Shown here one piece after another: positions 1-64,000 of a stretch of DNA of 64,000 nucleotides. The notes beneath the pieces are model-generated. The model was not told where the DNA came from, did no database searches, and worked only from the letters and a program-made list of their open reading frames with translations. This DNA comes from Candidatus Atabeyarchaeum deiterrae (GTDB lineage: Archaea > Asgardarchaeota > Atabeyarchaeia > Atabeyarchaeales > Atabeyarchaeaceae), in contig CP147780.1 in the NCBI GenBank assembly GCA_037310415.1, forward strand, positions 2,176,001 through 2,240,000, in the 5' to 3' direction. Position 1 is the first letter of the stretch. The number at the start of each line of letters is the position of its first letter. Both the position numbers and the translations under genes were made by a program.

Positions 1-117
1 AAAGCGCGAAAATCCCTAACGCGGCTGTATCCAGGCCTCTTGAAACCAATGACATGCTACAATGAATGAGATGGTCAATCTTCGGCCTCTGAAAATACCA
101 AGGATGATTACACCCCG

Positions 118-672
118 TTGAAGCGATTGCTTTATGAGTCAGAACATTCTGATCTTGTTCAATTGAGGGGGTGTATGTTTTCGATGTCTGAGGATGATGA
201 ATCTGAGGAGAGAGACCAATTTGAAGCGCCACCACGACCACTTAGACTTTTTGAGAATGATAGAATTCACGGCGACAAGGCGATTTTTGACAAGTCTTGG
301 CACGGCAGCAGAGGCGGACAGGGAATAGAAGCCTACAGGGATCCTGAGCACGTACTGGCGCGGAAGGATGCTGATGATGTTAAAATCTCAATAGCCAAGG
401 AGAAAAGATTCCTAGCGTTCAGTGTGGCTATGACAGTCTTGGGCGCTCTCATCGCGACGTGGAGCTTAGTGTTCCAACCCGCGATATATTTCACAATGTA
501 CGTAGCTGGTTCATTAGAGCCAGCTTCGGTCGTCCCATTTTGGATAATTCTTCTCGGTTTGGGTCTGGCTGCTATTTTTGGTTTGACCAGTATTAGCACA
601 GCACGCAGTATCAGCGATATGAAAGTCGTGGAAGAAGAGGAGAAGAAATTCACAAGAAGCGCTAGAAATTGA
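118..672 (+). CDS. Hypothetical membrane protein (acidic N-terminus, 2 C-terminal TM helices); true start probably near 175-184
   Basis: 184-aa ORF with two hydrophobic segments (FLAFSVAMTVLGALIATW; FWIILLGLGLAAIFGL). Confidence 0.6.
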   Translation: MKRLLYESEHSDLVQLRGCMFSMSEDDESEERDQFEAPPRPLRLFENDRIHGDKAIFDKSWHGSRGGQGIEAYRDPEHVLARKDADDVKISIAKEKRFLAFSVAMTVLGALIATWSLVFQPAIYFTMYVAGSLEPASVVPFWIILLGLGLAAIFGLTSISTARSISDMKVVEEEEKKFTRSARN

Positions 673-853
673 GACGCTTGTATATGAGTGTTATTGTAGC
701 ACCGGCGTGAAGAATGATTTTGCAGTCTATTCCAAGCACTTCCTTCCCATTTCCTATTGGGCGCCGGACTTCAGTCAACCTTATTATACTAGAACCTGCC
801 ATATTCAGATTTCACCTTCTGATTTCTTGAAGCTTTGGTGGTGTGATATTACA

Positions 854-2005
854 TTGAACAAGGAAGAAAGAATCATGACCGCATTGAGAAGAGAGGAACC
901 CGATGTTGTCCCCACGCATGTCCTGGCAATTGATGCGAATAACGTAGATAAAATTCTCGGGAAGCCTCCCCAGACTGACTTTGAAATGGTTGAGGAATTC
1001 AAGAAATCCTACCCCAAGACATACGTTGAAGAGTTGAACAAGATTATTCCTCTCATCGAGACCACAATATTCTCGCGAATGATGAAGGCTGCTGCTAAGA
1101 TCGGGTTCGATGCTTGCCAGATAGGGATAATTCCCCTCAGGTTCAAGAGTGAACATGAGTTCACCGACATTTTCGGTAGAATCTGGGTAGTGCAGAACAA
1201 TGAGGGCAACTTCTTCCCCTTCTACAGAGGCGGGCAGATCACGTCGAAAGAGAAATGGGAAAAGTGGCCGAAACCCGATCCAAAGGACTACGTTAAGACA
1301 GCTAAGGAATTCTACAAGAGTATCTTGAAGGAACTCAAGGGCGAAGAGATTGTACCAGTAGTAACAAACGATTTTGCAGGAGTCTTTGAGTCGACATGGC
1401 AAGGAATGGGACTGATTTTCTTCTCGAAAATGCTGATCCTCGAACCAAAGTTCATAAAGCAGGTTGCCGAGCTATACACGGATTTTGCCATAGCGATCAA
1501 CGATGCCTTCATGGATGTGGGCGCTAAGATTATTGTCGAGTCAGGAGATATCGCATACAAACAACAACCCATGATTAATCCGAAGACCTTCGAGCAGATC
1601 TTTCAGCCTTGTTACAAGAGGATCACGGACGCGGTTCACGCAAGAAAAGGAATTTCAATTCTGCACACTGACGGATTCGTTGAACCGTTTCTCGACATGA
1701 CGATCAATGCTGGTTTTGATGGGCTTCACAGCCTCGAACCCACCGCCGGTGTAGACTTAGAGAGAGTGAAGAAGAAAGTTGGCAACAAGCTTGCCTTGCT
1801 AGGCAACATCGACATAGCTCACGTGCTTTCGAAGGGAACAAAGGAAGACGTCGAAAACGATGTGAAACGGGCAATAAGGCAAGCAGGCAAAGGAGGAGGC
1901 TTCATCATATCGCCCACGAACATGCACCCTGGCGTAAGACCTGAGAACTTAAGGTGGATGGTCGAAGCAACTCAGAAGTACGGAAAATATCCTCTGCACG
2001 TCTAA
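854..2005 (+). CDS. Uroporphyrinogen decarboxylase (URO-D)/MtaA-CmuA-like family protein
   Basis: ERIMTALRREEPDVVP N-terminus, SGDIAYK, ILHTDG, LLGNID and GGGFIISPTN motifs; TTG at 854 after GGTGGTG RBS (ORF track starts at 707). Confidence 0.85.
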   Translation: MNKEERIMTALRREEPDVVPTHVLAIDANNVDKILGKPPQTDFEMVEEFKKSYPKTYVEELNKIIPLIETTIFSRMMKAAAKIGFDACQIGIIPLRFKSEHEFTDIFGRIWVVQNNEGNFFPFYRGGQITSKEKWEKWPKPDPKDYVKTAKEFYKSILKELKGEEIVPVVTNDFAGVFESTWQGMGLIFFSKMLILEPKFIKQVAELYTDFAIAINDAFMDVGAKIIVESGDIAYKQQPMINPKTFEQIFQPCYKRITDAVHARKGISILHTDGFVEPFLDMTINAGFDGLHSLEPTAGVDLERVKKKVGNKLALLGNIDIAHVLSKGTKEDVENDVKRAIRQAGKGGGFIISPTNMHPGVRPENLRWMVEATQKYGKYPLHV

Positions 2006-2156
2006 GGGAGAAGCCGGACAACCCTAGACCAGTTGTCCTTTAATTTCGAGTATATCCATTTCAGAATGATGTTAGATGCAATTCTCGAAAGATGTATATA
2101 AATGGTCCCAGTATCAGACGAATGGTTCATTCATGATATGAAGGTGTATTCTAACT

Positions 2157-4118
2157 ATGTCTCAAGATAAGCGATTTCCTATCGAGTCTCTGCTCTCGGC
2201 GCGGCGATTGGTTTCGCCTCAACTCTACGGAAACAGAGTGTATTTCGCGAGTGACATGAGCGGGGTCATAAGCCTCTACGCGATGGACAAGGACGGCAGT
2301 CTGCCAGAGCCGCTTCTGCCAGCTGGACTTGCTCTCCAGAATCCTCACTTGCTCGAAGGAACATACCTTTTCCATGTCTTACCACAGTTGAAGAAGATAC
2401 TCGTATTGATTGACAATAACGGTGACGAAAACTACCAGCCCTGCTTCATTCCACTCGACGGTGGAATTCCTGAGCCAATATTCGGAGACAGATATCAGGG
2501 CGAGCAAATGGCGTGCATGGACGTTGATGTCAAGCAGAATATCACGTACTTCCGTCGGGATGACAGAAAGACAGCTGACGTTGAATGCCTTCAGGTAAGA
2601 CTGGATACGGTGACAATCAAATCTCTTGGCAAGAGCATCTATGGAAACACTTTCCTTGCGGCCAATAGGGACCATTCCCAAGTGATCACGGTTGATACGT
2701 ACACCGCTTCTGATGATGTGCTGTTCCATTGGCAGGATGATGGCAATGGGAGACGACTCTTATTTGGGACTCCGATTGACAAGCGCGTTCCTTCACAGCC
2801 CGTCAAGCTTACGGGTTTCAATACAGCGAGTTTCAACGATGGGGACAGAGGTCTTGTAATCAAGACAACCCTCTTTAATGATGCTGGGGGCCTCGCTTAC
2901 CTTCCGCTTGTGGACTCGGGTGAACCGACTGAGATTCCGATCTCAGGTTTGAAGCACACAGGAAAGGGTGAACTTGTCGGCTCACGCCACGTTGGCGGGG
3001 ATGAATTTCTCTTAGAATACAACATTGATGGCTGTTCATGGCTATACCAAGCGCGGCTTCACAAGAAGGGAACACTACGCATGGAAGTAGAAGACGTGAT
3101 CTGTGGGTTACCTCCGGTTTCGGACGGTGTTCTTCAAGGGTATGAATTCGAGTTGAGTGATAGAAAACATGGCCCAAATGCCGAATACGTGTTTTCATTC
3201 ACCAAGGCTACGATGCCTTCTCAACTCTACCTGTTTAACCCAGATTCCTCCCAGAAAAGAGAGAGACAGTTGAGGGTTCTATCAAAGGAGCGGATACTCG
3301 GAATCGATCTGAAACATCTCTCCGAAGGTGAAGATGCAAGTTACACGACTTTCGACGGTCTGCGAATCTCAGCGCGTCTGTACATGCCTTCCAAAGATCT
3401 CGGCTTTGAAGGACCGAGACCATTGGTACTCTACGTGCATGGTGGACCTCAAAGCCAGGAAAGACCAGACTTCACATGGTTCTCAATGCCACTCATCCAG
3501 TACCTAACGCTAAATGGTTTCGCCGTGTTTGTGCCAAACGTACGCGGCAGCACGGGATACGGTTTGAAACACATGAAGATGGTTGACCGCGATTGGGGAG
3601 GCAAAGACAGATTAGACCAAATTGAAGGCTTGAAGATGTTGGAGAAGGACGCACGGATCGACTCCTCAAGAAGAGCCGTAATCGGCAGGTCATATGGAGG
3701 ATACATGTCTCTAACACTCGTCTCTCGACACCCTGACCTGTGGAAGGCCGGATGCGACATGTTCGGTCCTTACGACTTGATAGGCTTCATGAATAGCCTG
3801 CCGGAGACATGGAAGACTGCCTTCTACCTCGTACTTGGGGATCCCGAAAAGGATCGTGATTTTCTATTGGAGCGTTCTCCGAAAACGTATTTCGATGATA
3901 TCTCATGTCCAATGCTAATCATACAGGGAAAGAATGATCCAAGGGTCGTGAAGACTGAAACAGATAAAGTTGTGGAGAACCTTAGAGCAAGAAACCTAGA
4001 AGTAGATTACCTTGCTTTCGAAGATGAGGGACACGATGTGCTGAAGTTCAAAAACCGAGTTGCCTGTTACACGATGATCAAAGACTTCTTCAGCAAACAT
4101 CTGAAACCTCTATCTTAG
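2157..4118 (+). CDS. S9 family serine peptidase (acylaminoacyl/prolyl oligopeptidase-like)
   Basis: VHGGP, PNVRGSTGYG, GRSYGG nucleophile, NDPRV Asp and DEGH His; beta-propeller-like N-terminal region. Confidence 0.92.
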   Translation: MSQDKRFPIESLLSARRLVSPQLYGNRVYFASDMSGVISLYAMDKDGSLPEPLLPAGLALQNPHLLEGTYLFHVLPQLKKILVLIDNNGDENYQPCFIPLDGGIPEPIFGDRYQGEQMACMDVDVKQNITYFRRDDRKTADVECLQVRLDTVTIKSLGKSIYGNTFLAANRDHSQVITVDTYTASDDVLFHWQDDGNGRRLLFGTPIDKRVPSQPVKLTGFNTASFNDGDRGLVIKTTLFNDAGGLAYLPLVDSGEPTEIPISGLKHTGKGELVGSRHVGGDEFLLEYNIDGCSWLYQARLHKKGTLRMEVEDVICGLPPVSDGVLQGYEFELSDRKHGPNAEYVFSFTKATMPSQLYLFNPDSSQKRERQLRVLSKERILGIDLKHLSEGEDASYTTFDGLRISARLYMPSKDLGFEGPRPLVLYVHGGPQSQERPDFTWFSMPLIQYLTLNGFAVFVPNVRGSTGYGLKHMKMVDRDWGGKDRLDQIEGLKMLEKDARIDSSRRAVIGRSYGGYMSLTLVSRHPDLWKAGCDMFGPYDLIGFMNSLPETWKTAFYLVLGDPEKDRDFLLERSPKTYFDDISCPMLIIQGKNDPRVVKTETDKVVENLRARNLEVDYLAFEDEGHDVLKFKNRVACYTMIKDFFSKHLKPLS

Positions 4119-4127
4119 CTCCTTGGA

Positions 4128-4916
4128 CTAGGAGCCTGTTCGTGAGCGAGAAACATCGAAACGCTTTAACTGCGAGATTCCTGCTTCACTGACACTTTTC
4201 ACTGTCTCTAGCTGCGCCGTCTCAATTCTATTGATCATTCTTGCAGCAACCTCCTCCAGATCGCCTTCTTTGGAGCCGCAGCCGGATTGCTGTCCATTAC
4301 TGTATCCCATATAGTCTTCAAAAATGCTTAGAATTGCTCTTACTACTCGTGAAGCCTCGTTTCTCGCAAATCGCAGATAGATCTCCATGTGGTTGCCGAG
4401 AGTGTTTCTCACATAGAGCGATATCACAAATCGATCGTCGCCTACATAAAAGACATCGAATAGATCCAGACGGAAGAAATACGAGATATCCTTTGCATCC
4501 TCATCACCGGAAAGAGTAAACATTAAGAATGGGACTCTCAAGTTATCGGAGTAGTCTTCGCTTTGAATCACTATTTCGTTGTATCTTCCGTAGTCTCCGG
4601 TGAACTTCTCTTCGAGGTTGAGTTCCTGCCTGAATTCATCTAATGCCTTCATTTGTTCTTCAGTTGAAATGTTTCTTGCCCCATCGAGAACAGTAAGGAA
4701 CTCTTCGTCAGGCTCGCCATCGAAGAAGTGTACTCCTCTGCCTATGAAGAGCCTACTGAGGATTTTCTGTAGCATGAGCTCACCTAGGGCGAATGCATTA
4801 GTCTCAGCGTCATAACACAAGTCTATTATCTCGAACACTTGTGGACACCTACCTCTTGTTCGTTCATTCATCAGTCTCAATTGGGTAGTTGCTCTGCAAC
4901 CTGAGTCCTTCGGCAT
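4128..4916 (-). CDS. Hypothetical protein
   Basis: 262-aa ORF with protein-like acidic composition; no motif recognised. Confidence 0.55.
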   Translation of the reverse strand: MPKDSGCRATTQLRLMNERTRGRCPQVFEIIDLCYDAETNAFALGELMLQKILSRLFIGRGVHFFDGEPDEEFLTVLDGARNISTEEQMKALDEFRQELNLEEKFTGDYGRYNEIVIQSEDYSDNLRVPFLMFTLSGDEDAKDISYFFRLDLFDVFYVGDDRFVISLYVRNTLGNHMEIYLRFARNEASRVVRAILSIFEDYMGYSNGQQSGCGSKEGDLEEVAARMINRIETAQLETVKSVSEAGISQLKRFDVSRSRTGS

Positions 4917-5268
4917 CTCATCGTGTAATATAGGACCAAAGGTTAGGAAACCTAAGCCTACCCTTCAGCATGATTCCATTTCCGCGCAGAGGTCATTCTT
5001 CCTTTGTATCCGGCGTCCAGATTTGCAGTCGTGAATTGCTATTGCGATTCTCTCAATTTTCTCCCCAATTGACTGTCGTCTCATGTGATAATTGTAAATT
5101 AATATATTAAAGTAACCATTCGTCTGCGGATGCCGCAATATTTGAACACACCTGCGGATTCGACTGTTCAACTGCGATAGAAGTGTATCACGCGCAACAG
5201 AAAAAGAGAACGGAACGCCCATGAGGACTCCATATTTGCACGCGAAATCCATGAGCTTCCTGGATGTC

Positions 5269-6444
5269 CTACTTCTTCTTACTTCCCTTGAATTCCTTGT
5301 AGACTTCTCGCTGTATTAGGAATCTACAAATCTCTGCGGTTCCGCCGCCTATCGTCGCGAGCCTTGCAGTTCGGGCAAGCATTTCGATGGGATACTCCTT
5401 CGTGTAGCCGATTCCTCCAAGGACTTGAAGTGCCTGGTAGGTCACGTCGATTGCAGTTTCCGAGGCGAATAGTTTAGCCATCGTAGCGTGCTTCGTAGCT
5501 GGGAGACCCTTGTCGAGTCTTCTGGCTGCTTCGAGGGCTAGTAATCGAGTTGCTTCTATTCTCGTCGCCATGTCAGCCACCTTGAAGCTTACTGCCTCAA
5601 ATCTACTAATGGTCTGGTCAAACTGCACTCGCTCGGTAGAGTACTTTACGGCGATATCGAGAGCTGCTCTCGCCCCACCAATCAGTTGTCCTGCAATAGC
5701 AGTTCTTTCACTGTCGAGTTCATCCATCAATATTGGAAAACCAAAACTCTCTGCTCCAAGAAGATTCTCTTTTGGAACATTCACGTTTTCGAACTTCAGG
5801 TGCGAGACCTTTGCCCCGTCTAACCCCATCAACTCGTAGTCTTTGAGGGCGGTGAATCCAGGCATGCCCTTCTCAATTATGAAGGCAGACATCCCTTGGT
5901 GCGGGTGTACCTTCGGGTTCGTAATTGCGAATATGCAGAGGAAATCGGCTTGACTGCCATTGGTGATGAAGCGCTTCTCGCCATTTAGAACATAGTGATC
6001 TCCTTCTTTCCTAGCATTGGTTTTCATTCCAGCAGTGTCGGATCCGACGTCGGGTTCAGTTATGCCTATCGCTCCAATCTTTTCTCCTTTGATCACTGGA
6101 GCTAAGTACTTATGCCTTTGCTCTTTAGTCCCGAATCTGTTTAATGGCATGCCATAAAGGCACACGGAAGCTAGACGGCAGAGGTCGAGTGAGCCACTTG
6201 CGTAGGCAATCTCGTCACCAACGATTATCTCATACGCCAATCCTTTTGCCGACCCGCCGACATCCTTTGGATGCAGGACTCCAAGGAAACCCTGCGCTCC
6301 GAGTTTCCTGAATGATTTCTTGATGAGTTCATAACCATTTTTCTTCTCTATTCCGGTGACCATCGGCTCTATCTCATTCTTGACGAATTCTCGTAGTTCA
6401 TCTCTGAACTTGTTTTCTTCTTCTGTGAAAAACACGGAACTCAT
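5269..6444 (-). CDS. Acyl-CoA dehydrogenase
   Basis: GAIGITEPDVGSD, LNGEKRFITNG, RVQF, MAKLFASE, QVLGGIGY, IGGGTAEI. Confidence 0.95.
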   Translation of the reverse strand: MSSVFFTEEENKFRDELREFVKNEIEPMVTGIEKKNGYELIKKSFRKLGAQGFLGVLHPKDVGGSAKGLAYEIIVGDEIAYASGSLDLCRLASVCLYGMPLNRFGTKEQRHKYLAPVIKGEKIGAIGITEPDVGSDTAGMKTNARKEGDHYVLNGEKRFITNGSQADFLCIFAITNPKVHPHQGMSAFIIEKGMPGFTALKDYELMGLDGAKVSHLKFENVNVPKENLLGAESFGFPILMDELDSERTAIAGQLIGGARAALDIAVKYSTERVQFDQTISRFEAVSFKVADMATRIEATRLLALEAARRLDKGLPATKHATMAKLFASETAIDVTYQALQVLGGIGYTKEYPIEMLARTARLATIGGGTAEICRFLIQREVYKEFKGSKKK

Positions 6445-6860
6445 AATTCGCCTCTCCTGTTGTACAGGTTTGTTCCGAACTTAGATAAAACGTTTTACTT
6501 TTCTCATTATTGTAAAGTTTCAAAACCCATTGGCGCCCCAGCAACTTCACCATACTGGCAGCTAAAGTTTCGACAAAGCACGAGATCCCCGCCCCTTCGG
6601 CCCAGCGCCTTAGGGTCCACGTTAAACCCCCGACTGCGAGCATAGTCAACTATGTCCTGAACCGTGTTCTCGGTCTCCAAGCGAGGCATGTCCTTCAAGT
6701 AGATCCAGAGAAGCTCCTCTTACCGACCCACCGAATTGCCATACGTGTCTCGCTTTTGGCCCATAAGAAAACTGACGATCTCCTCATTGATACCTGCCCG
6801 TAGTTTCCCGAGTACGCAGGCGATCTGACCGTTAGTGACTGGGGAACACAATAGCTTCTT

Positions 6861-7124
6861 TCACACCTTTCGGTACGCCTCTCTCCGGTGGCGAACATAG
6901 AAAATGGTTAGGATCCTTGATTTGGTCTCAATCTCGTAAATGACTCTGTAGTCACCTACGCGAATTCGATAGAGTTGTTCTGCTCCTCGAAGTTTGCGGA
7001 GCCCAGGAGGGAAAGGATTGCCTGCAAGAGATTCGACGGCGCTGATTATGCGGGCGACTTGTTGGCGATCAATGCTCCTCAGGTCTCGTTCCGCTGACCG
7101 CTTCCATCGTATTTCATACTTCAT
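6861..7124 (-). CDS. relE: RelE/ParE family type II toxin (mRNA interferase)
   Basis: 87 aa, basic; KLRG..YRIRVGDYRVIYEI..VRHRREAY signature. Confidence 0.9.
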   Translation of the reverse strand: MKYEIRWKRSAERDLRSIDRQQVARIISAVESLAGNPFPPGLRKLRGAEQLYRIRVGDYRVIYEIETKSRILTIFYVRHRREAYRKV

Positions 7125-7369
7125 AGCAACCCGTCTTCTTTCAGTTTCTCCTTGAGTTCACCGAAAGAAACTGTGGGTTCGTCTCGGCGCTCAGCAATGA
7201 CGGCAAGGTCATGCAGATCCTCAAGGAGTTCCTCGTACTCCTCAATCGGTAGGATTATCGCTTTTCTCTGGCCTTCTTCATTCACGATGTACCGATCGTC
7301 GACTTCTTTCTTCAACTTTGACCCTCTCTCAAATCTACTCCCGCGGGGCTTTATAAGATTTCGGCTCAT
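7121..7369 (-). CDS. Type II antitoxin (RelB/Phd-like), cognate of the downstream toxin; start may be TTG at 7315
   Basis: Acidic; AIILPIEEYEELLEDLHDL..E..VSF motif; 4-nt ATGA overlap with the toxin start. Confidence 0.8.
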   Translation of the reverse strand: MSRNLIKPRGSRFERGSKLKKEVDDRYIVNEEGQRKAIILPIEEYEELLEDLHDLAVIAERRDEPTVSFGELKEKLKEDGLL

Positions 7370-7659
7370 CTGACTTGGCTGTTACCTTGAACGGTTAGCG
7401 CGATGGTATGCGAGGTATTTTGGGTGGGAAGCGGTCGGTGCCAGCTGTGCAGGTGAATGGGCGCCTGCCCTTTATCAACGTAGTGAAGGAAGATTGAATG
7501 AGAATCAAGCAGGAGAATGGAAAAAGAAGGGGCGGAACATCAGGACTTTACATGTTTTTCCCACTCAGTTTCTTGCACATGGCTGGCAAGCCGAGAGGTC
7601 GCTGTTACCTGGACTATGTTCGAAGGCAGTGAGTGGATCCTCTGTAGTCCAAGGAATGG

Positions 7660-7880
7660 CTAAGCAGTGTATATTTCGGCTTCCCACGGATCCTGTTCAG
7701 ATCGGATTCTCCTCATGGTCCATATCGCCTGTCTTTGTCCAAGACCGACATGAGTTTGGCAAGGTGCTTACAGAGCATCTTCCGCGCAGCCACTTTGCCC
7801 CAGTCTGCACAGTCGTGAAGTGTGACTTTTTTGTCGGTGTCGATGACTTAGTTAAGCTCATGGATAAGTCTAATCCAAGT
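7660..7880 (-). pseudogene. Degraded SWIM-type zinc-finger protein remnant
   Basis: Manual minus-strand translation gives VIDTDKKVTLHDCADWGKVAARKMLCKHLAKLM (CxD..CKH pattern), with an in-frame TAA at 7848-7850 just upstream and an apparent frameshift near 7725. Confidence 0.55.
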
Positions 7881-8191
7881 ATCCTTGATTCCATGGTTCT
7901 ACAGAACACAACGCTTACACAAGCTAGTAGAGAGCCCGCTATGCAACTGCTCTTCAGTGAAGAATACTTGAGAATACGTGCGCGCTGCAAGGCGGTGGAA
8001 CCAAAAAAAGAGGGTTGATGAGTTCTGTAACTTCACAAAGTTGTAGAACGTAACTTCTTACATCCTCCTACAATGTCTAACTGAAGATGTATTTGCAGCG
8101 CGGGTTGGAGTTGTAGAAGTTGACCTACCAAGAAATGCTGAAATAGTCCAACGTTCAACATATGCTTAACGATTCGTCCGGCAATTAAAGT

Positions 8192-9013
8192 ATGAGGCGA
8201 ATGCTCAGAATGGAGAAGATAAGAGGACTTGCGAAGAGAATTGAGGAAGAAGGAAGCAGAACAACGCCGCTCAGCATCAGAAAGTTCCTCATAGGATCTG
8301 GTCTAAGCGCTCCCCTAGACAAGAAGAATACGGAGATCCTCATGATAACGGGCTGCTATGTGCCATACAGCAGCATCGAAGGATTCATTTCGCTTGTGAA
8401 GTTGCTGAAGCATTTCGGCGTGGATTTCACTTTCTTGGAGAAGGAATACTGTTGCTCAGAGCCGCTATTGCAGAAAGCGAAAACTAAGGAGGAAAAGGAC
8501 GCTGCGACAAAACTTGCCGAGAACTTCGTCAACAGAAATACTGCGGCAACGAAGAAGTTGGGAGCAAAGAGAGTAGCTTCAGTTTGCCTCGGATGTGCTT
8601 CAATGATGAAGCAGTACTCGGATCCAAATTTCGGTCTTGAGTTGCTCTACTATCCAAACCTATTGCTTGAATTGAATCCGAAGATGGAATACCACGGAAA
8701 AGAGAAAGTGGGATACTTTGTTCCATGCATGAGACACCACTTAGCTTATGCGCCAAAAGCGAAGGAAATCGATCTCATGTCCGCATCAAGTCTCCTGAAC
8801 TCAGTTGAGGGACTTAACTATGTCACGTTCGAGGGCATGTGTTGTGTTGACAACCCTTACGAGGCGATACGAGAGTTCAAAGACAAGGGTGTTCAGAGAG
8901 TTGTTACTCAGTGCTTTGGTTGCCAAGCATATCTGCAAGGAAATTCAATTGGTCTTGGAGGACCTCAGATCATTACTCTTCCTGAATTCATGATGGAGAG
9001 CTTAGTGAGGTGA
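8192..9013 (+). CDS. CCG-domain (cysteine-rich, HdrB/GlpC-like) Fe-S binding protein
   Basis: TGC, EYCCS, VCLGC, VPC, MCCV and QCFGC motifs in two repeats. Confidence 0.75.
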   Translation: MRRMLRMEKIRGLAKRIEEEGSRTTPLSIRKFLIGSGLSAPLDKKNTEILMITGCYVPYSSIEGFISLVKLLKHFGVDFTFLEKEYCCSEPLLQKAKTKEEKDAATKLAENFVNRNTAATKKLGAKRVASVCLGCASMMKQYSDPNFGLELLYYPNLLLELNPKMEYHGKEKVGYFVPCMRHHLAYAPKAKEIDLMSASSLLNSVEGLNYVTFEGMCCVDNPYEAIREFKDKGVQRVVTQCFGCQAYLQGNSIGLGGPQIITLPEFMMESLVR

Positions 9014-9053
9014 AAGGAAAGAATATCACCGGCGTGTGTAGGGGTGGGTCTGC

Positions 9054-9755
9054 TTGATCGAATCCGCGTACCTCGGGGTTGTACTGATAGGCTCACTTCA
9101 TGGTATCGAACCGGGTCATGGTTGGCCCGTAGCTTTCCTTTATTCCATCAAAAGAGAAAGACCGATCGTCTCCGGTTTGGTGACTTCTGGAATTCTTGCT
9201 TTCTTCCACTTTTCCTCTTCGATTGTAGCGGCTGCAGCGTATGTACTGCTATCTACTCTTCTCTATGTTCCCACGACCATCCTGAAGTATGTTGCTGCAG
9301 GGATTCTGATTGTGCTTGCAGTCAGTTTCTGGAGGGAAAAAGTTGAGGATGAGTTTGATGCTCAACATGGACACCTTCATGGTAATCCCAAAGAGATTGA
9401 ACACGAGCACGAACATGAGCATCCTAGTGGAGAGAGGCACATCCACATTCACAGACATTCAAAAAGCGTGAAGCTGAGTCTTGGTGGCATCGCCTTGTAT
9501 GCCTTTATGCTGGGGTTTGTTCATGAGGAGGAGTTCGCTCTTCTTGCGTTGGCGGTGGCTGGTGTGGACCCTTGGCTGTTGATGATTGTCTACGGCCTCG
9601 CGGTATCCGCTTCGCTAATAGGGGTTACTCTCCTGTGTGTCAAAGCATTCCAGTACTTCTTACCCAAGATCCAGAGGTATGCGAAATATGTCCCAAAGAT
9701 CAGCGCGATTACGCTTCTCGTACTTGCCGCGGCATTCGTTCTCAACATCGCGTAG
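9054..9755 (+). CDS. Nickel/cobalt transporter (NicO/RcnA-like) with His-rich loop
   Basis: GSLHGIEPGHGW motif; HGHLH..EHEHEHEH..HIHIHRH loop; LGFVHEEE; about 6 TM helices. Confidence 0.8.
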   Translation: MIESAYLGVVLIGSLHGIEPGHGWPVAFLYSIKRERPIVSGLVTSGILAFFHFSSSIVAAAAYVLLSTLLYVPTTILKYVAAGILIVLAVSFWREKVEDEFDAQHGHLHGNPKEIEHEHEHEHPSGERHIHIHRHSKSVKLSLGGIALYAFMLGFVHEEEFALLALAVAGVDPWLLMIVYGLAVSASLIGVTLLCVKAFQYFLPKIQRYAKYVPKISAITLLVLAAAFVLNIA

Positions 9756-9789
9756 AACTACATGAGAAAGAGAATTCAATGATCTTTAG

Positions 9790-10686
9790 TTATCTTCCTA
9801 GGAATTCCAAGAGATATCTGTTTACTAAATCTGGTGCTTCCTGTTGCACCCAATGTCCACAATCTGGAATGTATTTGATTTCATATGGTCCGTCCACATA
9901 CTTCTCCATTCCAAATGTCAAGGACTTGTCGAGTGCAGCATCGTTTTCTCCCCAGATGACAAGGGTCGGGCATTTTACCTTCGGAAACTTCTTGGTGACC
10001 TTTTCCCGTTGGTCTCTCGGCATTAGCATTATTTGTGCTGGGTTCATGTTTGCTCGGTAATAGTTGATGGAGGCAGTGAGTGCTCCCGGCTTTGACCAAG
10101 CCTCAATGAATCGCCTTGTGTCCTCTTCATTGAATGCCTTTTTGTTGACAGCAGACCCTATTAGCATCATCTTCAGGAATTCGAAGTTGTTCTGGCTCAG
10201 TATTTTTTCAGGGGCCTCTGGCTGCTGGAAGAAGAAAATGTACCAACTTTTCTGGAGTTGGCGAGCATTCATTGACAGGAAGGCTTCAGTGAGCGCGAAT
10301 GGGTGAGGGCAATTGAGGATAACGAGTTTGTTAATGCTTTGCGGAGCCATCATGGCTAGGCTCCATGCTACTGCCCCGCCCCAATCGTGCCCAACTATTG
10401 TTGCCTTCTTCTCGCCTAGCGCATCGATGAGACCCACGATATCTTGGACCAGCACCGAAGTAGAATAGTTCTTTAACCCCGTGGGTTTGTCGGTTTCATT
10501 GTACCCCCGCAAATCCGGAGCCACAACCCTGAAGCGCTCTGATAGTGCGGGAATCTGGTGCCGCCACGAGTACCAGAACTCAGGGAACCCATGAAGAAGT
10601 AATACTAGCCCGCCCGAGCCATCCGCGACATAGTGGATGTTGATATTGTTGGCGTTAATGTAGGCGTGTTTCCAAATTCCTCCCAA
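9790..10686 (-). CDS. Alpha/beta hydrolase, epoxide hydrolase-like
   Basis: LLHGFPEFWYSWRHQ, GHDWGG, YYRA, WGEND, GHWVQQE. Confidence 0.9.
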   Translation of the reverse strand: MGGIWKHAYINANNINIHYVADGSGGLVLLLHGFPEFWYSWRHQIPALSERFRVVAPDLRGYNETDKPTGLKNYSTSVLVQDIVGLIDALGEKKATIVGHDWGGAVAWSLAMMAPQSINKLVILNCPHPFALTEAFLSMNARQLQKSWYIFFFQQPEAPEKILSQNNFEFLKMMLIGSAVNKKAFNEEDTRRFIEAWSKPGALTASINYYRANMNPAQIMLMPRDQREKVTKKFPKVKCPTLVIWGENDAALDKSLTFGMEKYVDGPYEIKYIPDCGHWVQQEAPDLVNRYLLEFLGR

Positions 10687-10744
10687 GTTCAGTTACCTCC
10701 TATGGATGCTATGAATCAAATCTTAGGCGTCTTAGCCAAGCATC

Positions 10745-12742
10745 CTATTTCTTCCTTATCTTGACGATTGTACTGTTGAATGTTGATCCTCCGCCGAGAT
10801 TCTGACTCGCGTCTGATATTATCGTGTTCTGAGGTTTTCCGTTCAAGTCGGTGAATTCTCTAGGTGACCACAATACTCCTCTCGGAACTGAATTTGAAAT
10901 CTCGGTTCTGACTCTGATGCTGCCAAAATCATTGAAAAGCTCGACAATACCTTTGTCAATTAGAGAATAGACCTTAGCATCTTGCGGGCTTACGAGAACT
11001 GTTGATGCTATTGGACCATACACGTCTTGGAACTGTGTGTGCGTATACTTAGCGACTGCGCTGCTCAGTAGCACAAATCCTTCATCTCCCAAAAGCTGGT
11101 ATTGTTTAGGCAGAGGCGATGCTCCCATCTGTTCAGCCCCTGTTGCGTAGAACTCTATTCTGCCTGTTGGAGTCTGATACTCTTCCTTGGGTTTCATTTT
11201 GAGCTTCAGTGTCTTGCCTTCTCTCAGGTCAGATGTACTTCCGTTTTCGAATGCGTTTTTCATGGCTGTCTCAATCGCCCTCCAAGGTTCCTCGCGTAGC
11301 CATTCTTCCTTAAGATCCAACCTTTCGGCTAGCTGAGACATAACCCATATTTCGTCTCTGCTTTCTCCTAAGGGCTCGATAACCTTGTTTGACTTTCTAA
11401 CGTAGCTGTGGCTGTATGAGGGTACAATGTCCTCTTTCTCCAAGAAGGTGGGCGAAGGCAAGATGAGATCCGCGTACCTCCTTGCCGTTTGGGTCCAATG
11501 AGTGTCGTTGACCACGACGAACAAATCTTTTCTCTTTAATCCTTCAATTATCGCATTCTGGTTGGGTAGGGTTTCGGCTGGGTTCATGTTGTGGATGTAG
11601 AGGAACTTGAATTCACCCTTTCTCAAGCGCTGACCCAGCGCTACTTGGCTGACCACTTTGATCTTCTTTTGTGTGAGGGATTCGCCTGTAAGGTAGCGAT
11701 TGTCTATGTTCCAAGCTCTGCCATTTGAGTAGAAGAAGCCCCTGTGCAAACCCATTAATGCGGGTATGAGCGAAATTGCCCTTACAGATTCTGCACCGTG
11801 TATACTCTTCTGCATTCCAATTCCAATCATTGTGACACTGGGTTTGTTTGAAGCATAAAGTTCAGCGAGCCTCGCTATGGTGCTCCAATTCAAGCCAGTG
11901 AGTTTCTCGATTGATTCGAGGCTCCAGTTGGATACTTCCTCCTTCAACTTATCGAAACCCTGCGTATATTTCTTGATGAAATTCTGGTCGACCAAATCTT
12001 TGTCGACTAGGTGTTTCATAACGCCGTAAGCTAATGCAACATCACTTCCGGGTGTCGGCCGAATCTGCAAGTCAGCCGCCTTTCCTGTCTCACTCTGCCT
12101 AGGATCTATAGCGACGATTAGTCCTCCCTTAGCCCTTGTCTTCGACGACAAAGAGAACAAATGTGGAGCGCTCACTGCTGCATTAAAGCCCCAAAAGACG
12201 GTCAATTTCATTTTAGGTAGATCGTCAGGGTCGACTCCATAGGATGTGCCATAGTGAAGTGAGAGTGCATCGTGTCCAGACTTACTGCAAATGGCGCCGT
12301 CTGTCTGGGTGAAACCAAGTGCATAGAATAACCTCTGATGCATGTATTCAGTAAGTAAACCCATGTTTCCGCTGTAGTACAAGTGCAAAAGAGAATCAGG
12401 TCCGAATTTGTTCAACGCGCCTGCGAGTCTATCAGCCAATAGACCAAGTGCGTCGTGCCATGAGATTCTTTCAAGTAATCCCTCAGGTTTTTCGCCCACT
12501 CGTCTATGAGGGTATAGAACCCGTTCCTGGCTGTATGTTCTCTTGATGTCTCCGACCCCTCGAGGACAGAGAAAACCTTGGGTGATTGGACTATTCTCAT
12601 CTCCAAGAACGCGAGTTGGTGTCATCTCATTGTCCAGGATGACTCTCATGAAGCAGGTGTCGTAGCAGTCACGGGGACAAACGGTTTCCACAAGAACCAT
12701 GAGCTCATCAGCTTCCGTGAATTGATGAGAGACATTGGGCAT
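10745..12742 (-). CDS. Molybdopterin-dependent oxidoreductase (DMSO reductase superfamily); start may be 12700
   Basis: CPRDCYDTC..LCPRG Fe-S motif, IDPR.SET, PGSDVALA, NPAET, C-terminal dinucleotide-binding domain. Confidence 0.9.
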   Translation of the reverse strand: MPNVSHQFTEADELMVLVETVCPRDCYDTCFMRVILDNEMTPTRVLGDENSPITQGFLCPRGVGDIKRTYSQERVLYPHRRVGEKPEGLLERISWHDALGLLADRLAGALNKFGPDSLLHLYYSGNMGLLTEYMHQRLFYALGFTQTDGAICSKSGHDALSLHYGTSYGVDPDDLPKMKLTVFWGFNAAVSAPHLFSLSSKTRAKGGLIVAIDPRQSETGKAADLQIRPTPGSDVALAYGVMKHLVDKDLVDQNFIKKYTQGFDKLKEEVSNWSLESIEKLTGLNWSTIARLAELYASNKPSVTMIGIGMQKSIHGAESVRAISLIPALMGLHRGFFYSNGRAWNIDNRYLTGESLTQKKIKVVSQVALGQRLRKGEFKFLYIHNMNPAETLPNQNAIIEGLKRKDLFVVVNDTHWTQTARRYADLILPSPTFLEKEDIVPSYSHSYVRKSNKVIEPLGESRDEIWVMSQLAERLDLKEEWLREEPWRAIETAMKNAFENGSTSDLREGKTLKLKMKPKEEYQTPTGRIEFYATGAEQMGASPLPKQYQLLGDEGFVLLSSAVAKYTHTQFQDVYGPIASTVLVSPQDAKVYSLIDKGIVELFNDFGSIRVRTEISNSVPRGVLWSPREFTDLNGKPQNTIISDASQNLGGGSTFNSTIVKIRKK

Positions 12743-12838
12743 ATTAAGTATTACCGAGCCTGTTCTTCGCTTGATTGATGTGGGCGGAATCTCAAATCAT
12801 TATCCCCTTTCGTTTCTCTTTATGTATGTCCTAACTCC

Positions 12839-13318
12839 TTACGAAGACCGCTGTGAGATTAGATCAATGACCATGCCCGCGGCATTCCCAATGTACTGCC
12901 GGCACTTTGTCTCCCACATCTTCTCATCATTGTACCTTTTGCGCCCCACTTCTGTGGCGAAGTCACATCCGGTCAGTTCTCGGCACAAAATGTGACCGTG
13001 TTCCTTTTCAAATCGCTTCAGAAATTCTCCAGCGAGCGCGTAGACTACAGTCTTCTGCTTAGGGTCATTGCGTCCGAACTTGAGTCCCAAAGCCATCACG
13101 CCTCCTGCAATCGCACCGCAGAGGGAACCGCAGCCGCCGACGCCTCCGCCAAATCCAGTAGCAATCTTCGGAATCAGTTCGCTGCGAATTCCGAGCCAAT
13201 CGCTGACCGCCAATAGTACAGACTCCGAGCACAGGAAACCTTCTGCAGCATGGGCCTTGCTTAGGTTCACAATTTTCTCTCTTTCTGTCAAGTCTATTAC
13301 CAACCTTTTTCTTTTCAT
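12839..13318 (-). CDS. C_GCAxxG_C_C family redox protein
   Basis: CSESVL, GFGGGVGG.GSLCGAIAGG, ILCREL, C..YI. Confidence 0.85.
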   Translation of the reverse strand: MKRKRLVIDLTEREKIVNLSKAHAAEGFLCSESVLLAVSDWLGIRSELIPKIATGFGGGVGGCGSLCGAIAGGVMALGLKFGRNDPKQKTVVYALAGEFLKRFEKEHGHILCRELTGCDFATEVGRKRYNDEKMWETKCRQYIGNAAGMVIDLISQRSS

Positions 13319-14454
13319 CGAACTCTCTCATCAACTAGGTTTGTTCCTAGCAGTTCTTCTATCTTTTTCGCCAACTTCTCGCCAATTCCTTTGATCTGCA
13401 TTAGCCCTGTGATTCCCTTCTCTCGGTAGATTTTCTTGACGCTTTCGATCAAGTCATCAAGTGCCCAAGCAGCTTTCCTGTAAGCCCATTCTCTGTATCC
13501 TCGTTGACCTGTCATCATCAATTCGCGAGCCTCGTTGTGGAATTCGGCTGCGATTTGCTTGTTGGCTTGAAGTGCTTTGGGATAAAAGTTCACGGGGCGA
13601 GGGATGTGGTCCGGTAGATTGTGCTTCTTGCAGTATTGGAGGACTTTCTGGTGAACCTCCACTTCATGCTCCCCTACTCGTTTTTCATCTTTGTAGAGTT
13701 CCTCGTATTTGGAGATTAAGCTGGGGTTGAATCTCTGAAGTGCATTGTAGAAGTGAGTCTTGCAGTAGCCCGTGAGGGTCAATCCGCCATCTAGAACATA
13801 TTCGCCGCCGCTTTCCTTTGTCATCCTAATGACTGACTCTATGTTCTCATCGGTGTCATAGATGAATGGTAGGATAGGCATGAAGATTGTTCCGGTCATG
13901 ATGCCGTTGTCCTTCAGTTGCTTCATTGCTTTGAATCGTGATGCCGTCGGTGGTGCTTTCGATTCAAGTTTCTGTCGAGTCTCATCGTCCTTGGTTGTGA
14001 TTATTGACCAACCAACGTTGAGATGGGATTTCAGGCTAATCTCTTTCAGCAAATCCAAGTCCTGAAGCAGCAACGGGGATTTCTCATTGACAAAGACTGG
14101 GAAACCCAATGAGAGGCAGACGCTCAGCATACCTCTAACGTACCGGTACTTTGTCTCAATAGGCTGATACCCATCAAGGTAGATCTCTTCAACTGGCTTG
14201 CCCCTCAACGCTCGCATAAGCAGGTCAGGCGCATTTTCCTTTATCTTAATGTACTCTGAGAATGGATCTTCGAACTTCAAAACATCAGGATCCCTTTCAG
14301 CTTTGTGCGGATTGTATTTTTCGTCTCGAGAATAGCAATACTGGCAGCCATGCTCGCACCCAATGTAGGGATCAGCTGAGTATTTCGTCCAAAACCATCC
14401 ATCGACATGCTTATGGATGTTGAGAATGTGTTTGGTTCTATAGACCTTGTACAT
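13315..14454 (-). CDS. Radical SAM protein (SplB/Rv2578c-like) with C-terminal helix-hairpin-helix domain
   Basis: PYIGCEHGCQYCY; YQPIE; MPILPFI; C-terminal AYRKAA..IKGIGEKLA. Confidence 0.85.
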   Translation of the reverse strand: MYKVYRTKHILNIHKHVDGWFWTKYSADPYIGCEHGCQYCYSRDEKYNPHKAERDPDVLKFEDPFSEYIKIKENAPDLLMRALRGKPVEEIYLDGYQPIETKYRYVRGMLSVCLSLGFPVFVNEKSPLLLQDLDLLKEISLKSHLNVGWSIITTKDDETRQKLESKAPPTASRFKAMKQLKDNGIMTGTIFMPILPFIYDTDENIESVIRMTKESGGEYVLDGGLTLTGYCKTHFYNALQRFNPSLISKYEELYKDEKRVGEHEVEVHQKVLQYCKKHNLPDHIPRPVNFYPKALQANKQIAAEFHNEARELMMTGQRGYREWAYRKAAWALDDLIESVKKIYREKGITGLMQIKGIGEKLAKKIEELLGTNLVDERVR

Positions 14455-14656
14455 GTCCCTCTATCACTGACCTTCTATTCTTGTCTATGTGTTGCTACTT
14501 TGCTTGTCATGTGTCTGGAGATCCTCTCTTTTCCCAAGGATTTTGGTCTGTCGAACGCCACGAAGAGGCTTCGCGGATTGATGTTTAGGCTTATATTGAG
14601 GTAGATTCATCCTACTAAGATAAGGATCCCATTCGAGATAATAGGCGTGTGGAAAC

Positions 14657-15271
14657 ATGGAGGAGAAGGAAATTACTTCTATCTTTGTGGTAGGCCTCGG
14701 CGGTCAAGGGACGATAATGTTTTCAAAGATCCTGTCTACGGCACTGCTACGTAGTGGCTTCAATCTGATTGTGAAGGAAACGACCGGTGGAACGCATCGA
14801 GGCTCGCCTGTGTTCTCTGAGATCAAGTTCGGGTCATCAGGACTGGCGCCTGGTATAGGTGATGGTGAAGCTGATGTAGCGGTCGGGCTTGAGCCTCTTG
14901 AATGTTTGAGATATGCGAGGAAGTATTCCCCTAGCAGTGTCGTGTTAGTTAGCACTCATCCCATTCCTCCTCCTCTTACAATATCCGGGAAGCCATATCC
15001 TCCATTGAAAGCAATTCTCGACGGCCTGAAGGAACTTACTGGAAAACTGATCCAATTCAATGCTACCAAGATCGCTGTCGAAGATTGTGGACATCAGGCA
15101 GTGGCTAACATGGTTATGTTGGGTGTCTTCACGGGATTGAGGATAATTAAAGGGCTCAAGAAGGAGCGTGTTATGGAAGCTGTTCAGGAGCTCACACCCG
15201 AGGCATCTAGGGATATGAATATCGCCGCATTTGAAAAAGGATTGCAGCTAAGCGTAAGACTCGATGAGTAG
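14657..15271 (+). CDS. iorB: Indolepyruvate:ferredoxin oxidoreductase beta subunit
   Basis: VGLGGQG, RGSPVFSEI, LEPLECLRY, ANMVMLG, NIAAFEKG. Confidence 0.88.
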   Translation: MEEKEITSIFVVGLGGQGTIMFSKILSTALLRSGFNLIVKETTGGTHRGSPVFSEIKFGSSGLAPGIGDGEADVAVGLEPLECLRYARKYSPSSVVLVSTHPIPPPLTISGKPYPPLKAILDGLKELTGKLIQFNATKIAVEDCGHQAVANMVMLGVFTGLRIIKGLKKERVMEAVQELTPEASRDMNIAAFEKGLQLSVRLDE

Positions 15272-15274
15272 AGA

Positions 15275-17278
15275 ATGGAAGGTAACAAGGAGGCAATTAT
15301 GGTCATGGCTAAAACTACCATCGAACCTGCTGACGAATCGGAGTATGCCGAGAGAACATTCAGAAAGTTCGTCTCGGAAGATGTCGCAAAGAACTCACCG
15401 GGAGAAGTTGTATTGCTAAATGGGAATGAGGCAATCTCGCGGGGAGCGATCGAAGCCGGCATCTCGGTCGCAACCAGCTACCCTGGGAGCCCTGCCACAT
15501 ATATACTCGAGAATGTTGCCGCAGCTGCGAAGCAGCGTGGAATACACGCTGAATGGAGCACTAATGAAAAAGTCGCATACGAAGTTGCATATGGGGCTGC
15601 GGCTTCGGGAGCGAGAGCTCTATTCGCTTGCAAGAACGTTGGAATGAACTGGATAATGGATCCCTTGGTCAACTCTGTAACTCTTGGGGTGAAAGGAGCC
15701 TTAGTTCTAGCGGTGATTGATGACCCTGGTGCAGACGTCACAACGGATGAACAAGATAGCCGCTACTTGGCGATGTTCGCCGAGATACCCATTCTCGAAC
15801 CATCTTCACCGCAAGAGTCAAAGGACATAACTCTAGAAGCTTTCAGAATCTCAGAGGCGATCAAGATCCCTGTGATCGTGCGTTCCTTGCGTCAGCTGGC
15901 TTATGGGAGGGGAAACGTGAAACTCGGACCGATCATGAGCAAGACTATTCCAAAACTCGATAAGAGTATGAGATACGTGTGTGGCATTGGCATGGTTGTC
16001 AGTGCTCGGCACTCAATGTTCCACACACAGAAACTCAAGAAACTTGAAACTTTCATAGAGGAAACACCGTTAAATGAGCTGAAGTTAAGGGGTGGAGAGA
16101 GACTCGCCGTAATCACGGCTGGGCTATCGCACGCATACCTTATCGAAGCCCTCAAACAACTCGGGGTGAATGAAGATGAAGTTGCCTGGCTTAAGCTGGG
16201 AATCTCATACCCCTTGCCAAAAGGCAAGGTCTCGAAGTTGCTCCAAGCGGTGGACAAGGTTCTCATTATCGAGGAGATCGAACCTTTCGTCGAAGACCAA
16301 GTGAAAGCAATAGCTTCTGACTTGGACAAGCACGCAGCGATCTATGGAAAGAGAACTAATTATCTGCCGATAGGAGAGCTTGACGTCCACCGAGTTGCCA
16401 AAGCAATGTCCACCTTTGCAGAGGTAGAGTTCAAAACGAGAGGATCTGAAGAGCACTTGGACAAGGCGAAAAAGATGGCTTCAGCTCTGCCGTTTCGGTC
16501 GCCTGGGGCATTCTGCCCCGGTTGTCCGCACATAGCAAGTCTCTACAGCTTGAAGATAACCGCAGAGAAGCTTTTCAATAGAAACTATAATATTCACGGG
16601 GACATCGGATGTTATCAACTTGCAATCTTGCCGCCTTATTCATTTGTTGACACTTGCCTCTGCATGGGAGCCGGACTTGGCATTGGAAGCGGCGCATACT
16701 TCGCTGGAGCCCCAGGGAAAAACATTGTCACACTTGGCGACAGCACATTCATACACGCGGGTATCCCGGGTCTGATTAACGCAGTCTATAACAAGGCTGA
16801 ACTCACTCTTGTGATCTTGGACAATAGAACCACGGGCGCTACAGGTCACCAACCTCATCCAGCTGCCTTTGGAGTCACTGCGACTGGAGAGGAAACGAAG
16901 CAGCTTGACATTGCCGAGATAGTCAAAGCTTTGAGAGTTGATTACTTGCGAGTGGTAGATCCATACGATATAGGAAAGACCATTGTCACATTTGAGGAAG
17001 CTCTAACTCAGAAAGGGGTTTCAGTAGTGGTATGCAGAAGAGCATGTGCCGTTATCGCTGAGAGACAGATGGGTGGCCGCGGGGTTTACAGACCCCCGCA
17101 GTTCAAGATTGATTCGGATGTGTGCACTAAGTGTGGAATATGCTTCGATAGACTGGGTTGCCCGTCGATCATTCAAGTAGAAAGAAATGCGACACCAACA
17201 ATTGATGATTCAACCTGTTTCGGTTGCGGAGTCTGCGCCAAAGTATGCCCTGTTGACGCAATCAGATGGTTGAAATAG
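15275..17278 (+). CDS. iorA: Indolepyruvate:ferredoxin oxidoreductase alpha subunit
   Basis: GNEAISRGA, YPGSP, NEKVAYE, EQDSR, FCPGCPH, GDIGCY, GDSTF.HAG, DNRTTG.TGHQP, two C-terminal 4Fe-4S motifs. Confidence 0.93.
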   Translation: MEGNKEAIMVMAKTTIEPADESEYAERTFRKFVSEDVAKNSPGEVVLLNGNEAISRGAIEAGISVATSYPGSPATYILENVAAAAKQRGIHAEWSTNEKVAYEVAYGAAASGARALFACKNVGMNWIMDPLVNSVTLGVKGALVLAVIDDPGADVTTDEQDSRYLAMFAEIPILEPSSPQESKDITLEAFRISEAIKIPVIVRSLRQLAYGRGNVKLGPIMSKTIPKLDKSMRYVCGIGMVVSARHSMFHTQKLKKLETFIEETPLNELKLRGGERLAVITAGLSHAYLIEALKQLGVNEDEVAWLKLGISYPLPKGKVSKLLQAVDKVLIIEEIEPFVEDQVKAIASDLDKHAAIYGKRTNYLPIGELDVHRVAKAMSTFAEVEFKTRGSEEHLDKAKKMASALPFRSPGAFCPGCPHIASLYSLKITAEKLFNRNYNIHGDIGCYQLAILPPYSFVDTCLCMGAGLGIGSGAYFAGAPGKNIVTLGDSTFIHAGIPGLINAVYNKAELTLVILDNRTTGATGHQPHPAAFGVTATGEETKQLDIAEIVKALRVDYLRVVDPYDIGKTIVTFEEALTQKGVSVVVCRRACAVIAERQMGGRGVYRPPQFKIDSDVCTKCGICFDRLGCPSIIQVERNATPTIDDSTCFGCGVCAKVCPVDAIRWLK

Positions 17279-17333
17279 AAAACGATGCTCTGGTATTCTA
17301 GAATAGACACAAGCGCGATGTTGGCAAGGAGGA

Positions 17334-17945
17334 GTGAGAGTGCAGCCCAACAGACTCGTGAAATGCACCGACTTCCCATGCTTAGACGTAAGTAAGGAAG
17401 GCTATTTGGTGCCAGACGTGGAGATAGATCCCGAGAAAATTCATGTCATAATGATCTCGGAAGCCCCTCCTAAGGAAAAAAGCGACTACTTCTATGCGCA
17501 GAACAATCCTTTCTATTTGCAGACGACCGTTCAAGCCTTCCAAGATGCAGGCACAAAGGTATCTTCTATGAAAGATGTGCTGCACTTGGGAGTATATGTG
17601 ACCACAGCCATAAAATGCGCAAAAACCGCATACGCGATTTCTCCCAAGACGATTGAGAATTGCTCACGCATAGTGCTAGAGAACGAAATGAGACTGTTTC
17701 CAAAAGCTAGGACAGTCATGCTGATGGGAGACACTGCAATAAAAGCAATGAATTTCGTAGCCAAGAGAAACACTGGCAAGGCGATAATCCCAAGCGGTTC
17801 TACATACAAAATCAGAAAAGGCGAGTACCACTTCAAGCAGCTTAAGGTCATTCCTTCGTACCTGCAGACGGGAAAGAGCTATCTGATTGAAAAGTCCAAG
17901 AGAAAGATGATAGCAGAAGACATCAAGAGAGCGCTAGAATTGTAG
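17334..17945 (+). CDS. Uracil-DNA glycosylase superfamily protein
   Basis: IMISEAPP, TTAIKC, ENC, MLMG motifs of the UDG fold. Confidence 0.7.
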   Translation: MRVQPNRLVKCTDFPCLDVSKEGYLVPDVEIDPEKIHVIMISEAPPKEKSDYFYAQNNPFYLQTTVQAFQDAGTKVSSMKDVLHLGVYVTTAIKCAKTAYAISPKTIENCSRIVLENEMRLFPKARTVMLMGDTAIKAMNFVAKRNTGKAIIPSGSTYKIRKGEYHFKQLKVIPSYLQTGKSYLIEKSKRKMIAEDIKRALEL

Positions 17946-17986
17946 GAAATCATTCTCTCGTTGAATACGGACTGTCACGACAGGAA

Positions 17987-19273
17987 GTGAGTCAGATGAG
18001 AGACAGCGGCAGTCTAGCGACTGGATTCAGATGCATTGAGTGCGGCAAAGAGTACACCCTAGACAAGATTCTCTACTCCTGCCCTGAGTGTGCCCCAAAA
18101 GGAATGTTTCGCGGAACACTGGACATTGAATACGACCTCGAGGAAGCTAAGTCAAGCATAAACAGAGAAGTCCTCGAAAGGAGAACAACCCCGTCTTGGA
18201 AGTACGCAGAACTACTGCCGATTTTTGACGAATCGTTCATTGTAACCTTAGGCGAGGGCAACACGCCACTTCAGAGAGCTGAGAAACTTGGCGCGACAAT
18301 AGGAGCAAAGCAGTTGTTTTTGAAGAACGAAACGCGTAACCCAACGTGGAGTTTCAAGGATAGAATCTTCTCCGTGATGGTTTCGAAAGCGCTTGAATAT
18401 GGTTACAAGACAATCGCGCTAGCATCGACTGGGAACGCTGCAGCTGCAGCCTCAGCATACGCCGCAAAGGCAGGGATCGGCTGCCACATTTTTGTCCCTG
18501 AGGCAACCTCGACAGCAAAGATAACACAGATGTTAATGCACCAGGCAGAAGTGGTGAAGGTTAAGGGAGGGCTGCTGGAGGCTGGGTCACTTTCTTCTGA
18601 GGCGTGCAAGCAATTCAAGTGGTTCAATGTTACCACTGGGAAATCAATGCAACCATATTCAACTGAAGGATCAAAGACGATCGCCTATGAGATAGCGGAA
18701 CAGTTGAACTATGAAGTTCCTGATAATGTGATCGTTCCAGTTGGTGGAGGGGACACTTTTGGGGGAATATGGAAGGGATTCAAAGATCTTAAGGAGATCG
18801 GCTTAACAGATAAACTGCCCCGCATGGTTCTGGCCGAAGCAGAGGGAGCCCCGCTCATAGCAAGAGCATTTCACGAGAAGAAGCAATATTTCCAAGTTAC
18901 CCCGATTGAGCCGAAGACCATTGCAGCAGGAATCAAGGTAGGAATCATAACTGGTCCCTGGGCGCTTAACGCCTTGAAGGAGAGCAGAGGAGAAGCTGAA
19001 ACAGTTTCAGACGATGAGATAGTTCAAGCTGAGAAACTTATGGCTGTAAAGGAAGCGTTGTTCGCAGAGCCTGCAAGCGCGGCTCCAGTGGCAGTGCTCA
19101 AGAAACTCTTGGACAAGAGCAGAATAAACAAGGATGAAACCTGTGTCTGCATTGTCACGGGAGCTGGATTGAAAGACATTGATCCCTTGGAGAAGTACCT
19201 CGAAGCTCCTCCAGTCATCAAGTCCGACATAAAAGTGCTGCAGGCCTTATTGGAGCGGAAAGAAAAATCCTAA
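17987..19273 (+). CDS. thrC: Threonine synthase
   Basis: N-terminal Zn ribbon, LGEGNTPL, NPTWSFKDR (PLP Lys), ASTGNA, VPVGGG, AEPASA, TGAGLKD. Confidence 0.88.
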   Translation: MSQMRDSGSLATGFRCIECGKEYTLDKILYSCPECAPKGMFRGTLDIEYDLEEAKSSINREVLERRTTPSWKYAELLPIFDESFIVTLGEGNTPLQRAEKLGATIGAKQLFLKNETRNPTWSFKDRIFSVMVSKALEYGYKTIALASTGNAAAAASAYAAKAGIGCHIFVPEATSTAKITQMLMHQAEVVKVKGGLLEAGSLSSEACKQFKWFNVTTGKSMQPYSTEGSKTIAYEIAEQLNYEVPDNVIVPVGGGDTFGGIWKGFKDLKEIGLTDKLPRMVLAEAEGAPLIARAFHEKKQYFQVTPIEPKTIAAGIKVGIITGPWALNALKESRGEAETVSDDEIVQAEKLMAVKEALFAEPASAAPVAVLKKLLDKSRINKDETCVCIVTGAGLKDIDPLEKYLEAPPVIKSDIKVLQALLERKEKS

Positions 19274-19399
19274 TGCGAAAAAGAGACCCTAGCCGCAACG
19301 CCCCGAACAAGGCGACGAGAACAGGTCGAAGATCAACTCGCAAAAAATAGATGAATAGTCCGGCTCGCCAGCGCCAGGAACTGTTCATCTCTAATTGAC

Positions 19400-20416
19400 T
19401 CAGGTTCCCTTCAATTTCTGGAGCCTGCTGATTGTTTCGTCTGCCTCTTTCATGATCCGTTCTATTACTTCTTTCACAGTAGGTGTGTCCTTAACCCTTC
19501 CGGCAACCTGTCCGCATAGCATTATTCCCTTTTTGATATCTCCGTCTTTCTCTGCTAGTGGCCACCTTGGCAGCTCCCATGATCGAATTTTGTCTTCATC
19601 GATTCCCTTAGCTACGAGATCCTTTTGCTCCTTCACATATTCGTTTACTAGGTGCCTTGCGGGACCAAACATGCCCAGAATAACCTCGGTATCGGTCTCC
19701 TTTGATTCCATGATCTTCTTCTTGTAGTTCTCGTGGAATTCGCATTCCTTTGTGTTGATGAATCGTGTTCCCATCTGTATTCCCTGCGCTCCCATTGCAA
19801 GTGCTGATGCGAGACCTCTCCCGTCGCAGAAGCCTCCTGCAGCTATCACTGGGATCTTAACTGCGTCCACGACCGCCGGAACTAGGACGCCAGTATGAAC
19901 AGGTGTCGGTGAGACGTGTCCACCCGCTTCGTAACCTGACGCAATGACGGCGTCGCAGCCAACTTCTTCAGCTTTCTTAGCGTGGCGAACAGTAGGAACT
20001 ACATGCATGACTTTCAAGCCTACGTCTTTGAATTTCTTTGTGAAGAGAGTCGGGTCCCCTGCGGAGGTGATGACTGCCTTGAGTCTTTTCTTGATTTCTG
20101 GGTCGTTCTGCACTTGGTCAACAACCATGTCAGCTAACTTGTACGCGTCGAGCAAAAGTTGCAGCTTCGCTACCCGTATATTCAAAGCGAAGTTTCCCTT
20201 GGTTCCCTTTTTCACGACCTGCATATCCTGTTTCATTTTTGAGACCGAGTCCGTGGCGGTGTCTTTGGGTTCAAGTATGCCAGCATGACTGACAGTGCCG
20301 AGTCCTCCTGCTTCGGAGACTGCAATCGCCAGTTTTGTTGTTACAAACGGACCCATTGGGGCTTGTAGAATTGGGTACTTTACGCCGAAAAGGTCGCAGA
20401 TTTTCGTTCGAATCAT
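19400..20416 (-). CDS. Nitronate monooxygenase / FabK-like flavoprotein
   Basis: YPILQAPM, VSEAGGLG, GYEAGGH, IAAGG, GIQMGTRF, GQVAG. Confidence 0.88.
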   Translation of the reverse strand: MIRTKICDLFGVKYPILQAPMGPFVTTKLAIAVSEAGGLGTVSHAGILEPKDTATDSVSKMKQDMQVVKKGTKGNFALNIRVAKLQLLLDAYKLADMVVDQVQNDPEIKKRLKAVITSAGDPTLFTKKFKDVGLKVMHVVPTVRHAKKAEEVGCDAVIASGYEAGGHVSPTPVHTGVLVPAVVDAVKIPVIAAGGFCDGRGLASALAMGAQGIQMGTRFINTKECEFHENYKKKIMESKETDTEVILGMFGPARHLVNEYVKEQKDLVAKGIDEDKIRSWELPRWPLAEKDGDIKKGIMLCGQVAGRVKDTPTVKEVIERIMKEADETISRLQKLKGT

Positions 20417-20777
20417 GTTTCAAGATCACTTCCAACCAAATTCGCAATGTGTATTATAGATTGATCCGCTAGTTTCTCACCTAAAAAAATTGTGTATGCG
20501 ACGATGAGGACCCAGATGACGATGAATCGAAGTAACCGAGTCGGAAACGTGGATTTGGCGTCCGGCACGAAAGGTTCCAACGCGAATCGATGATCTTGAA
20601 GTGTTGTCTTCCAATTGCTTGAGTGTTTTCTTTGTTTACGGAATTTTACGAGTTTCAATTTCTGTGAACGAAACACAAATCGTTAAATCACTAAGCTGTC
20701 AAAGGAAAACACGAAGAACCCCAGATAACTTGCTATTTAAGTCTCATAGAATCAAGAAGGGGGCGCTATTAAGCAAA

Positions 20778-22130
20778 ATGGTTGAAGAAGAAATTCCTAA
20801 GATTGTGACCCCTATTCCAGGTCCTAATGCCAAGAGAATAGTGGATGCAGACACAAAGTACATAGTAAAATCAACAAAAACCGGACCGGTTGTTGCGAAG
20901 CGAGCTTACGGATCAATAGTTGAAGACGTCGACGGCAACAAATTGATCGACTTCACAGTTGGAATCTCGGTCTGCAACATCGGCTACAATCACCCCAAAG
21001 TGACTGAAGCGATCAAGGAGCAGGCCGGAAAACTAGTTCATTATGCAGGACAAGATTGGTACTACGAGGAGCAAGTCACTCTTGCCAAGAAGCTCACCGA
21101 GATAACACCTGGGACGTTCCCGAAGCAAGTCTTCCTCTCAAACTCTGGAACCGAGAGTAATGAGGCTGCAATCAAGCTTTCTAAGTTCCACCAGAAGCGA
21201 CACCAGTTCATCTCTTTCATAGGTGCATTCCATGGCAGATCGATAGGGTCTGTCTCGCTTACTGCTTCCAAACCCAACCACAAGGAAGGTTTCTTCCCAA
21301 TGATGCCCGGAGTAAGCCATGTCCCTTACGCCTACTGCTACAGGTGCGCTTACAAAATGACTTATCCGCAGTGCGGACTATGGTGCGCCAAATACATAGA
21401 GGAAATCCTTTTCCAAACATACCTCCCTCCATCTGAGGTAGCTGCCGTCTTCGCCGAACCGATTCAAGGCGAAGGAGGATACGTGGTCCCACCAAACGAC
21501 TGGTACAAGGAAATCAAACGAATATGCGAGAAGAACGGGATTCTATTCGTCGACGACGAGGTTCAGGCAGGAATGGGTAGAACGGGTAAATGGTTCTGCA
21601 CCGAACATTACGGTGTTGTCCCTGATATATTGACAACTTCTAAGGCAATCGCATCTGGAATACCGCTGGGAGCTACCGTAGTTAGAGCCGATTTAGCTGA
21701 CTGGAAAGAAGGTTCTCACAGTAACACCTTCGGTGGCAACACCCTAGCGTGCGTCGCAGCATTGACAACGATCAAAGTGATTGAAAGCGAGAAACTCCTG
21801 GAAAGAGCAACGAAGATGGGCGAGAAAGCCATGAAGAGACTCAATGAGATGAAAGAGAAATATGAGATCGTGGGCGACGTGAGAGGAAAGGGACTGATGA
21901 TAGGCATAGAATTCGTCAAAGACAAGAAAAGCAAAGAGAAGCTCTTCGAAGCACATGACGATCTTCCACTCATTGCTATAAAGAAAGGACTCGTCCTGCT
22001 TCCTTGCGGTAGGAACGGTATCCGCATAATACCTCCACTTAACGTAGAAGAGAAGATACTTGACAAAGGACTCGAGATCTTCGAAGAATCCATAAAGGAA
22101 CTCGTCAAACAGGTACCCAAGAAGAAATAG
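20778..22130 (+). CDS. Class III PLP aminotransferase (4-aminobutyrate/acetylornithine type)
   Basis: EDVDGN..DF, NSGTESNEAA, AFHGRS, EPIQGEGG, DEVQAGMGRTG, SKAIASG; ATG at 20778 (ORF track starts at 20601). Confidence 0.93.
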   Translation: MVEEEIPKIVTPIPGPNAKRIVDADTKYIVKSTKTGPVVAKRAYGSIVEDVDGNKLIDFTVGISVCNIGYNHPKVTEAIKEQAGKLVHYAGQDWYYEEQVTLAKKLTEITPGTFPKQVFLSNSGTESNEAAIKLSKFHQKRHQFISFIGAFHGRSIGSVSLTASKPNHKEGFFPMMPGVSHVPYAYCYRCAYKMTYPQCGLWCAKYIEEILFQTYLPPSEVAAVFAEPIQGEGGYVVPPNDWYKEIKRICEKNGILFVDDEVQAGMGRTGKWFCTEHYGVVPDILTTSKAIASGIPLGATVVRADLADWKEGSHSNTFGGNTLACVAALTTIKVIESEKLLERATKMGEKAMKRLNEMKEKYEIVGDVRGKGLMIGIEFVKDKKSKEKLFEAHDDLPLIAIKKGLVLLPCGRNGIRIIPPLNVEEKILDKGLEIFEESIKELVKQVPKKK

Positions 22131-22270
22131 GTTTCTTAGAATGGTTAACTGAGAGTCTGAGGAAAACTCGAAATTCGATTCCTACGACTCTCCAATCTTT
22201 CCCACCGCTATCTTTTTTTCTCAGATGAGCGGTTACTTCATTAACTACTAATAGCGGTGAGCATTAGACT

Positions 22271-22972
22271 TTGGCAGAAGTGACCAAGAGGTTATACTGG
22301 GAGAATCCCTATAGAAGGGAATTTGAAGCAAGAGTTGTCGCCCTGGATGGGAATGAAGTCATACTTGATGAAACGTGCTTCTACCCTAGGGGCGGAGGGC
22401 AGGTTAGCGACACCGGGGTAATAGACTCTGTCAGAGTCATTGACGTCGTGGACAACGAAGAAGGAAGGATCTCACACGTACTGGAGAAACCTTTGTCCAA
22501 GATGGTGGGAGACAAAATCCACGCCGAGATAGATTGGGAGAAACGTCACAGAACGATGAGACTGCACTCTGCGTCACACATTCTATACTACGTGATGCAA
22601 GAAGTCTTCGGCGGCGAAGTCAAGCCAGCTTCCTCAGGACTCGTTGACGAAAAGAAGGACAGAACAGATTATCTATTCGAAACATCGCTTGACCAGAAGA
22701 AGCTCAAAGAAACCGAAGGAAAGGTCAATGAAATCATAAGGGCGGCACATGAAATCAAAACCTGGAACGAACCAAGTCAAAACGGAAAGAGAATGTGGAA
22801 GCTCGACCCCTTTCCAGTCATGATGTGCGGCGGAACACACGTGAAAAACACCAAGGAGATAGGTCAAGTGGAAGTCTCAAGAGGAAAGAAACCCGGACGA
22901 GGAAAAGAAAGAATCGAGATAACTTTTGAAGAGCAGACCAACGCGATTACGACTACAGTTGAAAAAACATAA
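22271..22972 (+). CDS. alaX: Alanyl-tRNA editing protein AlaX (AlaX-M type)
   Basis: FYPRGGGQ.SD.G, MRLHSASH (HxxxH), CGGTH (CxxxH). Confidence 0.9.
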   Translation: MAEVTKRLYWENPYRREFEARVVALDGNEVILDETCFYPRGGGQVSDTGVIDSVRVIDVVDNEEGRISHVLEKPLSKMVGDKIHAEIDWEKRHRTMRLHSASHILYYVMQEVFGGEVKPASSGLVDEKKDRTDYLFETSLDQKKLKETEGKVNEIIRAAHEIKTWNEPSQNGKRMWKLDPFPVMMCGGTHVKNTKEIGQVEVSRGKKPGRGKERIEITFEEQTNAITTTVEKT

Positions 22973-22997
22973 ATACAGAATTAGGAGGACTGATTTG

Positions 22998-23519
22998 ATG
23001 ATAATAGAGCAAATACTGAAATCAAAAAGAAGGCAAAAAGAAAAGGTCACTCTACTGGCTGAAAAAGTCCGAAAAGATAAGAAGCTTGTTACTCAACTAG
23101 TTGAGTGCTTTGAAGTTGGTACTGTTGCTGAAAAAGGACACTGTATGGAAGCGATGCAGTATATTTCCAAGGACGAGCCGGAAATAGTATTGCCCCATAT
23201 CGACTTCGTAGTTGATCATTTTGGTGATTCTGGGGCAAGAGTGAAGTGGGAAGTAGCCGAAATAATTCATAATGTCGCACAGAGATACCCTGAGAAAGTC
23301 ACTAAAGCAGTTCCGAAACTCTTGGCGAACATAGACGACAGGAGTACAGTTGCGAGATGGAGTGTAGCTTATGCACTAACTGAAATTGCGAGGAATAGTC
23401 CAAGATTGCAGAAAGAACTGATCCAGAAATTCAAAGAGATTCTTCAGAAAGAAAAGAACCACGGTGTGAGAAACGTCTACATCAAAGCACTGGAATCAAT
23501 GGGAGAGAAAAAGGAGTAG
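22998..23519 (+). CDS. HEAT-repeat protein
   Basis: Repeated helical units (RVKWEVAEII, VARWSVAYALTEIA, GVRNVYIKAL); AGGAGG RBS upstream. Confidence 0.7.
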   Translation: MIIEQILKSKRRQKEKVTLLAEKVRKDKKLVTQLVECFEVGTVAEKGHCMEAMQYISKDEPEIVLPHIDFVVDHFGDSGARVKWEVAEIIHNVAQRYPEKVTKAVPKLLANIDDRSTVARWSVAYALTEIARNSPRLQKELIQKFKEILQKEKNHGVRNVYIKALESMGEKKE

Positions 23520-23558
23520 GAATTGAACAGGATCAAAACTCGTTTTGGAACCTTTGAT

Positions 23559-25007
23559 CTATAGTGGCGGTTTCTTATCTTGCCATGGAAACATCTTCTC
23601 GAAGGCTCTGGATGCCCTAAGAACACTGTCATCGCCATACCGCCTTCCGACTACTTGAAGTCCCACTGGAAGACCTCTCGTTGTGAAGGCAATCGGTACC
23701 GAGGCTGCTGGTTGACCTGTTAGATTGAATGGGAAGGTGAATGCCATCCATCCTACTGGGCTAACTCCCTTGCCGCTTATTTTCGAGGGTATGCCTGCTG
23801 CCTTCGGCATGATGTCAAAGGGAGGAACTGGTGTGACCGGCGTTAGAAGGAAATCATACTTTTCAAAGATCTTGTACACCTTCTTCCAAAGCTCCTCTCT
23901 CCTAAACTGAATGCGAATGATATCTCTAGCTTTCAAGCTCTTCACTAGTTCGATGTAACCTGCGTAGTAGGGATATGCTACTTTCTTCCATTCTTCAAGC
24001 CGCTTCTCGTTTGCCGTAACGGCTTCAGCTGGAACCAGATACATGAAGTCGTTCTCCATGTTTAGCCAATCTGGTTTTATCCCTGTTACCTCGCAACCCA
24101 ACATTTCGAAGTTGAAAGCGGCCTTTCTTGTCAGGTTTTCAACCTCTACATCAACTGGGACGTATCCCAAGTCTGAAGTATAGGCGGCCTTTGTTCCGTC
24201 AATGCCTTTTTCCACATTCTCCAAGTATCGAACTCCTGATGGGGGCAAGGAGAATCTGTCTCTGTCATCTGGTCCGGCCATGATGTCAAGCATTGCAGCT
24301 GCGTCAGATACGTTCCTTGTTATTGGTCCTTCGCAGTTTAGTGTTTCCCATGCTGGGAGTTTCGGATAGCAGGGAACGCGTCCAAAGGAAGGCTTTATGC
24401 CGTACACCCCGCAGAAATTGGATGGTATCCTTATGGATCCTCCTCCATCACTTCCAGAAGCCACTGGTCCGAAGCCTGCTGCGACTGACGCTGCCGCTCC
24501 ACCACTTGATCCGCCAACTGTCTTGGATTTGTCCCAAGGGTTATGCGTAGGCCCAAATATCAAGTTGTCGGTATATGCGACGTCTCCGAATTCTGGAACG
24601 TTTGTCTTGCCGATCATCACTGAGCCCGCTTTCTTCAGTCTATCGACAATGACTGCGTCTTCTTCTGGCACGAAATTCTCATAGAGTTTTGAGCCGAATG
24701 TGGTGCGAACACCTTTGGTGAAGACTAGGTCCTTAATGGTGATCGGAACGCCTTGCAGTGGACTGAGTCTCTTTCCGGCTTTGATGTCCTTTTCAGCTTT
24801 CCGCGCTTCTGCTCTTGCACTTGCTATTGTTGGCGTTACGATCGCATTTAGCTCAGGATTGAACTTTTTTACTCTCTCCAAAACTTCTTCAAGTACCTCT
24901 ACTGGTGACAGCTCTCCACTATCAAAAGCCTTGGATAGCTCCAAAGCGCTCATCCAGAAGATCTCCTTCTTGACCAAGGGAATGCTCCTCCTCCATTGAG
25001 ATTTCAA
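23559..25007 (-). CDS. Amidase signature family protein
   Basis: GVPITIKD, GKTNVPEFG, GGSSGG, GSDGGGSIRIP. Confidence 0.92.
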   Translation of the reverse strand: MKSQWRRSIPLVKKEIFWMSALELSKAFDSGELSPVEVLEEVLERVKKFNPELNAIVTPTIASARAEARKAEKDIKAGKRLSPLQGVPITIKDLVFTKGVRTTFGSKLYENFVPEEDAVIVDRLKKAGSVMIGKTNVPEFGDVAYTDNLIFGPTHNPWDKSKTVGGSSGGAAASVAAGFGPVASGSDGGGSIRIPSNFCGVYGIKPSFGRVPCYPKLPAWETLNCEGPITRNVSDAAAMLDIMAGPDDRDRFSLPPSGVRYLENVEKGIDGTKAAYTSDLGYVPVDVEVENLTRKAAFNFEMLGCEVTGIKPDWLNMENDFMYLVPAEAVTANEKRLEEWKKVAYPYYAGYIELVKSLKARDIIRIQFRREELWKKVYKIFEKYDFLLTPVTPVPPFDIMPKAAGIPSKISGKGVSPVGWMAFTFPFNLTGQPAASVPIAFTTRGLPVGLQVVGRRYGDDSVLRASRAFEKMFPWQDKKPPL

Positions 25008-25203
25008 TTCTGAACTCGTATCATCCCAAGATTATCGAGCCAGTGATCATTATTCTTGGAACGCTGGGGGTCTCATTTGCACCTTATTTGTTAGTAACTA
25101 CCTAATATTCTTAATGCAAAACCTGTAACCCTTCATTCTTCGAAGGAGCATGGTGCCGACTTATCTATTCCTTCAATAGGAGAAATTGGCCTTGAGTTGC
25201 CGT

Positions 25204-26547
25204 TCAGCCTTTTCGTTGTAGAGTGGAGGACAGCTTTCTGTACTTTTCCAGTGTTTCTCTGAGGACTCCGTTTCGTACTGCAATGTCCTTGTAGACCTCT
25301 GCGCTAGGTCGGGGTGAGCGTTTGAGGGTTTTGTAGTCAACCTCAACTAGTCCGAACCTTTTGCTGAATCCTGAGTCCCATTCGAAGTTGTCGATTAGTG
25401 ACCAGTAGTAGTATGCCTGGACATCCGCTCCTTCTTGGATTGCCTTGTGAACTTGCTCGAGGTGTAGCACTATGGACATGGCTCTTAGATTGTCGTCCCT
25501 TACTGCGATTCCATTCTCTGTTATGTAGATGGGTTTGTGGTAGCCTTGTAGCCACTTGATGATTTGGTAGAGTCCTTGAGGGTATATTTCGTAGCCCATA
25601 TCAGTTACGCCAAACGAATCATTCCTAGTGAGTGGCTTGTCTGTCTCCAAGACCTCTCTGGCTCCAGCCTTTACTAGCATACGGCTGTAGTAGTTGAATC
25701 CGATGAAATCCCAGGCATCCTTGATGATCGCGACAGACTCTCCACTGCCCATAGGCGGGTTGACCTTTCCTGTTCTTAGGGCGTCCATGAAGGAGGCATT
25801 GTAGAATTGATGAAGAAAACGTGCTTCATTCTGATCCTTCGTGGACTTCTCATCATAGGCTTGAAAGTACTCAGTGTCCTTGACAGTGCCCACTTTTGGT
25901 GCGCTCTTGGTCCGGTTCTTCCCGAGAGTATCGTGGACAGTATGGTATGCCTCAGCGTGCGCCAGCAGCATATGTCTGAGAACACTTTGATATTTCGTCA
26001 AGTCACTCTCACATGGAGGGAATTTGCCAAGCATGTAGGAGGCAGATGCGTATGCTGTAGGTTCATTAATGGGCGTCCACAGATTGACCAAGTCACCCAG
26101 CTGTTCAGCAAGATATGAGGCGTAGTGTCTGAAGAACTCAATCGAGGACTGGTCAACCCAGCCACCCCTGGATTCCATCCAAAGAGGGTTCGTGAAATGG
26201 TGCAGCGTGAGCAGAGGCTCCAATCCTCGTTTTCTCACAGCTCTCAAAACGTTGCGGTAGTGTTCAACTTCCTTTGGATTCCACTGGCCTCGCTGGGGTT
26301 CAATCCGAGCCCATTCCACTGAGAACCGAAAAGTGTTGTGCCCGAACTCTCTTGCGAGGTCAAGATCTTTTTCATAAAGATGGTAGAAGTCGGCTGCTCT
26401 CCCACAGACTGACCCGTCTTTTATGTGTCCACCCTCCGACTCCCATTTGTACCATTGGTTATTTTTATTGGCTCCTTCCGTCTGATATGCTGAAATCGCC
26501 GATCCCCATAAGAAGCCCGTGGGGAATCCTATGACTGGTTCTTCCAT
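25204..26547 (-). CDS. Glycoside hydrolase family 1 (beta-glucosidase/galactosidase); start uncertain
   Basis: FLWGSAISAYQTEG, RFSVEWARI, TLHHF, INEP acid/base, ITENG nucleophile, DNFEW. Confidence 0.95.
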   Translation of the reverse strand: MEEPVIGFPTGFLWGSAISAYQTEGANKNNQWYKWESEGGHIKDGSVCGRAADFYHLYEKDLDLAREFGHNTFRFSVEWARIEPQRGQWNPKEVEHYRNVLRAVRKRGLEPLLTLHHFTNPLWMESRGGWVDQSSIEFFRHYASYLAEQLGDLVNLWTPINEPTAYASASYMLGKFPPCESDLTKYQSVLRHMLLAHAEAYHTVHDTLGKNRTKSAPKVGTVKDTEYFQAYDEKSTKDQNEARFLHQFYNASFMDALRTGKVNPPMGSGESVAIIKDAWDFIGFNYYSRMLVKAGAREVLETDKPLTRNDSFGVTDMGYEIYPQGLYQIIKWLQGYHKPIYITENGIAVRDDNLRAMSIVLHLEQVHKAIQEGADVQAYYYWSLIDNFEWDSGFSKRFGLVEVDYKTLKRSPRPSAEVYKDIAVRNGVLRETLEKYRKLSSTLQRKG

Positions 26548-26715
26548 GGACCGAGTAGGCAAAAGGCTGTGTACACCTCCTATCTCGAGAATGGCTTCAG
26601 AGAGAAAACACGAAATGTTAATGTCTTTGGTAATTGCTCTTAGATTGTGAAGACTTGAGCAGTCAAGCATTATAATCTTTGCCGTCAATCAGCAAAATGG
26701 CGGGTGTTATGAATC

Positions 26716-27723
26716 GTGCATGATTGGAAGTCTTTCTCGAAAGCGGATCCAACATACTGGTTGTTAGAAGATAATAACCCCTCAGTACGTTACTTCACTC
26801 TGACAGACTTGTTAGAAAGAACCAAGAATAACAACGAGGTCATGGAAGCGAGAACGAAAATCATGGAGACTGGCCCTGTCCCCAAAATACTGGCAAGCCA
26901 GAAAAGCGGAGGATATTGGGGAAAACCTGAGGACTTCTATATACGATCAAAATACAAGGGAACAGTCTGGAACCTAATACTTTTGGCAGAACTCGGGGCA
27001 GACGAGAACGATGCAAGAATCAAGAACACTTGTGAGTTCCTTCTCAGGAACTCTCAGGATCGCAAGAGTGGAGGTTTCTCTTATGTAAAAGCAAAAGGTG
27101 GAGGCGGGTTGCATACTGGAGTGATACCTTGTCTGACTGGAAACATGATCTGGAGCATGATCAGATTCGGCTGCCTTGACGACCCTCGCATTAGACGTGG
27201 AATAGACTGGATCACCAAGTTCCAAAGGTTTGACGACAGTGTCGAAGTGTCTCCTCGCGGTTGGCCTTATGATAAGAGGGAGAAATGTTGGGGAACGCAC
27301 ACATGCCACATGGGTGTCGTGAAAGCACTCAAGGCACTTGCAGAGATTCCTGCCGAGCATAGATCCGAACAAGTGAGAAGCACGATTGAAACCGGTGTAG
27401 AGTACCTACTCAAACACCATATTTACAAAAGGAGTCACAATCTCACTCAAGTTTCCAAGCCTCGATGGCTGAAGTTTGGCTTCCCCTTGATGTGGAACAC
27501 TGACGCGTTAGAGATTCTGGGAATACTAGCAGGCTTAGGCTGCAAAGATGAACGAATGCAAGAGGCGATTGAATTAGTCACCTCGAAACAGGACGATCAA
27601 GGCAGATGGAAATTAGATGATGCTTTCGGAGGTCGCTATCTATTCAAGATGGAGCAAATTGGAGAACCGAGCAAGTGGATTACGTTGAATGCTCTCAAAG
27701 CAATCAAGAGCTACTTTGGATAG
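26716..27723 (+). CDS. Prenyltransferase/squalene-cyclase repeat ((alpha/alpha) barrel) protein of unknown function
   Basis: WLLE..PSVRY, Q..GGYW, Q.R.SGGFS, PCLTGN, KQDDQGRW (QW-like repeats), PSKWITL. Confidence 0.7.
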   Translation: MHDWKSFSKADPTYWLLEDNNPSVRYFTLTDLLERTKNNNEVMEARTKIMETGPVPKILASQKSGGYWGKPEDFYIRSKYKGTVWNLILLAELGADENDARIKNTCEFLLRNSQDRKSGGFSYVKAKGGGGLHTGVIPCLTGNMIWSMIRFGCLDDPRIRRGIDWITKFQRFDDSVEVSPRGWPYDKREKCWGTHTCHMGVVKALKALAEIPAEHRSEQVRSTIETGVEYLLKHHIYKRSHNLTQVSKPRWLKFGFPLMWNTDALEILGILAGLGCKDERMQEAIELVTSKQDDQGRWKLDDAFGGRYLFKMEQIGEPSKWITLNALKAIKSYFG

Positions 27724-27836
27724 AGATGCTCCACGTCTACTCCATTCATCCGTTATGAACTCCTTCCGAGAGTTTTATATTTCAGTGTTGGCATTACAAT
27801 TCAAGTTTCGTTCTCAACCTACCCAGTAGCATTTGA

Positions 27837-29411
27837 TTGTGGTCGTGGTCTGGGTCTGAAATTCGACATGCTACTCACTCGGAGGAATTGTTTTTGGAAC
27901 ATTTGCCAAGTCTCACTGATGAGAGAAAGAGGAAACACGATGACATGTTGAAGAAAGGTCTAAAGATACCCTACTCCTTTAATGTTTCAACAGACATTAA
28001 CAGCATCATCAGCTCATATAGCAGCTTGGCTAATGGCGCTGAGACTGACAGGGTCATTTCCATAGCTGGAATGGTCTCTGCACTCAGAGTCCATGGAAGA
28101 CTCACCTTCGTGGACGTCAGAGACATAACCGGTAAGATACAGATCAATTTTAGGGTTAACGAGCTTGGTGAGGAAGGATATAACACGGTCCAACTTTTCG
28201 ATACTGGTGACTTCATTGGAGTAAATGGACATGTCATGAAAACTCATAAAGGGGAGCTGTCAGTTCTGGCCCATGATTACACCTTGCTTGCAAAATGTCT
28301 GATGCCCCTACCAGGTCCTAGAGACGAGCTAACCATAGAGAAGAGGTACAGGCAGCGGTATCTGGACTTGAAACTCTACCCGGAAGTTAGGCAGAGATTG
28401 ATAACTCGTGGAAGAATAATCACAGCTATGAGAAGTTTCCTTGATTCTCGAGGTTTCACCGAGGTTGAGACACCTGTTCTTCAACCGGTATATGGTGGAG
28501 CGGCAGCGATGCCTTTCATGACGCATTGCAATGCGCTTGACCAAGACATGTACTTGAGCATCTCGCCGGAGTTGTACTTGAAACGATTCATCGTCGGTGG
28601 CATGGAGAAGGTTTACACGATCTGCAAGAACTTTAGAAATGAGGATATTGATGTGATCCATAATCCTGAGTTCACTGAGATGGAGTGCTACCAAGCATAT
28701 GCAGATTACAATGGTATGATGGAGTTAACTGAGCGAATGATAGCTCATATTGCCGAGAAATCGCTTGGAAAAACCAAGGTGGATTATCAAGGCACTGAGA
28801 TAGAGTTGTCGCCCCCTTGGACAAGAATGACGATGGAAGAATCCGTCGAGAAAATAGGCAAGAAAGATGTTCCGGAAGATGCGCAGAGGTTGTCCAAGTT
28901 GGTAGAGACAATTAAATCTGACCATGCACATGGCAGAATTACACTCAAGAAACCAAAGAATTTCACGATACTAGATACCAATCGCGGACTGAATAGGCCC
29001 AACATAATAAACGCATTGTTCGAAGAGTTCGTAGAATCGAAGCTCATTCAACCCACGTTCATTATGGACTACCCTGTTGATGTTTCGCCTCTCACGAGAA
29101 AACACAGAAGCAAGAAGGGATGGGTTGAGAGATTCGAGGGATTCATAGCTGGAATGGAGATCGCGAATGCTTACTCCGAACTCAACGACCCGTTCGACCA
29201 GAGAAGCAGGTTCCTTCAACAAGTTGAAGAGCGAAAGAAGGGAGACGAGGAAGCTAACCCAATGGACGAGGACTTCGTAATTTCGCTAATGTACGGGTTC
29301 CCACCAACAGGGGGGCTCGGAGTAGGACTCGACAGACTAATCATGGTCATGACTGATGCCACATCGATCAAAGATGTCATAATGTTCCCACTGATGAAAC
29401 AACTTGAGTGA
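27837..29411 (+). CDS. lysS: Lysyl-tRNA synthetase, class II; start probably TTG 27888/27894
   Basis: OB-fold, RYRQRYLDL, EVETPVLQ..GGAAA.PF, SPELYLKR, FRNE..D..HNPEFT, EIANAYSELNDP, PPTGGLGVGLDRL. Confidence 0.96.
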   Translation: MWSWSGSEIRHATHSEELFLEHLPSLTDERKRKHDDMLKKGLKIPYSFNVSTDINSIISSYSSLANGAETDRVISIAGMVSALRVHGRLTFVDVRDITGKIQINFRVNELGEEGYNTVQLFDTGDFIGVNGHVMKTHKGELSVLAHDYTLLAKCLMPLPGPRDELTIEKRYRQRYLDLKLYPEVRQRLITRGRIITAMRSFLDSRGFTEVETPVLQPVYGGAAAMPFMTHCNALDQDMYLSISPELYLKRFIVGGMEKVYTICKNFRNEDIDVIHNPEFTEMECYQAYADYNGMMELTERMIAHIAEKSLGKTKVDYQGTEIELSPPWTRMTMEESVEKIGKKDVPEDAQRLSKLVETIKSDHAHGRITLKKPKNFTILDTNRGLNRPNIINALFEEFVESKLIQPTFIMDYPVDVSPLTRKHRSKKGWVERFEGFIAGMEIANAYSELNDPFDQRSRFLQQVEERKKGDEEANPMDEDFVISLMYGFPPTGGLGVGLDRLIMVMTDATSIKDVIMFPLMKQLE

Positions 29412-29593
29412 AGATTGAAAGATTCATTCCTCCAATCATCGCAAAAAAGTAAAAGTATTCCGATCGGCTAGCATAAGCAGAGACCAGAGCATAGAGTTCA
29501 ATCTGGCTTTCCGTTCTTATCCCAAGGCACTTCCACAAACACGGACTGCAAACCGAAAGAAACCGGACCCAAAGATCATTGCGGTAATGGTTT

Positions 29594-30709
29594 ATGTATG
29601 ACAACGTGAGAGTCACTGGCCTAGTGCTTAGGAAGCAGCACCTCGTCCCACTTACTTTTGGCAGCAGACAAAGTGATGTTTTACATATCGCGGATGATGT
29701 CTGCGGCCTCCAATGGGATGATGTGGAAAGAGAGAATCCAGATTGGGCTCTGAGAAACAGGTTCACAGATTACAAAGCCGATTGGCTGGAGAGTAGTATC
29801 AGAGATCGGACGGTTATCGAGTTCAGACTGATGCGCGGTTGTCAGTACCTCGTGCCTTCACGCGAACTGCCCTACTATTACGCCGCAACACGAGAGGTCG
29901 TCAAGAAAACACAGTATGGGAACCTGAAATCAAAACTCTCAAACCAGATCGGCGAAAAGGAGCAGAAAGTTCTTGGTGCTCTGAGACGACATGCTCCTGC
30001 GACTCAAAGTGAACTCATCCGAAGATCAAAAGTCGCTAAGAATGAGTTTCGGGGAGCGTTGCTCAACTTAGACAATCTAGGGTATGTTTTCCGAGTTGGG
30101 TGGAAAGGCAATCAGAACTTATGGCACTCAGCAGAGGAGTGGCTTCCAGAAGTTGACCTGAGAAAGGTGACAAGGGAGGAAGGAGAAGAGTACCTGACAG
30201 TGAAGTTCTTCAAAGCAGCGGGTCCGTCTACGAGACAATGTCTAAGCCAATGGACAGGATGGAGTATCGAAACAGCAAACATGAATCTTGACAGGCTCAT
30301 AAAGAAAGGGACGCTGGTTAAGTTGAACCCGACTCGTCCTGAAAGCCTGATTGCACTGCCAAGGGATATCGATGAACTAGGCAGCTATGCCGACAGAGAC
30401 TCCACCGTTCGATTCCTTTCTCCATTTGATCCCTATCTTTGCATGAGAGGGCACCTACTTTGGTTAGGCGATTTCTATCCAACAAGCGTGGGGATCTATT
30501 CTATGTCAATCGGAGGAATCGTGGCTGCCGCGTTTCGGGTTGTAAGAAGTAAGAAACTATTGTCGATAGCAGGTTCTGAGGTATTTCAGAAGTCTTTGCT
30601 CTCCTCGCGTTCTGCCGAGGTAAGGAGGGAGATAGAGATGCAAGCAACCTCTACCAATAGAAGGGCAAAGCTCTCACCCAAAGTAAGAGCATTGCTGCAG
30701 ACGATCTGA
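29594..30709 (+). CDS. AlkZ/YcaQ-like winged-helix DNA glycosylase (crosslink repair family)
   Basis: GLQWD (QxD), MRG..YLV, GPST...WTG, VRFLSPFDP. Confidence 0.7.
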   Translation: MYDNVRVTGLVLRKQHLVPLTFGSRQSDVLHIADDVCGLQWDDVERENPDWALRNRFTDYKADWLESSIRDRTVIEFRLMRGCQYLVPSRELPYYYAATREVVKKTQYGNLKSKLSNQIGEKEQKVLGALRRHAPATQSELIRRSKVAKNEFRGALLNLDNLGYVFRVGWKGNQNLWHSAEEWLPEVDLRKVTREEGEEYLTVKFFKAAGPSTRQCLSQWTGWSIETANMNLDRLIKKGTLVKLNPTRPESLIALPRDIDELGSYADRDSTVRFLSPFDPYLCMRGHLLWLGDFYPTSVGIYSMSIGGIVAAAFRVVRSKKLLSIAGSEVFQKSLLSSRSAEVRREIEMQATSTNRRAKLSPKVRALLQTI

Positions 30710-30793
30710 AGACATGTAAATTAAGGGTTGGTGCTCGCATCACTTATTGAAAGAGGCAGGACGCCGAATCCTCAGAAGGCACTTCAATGCAGG

Positions 30794-32035
30794 TTACTTA
30801 TGACTCTTCTTAAAGGATGCAGCCAACAGTTGCTTTGTCCGTCTATGCCTGCTGTACACTGACGCCGCTATCGTGGCCACACCGACACCAATTATGACAG
30901 CAGGATAGATCAGGCTAATGAATATCCCCTGCAAGAAAAAGGCAGTGCCCAGCATGGCGAGAAATGCAACAACTGGTCTCTTATAGAAGACCACGATAAG
31001 GGTACAACATATCAGAACAGCGAAAACAATGAATGCACCGAGTACGAGTGCAAGCAAACTGCAAAGCAACAGCACAGAGTCAAGAGTGAACCCCACGTTG
31101 ATGTCCTTGAAGCCCGGATCCCTTGTCACGTCGTACTTCCAAACGCTATAGATAACAAATGGTGATGCACCAGCAAATAGTATGATTCCGAAGTAAAGAC
31201 CGTTTCCCCCGCCTATTATGAGTATTAGTCCTATCACTGATCCGAGTATTGAACCAATCAGTCCTTGTACCGGAGAGAACTTGTCCATTGCGCTTTGGAA
31301 AGCTTCTGTATGCTCCACATAAAGACCACGAATCCCTGCCACCACGCCGGAGACCACGATGAGCGCAGTGTAAGCCATGTAGTTGAAAAGTACTTGTATT
31401 AAGACGGCTAAGAGTGCTGTAAGACCTATGGTCATAACAGCTCCTCTGTTCATTGCTACTATTATTGAACAACCAAGCAGTACATAGAACATCACACCCT
31501 CTCCCAAGAATAGCATAAGTATCGACGTTAGGAAAATCATCAAGCACACTGTGAGAGCTGGGTCCTGTCGCTTGATTCCAAGATCCCTGGTCCTAACAAC
31601 CTTCACCAAACTGTATGCAGTGAGTAGCACTGCAAATACAAGGATGATGGCACCTTCGAGGATAAGTCCATTGACCAGTGTTTCTACCAGCCCGATTGCC
31701 GCAACAAAGACGGAAGTTACAAGCCCCCTTAGAGGCGACGAGTTCTTAATCCACTTCCAGATGTAACCCCCAGTATCGAGAACGATCAATTCTGCCAACA
31801 CAGGCGCAAACAGGATTATGGCGAACTTCAAAGTAGATATCGGCATAACAAAAATAGCGTAGACCATCACAGCAATGCAAGCGAAAACGAAAACGGTTCT
31901 TAAATGTCGAAGAGGGCTTGCTGAGCTTCCAGAAGGAGTAGATGGTTTCTTCAAACCCTTACCTTTAGATAACAAAGAGAATCCTCCCTTCCACCGCACT
32001 TTACCTTTATCAACACTCAGATTTATCCGCTTCAA
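30794..32035 (-). CDS. Polytopic membrane protein with internal repeat
   Basis: More than 10 hydrophobic segments; repeated V..TRD.G..D..LT / VTRDPGFKD..FT units. Confidence 0.7.
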   Translation of the reverse strand: MKRINLSVDKGKVRWKGGFSLLSKGKGLKKPSTPSGSSASPLRHLRTVFVFACIAVMVYAIFVMPISTLKFAIILFAPVLAELIVLDTGGYIWKWIKNSSPLRGLVTSVFVAAIGLVETLVNGLILEGAIILVFAVLLTAYSLVKVVRTRDLGIKRQDPALTVCLMIFLTSILMLFLGEGVMFYVLLGCSIIVAMNRGAVMTIGLTALLAVLIQVLFNYMAYTALIVVSGVVAGIRGLYVEHTEAFQSAMDKFSPVQGLIGSILGSVIGLILIIGGGNGLYFGIILFAGASPFVIYSVWKYDVTRDPGFKDINVGFTLDSVLLLCSLLALVLGAFIVFAVLICCTLIVVFYKRPVVAFLAMLGTAFFLQGIFISLIYPAVIIGVGVATIAASVYSRHRRTKQLLAASFKKSHK

Positions 32036-32199
32036 GATTTCTCGGCATCCGGCAATTCTATGGAATTCCCGACATTAGCTTATTAGCTGCTCGTAGATTT
32101 TATTACTATGCTAATAATAAACGTTTCTGTCTTCAAACGTCATTCGAGCATGATCATTCTGAACCCGAAACAAATCCTCCCTTGTCCCACTCCTTGTTC

Positions 32200-33102
32200 T
32201 CAAGGTAATCCTGGTACAAGAATATAGACAAATACAGGAATCAAACCTAATGCAATCGCCAAAGGAAGACCTGGAACCTGTCCAACCTTTCTTGCACGCC
32301 TTGAGGTAATCACGCTCCCAAGCAGCACAAGAAAGAGAGACAACAATGTGGCAACCAACCCAAAGTTCACGAGAGTATTCGTAACCAGTATGGAATAGGA
32401 CACAAGATCGCCTATTCCAATCGCCCAGTCTCTACCAGCGTAGGACATCTTCAAAATAATAATGCTTTCATAATCCTCGTGAAGTCTTTTGGTCTTCTTT
32501 ACGGTCTGCTTCAAAGTCAGATACAAGTCAAGCCCAGCCAAAAAACAAAGCAAAACGATCATAGCTATTGAAGGAATGAGGACTCCCATGAAAGCGCCGA
32601 TAACGCTGCTGTAGAACGCGAACAACACATTTCTTGAATTCCGCGACAAGACATCAAACACTGCCAATATGCCAGCAAATGAGCCGAGATATGCAACCAT
32701 GCTCAGACCGATGCGAATGGCGGGAGAGGAAAGACCGTAGTAACCAAGAAACAGGTTCGCATACATCAACAGAGAAACGGTAGCCGACAGAACGAATATC
32801 GCAATGGCAACTCTGACAGCTAGAGTTACAGATCCCTTCAATAGACCGTAGAAAATCAACACCGCTATTGAGATGCCTAGTACAAGAACAGCAACGTTGA
32901 CGAGTAATAAGCCGCTCCCGAAATAGAAGGGTCCGCGAGAAACATTTGCTCCAAGCTCGATCACAAGGGCGGTAAAAGCGAAGACAAGCGCGATTATCAT
33001 GACTGTCAACAGCACGCCAAAAGACCCATATTTATGGCTGCCACCGCTATCGTTTTTCCCTACTGCGATCGCATTGTCCAAACAATATCCCCGCCAACTC
33101 AT
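32200..33102 (-). CDS. Presenilin/signal-peptide-peptidase-like GxGD intramembrane aspartyl protease
   Basis: About 9 TM helices; LAGLDLY (YD-equivalent), IGIGDLVSYS (GxGD), VPGLP (PAL-equivalent), in the expected order. Confidence 0.75.
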   Translation of the reverse strand: MSWRGYCLDNAIAVGKNDSGGSHKYGSFGVLLTVMIIALVFAFTALVIELGANVSRGPFYFGSGLLLVNVAVLVLGISIAVLIFYGLLKGSVTLAVRVAIAIFVLSATVSLLMYANLFLGYYGLSSPAIRIGLSMVAYLGSFAGILAVFDVLSRNSRNVLFAFYSSVIGAFMGVLIPSIAMIVLLCFLAGLDLYLTLKQTVKKTKRLHEDYESIIILKMSYAGRDWAIGIGDLVSYSILVTNTLVNFGLVATLLSLFLVLLGSVITSRRARKVGQVPGLPLAIALGLIPVFVYILVPGLP

Positions 33103-33143
33103 TGCCGTTTACCAACGCATCATGGCGCCGCAACGGTTCCAGA

Positions 33144-33539
33144 TTATAATCCTATAACGAAGCCGATTACAGTCAGTACGAATGAGTAGAAGAAAACCCC
33201 CCGCGCCGTGCCCTCTGCCTGTCGAGCCCTTTTTGCTGAATAGGGTTCCCCGTGAAGAACCTTCTCGCCGACCTTAGTCATGCTTGGGCCCGATGAAATT
33301 ACTGTCAAGCCGCCGATCACCAAACCTACCGCGCCCTCGAGAATAGTCAATAGAGAAACATAGTACGTAACTATTAATGCATCAACCATGAAACTCGAAA
33401 CAATAACAATGTTAAGAAGGACGAAGATATTACTGAAAAGCAAAGTTTTCGCTAATACAGTGGTCGCCGCCCTCAACTTCTTCCGCTTGCTAGCTTTTGG
33501 CACACTTGCGCCCTCAGCCAGATTCTCATGAGACGCCAA
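33144..33539 (-). CDS. Small membrane protein (3 TM)
   Basis: Hydrophobic segments; co-oriented with the presenilin-like gene. Confidence 0.6.
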   Translation of the reverse strand: MASHENLAEGASVPKASKRKKLRAATTVLAKTLLFSNIFVLLNIVIVSSFMVDALIVTYYVSLLTILEGAVGLVIGGLTVISSGPSMTKVGEKVLHGEPYSAKRARQAEGTARGVFFYSFVLTVIGFVIGL

Positions 33540-33702
33540 TTGACTACACCTTGCTCTGAAACTAGCACAGAACCAATTCTCTCAACGGACTCTTAAATCG
33601 AATGAGCATTCAGCCCTCATGGGTCAACTTGACAAACTATCGAGACATCATCCAAAACGCACCTAGACGCGCAAAGAATACCAGAGGCGAAACGAGAGCT
33701 TA

Positions 33703-33715
33703 ATAAAAAAAGGGG
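33703..33715 (-). terminator. Oligo-T archaeal terminator after the solute-binding protein gene
   Basis: Minus strand reads CCCC followed by a T-run about 40 nt after the stop. Confidence 0.5.
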
Positions 33716-33750
33716 AGATTGGGAAATGTATTTGGCTTTGGTTTCTTTCT

Positions 33751-35784
33751 CTACAGCTTGCGCGGTCGGAAGAAGTAGAACCCTGCAAGAACCACGATCA
33801 CAGCCAACTCCGCTACTGAGATGATCAGACCGTAAGCATCCCAGAACGATGGCGGTGCCGGATAAGTGAACGTGTAGCCCGCAGCTTCTAACTCTCGTAT
33901 GGCCGCGTTTCTGAAGTCGGTTTGGCTAGTGTATCTGCGTGGTACAATGCTGGAATCGAAGCCCGCCGTCACTCTCGTGATGGGGACAGTGATGCCGTAC
34001 GAGCCGAAGCCGTTCAGCATACTGGTGATTATAGCATCCTTTGGACACAAGTATTCGATTGCACGTCTCACATGTTTGGCTGCCGCAGCGGCGTTTGACG
34101 AATTCGCTATGCCATTGGGCGTACCCAGCCCTGTCCCGACGATTGGGTGTCTCATATTGAAGCCTAAGGTCTGAACACCATAGGCATCATAATAGATCCA
34201 CTTACTCCAAGCCGAGCTGAGCTGAGACAAAGCCTGTTCAAGGTGGAACTGTGAGTCGAGCACCTGAACAGAACCCGCGTGCAGAGCTGCGATCGCTGAG
34301 GTCACATCCGATATCCAGATCACGTAGTAGTCCGTTATGCCATATTCACCTTGGCCTATAAGGGTGGCAGCGTCAAAGTAATTGGCGAATTTCGTTAGGT
34401 GGAGTGTGACTGTGCCTGCGTCATAGCTGACGAACTTGTATGGACCAGCACCGAATGGACCAATTCCAGATAGAAGTGATCCGTTCTTGCCAAAGTAGGC
34501 GTATGGTGTTCCTGCGTCTGCCGCGGCGAGGCTGTTGAACGAAGTTAGTGTCCATCTGCTAACGTTGTAGTAGCTGAGGGGTGTCCAATTGGCAAAGTCC
34601 GGTATTGTGGTACCAGCATAGAGAACGCTATTGTTCACAATTACTGAAGCTGGGTATATCGTTGAGCCTAGTATGTCTGCAGTGAAGAATGCCCACGGGT
34701 TTGGCAACGCGAAGTGAACCTCGTTGTAGTTCAAGGGCAAGCTTGCCCATTCGGTTCCGTTTTCACCAGACCAACCGAAGCTATTGTTCGAGCCAAGAAT
34801 GCTCGCTAGGTATGATTGAACAACGCATCCCCACTCGGTAACGAAACCATAGTACCTCAAGGAGTAGACGAAGTCTCTGCCATCAAGTGTTTCACCGTTC
34901 TGGAATTGGATGCCTGGCTTGATCCAGACTGTCCAGTTCTTGCCGTCGGTGGTGTGGGTGACGTTGCCGTAAGCCATGTAGGGTTCCATGAGCCAGCTAG
35001 AGTTTCTCCTGTACAAACCGTAGCCACCGTACTCGCCGAAGATCGGACCATATCCGGTCAGGTCGTAGTACGATGTGGTATGTGCTGGAGACAACTTGAG
35101 CATTTCACCAGTCTGTGCTATGACGATGCTGGATGACGGTGTGCTAGTGTAGCTCCAGTGTTCAACTCCAGGCCACAACGGATAGTGGTTCTTCTGGAAC
35201 ACGGTTGAGTTCACGTTCAGAGCCATTCCCACGACTTCCTGCGTATAGAACAATGAGATATCTACAGCCTGCTCATACTCGTACTGCTGCCATAGCTTGA
35301 CAAGAGCTAATTGCTTCGTTACGTTAAGCTCTCTTGTAATGTTCAGACATAGTGCGTCGTTGTATGGGTCGTTCCATAGGTAGTAGTTCTGCCCTGATGG
35401 CGCGTACTGGCTACTGTGGTACAAGCCATAGGGGTTGGGATCTGGGCTCATGGCGTATCCTACGAAGAGGCTGTCAAAGCCTCCCTGGGCGTAGGTTAGG
35501 CCAACTACAGCTGGCGCTGGGATTAGCGCCCTGTCGTACACGGTGCCCCAGCTTAGCAACTGTCTAATTGCGTTTATGCCCAAGTCCTTCATATTGTTTG
35601 TTACCAACAGCGCCCATTGCTGCCTCAATTGGTTAGCTCCTGGAGCTATCAGGTTGAAATCGAATGATGGATTGATCTGTGCGTATGCGGTTGCCTGCAC
35701 TGGTTGAACAAAGATGAACGGGGTTGCGATTCCTACCAGCATGAAAGAAATCAGTAAGAAACCAAGTATCTTCCTTTGTTGCAT
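33751..35784 (-). CDS. ABC peptide transporter solute-binding protein (family 5), circularly permuted, with signal peptide and C-terminal TM anchor
   Basis: DGKNWTVWIKPGIQFQNGE..DGRDFVYS, GAGPYKFVSY, GFNM, VRRAI motifs; about 13 NxS/T sequons; C-terminal TM followed by RPRKL. Confidence 0.85.
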   Translation of the reverse strand: MQQRKILGFLLISFMLVGIATPFIFVQPVQATAYAQINPSFDFNLIAPGANQLRQQWALLVTNNMKDLGINAIRQLLSWGTVYDRALIPAPAVVGLTYAQGGFDSLFVGYAMSPDPNPYGLYHSSQYAPSGQNYYLWNDPYNDALCLNITRELNVTKQLALVKLWQQYEYEQAVDISLFYTQEVVGMALNVNSTVFQKNHYPLWPGVEHWSYTSTPSSSIVIAQTGEMLKLSPAHTTSYYDLTGYGPIFGEYGGYGLYRRNSSWLMEPYMAYGNVTHTTDGKNWTVWIKPGIQFQNGETLDGRDFVYSLRYYGFVTEWGCVVQSYLASILGSNNSFGWSGENGTEWASLPLNYNEVHFALPNPWAFFTADILGSTIYPASVIVNNSVLYAGTTIPDFANWTPLSYYNVSRWTLTSFNSLAAADAGTPYAYFGKNGSLLSGIGPFGAGPYKFVSYDAGTVTLHLTKFANYFDAATLIGQGEYGITDYYVIWISDVTSAIAALHAGSVQVLDSQFHLEQALSQLSSAWSKWIYYDAYGVQTLGFNMRHPIVGTGLGTPNGIANSSNAAAAAKHVRRAIEYLCPKDAIITSMLNGFGSYGITVPITRVTAGFDSSIVPRRYTSQTDFRNAAIRELEAAGYTFTYPAPPSFWDAYGLIISVAELAVIVVLAGFYFFRPRKL

Positions 35785-35857
35785 ATGTATTCCACTCGCT
35801 CCTCTCTCTCTTCTCTCTCACTTGTTTAGTTTGTAAGTATGTGGTTACTGGCTTCGA

Positions 35858-35872
35858 TTATATAACGTTTTC
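35858..35872 (-). promoter_or_regulatory. BRE/TATA promoter of the solute-binding protein gene
   Basis: Minus strand GAAAACG-TTATATAA about 75 nt upstream of the ATG. Confidence 0.55.
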
Positions 35873-36139
35873 CCATCGTCGCTCAGAGGATGGACTTCTT
35901 TTCTGCTTTGCCCACGCGGATTTTCGCACATGCTACCCTATCCTACCTAACCAGTTTTTCTGAGCGTCCAACAGCTAGAAACCGCTAGCGCGTGTCCCAG
36001 AGTAGTGAAAGAAACACTTTGTGAAAGCTCCCGAGCGAGGAGACGGTTCGCGCAGTAGTGAGCTGTAAGAATGCCACTTGCGTCGTGTCATCTCTGGTCA
36101 TACCAATGAGCTTGCTGAAAGCACACACCGCGAAATATG

Positions 36140-36153
36140 CAAAGATTTAAATA
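36140..36153 (+). promoter_or_regulatory. BRE/TATA promoter of the dppBCDF operon
   Basis: CAAAGA-TTTAAATA. Confidence 0.5.
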
Positions 36154-36369
36154 TCTCTGGTCAAGTTCCATCTAACATTAGCCCATCTGTTCCATGAACT
36201 GAAGTATGCGAGGGCGAGCCTACTCAGGTTAGGCCGAATCACAAACAAGATGGACTTGCGAAAGAACGAGTTGGATCAGAAACTCAGTTTGAGGCCCTTG
36301 CTAGTTTAGCAAAAGTCTCGAGAAGTTGAACCTAAGCAAGAAGATCGGGAAGGTCGTGGTGGTTGGTCC

Positions 36370-37344
36370 GTGAGACTTTACAAGTATGTGATTAGGCGTG
36401 TTCTTTATTTGATTCCGTTGTTCATAGGCGTTTCTATAATAGTATTTGTGCTAACCCGTCTCGCAGGGGATCCGGTTCAGCTCATGTACGCGCTCAATCC
36501 CCGCATCTCTCATCAACAGATTGAGCAACTAAGGCAATATTTCGGGCTTGCTGACAATCCTTTTGATCAGTACTGGCGATGGCTAACTAATTTCGTTCAA
36601 TTAAATTTCGGTATGTCAATCCTTTACTCCGCTAGCGTTAATACAATTATTGCCCAGAAAGCTTGGAACACGATTGAATTGCAGATCATTGCGCTACTTT
36701 TGGCGCTGGCGATCGCCATACCTATCGGGATAACCTCCGCTAGGAAGCAGTATTCGAAGACTGATATGAGTGTGACATCATTCGCTCTGTTGGGCACCTC
36801 AATCCCCGTGTTCTTCACGGGATTGATCTCAATTCTTGTGCTTGCGAACTGGGTACTATGGTTCCCGTATGGCGGATATGTGACCGCGGAACCTGGCGTA
36901 CCATTGTTCGGCAACTACTTCATCGATCACGCATGGCACCTCGTCCTGCCTGTCACCATCTTGACGGTTGCAGATCTCGCGACAATTGTCCTGCTGGTTA
37001 GGTCAAGCATGCTTGAAGTCCTTAGACAGGACTATATACTCGCAGCTACGGCTAGCGGATTAAGTGAAAGAACAGTTATATACAAGCATGGTCTCCGCAA
37101 TGTGATGATCCCGGTGATTACGTATATCGGGCTGTATCTCGGTGGTATGCTGGCAGGCGCGCCAATAACTGAGACTGTCTTCAACTGGCCCGGTCTGGGT
37201 AAGTTGTACGTTCAGGCTGTGGGTCAGCTGGACTATGCAATAATCCAGGCCGTGACGATGTTAATTACCCTTATGACGTTGGCTGCAAATCTGGTGACGG
37301 ACATATTATACGCATATCTTGATCCGAGAATAAGACTGGATTAG
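36370..37344 (+). CDS. dppB: Peptide ABC transporter permease
   Basis: YVIRRVL, GDPV, QYWRWL, HLVLP, RSSMLEVLRQDY (EAA loop), ETVFNWPGLG, YAYLDPRI. Confidence 0.93.
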   Translation: MRLYKYVIRRVLYLIPLFIGVSIIVFVLTRLAGDPVQLMYALNPRISHQQIEQLRQYFGLADNPFDQYWRWLTNFVQLNFGMSILYSASVNTIIAQKAWNTIELQIIALLLALAIAIPIGITSARKQYSKTDMSVTSFALLGTSIPVFFTGLISILVLANWVLWFPYGGYVTAEPGVPLFGNYFIDHAWHLVLPVTILTVADLATIVLLVRSSMLEVLRQDYILAATASGLSERTVIYKHGLRNVMIPVITYIGLYLGGMLAGAPITETVFNWPGLGKLYVQAVGQLDYAIIQAVTMLITLMTLAANLVTDILYAYLDPRIRLD

Positions 37345-37405
37345 GGTGAGTGACTTCAGGGGAGAGCTCATCGTTGTGTGGTTGAATGCTGCGGACCAAA
37401 GTTGA

Positions 37406-38347
37406 GTGGAGAGTGTGACGTTGCCTGAGGACAAACATCCCAGAGACGCGAAAGAAGTGAAGGAACGGGCCAAGCCAGTAAGTATGTGGGGGCTGGCTTG
37501 GAGAAGGTTCAAGAGAAACAAGATAGCACTAGCTGGTCTCTTTATAATTGGGTATATCGCGTTCATGGGGATCTTCGCTGAATTCATAGCGCCATATGGG
37601 GCGAACGATACAAGTGCTTTTTACGAGGGCATGGCTAAGAGCCCTCCGACATGGGCCCATCCGTTTGGAACGGATATTATTGGGCGAGACCTCTTTAGTG
37701 AAATTGTTTTTGGTGCAAGGGCCGCTCTACTAGTCGGATTCGGCGCGGCGGGTATCGCCATTGGTATAGCCATTTTAGTTGGAGTCGTGGCTGGATACTA
37801 TGGTAGATACATCGATGAGATACTGATGCGATTCACCGAGATCTTCTTGGTCTTACCTTTCCTGCTTGTGATCCTAGTCCTGATGCAGGTTTCCGAGAAG
37901 TTTTTCATGGGCAGGCTGGTTGGACTTGGCGTCGTCATCCTCATAATAGGTGTTCTCTCATGGGCGGGCAATGCGAGGCTTATCAGGGGCGAGGTTATGA
38001 GGGTGAGAGAACTTGAGTTCATCACTGCAGCGAAGTGCCTTGGAGCAAATGGAAGACGAATACTCTTCAAACATATCTTTCCAAACATACTTTACTTGGT
38101 TTTAGTGTTGACGACGTTGCAGATAGCTGGAGCCATATTGGTCGAGGCTGCAGTGAGTTTCCTCGGCTTCGGAGATCCCAATGCAACAACGTGGGGACAA
38201 ATACTTTCAACTGCTGACTTGTACATATCTAATGGACTTTGGTGGATGCTGATTTTCCCAGGCATATTCATTACCTTGCTGGTGCTTGGTTTCAACCTGC
38301 TTGGGAACGGTCTGAGAGACGCATTCGATCCTAGACTAAGGGAGTAA
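37406..38347 (+). CDS. dppC: Peptide ABC transporter permease
   Basis: HPFGTD..GRD, ARLIRGE, EFITAAKCLGA, EAAVSFLGFG, GNGLRDAFDPR. Confidence 0.93.
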   Translation: MESVTLPEDKHPRDAKEVKERAKPVSMWGLAWRRFKRNKIALAGLFIIGYIAFMGIFAEFIAPYGANDTSAFYEGMAKSPPTWAHPFGTDIIGRDLFSEIVFGARAALLVGFGAAGIAIGIAILVGVVAGYYGRYIDEILMRFTEIFLVLPFLLVILVLMQVSEKFFMGRLVGLGVVILIIGVLSWAGNARLIRGEVMRVRELEFITAAKCLGANGRRILFKHIFPNILYLVLVLTTLQIAGAILVEAAVSFLGFGDPNATTWGQILSTADLYISNGLWWMLIFPGIFITLLVLGFNLLGNGLRDAFDPRLRE

Positions 38348-38396
38348 ACAATAGAGAATCCTGCACACTACTGACTCATGAGGTGTAAGTAGCATC

Positions 38397-39383
38397 ATGT
38401 TACTTAGCGTTGAAAATCTCAAGACATACTTCTACACCTGGGCTGGCGTCGTCAAAGCTGTCGACGGCGTTTCCTTCAAACTCAATGAGCGCGAGACCTT
38501 GGGGTTTGTGGGAGAATCTGGATCAGGAAAGACTGTGACGGCGCTCTCAGTAATGAAGATAATCCCTCGACCTGGTAAAATCGTTGAAGGGAAGATCTTC
38601 TTGAGAGGCGTCAACTTGGTTGAGAAGACTGAGAAGTATATGCAGAGTATCAGGGGACGCGAAATAGGATACGTTTTCCAAGATCCGTCTACCTCTCTCA
38701 ACCCAGTCTTCTCGATTGCGGCCCAACTCGTAGAGGTAATCATGAGGCATCAGAACATAACCAAGAGAGAGGCACTCGAACAAGCAATCGGGTTGCTGAA
38801 ACTGGTTGAAATCCCCGACCCAGAGAAAAGGATATGGAACTACCCACATCAACTCAGCGGCGGAATGAAGCAGAGAGTTGCAGTCGCCCGCGCACTTTCA
38901 TGTAACCCGAGTCTCCTCTTTGCTGATGAACCAACGACCGCGCTTGATGTCACAATTCAGGCGCAGATCCTGGACCTTATCAGGAGATTGCAGGAGCGGC
39001 TTGGTATGTCCATGGTGCTCATCACCCATGATATGGGTGTGGTCGCTGAGACGACAAAGAATATTATAGTTCTGTATGCTGGCAGAATCTGTGAAGCATC
39101 TGACACGATGTCTATCTTCAAGCAACCTATGCATCCTTATACGGAGGCTTTGCTGACGGCAGTACCTCACCTCGGTCTGAAGCAGCACAAACTCGAAATG
39201 ATACCTGGCTCTATTCCCAACCTGATAGACCCGCCCAAGGGTTGCCGATTCCACCCAAGGTGTAAGTATGCGGTGCGCAAATGCATGCAGGAGCTTCCAG
39301 ACGCGCTGCAAGTAGAACCTAATCATTACTCTGCATGTTTCCGAATTCAAGATGGCGAGATAACTTTGAAATCAATTCTGTGA
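38397..39383 (+). CDS. dppD: Peptide ABC transporter ATP-binding protein
   Basis: GESGSGKT, YPHQLSGGMKQR, ADEPTTALDV, HPYT, GCRFHPRC. Confidence 0.95.
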   Translation: MLLSVENLKTYFYTWAGVVKAVDGVSFKLNERETLGFVGESGSGKTVTALSVMKIIPRPGKIVEGKIFLRGVNLVEKTEKYMQSIRGREIGYVFQDPSTSLNPVFSIAAQLVEVIMRHQNITKREALEQAIGLLKLVEIPDPEKRIWNYPHQLSGGMKQRVAVARALSCNPSLLFADEPTTALDVTIQAQILDLIRRLQERLGMSMVLITHDMGVVAETTKNIIVLYAGRICEASDTMSIFKQPMHPYTEALLTAVPHLGLKQHKLEMIPGSIPNLIDPPKGCRFHPRCKYAVRKCMQELPDALQVEPNHYSACFRIQDGEITLKSIL

Positions 39384-39397
39384 AGGAGTGTAATCGC

Positions 39398-40438
39398 TTG
39401 GCGTCAGAAGACAACGTACTTCTGAAAGTTGATGGTTTGCTCAAGTACTACCCTGTAGTTTCAAGAGGAATAATCCTCAAGAAGAGGGTAGGCGACGTTC
39501 ATGCAGTCGACAACATAAGTTTCAGCATTAAGAAGGGTGAAACTTTCGGCTTAGTAGGAGAGAGTGGGTGCGGTAAGACAACAACGGCAAAGCTGATCCT
39601 CAACTTAGAAATTCCAGACATGGGCAGCGTCTATTATCAAGGTAGGAACGCCACTCAGATATTTAGGAAAGGAAAAAGCGCCGATGTCCTAGCATTAAGG
39701 AGAAAGATACAGTATGTTTTTCAGAATCCATATGCGTCTCTCGATCCGAGGATGACCGTGTCCGACATATTGATGGAGCCTCTTCACATTCACAAGCATC
39801 TGCCGAAAGCAAAGTGGAAGGACAGGATGTACGAGCTTATTCACCTGGTTGGCCTAGAGGACTACCACCTGGAACGATACCCACATGAGTTCAGTGGAGG
39901 ACAAAGGCAGCGAATATGTGTCGCTCGTGCCCTGGCTGTTGAACCTGAACTCCTCCTTACAGACGAACCAGTAGCGTCTTTGGACGTCTCCATCAGAGCA
40001 CAAGTGCTGAATCTATTAGACGATCTACAACAGAAGTTTGGTCTAACATACTTGTATATCTCGCATGATCTAAGCACTGTTCGTCACATCAGTGACAGAG
40101 TCGCGGTGATGTACTTAGGTAAATTAGTAGAGATAGCTGACGTTGATGAATTGTATGAGAAGCCTCTCCACCCATACACCGAGGCATTGCTCTCCGCAAT
40201 TCCGGTGCCGGACCCCACAGGAAAGACCAAGGCCAAGCGCATAATTCTGCGCGGAGAGGTTCCAAGCCCGATCAATCCGCCATCAGGTTGCAGGTTCCAT
40301 CCTAGATGCAGCTATGCCATGGACATATGCAAGAAAGCCGAACCAGCGCTGGATGAAACTAAGACTGGCCACTTCGTAGCATGCTTCCTCCACCACAAGA
40401 CAAAAGCGACTCCGCCTCAATTGGTGAAAGCAGAATAG
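39398..40438 (+). CDS. dppF: Peptide ABC transporter ATP-binding protein
   Basis: GESGCGKTT, YPHEFSGGQRQR, DEPVASLDVS, HPYT, GCRFHPRC; TTG at 39398 after AAGGAG. Confidence 0.95.
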   Translation: MASEDNVLLKVDGLLKYYPVVSRGIILKKRVGDVHAVDNISFSIKKGETFGLVGESGCGKTTTAKLILNLEIPDMGSVYYQGRNATQIFRKGKSADVLALRRKIQYVFQNPYASLDPRMTVSDILMEPLHIHKHLPKAKWKDRMYELIHLVGLEDYHLERYPHEFSGGQRQRICVARALAVEPELLLTDEPVASLDVSIRAQVLNLLDDLQQKFGLTYLYISHDLSTVRHISDRVAVMYLGKLVEIADVDELYEKPLHPYTEALLSAIPVPDPTGKTKAKRIILRGEVPSPINPPSGCRFHPRCSYAMDICKKAEPALDETKTGHFVACFLHHKTKATPPQLVKAE

Positions 40439-40622
40439 GCGGGATCATCCCTTTTCTCTTAGCCATCTCTTTTTTGTGGACTCGCGCTTGTTCTTCACAC
40501 TGGATCGTCTATTTGCCTTTTTCACCACTTTTCATCAGATGGCATATTCCAAGACCTATCCCTTTTGAAACACCAATCCCTGAGAAAACGCGTCAGGCCA
40601 ACCTTCAAAACACCTAGGAATT

Positions 40623-40992
40623 CACAATTCTGTCGCAGGGAAGCCCACGCCCTTTAGGAGTGGGAGGAACTGCGGAGGCCAGATTGGCTGTTCAAATACC
40701 TTCCGCCGCGTATGTTTATTTGGGGCTTGGGGCGAGACCGAGTGGGGTGGTGCCCCCAATACAAAACCTGAGGCTCTGGGCCCAAGGCGGATGGTGGTCT
40801 CGGAGCCACCGAGACGCGAAGCGTAACCCACCACGTCTGGCGAGGTGAGCGGGCTGGAAACGTGCGGCGCACGAAAGCCCGGGAGTCGCAACTTCCACAA
40901 TAGGCTTTCCGGAACCACCGACCCGGCGACGGGCGGAGACAGGGCGAACGAAACGGAAAGCCCACTGGTTTCAAGCCGTGGGAAGAGGTTAC
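40623..40992 (+). mobile_element. Non-autonomous IS200/IS605-type mini-element (no protein) carrying a GC-rich structured RNA
   Basis: Two related subterminal hairpins in direct orientation: AAGCCCAC..GTGGGAGGA (40641-40668) and AAGCCCAC..GTGGGAAGA (40958-40986), ending GGTTAC; GC-rich, hairpin-dense interior. Confidence 0.7.
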
Positions 40993-41093
40993 ATCCATCA
41001 ATCTCCAACTAGTGCCATCGGAATTCTATAAACTTTTATCTTTGTTCAAAGCCATAGAGTTTGAAGCGCACTTGCAGACTGGGGTGATATCTA

Positions 41094-41315
41094 TTGACGT
41101 GCTATTTCAGGCATCTTCAACCAGTTTTCGAAAAAGTAGGCTTAACGGTTACGCTTGACAATAAACGTGAAATCGACGAGATAATACATGGAATTGTCGG
41201 GGTTAAGTACAAGAATTGCCCCTCTGCTTGGAGAAAAGTGAAGAAGAGGCTAGCGGAGGACGAAGAAGGATTCGTCTCTGATCTAAAGAAAGCGGTTGGG
41301 CATACGCAGGTGTAG
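41094..41315 (+). CDS. Small conserved-looking hypothetical protein
   Basis: 73 aa, TCYFRHL..IHGIVGV..CPSAW; GGGGTGA RBS and TATA-like element upstream. Confidence 0.65.
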   Translation: MTCYFRHLQPVFEKVGLTVTLDNKREIDEIIHGIVGVKYKNCPSAWRKVKKRLAEDEEGFVSDLKKAVGHTQV

Positions 41316-41406
41316 GCTTGCCAAGTGCCACAGAAGGACTCAGCGCTGACATCCAGTGACCTTGATTCAGGAGTTCTGAGGTAGAGCAAATATCTCATTT
41401 ATCGCT

Positions 41407-42975
41407 TCATCTATTTTGTGGAACCAGTCTTATGCCCTGAGTTGTGATTTCGTACTCGATCTGCCGTGAAGGGATTGAAGTGAAAGCCATCTTGTCGATT
41501 CTAAGTTTGCGCATCAGCTTTCTTCGAACCCAGACATTCTCCATTTCTATCACCACATCAGCAGTTCCTAGGCATGCGTGGAGAAGGTTTGCTTCGACTA
41601 CACTCGATCGAACAACCGCCAAAAAAGTTTCATCTGTTCGCCTCGCAGAGTCCGCAACCATGCGAGCAAGTACATAGGAGGATTTCAGATCCAAATAAGG
41701 CGCTAATGCAGTAAAGGAATCAACAATGACGGGCAATACCTTTGCTTCACCAAACTTACTGGCAATCCTTTCTCTCTCTGTTCTCATGAAGTTATCGAGA
41801 ATTCTTCTACGCGCACTGACTCCTTTCAACCCTTTTTCTGAGGATCTTAGGTCTCTTGTAAGGAAATGGAATACGTCTATCAGAACAAGCTCCTTGTCCA
41901 AGTAGGGCTCGACATTCCATCCGAAACTTTTGAAGCGTTTAATCACCATGTCAGGAGTCTGGTCAGCACAGTAATAAGCCACTTTTTCCCCTGCCAGCAG
42001 TTTTGACCAAGCAAACTGTGCGCAAAATGTTGATGTTCCGGTTCCCACGTCTCCTTTCAAACAGATAAAAGTGCCTTTGGGGAAACCTCCTTCGAGAATC
42101 AGATCTAGCCCACTAATCCCGGTGGGCGTTCGCTCCGTCTTGGGCAAAGCTAAGCCTTTCCTTGTCTCAACCTCAGAGCTTTCGTCAAGACCATGAGTTG
42201 TCTTTAAACGTTCCCGAAGATTGCCATGCTTCGTTTCTATTCCTTTGCCAGTTATCTCATACTCCATAGAGAGGCTCCCTGTAGGTGCAAAAGGCATTTT
42301 CTCGACGAAGAGCTCCCTAGTTGGACCTCTGCTTGTCCATTTCATTTTCAGTCGGATCATTCCGTCGACGGAACGAGTGAGTGCCTGAACAAGGTTTCCC
42401 TCCAACACACCTTCGTGAGCTACTATGAGGGAAGCGTTTCCCGCTGCCCTAATTCTTTCACAACCATCAATTACCAACTCATTAGCCACACGAACATCAA
42501 TGAAAGGGGCCAAAGCTGTGAACGAGTCTGTGATGTGTGTGTGTGGAACGCTGTCTTTCAGCGGATATCTAGAGGACGCCTCTTTCTTGAAGACGTCTAT
42601 GCACTCATCCGACGTGACTGGCCTCAGGTGCTCAATGTCATATGCTTTTGAGATACCCATGCTATTGCATAACAGTTGGTATCCATCGATTATCACAAGC
42701 ATTCCACTATCTATGGACTTCTGGATATCGAACCCTGCAAAATTGAAGTACTTGTGCAGAAGCACTGGATGATAGTCATACAGGGTGAAGATCACTCTTC
42801 CACCCCTGTTGAGTACGTTCACTGCGATTTGAACACAGAAGACGGTCGTTCCGGTGCCAGGAGCCCCAATCAATGCAGTTGTCGAGCCTTTTGGAAGTTC
42901 CCCAGCAAGGATGTCGTTTATGCTCGAGGTTCCAACGATTCCCTCAACCGACGAGTCATCTTCTTTGGGGTTCAA
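41407..42975 (-). CDS. Double-domain KaiC/RAD55-family ATPase-like protein with degenerate Walker A motifs
   Basis: Two RecA-like domains: LAGELPKG..GAPGTGTT..ITDSFT and TGISGLD..GGFPKG..GDVGTGTST..IVDSFT; each ends in L.(V/I).KM..EYEIT..GI; TTG at 42975 after GGGAGG (ORF track starts at 43089). Confidence 0.85.
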   Translation of the reverse strand: MNPKEDDSSVEGIVGTSSINDILAGELPKGSTTALIGAPGTGTTVFCVQIAVNVLNRGGRVIFTLYDYHPVLLHKYFNFAGFDIQKSIDSGMLVIIDGYQLLCNSMGISKAYDIEHLRPVTSDECIDVFKKEASSRYPLKDSVPHTHITDSFTALAPFIDVRVANELVIDGCERIRAAGNASLIVAHEGVLEGNLVQALTRSVDGMIRLKMKWTSRGPTRELFVEKMPFAPTGSLSMEYEITGKGIETKHGNLRERLKTTHGLDESSEVETRKGLALPKTERTPTGISGLDLILEGGFPKGTFICLKGDVGTGTSTFCAQFAWSKLLAGEKVAYYCADQTPDMVIKRFKSFGWNVEPYLDKELVLIDVFHFLTRDLRSSEKGLKGVSARRRILDNFMRTERERIASKFGEAKVLPVIVDSFTALAPYLDLKSSYVLARMVADSARRTDETFLAVVRSSVVEANLLHACLGTADVVIEMENVWVRRKLMRKLRIDKMAFTSIPSRQIEYEITTQGIRLVPQNR

Positions 42976-43116
42976 AACACTGCCCTCCCGCACAATTGGG
43001 GTCACAAAGCATACCATACTATAAAAGTATTCGTCGGGAAATCGGAGACACTCTTGCAGCAGACTCCCTCGGCGAGTCTCGCAATTCACGCCGTTGACTT
43101 GTTCATCAAGGCAATA

Positions 43117-44343
43117 CTAGTGTTGAAGTAATTGACCTTTTATGATTGTGGCGTAGATTGAGAGATCTTCTTGGTTGAGGATAACTAAGTCGGCATCTTT
43201 CCCTTTTTCTATGCTTCCTTTCCGAGCATCCACGCCAATCACTTTCGCTGGGTTGATTGTCGCCATCTTGACAGCCTGTTGAAGAGGCAGACCCAGCGAA
43301 GTAACTAGGACCCTAAGCGATCTATCTAATGTCACCGTGCTCCCTGCTAATTGTCCTGTCGGGAGAGTGCAGACGCCGTTCTTCAGCTCCACGCTGAATC
43401 CCATCAAGCTGTACTTGCCGTCCGGCATTCCAGCTGGGGGAATGCTATCTGAAATGAGAACAACCTTTTCAGCGCCTTTGGTTTTGATTAGCAGTCTCAT
43501 AGCGCCTTCATGAACATGGACATTGTCGGCAATCAGCTCAGCAGTTACGTCGTCTCGCACAAGCACCGCTGCCAGAATACCAGGGTCTCTCTGTTTGAAA
43601 TCTCTCATGGCGTTGAAGGTGTGAGAGGCGTGGGTCACGCCTGCGTTGATTGCCGCCAACATTTCCTCATATGTTGCGTTGCTATGCCCCGCGGCAACAG
43701 TAACCCCTTTTGCTTTGACTCTTTTGATGAATTCAAGCGCCCCAGGCACTTCAGGAGCGATGGTTATCAGCTTGACGTTTCTTCCAGATTCGTCGTATAT
43801 TAGATCAAATTCGTCAATGCTTGGATCTCTGATGAAGTCTACAGGTTGAGCTCCTAGCTTTGTCCTGCTTAAGTATGGACCCTCCAAGTTCATCCCAAGA
43901 ACTTCCGCTTCGTCCGAGACCACTTCGGATCCGATCAGTCCTGCTACCGCCCTAGTCGTGGATAACAGCATCTCGTTAGGCTCTACTCCCGTCGTTGGAA
44001 GAAAAGAAGTAACACCGTGACGCGGGAAGGAGGAAGCCATCTTTTTGATTGACTCTATTCCGCCGCTTAATGCGGAGCCGCCGTTCAATCCATGAGTGTG
44101 GATATCAATCATCCCAGGAATCACTATCTTGCCCTTGGCATTCAATTTGCCACGGGAAGCTCTCTCCGTTGTCTGGCGAACACCGCCTTGCCTGATATCG
44201 GCTATCATTCCTTCCTGGATTAGGACTGATCCGTGTTCGATTATCCTGTAAGGAGTGACTACTGCCGCATTCTCAATAAGTGAGATGTCCTTCCCATGGG
44301 CGTTGTGTTTTGGCAATTCTAGGTTGGTACCTCTCTGTCGCAA
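43117..44343 (-). CDS. nagA: N-acetylglucosamine-6-phosphate deacetylase
   Basis: PGMIDIHTHG, LEGPY, TIAPE, GHSNA, HTFNAM, ADNVHVH, ISD, LAGS, NPA. Confidence 0.93.
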   Translation of the reverse strand: MRQRGTNLELPKHNAHGKDISLIENAAVVTPYRIIEHGSVLIQEGMIADIRQGGVRQTTERASRGKLNAKGKIVIPGMIDIHTHGLNGGSALSGGIESIKKMASSFPRHGVTSFLPTTGVEPNEMLLSTTRAVAGLIGSEVVSDEAEVLGMNLEGPYLSRTKLGAQPVDFIRDPSIDEFDLIYDESGRNVKLITIAPEVPGALEFIKRVKAKGVTVAAGHSNATYEEMLAAINAGVTHASHTFNAMRDFKQRDPGILAAVLVRDDVTAELIADNVHVHEGAMRLLIKTKGAEKVVLISDSIPPAGMPDGKYSLMGFSVELKNGVCTLPTGQLAGSTVTLDRSLRVLVTSLGLPLQQAVKMATINPAKVIGVDARKGSIEKGKDADLVILNQEDLSIYATIIKGQLLQH

Positions 44344-44567
44344 TCAGCAATCATCATTTTTCAGGGATCGGTGAAGCAATCTCTTCCTTCCTGCTATTTG
44401 GCGGTTGACGATACTGGGGTGTCAGTCGCTTTTGGCGGAGTTCTCTGAAAGCCGATATGTCTAGTCATCGATTGATAGTGTTTTTGCTATCTGTCCTCCA
44501 ATTTGAAAGAGTAGAACCCGTGAAAGGAGAACGTGTATTGCTTCTCGATTCCTAGATCGACTCAAGG

Positions 44568-46225
44568 TCACAGAAATCTTATTGCTTCTTCGAGTCTTTT
44601 CTTGAGCGTATCGTTCACTGTCTTTCCGTCGGCCTTTCCTCGTAATTGTTTCATCACGTCTCCCATTAGGGGGCTTAATGCTTGCATTTTCTTCTCCCTA
44701 ATTAGATCCATGTTCTTCTTGATCGTTTCCTCGACGATTTTGGCAAGTTCACCTGTAGAGACTTCTTTTATTCCGAGTATGCCGATTGCCTCGTCCACAG
44801 TCGCTGTCTGATCCTTCGCAAGGTACACCAGTATATCGGGTATTGCTTCCTTCGCAACTTTCTCTTCGTTAAGTTCCTTGAAAACTCGTTCCACTTTCTC
44901 GTCTCCTATGTTTTCCACAGTAATACCTTCCCTTTTCAAGTACTTCAACGTGTTCTGAAGCGTTGTGGCAACGAGTGCCGGCGAAACATTCCTCATCTTT
45001 TCCACAATACTCTCGAATAAATCCAAGTGATACGATCTGATCATTGCTTCAGCAAGTTCTTTACTGAGTTTGTATTGTTTGACGAATCGTTCGAACTTCT
45101 CCTCTGGTTTTTCGGGGAGAGCTTCCTTTATCCTGGTGATCCTTTCTGAGGTTATGGGAACGATCGAAGTGTCCGTCTCAGGATACATCCTTGCAGATCC
45201 TGGTTTTGGTCTGCTGTACTGCGTTGACCCGTCAGGCTTTGCCCCTCTTGTCTCTTCTGGGACACCACTAATCGCTTCCCTTGCTCGCTCAACTGCCGCA
45301 TCTAGGGCGTCTTTGGCTTTCTTAGGTTGATCGGCGACAAGTAGGATACAGTCATCTTTACCGGCTGCCAGTCGTTCTTTTACCTTCTTGACTTCTTCCT
45401 CTGTTATTCCATATGCTGGCAATTCATCAGTGTGGAAAATCCCTCCGACACCGCCCCAGAAAATTGCTCTCTCAGACATCTCTGTGCCGAGACGTCTTCC
45501 AGGTTGAACCTCTCTTCCGACGAGTCCAGCGAACTTCGGAAGCACTGTTGCTAGCACAACTCCATGTTGATCCAATGCTTTCCTCATGACTTTGCTCTTG
45601 GATTCTTTGAACAACTCTGACAGATCAGCAGATTTTCCTTTGACGTCATCCTTCTTGACGTTTCTGTTCTTAAGCTCATCTCTGATCCTGACTAGGCTAA
45701 GCTGTCTCTGAACCTCGAGTTCAACGACGCGTGCCAGAAGTCCAAGTTCCTGAACACCTTTGACTTCTATTAACGCTCCGTCCTTAGTTGACACGTTTAC
45801 GTCTTGTCTTATTGTTCCAAGTCCACGCTTCACTTTTCCAGTTGCTCGGAGGAGTTGACCGATCTTGTATGCCGCGCTTTCAGCTTCTTCTGGACTGTTT
45901 AGGTCGGGAGCCGTGGCTATTTCCACGAGAGGGATGCCTTGTCTGTCCAATCTGTATACGACTTCGTTCTGTGTCTCGCTCATCTTCCTAGCTGCATCTT
46001 CTTCGAGAGAGATGGTCTGAATCCGGACGCTTTTTCCATTTTCCAGCTCAATTTGACCACCCAAAGAAATCAAGGCCGTTCGCTGGAAGCCTGTGGTGTT
46101 TGAACCGTCGATGACAATCTTCCTCATGACATGAATCTCGTCGATGGGGCAGCTGTTCAAAAGCAAAGCCATTTCAATTGCTGTATCTAGGGCTTCCTGG
46201 TTCAATGGGTGAGGAGGCTCATCGT
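44568..46225 (-). CDS. gatE: Glu-tRNA(Gln) amidotransferase subunit E, exon 2 (joins exon 1 at 46267..46522; spliced product 637 aa)
   Basis: DEPPHPLN, MRKIVIDGSNTTGFQRT, LEEDAARK, YRLDRQGIPLVEIAT, KRGLGTIRQDVNVS, GIFHTDELP, ARMYPETD; lacks the GatE N-terminus, which is in the adjacent upstream ORF. Confidence 0.95.
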
Positions 46226-46266
46226 CTAGGCCAGCAACTCTCAACCATCTTAGAAGGAGATGCTGT
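46226..46266 (-). other. 41-nt bulge-helix-bulge (BHB) intron in the gatE mRNA
   Basis: Central helix AGGC/GCCU, two 3-nt AGA bulges, intron stem CAGCA/UGCUG, exon stem GUUG/CGAU; removal restores the frame and CLVEAD-DEPPH. Confidence 0.88.
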
Positions 46267-46522
46267 CTGCCTCAACTAAACAGGTTCCCTCACCATACAT
46301 CTCATACATGAAAGTCTTCCCTTTGTGGAACTCGAAGAGAGCAGCTTGGTCGACCTGACCCAATTCACTCTGTGTTGGGCGAAGTCTTCGTTTGAACCTA
46401 ATACTGGGTTCATCTTCATGAATAACGATAGGGCAGCTGCAGAAAAGCTTGCCCTTGGTGTTGAGTTGCTGATGTAGTTCAAGCCCAACAACGGTTCCAG
46501 CTTTCGGATGATCAATATCCAT
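46267..46522 (-). CDS. gatE: Glu-tRNA(Gln) amidotransferase subunit E, exon 1
   Basis: VGLELHQQL..KLFCSCP, RRLRPTQSELGQVDQAALFE, CLVEA; ATG at 46522 (GTG at 46537 is an alternative). Confidence 0.93.
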
Positions 46523-46590
46523 ATGGATCCACCCCACACTTAAGTGTGCACATTGATTGGCTTAGTGATTCTTCTTACCAGTATTTCTCC

Positions 46591-48006
46591 TTACTCTTCT
46601 CTTTCGGCGGTTTCAGGAACCGACTCATCCGCGTGGGAGACTGCCGTGATCTCTCCGACGATGTTCGTTCTGATTAACTGGATTGTCTTCTCATGACTTT
46701 GTTCACTGCCAAGTAGCCACATTAATTTGACGAGTGCAGTTTCGGGCAACATGTCTTCCCCTGGTGTCACGCCCATGGCGAGTAGTTCGCGTCCTGTTCT
46801 ATAGACGCTCATATTAATGCGTCCCGAGATGCATTGACTGGTCATAACGACGATAATGTCGTCTTCAACCGCTCGCTTTATGGACCGGTATGTTCCTTCT
46901 GGAACGTGTCCAAGACCAGTTCCTTCCAACACGATGCCATGGTAACTCTTGTCGACCAACGCATCAATCAGTTCGCCCGCACTCCCAGGATACGTCTTGA
47001 CGAGACCAACCTTATCGTCGAATTTTGCCTGAACGTGGAGTTCCCTCTTTGCATCGCGCCTGGTATACTCGTCAACTAGCATTTTCACGTTGCCATCCTG
47101 AACTCGCGCTGTTGGTTTCGCGTTGATTGATCTGAAGGCATCTCGCCTGCTAGTGTGCATCTTCCTTACCTTCGTCCCCCTATGGCAAAGACTGTAGTTG
47201 TCTCCCATCTCCCCGTGCATGCACACGACGACCTCAGCAAAAGGGCCGCTTCCTGCAGAAACAACTGCGTTGATGAGGTTCATTGCAGCATCAGAAGATG
47301 GGCGGTCCGACGATCTTTGCGATCCCACAAGTACCACGGGGACTGGAAGTCCTTGAAGTGCAAAACTGAGAGCCGCAGCCGTGTAGTGCATCGTATCAGT
47401 CCCGTGAGCAACGACAACCCCGTCCAATCCGCCCTCTATAATGCGTTTGCCAATCGAGTCTGCGATCATAGACCATTTGTCAGATGTCATATTCTCACTG
47501 AGAATATTGCAGAGGATCTCTGCCCTAACGTTCGCAGTGTCCCCAAGCTCTGGAACCACATCGTACAGGTCTTGAGCTGAAAGTGCTGGGCTGACTGCTC
47601 CAGTTTTGTAGTCAACCTTGCTAGCGATGGTGCCTCCAGTGCTTAGGAAACTTACCGTGGGCAGACCTTTGACAACACGTCTCGGGGCTGCTATTGTGGC
47701 ACCTTGTTGCGTCCCCGCTTCTACGCTTCCCTTCTTCAAGATTGATATGATGATGTCCTGTTTCACGTCAATCCCGATATTGTAACCGCTTTTCTGTTTG
47801 ACAACAATGTGAAAATCATCGGTTGACACGACTGGTCGAGGCATCACAACGCCCTCGAAGACCGAGCCACTCTTTGTGCTGATCTTGACAAGATCGCCGA
47901 CGCTGGCACCTGCTGCCTTCAAAGCCTTTAAGGCTTCTCCGCGATAACCAAAATCAGAAGCTCCGCCACTGCCCTTCTCGGTGGAAGGATTTGCCTGCCG
48001 TTTCAA
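46591..48006 (-). CDS. gatD: Glu-tRNA(Gln) amidotransferase subunit D
   Basis: SGYNIG, STGGTIASKVDY.TG.V, HGTDTM, GSQRSSDRPSSD, RKMHTSRRDAF, GTGLGH, DMLPETA.VKLMW. Confidence 0.96.
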   Translation of the reverse strand: MKRQANPSTEKGSGGASDFGYRGEALKALKAAGASVGDLVKISTKSGSVFEGVVMPRPVVSTDDFHIVVKQKSGYNIGIDVKQDIIISILKKGSVEAGTQQGATIAAPRRVVKGLPTVSFLSTGGTIASKVDYKTGAVSPALSAQDLYDVVPELGDTANVRAEILCNILSENMTSDKWSMIADSIGKRIIEGGLDGVVVAHGTDTMHYTAAALSFALQGLPVPVVLVGSQRSSDRPSSDAAMNLINAVVSAGSGPFAEVVVCMHGEMGDNYSLCHRGTKVRKMHTSRRDAFRSINAKPTARVQDGNVKMLVDEYTRRDAKRELHVQAKFDDKVGLVKTYPGSAGELIDALVDKSYHGIVLEGTGLGHVPEGTYRSIKRAVEDDIIVVMTSQCISGRINMSVYRTGRELLAMGVTPGEDMLPETALVKLMWLLGSEQSHEKTIQLIRTNIVGEITAVSHADESVPETAEREE

Positions 48007-48081
48007 ATGATCTTAACACCTCCGAGGTGTCACCAGATTACGTCTTTGATTATTATAACACTATCCATTGTATCATAGCAG

Positions 48082-48112
48082 GATGATGGTGGCTCCTAAG
48101 AGCCGCATCATC
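48082..48112. other. Stem-loop in the asnS-gatD intergenic region (possible terminator or processing site)
   Basis: GATGAT-G-GTGGCTC-CTAA-GAGCCGC-ATCATC, ending 6 nt from the asnS stop. Confidence 0.45.
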
Positions 48113-48117
48113 GGAAC

Positions 48118-49485
48118 TCATGGATAACGCCTCGTCAAATATCTCGGGAAAGGTATGGACGCCCTAATGTGGTCAAGTTTGCACATCCATCTTATCAGTC
48201 TATCACACCCGAGTCCGAATCCACTGTGAGGAACAGTGCCATACCTTCTCAAATCTATGTACCATTCGTAGTCCTCGGGCTTCAGATGCTCCTCCTTTAT
48301 TCTGCTTATGAGAGCATCCTTGTCGTGTATTCTTTGACCGCCTCCAATTATCTCACCGTAGCCCTCGGGAGCCAGACAGTCACCGCATCTAACAACGCTT
48401 GGATCGCTCGGCTTCGGATAGTGATAGAATGGTTTTAGGCTTCTTGGGTATTCTAAAACAAAAATGGGCTTAGACAGATCCTCCGTCAATTTAAGCTCCT
48501 CATCAGCACCCATGTCATCACCGTACTCTATCGTGACGCCCTTCTTCTTTATGCGATCGATCGCCTCTCCATATCCTATCCGCTCGAAAGGTGTCTTGAC
48601 TGAAGCAAGATCCTCAGGGTCTCTTCCAAGCTTCTCAAGCCGCTTGCCGTATTTTTCAGCAATAGACTGACAGACGTGGGAGACAAGTTTCTCCTCGACT
48701 TGTACTATGTCATCTAGATCCATCCAAGCGGCTTCCGCCTCCGCATGCCAGTACTCTGTTAGATGCCTTGGAGTCTTCGACTTCTCCGCTCTGAAACTTG
48801 GTGCGACACAGTAGACCTTTTCGAGGCTCTGCATCATCGCTTCAAGGTAAAACTGAGAACTTTGTGTCAGATAAGCCACTTCGCCGAAGTAGTCCATCTT
48901 GAAGAGAGTAGCACCTCCTTCAACTGAAGCCGATATTATCATGGGCGGATGAACCTCAATCCACCCATCTTGTCTAAACCATTCTCTAATGGCTTCGAAG
49001 GTGTCTGCTCTTATCTTCATGATCAGTGTTTGCTTCTCCCCTCTTAGATGGAGGTGTCTTTTGTCGAAAAGAACATCTATACCTGCATCTATTGGAAGTG
49101 GCCACTCTTCCGCAAGCCCTTCTATATGGAGATCGCTAAGTTCCACTTCATGTCCACCAGGGGCTCGCTTGTCGCTTCTGACGGTGCCTTTCACGATGAT
49201 AGATGATTCACGTGTGACCTTCTGCACATTTTCAAAGACTTGTTTCGAAACCTTGTCCTTGTGAACACTAATTTGGATAATGCCAGTTCCATCACGAAGA
49301 TCAATAAACAACAGATTCCCGTGAACCCGTTTGTTGTAAACCCAACCCGCCAGAACTACCTCTTTCGACTCAAGGCTCTGGCCGCTCTCAAGTACCTTGC
49401 TCACGGGAACCCGACCTCTAAGTTGCCCAAGCACTGTCTCACTTCCTTTCAATTCTAATCGCAATCGATCAACCATAACAATCAT
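48118..49485 (-). CDS. asnS: Asparaginyl-tRNA synthetase
   Basis: LRDGTG, RHLHLR, EGGATLF, YLTQSSQFYLE, SFRAEKS.T.RHLTEYWHAEAE, GYGEIIGGGQR, RRYGTVPHSGFGLG (Asn-type rather than Asp-type signatures). Confidence 0.9.
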   Translation of the reverse strand: MIVMVDRLRLELKGSETVLGQLRGRVPVSKVLESGQSLESKEVVLAGWVYNKRVHGNLLFIDLRDGTGIIQISVHKDKVSKQVFENVQKVTRESSIIVKGTVRSDKRAPGGHEVELSDLHIEGLAEEWPLPIDAGIDVLFDKRHLHLRGEKQTLIMKIRADTFEAIREWFRQDGWIEVHPPMIISASVEGGATLFKMDYFGEVAYLTQSSQFYLEAMMQSLEKVYCVAPSFRAEKSKTPRHLTEYWHAEAEAAWMDLDDIVQVEEKLVSHVCQSIAEKYGKRLEKLGRDPEDLASVKTPFERIGYGEAIDRIKKKGVTIEYGDDMGADEELKLTEDLSKPIFVLEYPRSLKPFYHYPKPSDPSVVRCGDCLAPEGYGEIIGGGQRIHDKDALISRIKEEHLKPEDYEWYIDLRRYGTVPHSGFGLGCDRLIRWMCKLDHIRASIPFPRYLTRRYP

Positions 49486-49638
49486 GCATGATTTGAGTAT
49501 TAAGCAACGATCTTGACCTTGGATTATAAACTCCTTTCAGTCGAGAGAACGCTCCAGAAAACGGACGGAGTCAAGACCAGAATAAGAGGGACAAAAAGTG
49601 GAGGGGATTAATTGCTATAACCTCCCTCGTATTCGACT

Positions 49639-50202
49639 CTAGTCGTGTTTCATCGACAGAATCAGTATTGCTATTAACGCTGAAACCAACCACACGATCA
49701 CGAAAGACACTATGATGTCTATGAGCAGACTGCCAACTAAGATGTTGTATGCTGCCGAGAGTAGAGTCCAAATGCCGGCAACACTGTAGGTGTAGATACC
49801 AGTCCAAAAGACCCATAGTACGAGTGTTACTAGAATGTATATGACAGCGATGTTCAAGCCGGCTATGATGCCCTTTGATGCTACCCTTTCCTTCTTGGCA
49901 GTAAGACCGAAGATTAGCCCGCCTACGACGGCGCCAATCAATATGACAATTAGCGCTTCATAGTGTGCATTGATTAGATATGTGTACGATTGTAGCATTA
50001 TCCAGAATACACTCGTGACCATGCCTTGGAGAGCCGCGCGGACAGCTGGGTCCCCAACACCTGGAAGCGTCGATACAAAGCCTGTCAGAAGACCTGAAAG
50101 TGCGAATGACGTGAGCAATGCTGCGAAGATGCCGATGAGTGCTGCGAGCCATGTTCGTGGGTGTATGAATCCAACAAAGAATTGTTTTGCTGCTTCAGCC
50201 AT
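49639..50202 (-). CDS. Hypothetical membrane protein (4-5 TM)
   Basis: Hydrophobic segments; GAGGAG RBS. Confidence 0.7.
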   Translation of the reverse strand: MAEAAKQFFVGFIHPRTWLAALIGIFAALLTSFALSGLLTGFVSTLPGVGDPAVRAALQGMVTSVFWIMLQSYTYLINAHYEALIVILIGAVVGGLIFGLTAKKERVASKGIIAGLNIAVIYILVTLVLWVFWTGIYTYSVAGIWTLLSAAYNILVGSLLIDIIVSFVIVWLVSALIAILILSMKHD

Positions 50203-50667
50203 TTTACTTTTCTCCTCTTGATAACGTTGTTAACAACTATTATGCTTTAAAGTTCTTAAATGTTGGGGCTATGAAAAACAATTTCCTCAACTGACAGCAA
50301 TCAATATGCTCTCATTCAGTTGCAGGAGGTGTCCCCTAACAAACACAAACCGCAATAGCGTTACAGGAAGCTCACACTGGAAGTGAGGTGATTTCCTGTA
50401 CGGAATGCTTCAAACGATGTGGTTCCAGGAACGAAACCCTATCCGACGCACCAGCATCGGGGAGATTACATATGCTGGCTTCGCAATGATATGTGGGAAT
50501 CGGACTTTGAGAAAAGGGATCTCTGTGATTCGCATTCAGAAGGCATCTAAAGAAAATGAGTTCTTGCGAGTCCCGCAATCTTTTGTCAAAGTCTTAGAAA
50601 CGTTTAAGCTCTGGAACAGCGATCAGTACGAATTAGCGGAACGGTTCGGTGGGAGGCCCCTCAATAA

Positions 50668-51390
50668 GTGCGCGCTGAAAACCTAGCCTTTGCGATCGTC
50701 TACATGTTGCATGAGGCTTCGTGCAACAGGCAGTTCATTCCAGTCGCCGATTTCAAGGACGTGCTCGGCGAATCGGAGGTCTCCACGCTGATAAAGATGT
50801 TACGTAGCGTCCACATAATCATCACTGAGAAGGAGTTTTCCGACGTCGTTGCACGCGCCAAAGCCGCATTGCACCTAACAGAAAACGGAATCGGTGCATA
50901 TGCTGACGATTTTCCTTCCAGCGACGGTGACGACATCATTGCTCTGAACCCTGCGCTGGTAGACGAGATGAAGAGAAACTATCCTGGACAACTCGGCTAT
51001 CAAATGGTAAGACGATTCGTGAGTGGCTTCCTAGGCTCACTAGAACTTGCTGCAAACGTTGGTTCACTAGACGACTTGGTCAAAGAGTTGTCCACGAAGT
51101 ACCAAGATAAATTCAAAATTGCTGTTGCCAAGGACATGGTAGTCGCCCGTGCATGTAACCTGTCGGAAGTGGAGAGGGCCTCGCTCGCAGCAGCAAAGTT
51201 GGCGTCTCCCCCCAGATTTCACAGTATTGTCTCAATCCTTTTGAGTAGAGCCCAGAAGTACGCCGAACAGATCTCAGTAGAAATCGCTCGGGAAGATATA
51301 GAAGACTACTTGTTCAACGGTCCCAAAGGAGGGGCTACTAATAAAAGCCCGACTACACCGAGTTATCTAGAGAGATCTGGGACCTTGTGA
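50668..51390 (+). CDS. Hypothetical protein
   Basis: 240-aa ORF; GGGAGG RBS and AAACG-TTTAAG TATA-like element near 50597-50608. Confidence 0.6.
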   Translation: MRAENLAFAIVYMLHEASCNRQFIPVADFKDVLGESEVSTLIKMLRSVHIIITEKEFSDVVARAKAALHLTENGIGAYADDFPSSDGDDIIALNPALVDEMKRNYPGQLGYQMVRRFVSGFLGSLELAANVGSLDDLVKELSTKYQDKFKIAVAKDMVVARACNLSEVERASLAAAKLASPPRFHSIVSILLSRAQKYAEQISVEIAREDIEDYLFNGPKGGATNKSPTTPSYLERSGTL

Positions 51391-51452
51391 AGTGACTGGG
51401 TTAATCCAGCGTAAGTCTTCTTCAGTGTGGAGTTGCAAAGGAAGTGGCTTGA

Positions 51453-52619
51453 GTGCCTCAACCTACAAGTACTGATGCGAAAAAGAGTGGCGCAGACAAG
51501 AAGGAGCGCAGGCAAGAAAAAGGCGTCAGCGAACAGATGAGGGCAGACCACTTCGCCACGAAAGAGATGAGAGAGTTACACGATAAGGCCTCAAACCTAA
51601 TGCGGCAAGGCAATTACAGGCAAGCATTTGACGCATACGTTGAGTATGGCGATTCGGCAAGCAAGATCAAAGGGTTGATCGGAGGAGAAGCTGCGATCCT
51701 AGAAGGAGCCCGGAAATTCGAGGAGCTGCGCTACTGGAATGAGGCTGGAAATCTATACGCTGTTGCGGCCAACTATTTAAACAATTCAGGTACTTTTTCT
51801 GACGCAGCTGACTTCTACCTAATGGCTGCAGAAAGACTTGCCAAAGCAGACGACAGGAGCATGGCTGGATTCATCGCTTCCTGCTATGCCGCGGCAGCCC
51901 ATGCGCTTCGTGAAATAAAATCTACGGGTCAATCCGACGCCGCATTGATAAAAGGAGTTTTGGTTGCCACCGGCGACGACCCTCGCGAGGCAGAAGCTAG
52001 CGCCTTTAAGATGACCAAAGTAGGTGACTTCGAAAACGCATCTGGGATGTTCCTCAAAGCGGCTTCGACGTACCTGAAGGGAACTGATGAGCTATCAGGC
52101 TTGGCTTCAACCGTCGGGATTGGGTCGCTGGCTGTCGACGTGAAGTCTGTGCTTCAACACAGGGCGGGGCAAGACTTTCTAGCTGCTGCTACTTGCCTCT
52201 TGAAGTCAGAGGCAAAAGCTGACCTTGTCAAGGGATATCTTGTAAAAGCTGCAGATGAGTTCACGAATGCCGTGTTCAACTTCACTCCCCTGTTCTCTCT
52301 TGGGGAAGCCAACAAGGAAGATTCAAGAAGATACTCCTATGACCTGGTGATGGCGACAGCGCTACGAATAGTACTTGGATCAACTGAAGACATCGAAACT
52401 TTAAAGCAACAGCTGACATATGCCAACGAGAAGCCGACAAAGGAACTCCAAGAAAGCAAGTCCTTGACAGTTGCACGCCTATTGATGGAGAAAAAGAAGG
52501 TTGAAACTGTAGTCGGTGATCTCAGAGAGATTCAATTCGGAACCATGGAAGAGTTGAAAGACCCTATTATAGAGCTATTCCTGAGCTATAAGACCGCAGG
52601 AAAAAGAGCCAGACGTTAA
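51453..52619 (+). CDS. TPR-like alpha-solenoid protein resembling alpha-SNAP (NSF attachment protein)
   Basis: W..AGN....AA..........DAA.....A.....KAD pattern; Ala-rich helical repeats. Confidence 0.6.
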   Translation: MPQPTSTDAKKSGADKKERRQEKGVSEQMRADHFATKEMRELHDKASNLMRQGNYRQAFDAYVEYGDSASKIKGLIGGEAAILEGARKFEELRYWNEAGNLYAVAANYLNNSGTFSDAADFYLMAAERLAKADDRSMAGFIASCYAAAAHALREIKSTGQSDAALIKGVLVATGDDPREAEASAFKMTKVGDFENASGMFLKAASTYLKGTDELSGLASTVGIGSLAVDVKSVLQHRAGQDFLAAATCLLKSEAKADLVKGYLVKAADEFTNAVFNFTPLFSLGEANKEDSRRYSYDLVMATALRIVLGSTEDIETLKQQLTYANEKPTKELQESKSLTVARLLMEKKKVETVVGDLREIQFGTMEELKDPIIELFLSYKTAGKRARR

Positions 52620-52634
52620 TTAGGTCTTGTCGAT

Positions 52635-53117
52635 CTACAGCTTGTATCCGATCTTGCGAAGCAGCTCTTTTCGTTCGCGAATATCTTTCTCAGTTTCAAT
52701 GCCCCTTGGCATGCTGCCATCTATCACACCAAGAATTCCTCTACCTTGATCCGTTTCAGCAACGATTATTTCTACAGGGTTTGCAGTAGAGCAGAAAACT
52801 GAGCAGACCTCTGGAACCTCCTTTATTCTGTTCAGAATGTTGATTGGATAAAAATCACGCATGAACACTATGAAACAGTGTCCGCAGCCTATCTTTGAAG
52901 CAGCCTCTGCCGCCAACTTCTTGAGTTCGTCGTCCGTGCCTGAAAGACGAACCAAACATGGACCACTTGATTCGCAGAATGCGAGTCCAAATTTGGCACC
53001 CGGGACAGCGGTCACAACGCTCTCATGAATGTCTTCCACTGTCTTAATGAAGTGGGACTGTCCCAATATCAAGTTACAATTCCTCGGAGCCTCAATCTTC
53101 ACGACTTTCAACTCCAT
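52635..53117 (-). CDS. Adenosine-specific kinase family protein (DUF355-type)
   Basis: [57 protein letters not shown]. Confidence 0.85.
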
Positions 53118-53226
53118 CCCGCTCATCCTCCGCTCAAAACAGCTTACTGCCCTCTCCAATTGGCGCTTCTTTTTTTGTCGCTAGACTGGATTGAATAATA
53201 CTCAGCTTATAATATTTGTGAGAAAC

Positions 53227-54447
53227 TGTTTTGTTAACTCTTCGGGTGGTAGTTTTTATACGTGAAATACCTCGTCTTAGGTATGCAAGTAATCAAAGCA
53301 GTCAAGCAAAGCTACACGCCATCCCCCCAGTTGCTTAACCTCTTGCACGAGTTTAGGAAGATGGTGAATGATTGTATACGGGTTGGCTTGGCTGAGAACG
53401 TTACTTCGATGAAGGCTCTTTCAAAGAAGGCTTATCATGAACTTGCAAGACATGATGTGCCAACCTACTACCGTTTGACTGCGATTAGTAAAGCTGCTGG
53501 CATCCTTCGGAATTACAGGCACGCTCTAAGAAGGAAGCAGCCGAGGGTGAAGAAGCCGTATGCGATTAAGCCCATGCTCACTGACTGCTACGGTTTCAAG
53601 ATAATCAACGGCAAGCTCAGACTACCGATCAGAGCAAGAGAATACGTTTACATCCCATTGAACGCTTACGTGTTGCGGTCTATTGAGGGCCATGCTGCGC
53701 GATCAGTCTGTCTGACTACTTGCACCGTATCGGCGGCTTACTCGAAAGAAGCTACTCAGATTGAGCCTGTAGGGCTAATCGGGATTGACCGCAACCTCGA
53801 CAACGTAACCACAGCATCTTCAGACGGAAAGGTGAAACGATATGACCTGTCAAAAGTGACCAAAATCAAAGAAAACTGCAGGCAGGCTAAGCGAGGCTTC
53901 AGAAGAAATGACTACCGCATCATGAAACACCTCTATTCCAAATATGGGAGAATCCAAAAGAGCAAAGTGAATTGGATACTGCACAACGCTTCCGCAAGCA
54001 TAGTGAGACAGGCGAAAGAAGAACAGTTCGGCATAGTCATGGAAGACATCAGGGGCATCCGTAAGCTCTACAGAAAGGGAAACTGGCAAGGAAAAGACTA
54101 CAGAGCAAGATTGAACGGTTGGAGCTACGCTGAGCTGCAACGGCAAATAGAGTACAAGGCACGTTGGGAAGGTATCCCCGTGTTTTACGTTCATTCATCC
54201 AAGACTTCTTCAGTCTGCGCGATATGTGGCTGTAACATAGCTGAATGTGCAGGGAGGAAGGTCTACTGTCCATGCTGCAATAGGCTCGTGGACAGGGATG
54301 AGAACGCGGCTTTGAATATTGTCGGCGCAGGGCTGCGGTTCAGCCTGAAGGGAGTAGCAGCTGAAGCAGTGAAGGGGAACCCTGAAAAGGTAATCCTCCG
54401 AGCAGATGCCACCCAGTTAACTCATCACCCGAAGAGTTAACAGAACC
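53227..54447 (+). mobile_element. Non-autonomous TnpB-carrying element with 24-bp terminal inverted repeats and an 8-bp target-site duplication
   Basis: Left end TGTTTTGTTAACTCTTCGGGTGGT vs reverse complement of right end GGTTCTGTTAACTCTTCGGGTGAT (21/24); TGAGAAAC at 53219-53226 and 54448-54455. Confidence 0.88.
53283..54440 (+). CDS. tnpB: RNA-guided endonuclease TnpB
   Basis: RuvC-I GIDRN, RuvC-II VMEDI, QIEYKA, TSS.CAICG..CPCC zinc finger, RuvC-III DRDENAALNI; ATG at 53283. Confidence 0.93.
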   Translation: MQVIKAVKQSYTPSPQLLNLLHEFRKMVNDCIRVGLAENVTSMKALSKKAYHELARHDVPTYYRLTAISKAAGILRNYRHALRRKQPRVKKPYAIKPMLTDCYGFKIINGKLRLPIRAREYVYIPLNAYVLRSIEGHAARSVCLTTCTVSAAYSKEATQIEPVGLIGIDRNLDNVTTASSDGKVKRYDLSKVTKIKENCRQAKRGFRRNDYRIMKHLYSKYGRIQKSKVNWILHNASASIVRQAKEEQFGIVMEDIRGIRKLYRKGNWQGKDYRARLNGWSYAELQRQIEYKARWEGIPVFYVHSSKTSSVCAICGCNIAECAGRKVYCPCCNRLVDRDENAALNIVGAGLRFSLKGVAAEAVKGNPEKVILRADATQLTHHPKS

Positions 54448-54557
54448 TGAGAAACGATGCTGACTTAGTTTGACTCGATCCTCATACTCTTTTATTAAGG
54501 GGTTAAAAGCTAATCCCTAGCATCGAAGAATAGAAAAGTATCCCAAGAAAGGCTGAA

Positions 54558-55361
54558 GTGAGTGGTGTAGTAGAAATGGGTTCGCTCGTTTTGGTCGAGA
54601 AGAAAGACAGGCTGACCAAGGTCATTCTCAATAGAGAAGATAGGAGAAATGCATTCAATCAAGATCTCTTGTCAGATCTCGGGGCTGCTCTTAAAGCGGT
54701 TCGAGACGATTCAGACTGCTTGGGGGTAATCGTGACAGGCGTAGGACCAGTCTTCTCATCAGGACTTGACCTGAAGGCTTTTCAAGACGGGTTTGCCTCA
54801 AGCCATCAAGATCCATCAGGGATTATTCGCCTTGTCCAAGATACCTTCACCGCTCTGGAGGACATGGAGAAGCCAACCCTTGCAGCAGTGAACGGTACGG
54901 CTACGGGGATGGGACTGGAACTTGCTCTGGCATGTGATTTTAGAATCGCCTCGGATGATTGCAGACTGAGTCTTCCTGAAGTATGCCTCGGCATCATGCC
55001 TGACATCGGTGGTGCTATGCTTCCAAAGCTTGTAGGTCTTGGCATCGCGAAGGAGATAGCTTTGACAGGTCAAGTGATTGATGCTCAGAGGGCCGAAAGG
55101 ATCGGACTGGTAAACAAGGTCGTTCCGCCCAGTGAATTAATGGTCGAAGCTGAGAATTTCGTCCGCCAGATAATAGAAAACAGCCCCATCGCAGTCAGAT
55201 CCACGAAGACATTGATGAACAAAGCTTTCCAATTGGATCCAAAAACGATGGCTGAGTACACAATAGACCTACAGCTTCAGTGCCTTAAGTCAAATGATCT
55301 TCTACGCTACGCAGCAAATTACATCTCAAAAAGAATCAAGCTGCCGCCGAAACCCAACTGA
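54558..55361 (+). CDS. Enoyl-CoA hydratase/isomerase family protein
   Basis: LNR..RNA, FSSGLDL, KP..AAVNG.A.G.GLELALACDFR, LPEV.LG..P, A.RIGLVN. Confidence 0.92.
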   Translation: MSGVVEMGSLVLVEKKDRLTKVILNREDRRNAFNQDLLSDLGAALKAVRDDSDCLGVIVTGVGPVFSSGLDLKAFQDGFASSHQDPSGIIRLVQDTFTALEDMEKPTLAAVNGTATGMGLELALACDFRIASDDCRLSLPEVCLGIMPDIGGAMLPKLVGLGIAKEIALTGQVIDAQRAERIGLVNKVVPPSELMVEAENFVRQIIENSPIAVRSTKTLMNKAFQLDPKTMAEYTIDLQLQCLKSNDLLRYAANYISKRIKLPPKPN

Positions 55362-55670
55362 AAAGACAAAGTCCTGGTACCGTTTCCAGCCTCAAATCCG
55401 TCCCTCGAGTTAGGTGACAAAGACGGCATTACAGATTGTCGGGAGTGGACGTGAAGAAGATTTCAGGAGATTCGTATGAAAATGCGCGGTCTTGAATCAG
55501 AAAACCTAATCACAAGCCTGTATTGTCGCTAAGATGAGACCCTTATATACTGATAATAGTTTTTAAATACGTGACTCCGCATTATTATTAACCCGATTGG
55601 GGGTTTATTAAAGGGAGATACGGTAAATCAACCACCTGTTTAAGCATTCACAATTAACGGTCATTGGAAG

Positions 55671-57233
55671 TTGATCAATATGTTGAGGAGACTAAGGGCA
55701 TCCCTTGGATCGAAAGATCAGGCTGCTAAACTGGCGGACATTGCGCTGAAAGATGACATAGCAGCTTTCGATTTAATTTCGTCAATGGGGAGCGCCGACG
55801 AAGGTGTTAGAGAAGTAGCCTCAAAAGCAATCATAGAGGTAGCAAGAAGGAATTATGACAAGCTCCAGAGCCTCGTACTCCGCTGGGCTGGCGACAGACA
55901 CTTCAAGATGAATGCATTTGTCAAATGGACAGACGGACTTGAATCCAGGAACCTTGAGAGGATCAGGGCAATCCTGATCGAAAAGATAAGGTCAGGCTCT
56001 GCAGTTGATCAGTTAGTCAACCAGTACGATTCAGTCAATCAAAAACTCAACAAGCTGAAGGACTACTTCTACGAAAAGCGTGTGACACAACCCGTCTACG
56101 AGACTCTCAAGTTTGAGTATGAGTCCCAACTTCTTGCATCAACAAAGAACCTTCTGGCGCAGTTTCTGGAGAACGCAAAGATGCTAGAAGAGCTCTCAGA
56201 AAGAAGGGCAAAGATAAAAGACGAGTCCTCGATCCTTCAGACAAAGGCTGTTCTGGGCGACATAAGCCGGAAAGAAAGCGAATCCAGGAAGGCCGAGCTG
56301 AACGAGCAGCTTGAAGAAACAAAGGAGAAGGACCAGAAACTTTCAGAAGAACTATCGGTCATGCTAATCTCATGCGGACCAGTGAAAGTCATCGACGAGA
56401 CTGGAAAAAGCGTCGCGCTAGCGTTCGAGTTCTCGACAGACCGTGAGAAACACTTGGTTGAACTCAAGGGTAGGATGTTCACCGAGAACGACGCACAGAT
56501 TGAGAGAATCGGCGAGAACAGAAACGAACTCATTGCATTCATCCACAATTTGAGACAGTCATCGCACAATCCACCAGTTACCTCAGACAGACTAACACCG
56601 GATATTGTCGATGAAGTATCTGGGATTGTGGCATCCGAGCTCAAGACAAGCTCAGAAGAAGCTTTGCACATAGAAAAACTGAGAAGATTCCTAGAACTCA
56701 CGCCGTGGGGATCTGCAAGAATCAAGAACGTGTCAATTCCCACAAAGAACCTAACGGCATCAGAAAAAGGATTCATCATGAAGGCTGGTACAATAGAGAT
56801 TGAGAGAGCCGAGCCCGTCCAAGTAGTGAAACCTGTCGAGGTTCCAATTGTTCCAAAGCCAGCAGCACAAGAGAAACCACCAGTGATAGCGGAGAAAAGG
56901 CCAGTGGCGCAAGAGAGTACGCCTCCAGTCTCGCCAAGAATGCCAGCTTCTCCAGACAGAACCGCGCCGGAGACCGAGAAGTCAACGGGGATACCTGAGA
57001 GATCTGCTTTTTCGCTGCAGAGAGCAGCGCCCGAGGTGAAGGTGGCTGAGAAGTCAGCCGACCTTACTGATCAGGAGCTGCAAAGGGAAATCAAGAGTCT
57101 GCAGGAGATGCTTGACGAAGACAAGGGGTTCAAAGCAGATGACAAGGATGAATCCGAGTCAGTCGACAGCAAAGTCCTCGGCGAAATCGGAAAAGCGGCG
57201 GAGAAACTAAAAGAAAGAATGAAAAACAGGTAG
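55671..57233 (+). CDS. Coiled-coil protein with CdvA-like region, Pro-rich linker and acidic C-terminal helices
   Basis: LNKLKDYFYEKRVTQPVYETLKFEY and LQTKAVLGDISRKESESRKAEL motifs within a long heptad region. Confidence 0.55.
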   Translation: MINMLRRLRASLGSKDQAAKLADIALKDDIAAFDLISSMGSADEGVREVASKAIIEVARRNYDKLQSLVLRWAGDRHFKMNAFVKWTDGLESRNLERIRAILIEKIRSGSAVDQLVNQYDSVNQKLNKLKDYFYEKRVTQPVYETLKFEYESQLLASTKNLLAQFLENAKMLEELSERRAKIKDESSILQTKAVLGDISRKESESRKAELNEQLEETKEKDQKLSEELSVMLISCGPVKVIDETGKSVALAFEFSTDREKHLVELKGRMFTENDAQIERIGENRNELIAFIHNLRQSSHNPPVTSDRLTPDIVDEVSGIVASELKTSSEEALHIEKLRRFLELTPWGSARIKNVSIPTKNLTASEKGFIMKAGTIEIERAEPVQVVKPVEVPIVPKPAAQEKPPVIAEKRPVAQESTPPVSPRMPASPDRTAPETEKSTGIPERSAFSLQRAAPEVKVAEKSADLTDQELQREIKSLQEMLDEDKGFKADDKDESESVDSKVLGEIGKAAEKLKERMKNR

Positions 57234-57354
57234 GCTTCTACAAGAAAACAGAGCCCTGCAAATCATACCATCAAATGATAAGGAGCTCACTAGACAGAAT
57301 GTGTATTGAACCTCCCCGTGTGTCCGCGCCCACCCTTCTGGAATATTAGGTCAG

Positions 57355-57663
57355 TCACTTCTTGAATGTTGACAGTCTACTCTGGATCCACGCTCTCCAG
57401 CCTGCATCTCGTTCCCACTGCATCTTGATCAACTGAAATTTGCTTACCCAGTATGTGACTTCTGAGGCCCCAACAGCGAGTTTTATTAGGTGGATATCTC
57501 CCCGACTAGCCATTATCTCGAGGATCTTGCTTTGAGTGAATGGACCTTTCCAGAGTTGCATCGTCTTCCCGTCAGAGAACACAGCTACACATGGGATTGA
57601 CTGTACCTCATCCTCGTTCAGCACTTCACCCAGGTGGATTTGTTTCTCGACTAAGGTCGACAT
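57355..57663 (-). CDS. Hypothetical protein
   Basis: 102-aa ORF with ATG start and upstream TATA-like CTTATAT. Confidence 0.5.
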   Translation of the reverse strand: MSTLVEKQIHLGEVLNEDEVQSIPCVAVFSDGKTMQLWKGPFTQSKILEIMASRGDIHLIKLAVGASEVTYWVSKFQLIKMQWERDAGWRAWIQSRLSTFKK

Positions 57664-58109
57664 TTGGTTTCTCTACCCCTAACGTGCTTAATTGAACGGT
57701 TCTCTGATTCACACATATAAGGTTAATGGTGGTTTCACGATGTTCGCAACGATTTATTGAGATTTTCACAACTCTTCCGGTTCGTTTCCTTCGTTTTCGG
57801 CAGGGCGAAACGCCCCCAGAGGCTACCATTGAGTTGCTTGGGCTCTGAAACCTCGATTAATGAGAGCCAGACGATGAGGTGTATTTGAGCGGAAGAAGAA
57901 AGTCGCATGATGGGCTGCATGCGCTTGCACCTTTCCTTCCAGAGAATCCAAGTCCGGCTAAAAACAACGTATTTCTCTGAGAAAGTCTAGCTCTTCTAGA
58001 CCTCAGTTAACTATATCTGATTGATGCATGCTAGCTAAGTTCATCTGTCAAGATGAATTCGTACGTTTATTATGTATCTAGTATTTTGATCGTGTAGAGA
58101 TGAACTCAG

Positions 58110-59645
58110 ATGGAGACCTTTCCTTGGTGGACTGAGGCACAGAAGAGGTTTGCAGTCGAGGTAGAGAAGTTTGCAGATGAGCACATCCCGGAAGCCGAAG
58201 AAAGTTGGTGGAAAATGGAGTTTCCTTGGGAACTGATGAAGAAGGTTGCAGTTAAGGGGATCTTTGGCGTTGGTGTTCCCAAGAAATATGGTGGCCTAGA
58301 ACTTGGAGCTACCGGCGCATGCATAGCAGCAGAGCAACTAGGCAGGCTCTATGCCGTCGGGCATGTCTTCGTTGTTAGCATGCTAGCAGGACTACACCAG
58401 CTCTTGTCGCATGGAACAGAAGAGCAGAGACAGAAATGGCTCACACAGACTGCAAAAGGTGACGTATTAGGCGCGGTTTGTATCACTGAACCTTTTGTGG
58501 GCTCAGATGCAGCAAACGTAGTCGTGAGAGCCCGCAAAGAAGGAAACGAGTATGTCATAGACGGTAAGAAAAGGTACATAACTGCCGCTGGCGTAGCAGG
58601 CAGATACTTTGTTTATGCAAGAACAAGTGACAAACCCGAGGACGTCAAGGCATACCGACACCTCACGGCGTTCCTCGTTGAGAAAGGCACTCCCGGTTTC
58701 TCCTTGGAGAAGATCAACTCACTGATAGCCTTCGATAATGTTCCAAACGGCGTCCTTGACTTTGACCAAGTCAGAGTGTCGGAGGAAAACAGAATTGGCA
58801 AAGAGGGACAAGGCTGGGAGATCATGACTGGGGGTCTGAACTACGAGCGATTAGTCGGCTCAGCCGTTTTCCCAGGTGCGATCATGGATGTACTGAGGAT
58901 AGTGACATTCTACACCGAAAGGCGAATCCAATTCGGCGAGCGAACCAACAGACTTGTCAACAACCAGTTCAAGGTGGCCGACATCATAACAAGAATGAAG
59001 GTAGCTCGTCTAATGTCGTTCTACACAGCATACTTGCTGGATTTGGGCAGAGAACCCGTCATTGAGTCGTCAATAGCGAAACTCATGAACTCCGAGTATG
59101 CGCGCGACGTGGGGCTGGACGCGATACAGATCATGGGCGGAGATGGATGCACCAAGTTCTTCCCAGTTGAGCGTTTGCTGCGAGACTCAAAGATCGGTGA
59201 GATAATCGCTGGAACTAGTGAGATACAGAAGTACGTTATCTACAGGATGTACTTGATGTCGATGAAGGCAGAGTTGAAGCCGAGAGCAAAACTGAGATTC
59301 CATCCAGAACTGAAGGTACCAGTCATGTCAACGAAACCGTCAGAGTTCAATGGAAAACCAGTGAATGAGGAAAACATCCTGAAAGTGCTAGGTGAGAACT
59401 ATCGAAACATCCCTGGCGCATATATGACTGTGGATGACATCAAAGAGGAATTTGGGTCAAAGGACACAGTAGCAGTAAACAACTCTTTACTTAAACTGGA
59501 GGAAAAGAAGCTAGTAGTTCTGTTCAGAGACAAGAAGGGATCAGTTGAACTCGGAAAAGCAACCTATACGGGACTCAGACAAGCTTATCCGCTCGAACAT
59601 TACAAATGGTTCCCTCCGTGGTACAGACCTGAAGACATTTTCTGA
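58110..59645 (+). CDS. Acyl-CoA dehydrogenase with C-terminal winged-helix-like extension
   Basis: AVCITEPFVGSD, DGKKRYIT, RIQFG, QIMGGDG, IIAGTSEIQ; about 125 extra C-terminal residues. Confidence 0.9.
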   Translation: METFPWWTEAQKRFAVEVEKFADEHIPEAEESWWKMEFPWELMKKVAVKGIFGVGVPKKYGGLELGATGACIAAEQLGRLYAVGHVFVVSMLAGLHQLLSHGTEEQRQKWLTQTAKGDVLGAVCITEPFVGSDAANVVVRARKEGNEYVIDGKKRYITAAGVAGRYFVYARTSDKPEDVKAYRHLTAFLVEKGTPGFSLEKINSLIAFDNVPNGVLDFDQVRVSEENRIGKEGQGWEIMTGGLNYERLVGSAVFPGAIMDVLRIVTFYTERRIQFGERTNRLVNNQFKVADIITRMKVARLMSFYTAYLLDLGREPVIESSIAKLMNSEYARDVGLDAIQIMGGDGCTKFFPVERLLRDSKIGEIIAGTSEIQKYVIYRMYLMSMKAELKPRAKLRFHPELKVPVMSTKPSEFNGKPVNEENILKVLGENYRNIPGAYMTVDDIKEEFGSKDTVAVNNSLLKLEEKKLVVLFRDKKGSVELGKATYTGLRQAYPLEHYKWFPPWYRPEDIF

Positions 59646-59781
59646 CAAATGAAGACTCGATGCACTAGGGTAGCTTATCAGCGACCAGCACAATACTCTT
59701 TTTTTGAGTTTGTACAGAAGACCGTTCCGCTACGCAGTTCTCGAACTATTCGGAAATGCATTCGAGCGCAATCTGCATCAG

Positions 59782-61515
59782 TCATGGATTCATTTCATAC
59801 AGACCTTTGAGTGCGTAGACTTTTTCGACGACTCTCTTGAAACGCTCTTCGCCAATCACCGGTTTCTTGATCATTTTCATACAGTATTCCATTTGATTCT
59901 TCGCTGTGCTGGGTTTCGAGTATAGTTGGAGTGCATATTTCGAAAAATCCCTAACCATGAAGTCGAAAATCTGATCCAGGAGATCATCTTCAACATCATA
60001 GATCTTTGAGTTCTCAATAATGAGCTGCCCGTAGGCGACTAATGTAAAGAGTTCGCCAACCGTTAGAAGGAAGTCAATATCCTTGGACTGTTCTTGAGAA
60101 GGAGGTGCCTTGAGGCCAAGCTCCTTGAAGATCGCTATTTGTTCTTTGAACACGTTCACATTAGGCAGGTCAACGCTGTCATAGGCGATATTGTAGTCAT
60201 GGAATTGTATTTCCCCTAAACCCTTCGCTGGTCCTTGATTGAAGAGGAAATCGTCATTTCTGGCATCGTTTCTCTTTGGTATCTCGGGGAACTTGCCATG
60301 ACCGAAGAAGAACCTTGGGACGAATTTGATGATAAGCGCCATGTTCACGTGAACTGTTCCTTCAAGTTTCGGCAGAGCTCTGATATCTCTTGCCGCCATT
60401 TCGAAATAGGTATCCGCTTCAAAACCCTTCGCAGCAATAATGTCCCAGAGGAGGTTTATCACTTCCTCACCTTGCGTGGTTACCTTCATTTTCACAATCG
60501 GATTATAGAGGAGATATCGCCTATCATTAGGCGAAGCAGAACGCATGTAGTCCGCCGCCCTCAATGCAAAGAGTTTCATTGCTACAAGACGGCAGTAGGC
60601 GTCAACAAAGAATTGTTTGATGTGTGGAAAATCTGTCACATAGGTGTTGTAGAGTCTGCGTTTTGAAGCATGGTTGATCGCTTCATAGAATGCGTGGGTA
60701 CATATGCCGATTGACGCCCACCCGAGGTTGAACTTTCCAATATTGACAGTGTTAAGAGCAGTGTCCCAAGCATCCGCGCCTTTTGAAAGGATGTCAGCTT
60801 CAGTTATGGCGTAATCGTGGAGCGCGTACTGACCGACGTAGTTTTGGCTACTAACGACGTTTTTCACTAGGTCGTAGTTCTTCTTGCTGTAATTCGCCAC
60901 AAATAAAACGTAATCGCTCTTATCCTTGGCCCCTGAAATTCTTCCCTTGGGATCAGTTATTCTTCCGAAAGTGGATACCATCGGAGCCACATTTGCATTA
61001 CCTATATAGTACTTCTCGCCATTGGCCGTGTACGTTCCGTCGGCTTGGGGTATGAGCTTCATTTCGGTAGAATATATGTCAGCGCCATGTTCCCTTTCAG
61101 AGAGACCAAAAGCGAATACCGCTCCATCTTTCAGAAGTTGCGCGGCTTTCTTCTTCAATTCCTCATTCTTACTCATCCAGATTGGACCGAGACCGAGAAT
61201 AGACACCTGCCAGGTGTACCAGTAGCACAATCCATAGAAGGCGAGAATCTCATTGAATTCACAATTTCGCCAAGTATCCCAGCGAGTAGCTTCAGCACCT
61301 TCGTCAGCGTAATCTGAAGGAGTCAGAAGAGCGGAGAAAATCTTCTCTTCTTTTACAAACTCGAGAAAATCTGAATACCAGATCTTATTATGGTCCATTT
61401 CCTTGAGTTTTGTCTTCCCTCTATTCTCAAAAAAACCAATGGTCTTCAGCATGATCTCTCGAGATCTTTCATCTGCATATTCACGACTGTGATTTCTTGG
61501 ATTTAGGAGAATCAT
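59782..61515 (-). CDS. Acyl-CoA dehydrogenase (long type)
   Basis: FGLSEREHGAD, GEKYYIGN, IAAKGFE, LPKLEGTVHVN. Confidence 0.88.
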   Translation of the reverse strand: MILLNPRNHSREYADERSREIMLKTIGFFENRGKTKLKEMDHNKIWYSDFLEFVKEEKIFSALLTPSDYADEGAEATRWDTWRNCEFNEILAFYGLCYWYTWQVSILGLGPIWMSKNEELKKKAAQLLKDGAVFAFGLSEREHGADIYSTEMKLIPQADGTYTANGEKYYIGNANVAPMVSTFGRITDPKGRISGAKDKSDYVLFVANYSKKNYDLVKNVVSSQNYVGQYALHDYAITEADILSKGADAWDTALNTVNIGKFNLGWASIGICTHAFYEAINHASKRRLYNTYVTDFPHIKQFFVDAYCRLVAMKLFALRAADYMRSASPNDRRYLLYNPIVKMKVTTQGEEVINLLWDIIAAKGFEADTYFEMAARDIRALPKLEGTVHVNMALIIKFVPRFFFGHGKFPEIPKRNDARNDDFLFNQGPAKGLGEIQFHDYNIAYDSVDLPNVNVFKEQIAIFKELGLKAPPSQEQSKDIDFLLTVGELFTLVAYGQLIIENSKIYDVEDDLLDQIFDFMVRDFSKYALQLYSKPSTAKNQMEYCMKMIKKPVIGEERFKRVVEKVYALKGLYEMNP

Positions 61516-61727
61516 GACCGATTAGTTATCTGACGTGTTATATAAATTAGTTGGAGGCAACATGCTCCTGCATTTGAGCTGGAGGTTGCCTAATCAAACT
61601 GGACTCGTTCTATTCTTCAGTGCTTCCCGAAGAGAACCTTACCAGACTTGTGGAGAAGTTATATTAGATTAGAGAAGTACAGTTCTCATAAAATGATCAT
61701 GAGTAAGAGGATGAGAGGAGACTGGAA

Positions 61728-63428
61728 TTGGTAGCATATGCTGATAAACCATGGTTGAAGCACTACCACGCGGGAGTACCCACGCATGTAGACATTCCTG
61801 AGATTTCCGTACCCGACATGCTAGAGCGCACTGTGTCGAAGATTCCCGACAACACTGCAATCTACTTTATGGGACGCAAGATAACATACAAGGAACTGAA
61901 GGATCACGTGGATAGACTGGCAACAGCTTTAGTAGATCTAGGAATCAGCAGAGGGGACGTGGTCGCAATACATCTCCCAAACCTGCCTCAATTTATAATA
62001 ACGTACTACGCAGCATTGAAAGCAGGCGCCAGGGTCACTTGCATAAGCGCACTCTTGACTGGACCCGAAGCTAAGTTCCAGTTGAATGATGCTGGAGCCA
62101 AAGCAATAGTCACAATGGATGGAGCGCCGCTCGGAGTAATTAGTAGCATAAGAAATGATACCAAGCTAAAGCATGTCATAGTCGCATCCTTGATGGACTA
62201 CTTGCCCGGGAAGCCGCGGAGACCAGCAGAGAAAGAAGGAACCCATCAGTTTGCCAATCTAATAGCAGACCATCAACCAAATCCCCCACAGTTCAAGATC
62301 AACCCAAGGGAAGAGGTCGCAGTGCTGCAGTACACAGGCGGAACAACCGGAATACCAAAAGGCGCCATGCTCACACATCACAACCTAGTCTCGAACGTCA
62401 TGCAAGGCATTGCCTGGTTTGGCTGGAACTTCGAATTTGGAAAGGAGACGTGTCTAGTTAACTTGCCATTGTTCCATATCTATGCCATGACAGCCTGCAT
62501 GAATGTCCCGATCTGGCATGGATTTTGCATGGCTCTCAACCCAGATCCGAGGGACCTCCCTTCAGCACTCTCCCTGATCAAAAGCACAAAGCCGAGTTTC
62601 TTCCCAGGAGTTCCGACTCTCTATATGCGGCTGCTTCAAGTCAAGGGTGTGGAAAAATACTATGGTGACTTGAAAACCATCAGAATCTGCTTGTCGGGAG
62701 CCGCCCCTATGCCGCCAGAGGTCATGAAGCAATTTGAGCAGGTAACAGGAGGCACTGTTCTCGAAGCCTACGGTCTGACTGAAACTTGCCCTGCGACGCA
62801 CATTAGCCCCTCCAAAGAAGGGAGGAAGATTGGCTCAATTGGACCCCCGATATCTGACACCGATTGCAGGATTGTCGATATTGAAACTGGAATAAGGCTC
62901 ATGCCCGTTGGTGAAGCAGGCGAACTCGCGATAAAGGGTCCGCAGGTAATGAAAGGCTATTGGAATAAACCAGAAGAAACAAAGAACCAATTGAAAAAGG
63001 AGATCGCTGGAGAGCCTGGTCCATGGCTTCTCACTGGTGACATTGCGAAGATGGATGAGGATGGATTCTTCTACATAGTTGACAGAAAGAAGGACATGAT
63101 TGATGTCAGCGGCTTCAAGGTATACCCGCGTGAAGTTGATGACGTGCTATTCGAACACCCATCGGTTGCGATGGCAGCGGCAATCGGCATCGCAGATCCA
63201 AAGATGCCTGGAAGTGAGCGAGTGAAGGCATTCGTGGTGGTGAAACCAGGTGTCGCCGAGAGCGACGAGACAAAGAAGAACATCATCGACTTTGCCAAGA
63301 CACGGCTCGCACCATACAAAGTTCCCAAAGAAATTGAGTTCAGAAAGGAACTGCCAACAACACTGATTGGAAAGGTTCTGAAGAGACCGCTGAGGGACGA
63401 GGAGAAGCAGAAAACAGGGAAAACCTGA
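61728..63428 (+). CDS. Long-chain fatty acid-CoA ligase
   Basis: YTGGTTGIPKG, YGLTE, GELAIKGPQVMKGYW, TGDI, DRKKDMI, GKVLKR. Confidence 0.95.
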   Translation: MVAYADKPWLKHYHAGVPTHVDIPEISVPDMLERTVSKIPDNTAIYFMGRKITYKELKDHVDRLATALVDLGISRGDVVAIHLPNLPQFIITYYAALKAGARVTCISALLTGPEAKFQLNDAGAKAIVTMDGAPLGVISSIRNDTKLKHVIVASLMDYLPGKPRRPAEKEGTHQFANLIADHQPNPPQFKINPREEVAVLQYTGGTTGIPKGAMLTHHNLVSNVMQGIAWFGWNFEFGKETCLVNLPLFHIYAMTACMNVPIWHGFCMALNPDPRDLPSALSLIKSTKPSFFPGVPTLYMRLLQVKGVEKYYGDLKTIRICLSGAAPMPPEVMKQFEQVTGGTVLEAYGLTETCPATHISPSKEGRKIGSIGPPISDTDCRIVDIETGIRLMPVGEAGELAIKGPQVMKGYWNKPEETKNQLKKEIAGEPGPWLLTGDIAKMDEDGFFYIVDRKKDMIDVSGFKVYPREVDDVLFEHPSVAMAAAIGIADPKMPGSERVKAFVVVKPGVAESDETKKNIIDFAKTRLAPYKVPKEIEFRKELPTTLIGKVLKRPLRDEEKQKTGKT

Positions 63429-63612
63429 GAAACACCTTCTCTATACCTCTCTTTTTTCGAACCGTCTCTAAACCACTTGGTAACCTTCTTCATAGGCGAA
63501 GTGATCTCTGTTAGTTTGAAGCCTTGGGAAGGCATAAATAACGCCTAAACAAGATTATTAGATCTAATCAGTTCTAATACCGACTTCAAATGAAGAAGAG
63601 AGGGAATAAGGA

Positions 63613-64000
63613 TTGGTAACATATGCGGATAAACCATGGTTGAAGCACTACCACAAGGGAGTACCCGAGAAGTTGGACATTCCAGTGATCTCACTCCCTG
63701 AAATGCTCGATCGGACAGTAGCGAAGTATCCAGAAAGCACTGCGATCTATTTCATGGGACGCAAGATACTCTATAAGGAGCTGAAGGATCACGTCGACAG
63801 ATTTTCCACAGCGCTGGCAGACTTAGGTATCAAGAAAGGGGATGTAGTCGCGATACACTTGCCGAACTTCCCCCAGTTCATAATAGCATACTACGGGGCC
63901 CTGAAAGCGGGCGCAGCAGTGACCTGCATTAGCGCTTTACTAACAGCACCCGAAGTCAAGTTCCAGTTGAACGACGCGCAGGCAAAAGCAATAGTCACAA
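63613..64000 (+). CDS. Long-chain fatty acid-CoA ligase paralog (partial; runs off the window end)
   Basis: TTG at 63613; translates VTYADKPWLKHYHKGVPEKLDIP..., collinear with 61728..63428; absent from the ORF track because no stop lies in the window. Confidence 0.9.
   Translation, partial: MVTYADKPWLKHYHKGVPEKLDIPVISLPEMLDRTVAKYPESTAIYFMGRKILYKELKDHVDRFSTALADLGIKKGDVVAIHLPNFPQFIIAYYGALKAGAAVTCISALLTAPEVKFQLNDAQAKAIVT

What the first reader, a model, noticed from the sequence alone, without database searches (positions are those of the whole stretch)
46221..46277. Canonical bulge-helix-bulge intron inside the gatE protein-coding gene
Seen in sequence: gatE is split into an N-terminal ORF ending ..CLVEADSISF* and a second ORF in another frame starting ..GLDDEPPHPLN. 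The mRNA-sense junction reads GUUG-AGGC-AGA-CAGCA-UCUC-cuucuaagaugguu-GAGA-gu-UGCUG-GCCU-AGA-CGAU. This folds into an exon stem GUUG/CGAU, a 4-bp Watson-Crick central helix AGGC/GCCU, a 3-nt AGA bulge on each strand, and an intron stem CAGCA/UGCUG extended by UCUC/GAGA. Established: this is the strict BHB substrate of the archaeal tRNA splicing endonuclease (EndA), which cuts after the second nucleotide of each bulge; RtcB ligates. Cutting there removes exactly 46226-46266 (41 nt, not a multiple of 3, with an in-frame UAA). The join is GAG GCA G|AC GAU GAG CCU CCU CAC = E-A-D-D-E-P-P-H, the conserved GatE motif, and gives a 637-aa protein. The BHB mRNA intron I know as established is in crenarchaeal cbf5; I know of none in gatE. 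GatDE is the archaeal route to Gln-tRNA(Gln), so pseudogenisation is unlikely. Inference: Gln-tRNA synthesis here depends on mRNA splicing by the tRNA machinery, and other 'frameshifted' genes in this genome may hide such introns.
Basis: partly seen in the sequence, partly recalled or inferred. Interest (0 to 1): 0.96.

Follow-up and report, generated by a model that had tools for sequence, protein, structure and literature searches.

The report
tRNA-type intron splitting Asgard gatE
The only gene for the enzyme subunit GatE, needed to charge glutamine tRNA in this Asgard archaeon, is interrupted by a 41-base intron shaped like a tRNA intron. Relatives keep that shape through matching mutations, so the mRNA is almost certainly cut and rejoined by the tRNA-splicing enzymes, which papers report for only one other archaeal coding gene.

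Summary
gatE (minus strand) is broken at 46226-46266 by a 41-nt insert. The insert forms a 4-bp helix AGGC/GCCU, two AGA bulges and an intron stem.

- **Exact repair.** Cutting after the second bulge base joins GatE profile positions 2-87 and 86-628 without a gap and restores the invariant ExDExPP motif.
- **The DNA is real.** Contigs from three independent metagenome studies span the site without gaps.
- **Organism.** The genome length (2,756,679 bp) matches a published complete Atabeyarchaeia (Asgard) genome, in which 92-95% of tRNA genes carry introns.
- **Chance.** A BHB shape alone is common in this genome. The weight lies in the exact repair and in conservation.
- **Conservation.** Eleven relatives carry a 25-41 nt intron at the same site, with 7 of 16 pairs showing compensatory changes. 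Freyarchaeia and a hot-spring family carry a different 29-35 nt BHB intron 5 nt downstream, with 7 of 12 pairs compensatory.
- **Dependence.** The genome has one gatE, no GlnRS, no GatB match, an alpha/beta EndA pair and RtcB.
- **Not a one-off.** glyA and a radical SAM gene in the same genome are split the same way.
- **Missing.** No RNA evidence could be obtained.

Earlier notes of this scan report similar mRNA introns in other Asgard genomes. The papers I searched report only cbf5.

The parts
46267..46537 (-). gatE exon 1 (GTG 46537, or ATG 46522, to the G of the split Asp codon)
   Evidence: The ORF list and NF003107 profile positions 2-87.
46226..46266 (-). 41-nt BHB intron. It is phase 1 (G|AC) and carries an in-frame UAA at 46252-46250.
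   Evidence: Relatives carry a same-site intron of 25-41 nt.
44568..46225 (-). gatE exon 2, stop codon included
   Evidence: NF003107 positions 86-628, 747.8 bits. The junction aligns without gaps to intact homologues.
46269..46272 (-). Central helix H, 5' strand AGGC (exonic)
   Evidence: Pair probabilities are 0.82-0.99. RNAalifold predicts it. The pair G-C changes to A-U in two relatives.
46228..46231 (-). Central helix H, 3' strand GCCU (intronic)
46266..46268 (-). 5' bulge AGA. The predicted cut lies between 46267 and 46266.
   Evidence: It is unpaired in the MFE fold and in the RNAalifold consensus. It is invariant in 11 sequences.
46225..46227 (-). 3' bulge AGA. The predicted cut lies between 46226 and 46225.
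   Evidence: Relatives have AGA, AAA or ACA here. The position follows from the exact repair of the reading frame.
46257..46265 (-). Intron stem h', 5' strand CAGCA plus UCUC
   Evidence: Pair probability is about 0.75. Five of 8 pairs show compensatory changes in relatives.
46232..46242 (-). Intron stem h', 3' strand GAGA-gu-UGCUG
46243..46256 (-). Intron loop of 14 nt. It varies freely among relatives. A strain variant at 46250 turns UAA into UAG.
46273..46276 (-). Outer exon helix h, 5' strand GUUG
   Evidence: Three of the 4 pairs are kept in all 10-11 relatives. Single-sequence and consensus folding do not favour it.
46221..46224 (-). Outer exon helix h, 3' strand CGAU
46591..48006 (-). 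gatD, the partner subunit. It is intact and lies directly upstream on the same strand.
   Evidence: NF003217, 556.9 bits, profile positions 3-417 of 420.

Best explanation
gatE of this Atabeyarchaeia (Asgard) genome carries a 41-nt bulge-helix-bulge intron inside the codon for the first Asp of the invariant E-x-D-E/D-x-P-P motif.

The proposed mechanism has four steps.
1. gatD and gatE are transcribed.
2. The heteromeric (alpha-beta)2 splicing endonuclease EndA recognises the 4-bp helix flanked by two 3-nt bulges. It cuts after the second base of each bulge.
3. RtcB joins the exons and probably circularises the intron.
4. Only the spliced mRNA encodes full-length GatE. Unspliced mRNA ends at UAA after 95 codons.

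Shown here: the structure, the exact repair, its conservation with covariation, the presence of the enzymes, and the lack of another route to Gln-tRNA(Gln).

Inferred: the cleavage and ligation themselves, the circular intron, and any regulatory use.
For: - **Exact repair.** Profile positions 2-87 and 86-628 abut. The spliced product aligns without gaps to 11 intact homologues across CLVE-x-D-E-E-PPH.
- **Real DNA.** Logan contigs of three independent studies bridge 46226-46266 with no gap. One carries a loop substitution, UAA to UAG. The published genome was hand-curated and checked with long reads (PMC11291895).
- **Same-site conservation.** Eleven distinct sequences carry introns of 25, 27, 35 and 41 nt. 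90.7% of cells are paired, 7 of 16 pairs show changes on both sides, 0 of 500 shuffles reach this, and slid controls give 18-48% paired. RNAalifold on its own predicts H, the 5' bulge and h'.
- **A second intron nearby.** A BHB intron 5 nt downstream occurs in all 11 genomes examined of two other families. 97.5% of cells are paired, 7 of 12 pairs are compensatory, 0 of 500 shuffles reach this.
- **Machinery.** The catalytic EndA alpha subunit (Tyr/His/Lys present), the beta subunit and RtcB are all present. Asgard EndA is the broad-specificity (alpha-beta)2 type with the L1 loop (PMC5829648).
- **Essentiality.** There is a single gatE, no GlnRS over cut-off and no GatB-like match in this genome.
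- **Fixation.** No full-length GatE more than 69% identical to exon 1 exists among 5.8 billion proteins, so the interrupted form is fixed in the lineage.
- **Same solution elsewhere in the genome.** glyA has a 41-nt intron (profile 3-50 and 52-403). A radical SAM gene has a 53-nt intron (profile 4-83 and 86-329) that splits its CxxxCxxC motif.
Against: - The single-sequence fold is not exceptional (z = -1.05).
- The canonical outer helix has probability of 0.03 or less. The full canonical BHB scores -12.7 kcal/mol against an MFE of -20.8 kcal/mol, because another outer register competes.
- BHB-like shapes are as common in this genome as in a mirror control, so shape alone proves nothing.
- In archaea translation can start on nascent mRNA, so how ribosomes are kept off unspliced mRNA is unexplained.
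Confidence: 0.85

Rival explanations
1. Split gene without splicing. The two ORFs are translated separately, and a 91-aa N-terminal piece and a roughly 550-aa C-terminal piece assemble into an active GatE.
For: Gene callers and NCBI annotate two genes. One example is 'hypothetical protein WED04_10665' for exon 1 of Atabeyarchaeia-1. In this window a TTG lies in frame 21 nt upstream of exon 2.
Against: Thirteen of 19 intron-bearing sequences have no ATG, GTG or TTG in frame between the last stop and exon 2. This model gives no reason to conserve a 4-bp helix, two 3-nt bulges and a stem through compensatory changes while the loop and the length vary freely. The break also sits inside an invariant motif.
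Confidence: 0.05
2. Translational bypass (ribosome hopping, as in phage T4 gene 60). The ribosome takes off at GAC and lands on the second GAC 41 nt downstream. That would give the same protein.
For: In this window AGAC is repeated at both borders, so take-off and landing codons match. A hairpin and a nearby stop lie in between.
Against: The matching codons are not conserved. G002 and six other same-site sequences have AAC or CAC at the landing site, and the downstream-site introns have no matching pair at all. The stop is 5 codons after the take-off codon, not adjacent to it. The conserved features are those of a BHB.
Confidence: 0.03
3. Decaying pseudogene, or a frameshift caused by a random insertion.
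For: The frame is broken, and annotation pipelines do not call a full-length gene.
Against: Both exons stay open and score as GatE in every lineage. The C piece alone scores 747.8 bits against a cut-off of 456. There is no second gatE, no GlnRS and no GatB-type match. The insert persists across sequences only 64-88% identical in exon 1, with its structure kept.
Confidence: 0.03
4. Assembly or sequencing artefact.
For: The genome comes from a metagenome.
Against: Independent contigs from three studies hold the 41 nt. The genome was curated by hand and validated with Nanopore and PacBio reads (PMC11291895). Eleven related contigs from JGI, ENA, Logan and NCBI hold the same-site insert.
Confidence: 0.01

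Closest known systems
cbf5 pre-mRNA BHB intron of Crenarchaeota (Watanabe 2002; Yoshinari 2006; Yokobori 2009, PMC2738675)
   Same: A short BHB intron inside a protein-coding sequence. The organism has a hetero-oligomeric EndA. The intron has been gained and lost among relatives. It is the only coding-sequence case named in the papers I read (PMC7714728).
   Different: The gene differs (gatE, tRNA-dependent amidotransferase) and so does the phylum (Asgard: Atabeyarchaeia; also Freyarchaeia at a neighbouring site). Here at least three genes of one genome are affected. Splicing of cbf5 was shown by RT-PCR and in vitro cleavage, whereas here it is inferred.
BHB intron in the 5' UTR of HVO_1309 mRNA, Haloferax volcanii (PMC7714728)
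   Same: An mRNA substrate of the archaeal splicing endonuclease.
   Different: It lies in an untranslated leader, so it does not interrupt a reading frame. The Haloferax volcanii enzyme was shown to cut that site in vitro.
Archaeal pre-tRNA BHB introns, including the 228 tRNA introns reported in the three complete Atabeyarchaeia and Freyarchaeia genomes (PMC11291895)
   Same: The same motif geometry (a 4-bp helix between two 3-nt bulges, cut after the second bulge base), the same size range and the same enzymes.
   Different: The host RNA is a messenger. The exon strand of the helix and the bulges must also encode conserved amino acids.
Spliceosome-independent mRNA splicing in eukaryotes: HAC1/XBP1 by IRE1 plus tRNA ligase/RtcB, and 'SOS splicing' of transposons from animal mRNAs (PMC13149111; PMC12779559, abstract only)
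   Same: A protein endonuclease recognises an RNA structure in an mRNA. A tRNA-type ligase (RtcB in animals) is involved.
   Different: The endonucleases and the motifs are different. The resemblance is in how it works, not in membership.

Membership tests
Archaeal bulge-helix-bulge (BHB) intron, a substrate of EndA | Two 3-nt bulges on opposite strands separated by a 4-bp helix | tested here: met
   AGGC/GCCU with an AGA bulge on each strand. RNAalifold predicts H and the 5' bulge in both intron groups.
Archaeal bulge-helix-bulge (BHB) intron, a substrate of EndA | Flanking helices h (exon side) and h' (intron side) for the strict hBHBh' form | tested here: inconclusive
   h' is met, with 5+4 bp and compensatory changes. 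For h, 3 bp are kept in all relatives, but folding gives a probability of 0.03 or less and RNAalifold does not predict it. The downstream-site introns have no clear h, so they are the relaxed form.
Archaeal bulge-helix-bulge (BHB) intron, a substrate of EndA | Cutting after the second base of each bulge gives a functional, precisely joined product | tested here: met
   The profile halves 2-87 and 86-628 abut. The junction aligns without gaps to intact GatE. The same holds for 19 relatives.
Archaeal bulge-helix-bulge (BHB) intron, a substrate of EndA | Structure kept by covariation while loop and length vary | tested here: met
   Alignment A3: 7 of 16 pairs with changes on both sides, 0 of 500 shuffles. 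Alignment A1: 7 of 12 pairs, 0 of 500 shuffles. Lengths range from 25 to 41 nt and from 29 to 35 nt.
Archaeal bulge-helix-bulge (BHB) intron, a substrate of EndA | Splicing endonuclease and RtcB ligase encoded in the genome | tested here: met
   Two EndA paralogues are present: alpha with Tyr/His/Lys, and beta. One RtcB scores 582 bits.
Archaeal bulge-helix-bulge (BHB) intron, a substrate of EndA | Cleavage and exon ligation observed in RNA | not testable with these tools
   No RNA holder was listed, and the one run labelled metatranscriptomic laid nothing.
GatE (Glu-tRNA(Gln) amidotransferase subunit E, NF003107 / TIGR00134) | Full-length match over the curated cut-off, with gatD adjacent | tested here: met
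   The C piece scores 747.8 bits (cut-off 456) and the N piece 114.2 bits over positions 2-87. gatD is adjacent at 556.9 bits.

The most novel reading that the evidence does not exclude
In Atabeyarchaeia and Freyarchaeia, tRNA-type introns are a spreading class that repeatedly colonises protein-coding genes. This genome has at least gatE, glyA and a radical SAM gene. In gatE there were two apparently independent insertions 5 nt apart in the same invariant motif. EndA plus RtcB would then work as a general, obligatory mRNA-splicing system for core genes in close archaeal relatives of eukaryotes. That would tie the supply of Gln-tRNA to the capacity of the tRNA-splicing machinery.
Probability: 0.45. 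Interest if true: 0.85.

Novelty: new member of a known kind. Interest (0 to 1): 0.72.

Why it matters
Splicing of coding mRNA by the tRNA-splicing enzymes is documented in archaea for one gene only, cbf5 in Crenarchaeota.

Here an essential translation gene needs it. This is the only gene for the GatE subunit of GatDE, the apparent sole route to Gln-tRNA(Gln) in the genome. The organism is an Asgard archaeon, and at least two further core genes in the same genome are split in the same way.

- **Annotation.** These genes are currently filed as 'hypothetical protein' plus a truncated gene. This can distort metabolic reconstructions and gene-content comparisons of Asgard genomes.
- **A testable system.** The finding points to a protein-only mRNA-splicing system in the lineage from which eukaryotes arose.
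- **How introns settle.** Two different introns sit 5 nt apart in one invariant motif. This offers a natural experiment on how such introns insert and persist.

Tried and rejected
- **RNA evidence.** No RNA holder was listed for the gatDE stretch. The one run labelled metatranscriptomic (X14) laid nothing.
- **Search for spliced or intron-less forms among 5.8 billion proteins.** Exon 1 of this window finds no long GatE above 69% identity. Exon 1 of the downstream-site lineage finds none above 76%. So there is no RNA-derived junction and no intron-less close allele on record.
- **Genome-wide BHB scan.** Loose hits number about 12,000 per strand and strict hits about 200. BHB plus ORF-merging candidates number 35 real against 39 mirror (at least 80 open codons on each side of the junction and an insert of at most 70 nt). 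None of these counts differs from the mirror-image control. The scan therefore cannot list introns. Two in-window candidates it gave (17905-17960 and 50658-50722) showed no family continuity.
- **Naming the organism through the search for related loci.** The window's own records were left out. Identity came from the exact genome length in PMC11291895 and from a cluster name.
- **Weak gatE matches in G085, G086, G092, G303 and G313.** These are divergent sequences or contig ends, not introns.
- **Thermodynamics.** The single-sequence fold is not significant (z = -1.05), so it was not used as support.
- **One ancestral intron shared by Atabeyarchaeia and Freyarchaeia.** This is disfavoured. On a quick GatE tree the two intron groups lie in different major clades, each beside intron-less sequences. 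That tree is unfinished and uses SH-aLRT support only. A species tree could still allow one gain followed by a 5-nt shift.
- **Ribosome hopping, separate translation, pseudogene and artefact.** These are treated under rivals.

Full report
**What is there.** On the minus strand, an ORF at 46250..46537 ends ...CLVEADSISF*. A second ORF at 44568..46244, in another frame, reads ...GLDDEPPHPLN. The NCBIfam GatE model NF003107 matches positions 2-87 in the first ORF and 86-628 in the second. Nothing is missing: 41 extra bases sit between two abutting halves. Removing 46226-46266 gives E-A-D-D-E-P-P-H. The protein is 642 aa from GTG 46537, or 637 aa from the ATG five codons downstream at 46522. gatD lies intact directly upstream.

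**Which organism.** The window is part of a single-contig genome of 2,756,679 bp. That exact length is given for one of two complete Atabeyarchaeia genomes from wetland soil in PMC11291895. Exon 1 of the sister genome G001 is on record as a hypothetical protein of 'SRVP18_Atabeyarchaeia-1' on a 2,808,651-bp contig. This window is therefore the other published genome. The paper reports hand curation, long-read validation, and introns in 92-95% of tRNA genes. It mentions no introns in protein genes. The Asgard part of that label holds, but the class label does not.

**The DNA is real.** Logan contigs from three different studies (freshwater sediment, wetland, soil) run across 46226-46266 without gaps. 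One differs at 46250, which turns the intron's UAA into UAG in the loop. A contig of a distant relative in one run has 140 letters where this genome has 181. That is exactly 41 fewer.

**Chance.** A BHB shape alone means little here. My scan found about 12,000 loose and about 200 strict BHB shapes per strand, and as many in a mirror-image control. The single-sequence fold is unremarkable (z = -1.05). The central helix (0.82-0.99) and the intron stem (about 0.75) are well predicted. The outer exon helix is not (0.03 or less). The significance lies in a strict BHB at the one place where its cuts restore a profile-continuous protein (about 6x10^-7 per position and length). It also lies in what relatives show.

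**Relatives, same site.** G001 and G002 (same family) and eight metagenome contigs carry an intron after the same G of the Asp codon. The contigs were found through short exon-1 ORFs. Intron lengths are 25, 27, 35 (five sequences) and 41 nt (four sequences). The loops are unrelated. The 5' bulge is always AGA, and the 3' bulge is AGA, AAA or ACA. The central helix is AGGC/GCCU or, in two sequences, AAGC/GCUU. On the 11-sequence alignment, 90.7% of cells pair and 7 of 16 pairs show changes on both sides. No shuffle of 500 reaches this, and sliding the partner drops pairing to 18-48%. RNAalifold alone predicts the 4-bp helix, the 3-nt 5' bulge and the intron stem. Every spliced product restores E-A-D-E/D-E-P-P.

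**Relatives, neighbouring site.** All five genomes of family f7 (hot-spring MAGs) and all six of f18 carry a different BHB intron of 29-35 nt. Family f18 includes CP147778.1, whose 3,576,204 bp matches the published Freyarchaeia genome. The central helix is GAYG/CRYY, with one A-C mismatch in G008. Both bulges are AAA. The cut falls 5 nt further downstream, and the product is E-x-D-E|T-P-P. Several of these introns are in frame but contain a stop. Pairing is 97.5%, 7 of 12 pairs are compensatory, and 0 of 500 shuffles reach this. RNAalifold agrees.

Apart from those three families, none of the gatE matches I could inspect among 400 genomes of the phylum showed an interruption at this motif. 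Only the best matches of that scan were listed. On a quick GatE tree the two intron groups lie in different major clades, each next to intron-less sequences. This favours two independent insertions in one invariant motif. The tree is provisional.

**Machinery and dependence.** The genome encodes an EndA with the catalytic Tyr, His and Lys. It also encodes a second EndA-like protein without the His. These match the C-terminal and N-terminal halves of fused endonuclease models, which is the alpha/beta arrangement. One RtcB is present. Asgard EndA is reported as the broad-specificity (alpha-beta)2 type with the L1 loop (PMC5829648). There is one gatE, no GlnRS above cut-off and no GatB-type match. 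By these searches GatDE is the only route to Gln-tRNA(Gln).

**Not a one-off.** Following two first-reader notes of this scan, I checked two further genes of the same genome.
- glyA is split by a 41-nt insert with CUGG/CCAG and AGA/AAA bulges. Its halves match SHMT profile positions 3-50 and 52-403. The join reads ...EGWPGERVYAGTKY.
- A radical SAM gene is split by a 53-nt insert. Its halves match positions 4-83 and 86-329. The join restores CNLTCPWC.

**Rivals.**
- **Separate translation of two pieces.** This is unlikely. Thirteen of 19 sequences have no start codon in frame before exon 2, and nothing in that model would conserve a BHB.
- **Ribosome hopping.** It could give the same protein in this window, because AGAC is repeated at both borders. 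The matching codons are absent in most relatives and at the neighbouring site.
- **Pseudogene.** This is contradicted by intact, high-scoring exons in all lineages and by the lack of any substitute pathway.
- **Artefact.** This is excluded by the independent contigs.

**What is missing.** There is no RNA evidence. No RNA run holds the stretch. No spliced or intron-less close form exists among 5.8 billion predicted proteins. That second result also shows that the interrupted form is fixed in these lineages.

**Known or new.** The kind is known: the cbf5 pre-mRNA intron of Crenarchaeota, and a BHB intron in a Haloferax 5' UTR. A 2020 paper states that cbf5 is the only other case (PMC7714728). 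I found no paper on a gatE intron or on coding-sequence BHB introns in Asgard archaea. Earlier notes of this scan report similar introns in other Asgard genomes. I did not test those.

**Verdict.** This is a real, conserved BHB intron in an essential gene. It is a new member of a known kind and part of a multi-gene pattern. Splicing itself is still to be shown.

Noticed in passing
own genome G000:C1:652709-652749 (+); locus L142 1210-1250: glyA (serine hydroxymethyltransferase) is split by a 41-nt BHB insert (CUGG-AGA ... CCAG-AAA, phase 1). Its halves match SHMT profile positions 3-50 and 52-403. The join restores ...NRYAEGWPGERVYAGTKY.
   Followed up: yes
own genome G000:C1:919007-919059 (-); locus L143 1408-1460: An AmmeMemoRadiSam-type radical SAM gene is split by a 53-nt BHB-like insert. 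Its halves match TIGR04337 positions 4-83 and 86-329. The join restores the CxxxCxxC cluster motif (CNLTCPWC).
   Followed up: partly
window 46250: A soil-metagenome strain (run X7) has T>C on the plus strand. This changes the intron's in-frame UAA to UAG in the loop. The intron length is unchanged.
   Followed up: partly
window 46144-46326 (run X6, record 11): A contig of a distant relative matches both flanks but has 140 letters where this genome has 181. That is exactly 41 fewer, as expected for an intron-less gatE in the same habitat.
   Followed up: no
L042 (G385) GatE residue 272; L044 (G117) GatE residue 512: Two other Asgard gatE genes each have a single in-frame stop (TAA and TAG) with no extra length relative to homologues. 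They could be sequencing errors, recent nonsense mutations or recoding.
   Followed up: no
GatE tree, loci L007-L049: Atabeyarchaeia GatE groups with the intron-less families f12, f6 and f5 and with a Bathyarchaeia sequence. Freyarchaeia GatE groups with family f2 (which from its 1.3-1.4 Mb genomes I take to be Odinarchaeia) and other Asgard families. The published species tree makes Atabeyarchaeia and Freyarchaeia sisters. This suggests possible gatE transfer or an old paralogy.
   Followed up: partly
own genome, whole: ARAGORN finds only 24 tRNA genes in 2.76 Mb and calls an intron in 20 of them. This is consistent with the heavily interrupted tRNA genes reported for this genome, and it implies that many are missed.
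   Followed up: no
L140/L141 (NCBI MAGs of family f7); protein P0126: Public annotations call exon 1 of gatE a separate small gene (95-111 aa, 'hypothetical protein') and omit or truncate the rest. The intron is unrecognised in the records.
   Followed up: partly

Follow-up and report, generated by a model that had tools for sequence, protein, structure and literature searches.

An Asgard archaeal TnpB in an IS6-like, 8-bp-duplicating element that most probably moves in trans, with a predicted guide RNA at its right end

How does a tnpB gene come to lie alone between inverted repeats and an 8-bp target-site duplication, and what could an RNA-guided nuclease do for an element of that kind? In its accepted role TnpB restores IS200/IS605 and IS607 elements that have excised without leaving a scar, which depends on a site-specific transposase always landing beside the TAM. 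IS200/IS605 elements have neither inverted ends nor a duplication and are moved single-stranded by a Y1 HUH transposase (PMC13565253). The question arises from an element in Candidatus Atabeyarchaeum deiterrae (GCA_037310415.1, contig CP147780.1), within the forward-strand stretch 2,176,001-2,240,000, which was analysed as a whole and is here called the window (64,000 nt, positions 1-64,000). Direct reading of the sequence together with a list of open reading frames leaves tnpB as the sole credible gene of the 1221-bp segment 53227-54447, whose two ends form 24-bp inverted repeats identical at 21/24 positions and are flanked by an exact 8-bp direct repeat, TGAGAAAC (Table 1), in full agreement with the preliminary description of this DNA. 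The insertion locus is intergenic, with an adenosine-kinase gene on one side and an enoyl-CoA hydratase gene on the other, and the site reads TTG followed directly by TGAGAAAC.

Table 1. The TnpB element and its flanks, in window coordinates
Feature	Position	Strand	Basis
Candidate TAM, TTG abutting the left duplication on its 5' side	53216-53218	+	TTG/TTA in 27/37 independent insertions
Left target-site duplication TGAGAAAC	53219-53226	.	Single copy in the empty site, run X7
Left terminal inverted repeat, degenerate tip TGTTTTG versus GGTTCTG	53227-53250	+	Repeat comparison
TATA-like box TTTTTATA, about 26 nt ahead of the ATG	53253-53260	+	Read from the sequence
tnpB, 385 aa, RuvC D-E-D and CxxC...CxxC zinc finger intact	53283-54440	+	Open reading frame, profiles, alignment
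Predicted omega RNA scaffold overlapping the tnpB 3' end	54337-54447	+	RNAalifold and pair counts
Right terminal inverted repeat, reading inward GGTTCTGTTAACTCTTCGGGTGAT	54424-54447	-	Repeat comparison; tip GGTTC in 100% of 37 elements
Right duplication TGAGAAAC, predicted guide nt 1-8	54448-54455	.	Guide role inferred from the scaffold end at 54447
Predicted guide, reading through about 16-20 nt of the flank	54448-54467	+	Analogy with ISDra2-type omega RNAs

The tnpB gene is intact. Translation may start at ATG 53283 or GTG 53262, and the stop codon (54438-54440) lies inside the right repeat, 7 bp from the right end of the element. The product scores 61.7 bits against Pfam PF07282 (cut-off 26.3) and 116 bits against the NCBIfam profile guided_TnpB NF040570 (cut-off 100), and its nearest solved structure is ISDra2 TnpB (8bf8/8exa, E 1.9e-9). 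The RuvC acidic residues and the zinc finger, seen at the outset in this one protein, proved invariant in an alignment of 19 relatives with 39-82% identity, namely D176, E261 and D344 (codons at 53787-89, 54042-44 and 54291-93) and C319, C322, C336 and C339 (P0001 numbering). Triad, zinc finger and profile score place the window protein among the TnpB/OMEGA RNA-guided nucleases.

Related elements reveal what the flanking 8-mer is. Inverted repeats were sought around 80 TnpB loci with a repeat finder anchored on the GGTTCTG tip, a pair being accepted at 16/24 or more; 34/80 loci had no such pair and were left out, many of them, by eye, decayed or cut by contig ends. Homologues number about 2000 in total. 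Of 46 related elements in other genomes, 23 or more are flanked by exact 8-mers that differ from one another, and further exact, differing 8-mers surround several elements of three Atabeyarchaeia genomes. In all, 58 unique TnpB-only elements with these ends were collected from Asgard archaea, Bathyarchaeia and Nitrososphaeria, 37 of which have duplications matching at 7-8/8 positions, every one of a different sequence; two relatives (L056 and L091) have 9-bp duplications. An 8/8 flank match is expected by chance once in 65,536 per element, which together with the differing exact 8-mers around related elements excludes a chance pattern for the flank repeat. Since the duplications of other copies differ in sequence, TGAGAAAC is target DNA and lies outside the element. 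The empty allele is present as well, in a strain about 96% identical from a soil metagenome (run X7), where the same flanks enclose a single TGAGAAAC and 53218 is joined to 54448; runs X2 and X4 hold the filled site only and run X6 holds fragments of relatives. With two copies of the 8-mer here and one in the empty allele, the 8-mer was duplicated on insertion. Both kinds of evidence, copies with other duplications and an empty site with one 8-mer, had been named in the preliminary description as what its reading should lead to. Within this genome, a DNA search detected no second copy of the window element, and a search with the repeat core returned the two known ends and two weak, chance-like matches, nothing more; a second, diverged element was found by protein search only, with a TnpB 42% identical, a perfect 22-bp repeat and the duplication TATATGAA.

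The same ends lead to a transposase. SWIM-zinc-finger IS6-like DDE transposases are located between the same GGTTCTGT... ends and within 8-bp duplications; in metagenomes, a transposase lies within such ends at 55/80 loci, 43 of these elements being unique and having duplications of 7-8/8. In a sister genome, one such element (L046:6277-12830, transposase gene at 6897-8048) has the duplication TGGAGAAC and a right end identical at 23/24 positions to that of the window element, and another (L047:6150-10568), also transposase-bearing, has ends identical to those of the second element type. A further intact SWIM-DDE transposase gene is L021:4286-5470. One intact transposase copy is present in the genome studied here, with ends 20/24 identical and without a flanking duplication. 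The partner elements span 2.2-7.9 kb and bear cargo. Their transposases score 62-65 bits against PF13610 (DDE_Tnp_IS240; cut-off 27) and 118-121 bits over the full length of the IS6 profile NF033587, their best NCBIfam match, which is below its cut-off of 125; residues D217, D276 and E315/E320 are invariant, and a sequence search of the PDB with the transposase returned no matches. No tnpB lies inside any of the 55 transposase elements, and no transposase lies within 3 kb of tnpB at any of the 80 TnpB loci, arguing that the TnpB elements are non-autonomous; tnpB being alone in the window element, this copy likewise encodes no IS6-type DDE transposase and is non-autonomous. Trans-mobilisation is suggested by the shared ends together with the shared 8-bp duplications. 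The preliminary description, which took the locus for a TnpB in an IS6-like DDE transposon mobilised in trans by an autonomous partner, is thus borne out in its main idea by shared ends, duplications and partner transposases.

How closely do these elements conform to the IS6 family? The right end of the window element, GGTTCTGTT, which we take to match IS257-type ends, is a short terminal repeat with a GG tip and the cTGTt motif. Across the family, GG and CTGTT reach 84-100% in the consensus, and a 'caaa' motif is missing from most members. The left tip of the window element, TGTTTTGTT, breaks the IS6 GG rule, and across 37 elements conservation is lower at the left tip than at the right. Given the mutated left tip, transposase-driven movement of the window copy is probably impaired; its TnpB and scaffold look intact. 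IS6 ends are described as short terminal repeats that are tipped with GG and contain cTGTt (PMC7986276), and typical IS6 members are about 800 bp long with one gene; a single passenger-gene member is listed, some longer members have an additional zinc-finger or N-terminal domain, and two MITEs are on record (PMC7986276). The elements studied here resemble IS26 and IS257 in the direct 8-bp duplication (two copies of TGAGAAAC here, one in the empty site, and duplications in 37 relatives), in GG-tipped CTGTT repeats and in an IS240-type DDE domain, the last residing in the partners. They differ from that family in that the partner elements carry cargo, which is atypical, and an extra SWIM finger, and in that the window element has no transposase.

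A structured RNA is predicted at the right end. Covariation supports a guide-RNA scaffold of about 110 nt at the last bases of the element. In the predicted fold, 54337-41 pairs with 54443-47 in a closing helix, 54353-58 and 54408-13 form a stem, an inner stem joins 54375-79 to 54394-98 and 54381-82 to 54389-90, and 54416-21 folds back on 54436-41 as the terminal hairpin. The structure is based on alignment alone: across 38 right ends, RNAalifold finds compensatory changes in 10/17 pairs, and the inner stem, absent from its output, had its pairs counted separately by script. The closing helix is invariant across right ends and its 5' strand also codes for a conserved Arg-Phe, so this helix is without covariation support. 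Folded as a lone sequence, the last 178 nt are no more stable than shuffles (z -0.98), and an Rfam search of 53100-54600 gave no matches. The covarying helices are, by computation, consistent with what is expected of OMEGA systems, that is, a structured RNA over the 3' end of the gene that stops at the right end. In this prediction the right inverted repeat supplies the 3' sides of both the terminal hairpin and the closing helix. The last five scaffold nucleotides, GAACC, which make up the right-repeat tip, pair with an upstream GGUUC, such that one DNA tip would serve both transposase recognition and RNA structure. Because the last bases of the scaffold are the right repeat, ending at 54447, the guide would start with the duplicated 8-mer and continue into the right flank, and its predicted length by analogy is about 16-20 nt from the right end.

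If the guide reads the right flank, a TAM would have to lie beside the left duplication, and the flanks of independent insertions carry a sharp one-sided signal at exactly that place. TTG or TTA (TTR) immediately precedes the left duplication in 27/37 insertions and is seen at the mirrored right position in 6/37 (Fisher p 1.5e-6), against a background frequency of 4.6%. At positions -3 to -1 the left flank has T in 30/37, T in 35/37 and R in 35/37, with little information elsewhere; farther upstream it is A/T-rich, with A at -8 in 18/37. The -1 base tracks the TnpB clade, being G in the clade of the window protein and A in the other. We propose TTR as a candidate TAM of this TnpB. Transposase-bearing elements have TTG/TTA in 10/43 on each side (versus 27/37 for TnpB elements, p 1.3e-5) and favour, on either side, T at -2 (about 73%) and G at -1, arguing that the motif is in part a transposase preference. 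This two-sided preference, together with the A/T-rich left flank and the frequent A at -8, would also suit a reading in which IS6-type mobilisation holds but the one-sided TTR reflects the target preference of the transposase plus an orientation bias, for example if selection favours landing where AT-rich promoter DNA lies upstream and can drive tnpB, with no TAM role. We regard that reading, the promoter selection included, as unlikely: the enrichment is confined sharply to -3 to -1, TTR is strongly one-sided in TnpB elements while the preference of the transposase is symmetric, the -1 base follows the TnpB clade, and the element seems to carry a TATA-like box of its own. This box is a putative promoter internal to the element, from which a leaderless tnpB mRNA could be made, and in the paralogous element TTTAAATA has the same spacing.

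Collectively, the comparisons make it probable that the window element is a non-autonomous IS6-like element with TnpB and its guide RNA as only cargo, moved in trans. The element landed at TTG-TGAGAAAC, the 8-mer being duplicated on insertion, and a SWIM-zinc-finger IS6-like DDE transposase from separate cargo transposons would recognise the ends and move the element in trans. The last ~110 nt would provide the scaffold of a guide RNA whose guide reads the duplicated 8-mer and the right flank; in the empty allele, the TTG/TTA of the left flank precedes the guide-matching sequence and would act as the TAM. Empty alleles elsewhere, in further copies of the genome or in other cells, would then be possible targets for cutting by the TnpB complex, and repair would copy the element in, a form of homing or retention. 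Such cutting would explain why TTR is nearly always on the tnpB-5' side only in surviving insertions, and a weak two-sided T-T-G preference of the transposase would supply the TTR sites. Since IS6 members are thought to transpose by copy-in and not to excise, the classical role of TnpB in restoring an excised site would not apply, and homing is offered here as a conjecture. What calls for explanation is an intact, widespread TnpB lineage in 8-bp-duplicating, variable-site elements of a transposase family thought not to excise. Putting the parts together, we tentatively suggest, at slightly less than an even chance, that this TnpB lineage is an obligate hitch-hiker on IS6-like transposons: the right-repeat tip to which the transposase binds would at once be part of the guide-RNA closing helix, the duplication would supply the first bases of the guide, and a clade-dependent TAM (TTG or TTA) would be matched to the weak symmetric preference of the transposase. 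Only insertions beside a TAM and in the proper orientation could then be driven through polyploid genomes or populations by the cutting of empty alleles. Were this so, TnpB would be a genuine gene drive and not a device for repairing excised sites.

Against a part for TnpB in the spread of the element, it may be said that IS6-type copy-in leaves no empty donor site in need of repair, that the left end of the window copy is damaged and that exapted TnpBs are known (PMC10691335), all of which would suit a passive or domesticated passenger, either a guide-RNA-directed repressor or a decaying gene. We consider a passenger of this sort quite improbable, given that the D-E-D triad and zinc finger have stayed invariant in 19 relatives as divergent as 39-82% identity, that tnpB frames are open in most copies of three Atabeyarchaeia genomes, that the scaffold helices covary, and that the elements are multicopy with fresh duplications. 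An ordinary IS1341-type IS200/IS605 element with a Y1 TnpA as its mover, with the repeats as subterminal hairpins and the duplication as a target or cleavage motif, is hardly credible even though TnpB-only elements are usually of that kind, the short conserved TTR at the left flank recalls IS605 targets and one Y1 TnpA is present in this genome: that TnpA adjoins a distant TnpB (E 1.5e-4 to that of the window), a Y1 gene lies near only 1/80 loci and outside the ends, neither a Y1 nor a serine transposase was found as a partner, in keeping with the initial view, the ends are common to DDE-transposase elements, and flanking 8-mers that differ in every copy together with exactly one 8-mer in the empty site already contradict it.

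The favoured reading, an IS6-like element moved in trans, can be set beside known systems. With ISDra2, IS608 and IS1341 of the IS200/IS605 group, the element shares the TnpB fold family, a scaffold running over the 3' end of the gene to the right end and a T-rich left motif, the TTR being its only resemblance in the traits that define IS200/IS605 (IS1341) elements; unlike in those, the guide here would begin in the duplicated target and the TAM would not be set by a site-specific transposase. Broad surveys were already said at the outset to have noted TnpB with other transposases, and the part of Altae-Tran 2023 (PNAS, PMC10691335) that we draw on does describe six DDE-linked TnpB branches (DDE-1 to DDE-6) with inverted ends, as well as solo TnpBs that share ends with transposase-bearing elements, implying trans mobilisation. 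Like those, the TnpB studied here lies between the inverted repeats of a DDE transposon with its 3' end near the element end (7 bp here and, family-wide, 10-145 bp past the tblastn TnpB match, within the 250 bp used for DDE-TnpBs). Unlike those, in which some members have TnpB and transposase together, the two are never in one element here (0/80 and 0/55); the overlap of end and RNA scaffold and the one-sided motif by the 8-bp duplication, present here, are not described in that part of the paper. The DDE partner families named in the same part are IS630 (PMC10691335) and, in the relevant part of a review, ISL2, IS630 and IS1031 (PMC13565253). In the parts of the published texts covered, none was found that names IS6 as a TnpB partner, and the clade may be included in the supplementary tables of Altae-Tran 2023. 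DDE-linked TnpB and trans-mobilised solo TnpBs were thus known from what PMC10691335 reports in that part, and the present comparisons support adding an IS6-like partner, so that IS6-like elements join the transposons known to carry TnpB, Asgard archaea included. The published paper on mobile elements of Atabeyarchaeia does not mention TnpB. The Heimdallarchaeial 'aloposons' were considered as relatives and rejected, as their integration sites are tRNA genes and their content includes giant genes.

A eukaryotic parallel exists in Fanzors, which ride in DDE transposons (Mariner, hAT, MuDR and others) and in which the duplication or flank contributes to the TAM (PMC13565253). Both are TnpB homologues in inverted-repeat, duplication-making transposons; Fanzors, however, belong to eukaryotes or viruses and often have duplications that are short and fixed (TA, TTAA), whereas here the duplication is 8 bp and variable and the motif lies outside it. 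If the combined reading is right, this lineage would be for prokaryotes, Asgard archaea among them, the counterpart of what Fanzors are in DDE transposons. With a scaffold of about 110 nt, a predicted TAM and a guide that would be drawn from the duplication, the element offers a testable case for the benefit of an RNA-guided nuclease to a DDE transposon, and this compact archaeal TnpB clade, for which scaffold and TAM are predicted from sequence, provides candidate editors.

The sequence bears out the preliminary description of the window element (53219-54455) exactly: a 1221-bp segment with inverted ends and tnpB sits between two copies of the 8-mer TGAGAAAC. Its TnpB exceeds the cut-offs of Pfam PF07282 and NCBIfam "RNA-guided endonuclease TnpB", has ISDra2 TnpB as its nearest solved structure by sequence, and shares three RuvC acidic residues and four zinc-finger cysteines that are invariant in an alignment of 19 relatives (39-82% identity). 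The tnpB frame is also open to an alternative upstream start, GTG at 53262. Flanked by a kinase gene on the minus strand and a hydratase gene on the plus strand, the element occupies a short divergent intergenic region. A TATA-like box, TTTTTATA, lies about 26 nt upstream of the tnpB ATG, and a paralogous element has a similar box at equal distance from its start, which suggests that tnpB is transcribed from a promoter within the element, as a leaderless mRNA. Given its mutated left tip (TGTTTTG), a transposase may no longer be able to move this copy; its nuclease gene and predicted scaffold look intact.

Coordinates of the TnpB element, its predicted RNA structure, its neighbours and the related transposase-bearing segments
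Feature	Coordinates	Strand	Remarks
Target-site duplication TGAGAAAC	53219-53226 and 54448-54455		two copies read from sequence
Inverted ends	left 53227-53250, right 54424-54447		21/24 positions match
tnpB	start ATG 53283, stop codon 54438-54440		stop within right inverted repeat; sole credible gene in segment
Adenosine-specific kinase gene	52635-53159	minus	flanks the element
Enoyl-CoA hydratase gene	54558-55361	plus	flanks the element
Closing helix	54337-41 (GGUUC) with 54443-47 (GAACC)		paired in 38/38, invariant, without covariation support
Stem	54353-58 with 54408-13		both-sided changes in 8-17 sequences per pair
Inner stem	54375-79 with 54394-98, 54381-82 with 54389-90		several pair types per position
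Terminal hairpin	54416-21 with 54436-41		predicted
4322-bp segment, own genome	G000:C1:1515170-1519491 (L021:1171-5492)		outside the window; transposase at right end
6554-bp transposon, sister genome	L046:6277-12830		transposase and type IIG-like restriction-methylase gene
4419-bp transposon, sister genome	L047:6150-10568		ends identical to second TnpB element type

Three agreeing lines of evidence show that the flanking 8-mer is a target-site duplication. First, a second TnpB element, 34.6 kb past the window in the same genome (a single contig of 2.76 Mb), encodes a TnpB 42% identical to the window TnpB and has perfect 22-bp ends starting GGTTCTGTTACC, flanked by a different exact 8-mer, TATATGAA. 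Second, a survey that took in both sister genomes plus 80 loci in genomes of other archaea (40-81% protein identity; Bathyarchaeia, Nitrososphaeria/Thaumarchaeota, Methanomethylicota and others) yielded 58 unique TnpB elements with ends of the window type; the flanking 8-mers match at 7-8 of 8 positions in 37 of them, and all 37 sequences differ. The Atabeyarchaeia comparison took in three genomes, the whole class in the collection. Third, when contigs of four metagenome runs were compared with the window locus, a 347-nt contig, about 96% identical and belonging to another study's soil metagenome, was found to join 53170-53218 directly to 54448-54724, lacking exactly the element and one 8-mer; the filled site is present in runs of the source study and of a sediment study. 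The copies with differing duplications and the empty allele with a single 8-mer that the preliminary description had anticipated thus both exist, and, with duplications variable and the empty site single-copy, nothing that it had named as contrary to its reading was found.

The proposal that an IS6-like DDE transposase mobilises the element in trans implied an autonomous partner, and such a transposase is found between like ends with 8-bp duplications in the sister genome and in metagenomes. The window genome has one gene with an IS6-type DDE domain (Pfam DDE_Tnp_IS240), which is intact and encodes 394 aa; a SWIM zinc finger forms the N-terminal part of the protein, which also has a second zinc ribbon. 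This gene shares a segment of 4322 bp with a ParB-like gene (446 aa) and two unknown genes, and the inverted ends of the segment match the right end of the window element at 20/24 positions (and each other at 17/18 over the first 18 nt). The bordering 8-mers, TGGATTTC and AATTCTAG, differ and form no flanking duplication, so this segment may have been rearranged after insertion. In the sister genome, an Asgard archaeon of the Atabeyarchaeia, the 6554-bp transposon has TGGAGAAC as an exact flanking duplication, and at the right end 23/24 of its positions agree with the window element. The partner transposase gene lies inside such end pairs at 55 of 80 metagenome loci, among them 43 unique elements of 2.2-7.9 kb with 7-8/8 duplications. 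None of the 55 transposase-bearing elements contains tnpB, and the partner transposase is within 3 kb of none of 80 TnpB loci; a Y1 transposase gene, whose company would speak against the proposal, is near TnpB at one of 80 loci, outside the element ends. We regard trans mobilisation of the window element by the IS6-like transposase as well supported and very probable. The sole Y1 gene of the window genome accompanies a different, distant TnpB: at G000:C1:1377345-1378884 (loci L007 and L210), a Y1 TnpA fragment precedes this distant TnpB in an ordinary IS200/IS605-type pair, so that two unrelated TnpB carriers coexist in one genome.

With every element turned so that tnpB reads on the plus strand, the base triplet immediately 5' of the left duplication is T in 30/37, T in 35/37 and A or G in 35/37 elements; TTG or TTA (TTR) stands there in 27 of 37 independent insertions, versus 6/37 at the mirrored right position (left-right asymmetry, p 1.5e-6) and a flank background of 4.6%. 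In the window, TTG occupies 53216-53218 and is kept in the empty-site contig. We infer that the one-sided TTR is a candidate TAM, the recognition motif of TnpB. Because the predicted scaffold ends at the last base of the element, the guide would be the duplicated 8-mer plus the right flank. In the empty allele exactly this triplet stands before the predicted guide target, whereas ACC precedes it at the filled right junction and only 8 nt match at the filled left junction; for a guide so predicted, this placement is the geometry required of a TAM. The main rival explanation is that the motif reflects purely a preference in target or orientation, and in the 43 transposase elements either flank does favour T at -2 (about 73%) and, at -1, G (about 45%), approximating TTG-N8-CAA, with TTR at 10/43 on each side. 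That preference, however, is weaker and symmetric, TTR differs significantly between TnpB and transposase-bearing elements (Fisher p about 1e-5), and the -1 base tracks the TnpB clade: 5/5 elements in the clade of the window TnpB have G, whereas in the clade resembling locus L003, 5/6 have A (four of them as TTA) and none has G. Selection could enrich the candidate TAM by favouring insertions open to being driven or retained by the nuclease, and the weak T-T-G preference of the transposase may help. In two further elements (loci L056 and L091) the duplications are 9 bp, with TTA or TTG still directly upstream.

At the 3' ends of the elements, nucleotide conservation exceeds the need of the poorly conserved protein tail. 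When the terminal 180 nt of 38 elements are aligned, both RNAalifold and separate pair counts support a nested structure there. In this pairing scheme the terminal hairpin takes its 3' arm, and the closing helix its 3' strand, from the right inverted repeat; the 5' strand of the closing helix also codes for a conserved Arg-Phe. The predicted guide RNA has no Rfam family, and the single-sequence fold of the right end is unremarkable. All elements (100%) have GGTTC as their right tip, whereas the left tip is variable (G 84%, G 100%, T 54%, T 78%, C 92%); dual use of the right tip, as transposase end and as part of the predicted guide RNA, would explain this difference. The left tip often reads GGCT, GGCA or GGCG at positions 3-4 rather than GGTT, even with perfect duplications, while the right tip is constant. 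The IS26-type tip is GGCACTG.

In NCBIfam the partner transposase matches IS6 best, along the whole profile, at 118-121 bits against a cut-off of 125; its residues D217, D276 and E315/E320 are invariant. The ends resemble the IS6 family in their GG tips and CTGTT motif, as does the duplication of 8 bp (Varani et al. 2021, PMC7986276), whereas cargo, size and the extra SWIM domain set the partner transposons apart; given this partial fit, we call the ends and the transposase "IS6-like". In Altae-Tran et al. 2023 (PMC10691335), the six DDE-linked branches of TnpB all have inverted terminal repeats, and trans mobilisation is proposed for solo TnpBs that share their ends with transposase-bearing elements; a 2026 review (PMC13565253) gives ISL2, IS630 and IS1031 as the DDE partners of these branches. 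The principle of a trans-mobilised TnpB with DDE ends is thus already published, and the architecture alone is a variant of it. Within the texts searched, we found no paper linking TnpB to the IS6 family, and TnpB is unmentioned in the Atabeyarchaeia mobile-element paper. A TnpB lineage with IS6-like ends is widespread in archaea, including Asgard archaea; in it, one DNA tip would serve both the transposase and the predicted guide RNA, and the sharp one-sided motif beside a variable duplication offers a direct way to test what TnpB does in a DDE transposon.

The SWIM-zinc-finger IS6-like transposase (the 6554-bp sister-genome transposon and metagenome loci L128-L207) defines a large group of cargo-carrying transposons of 2.2-7.9 kb, flanked by 8-bp duplications. 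This group looks under-described, as the IS6 review (Varani et al. 2021, PMC7986276) names a single family member that carries a passenger gene. One member of the group carries a 995-aa restriction-methylase of the Eco57I/MmeI type.
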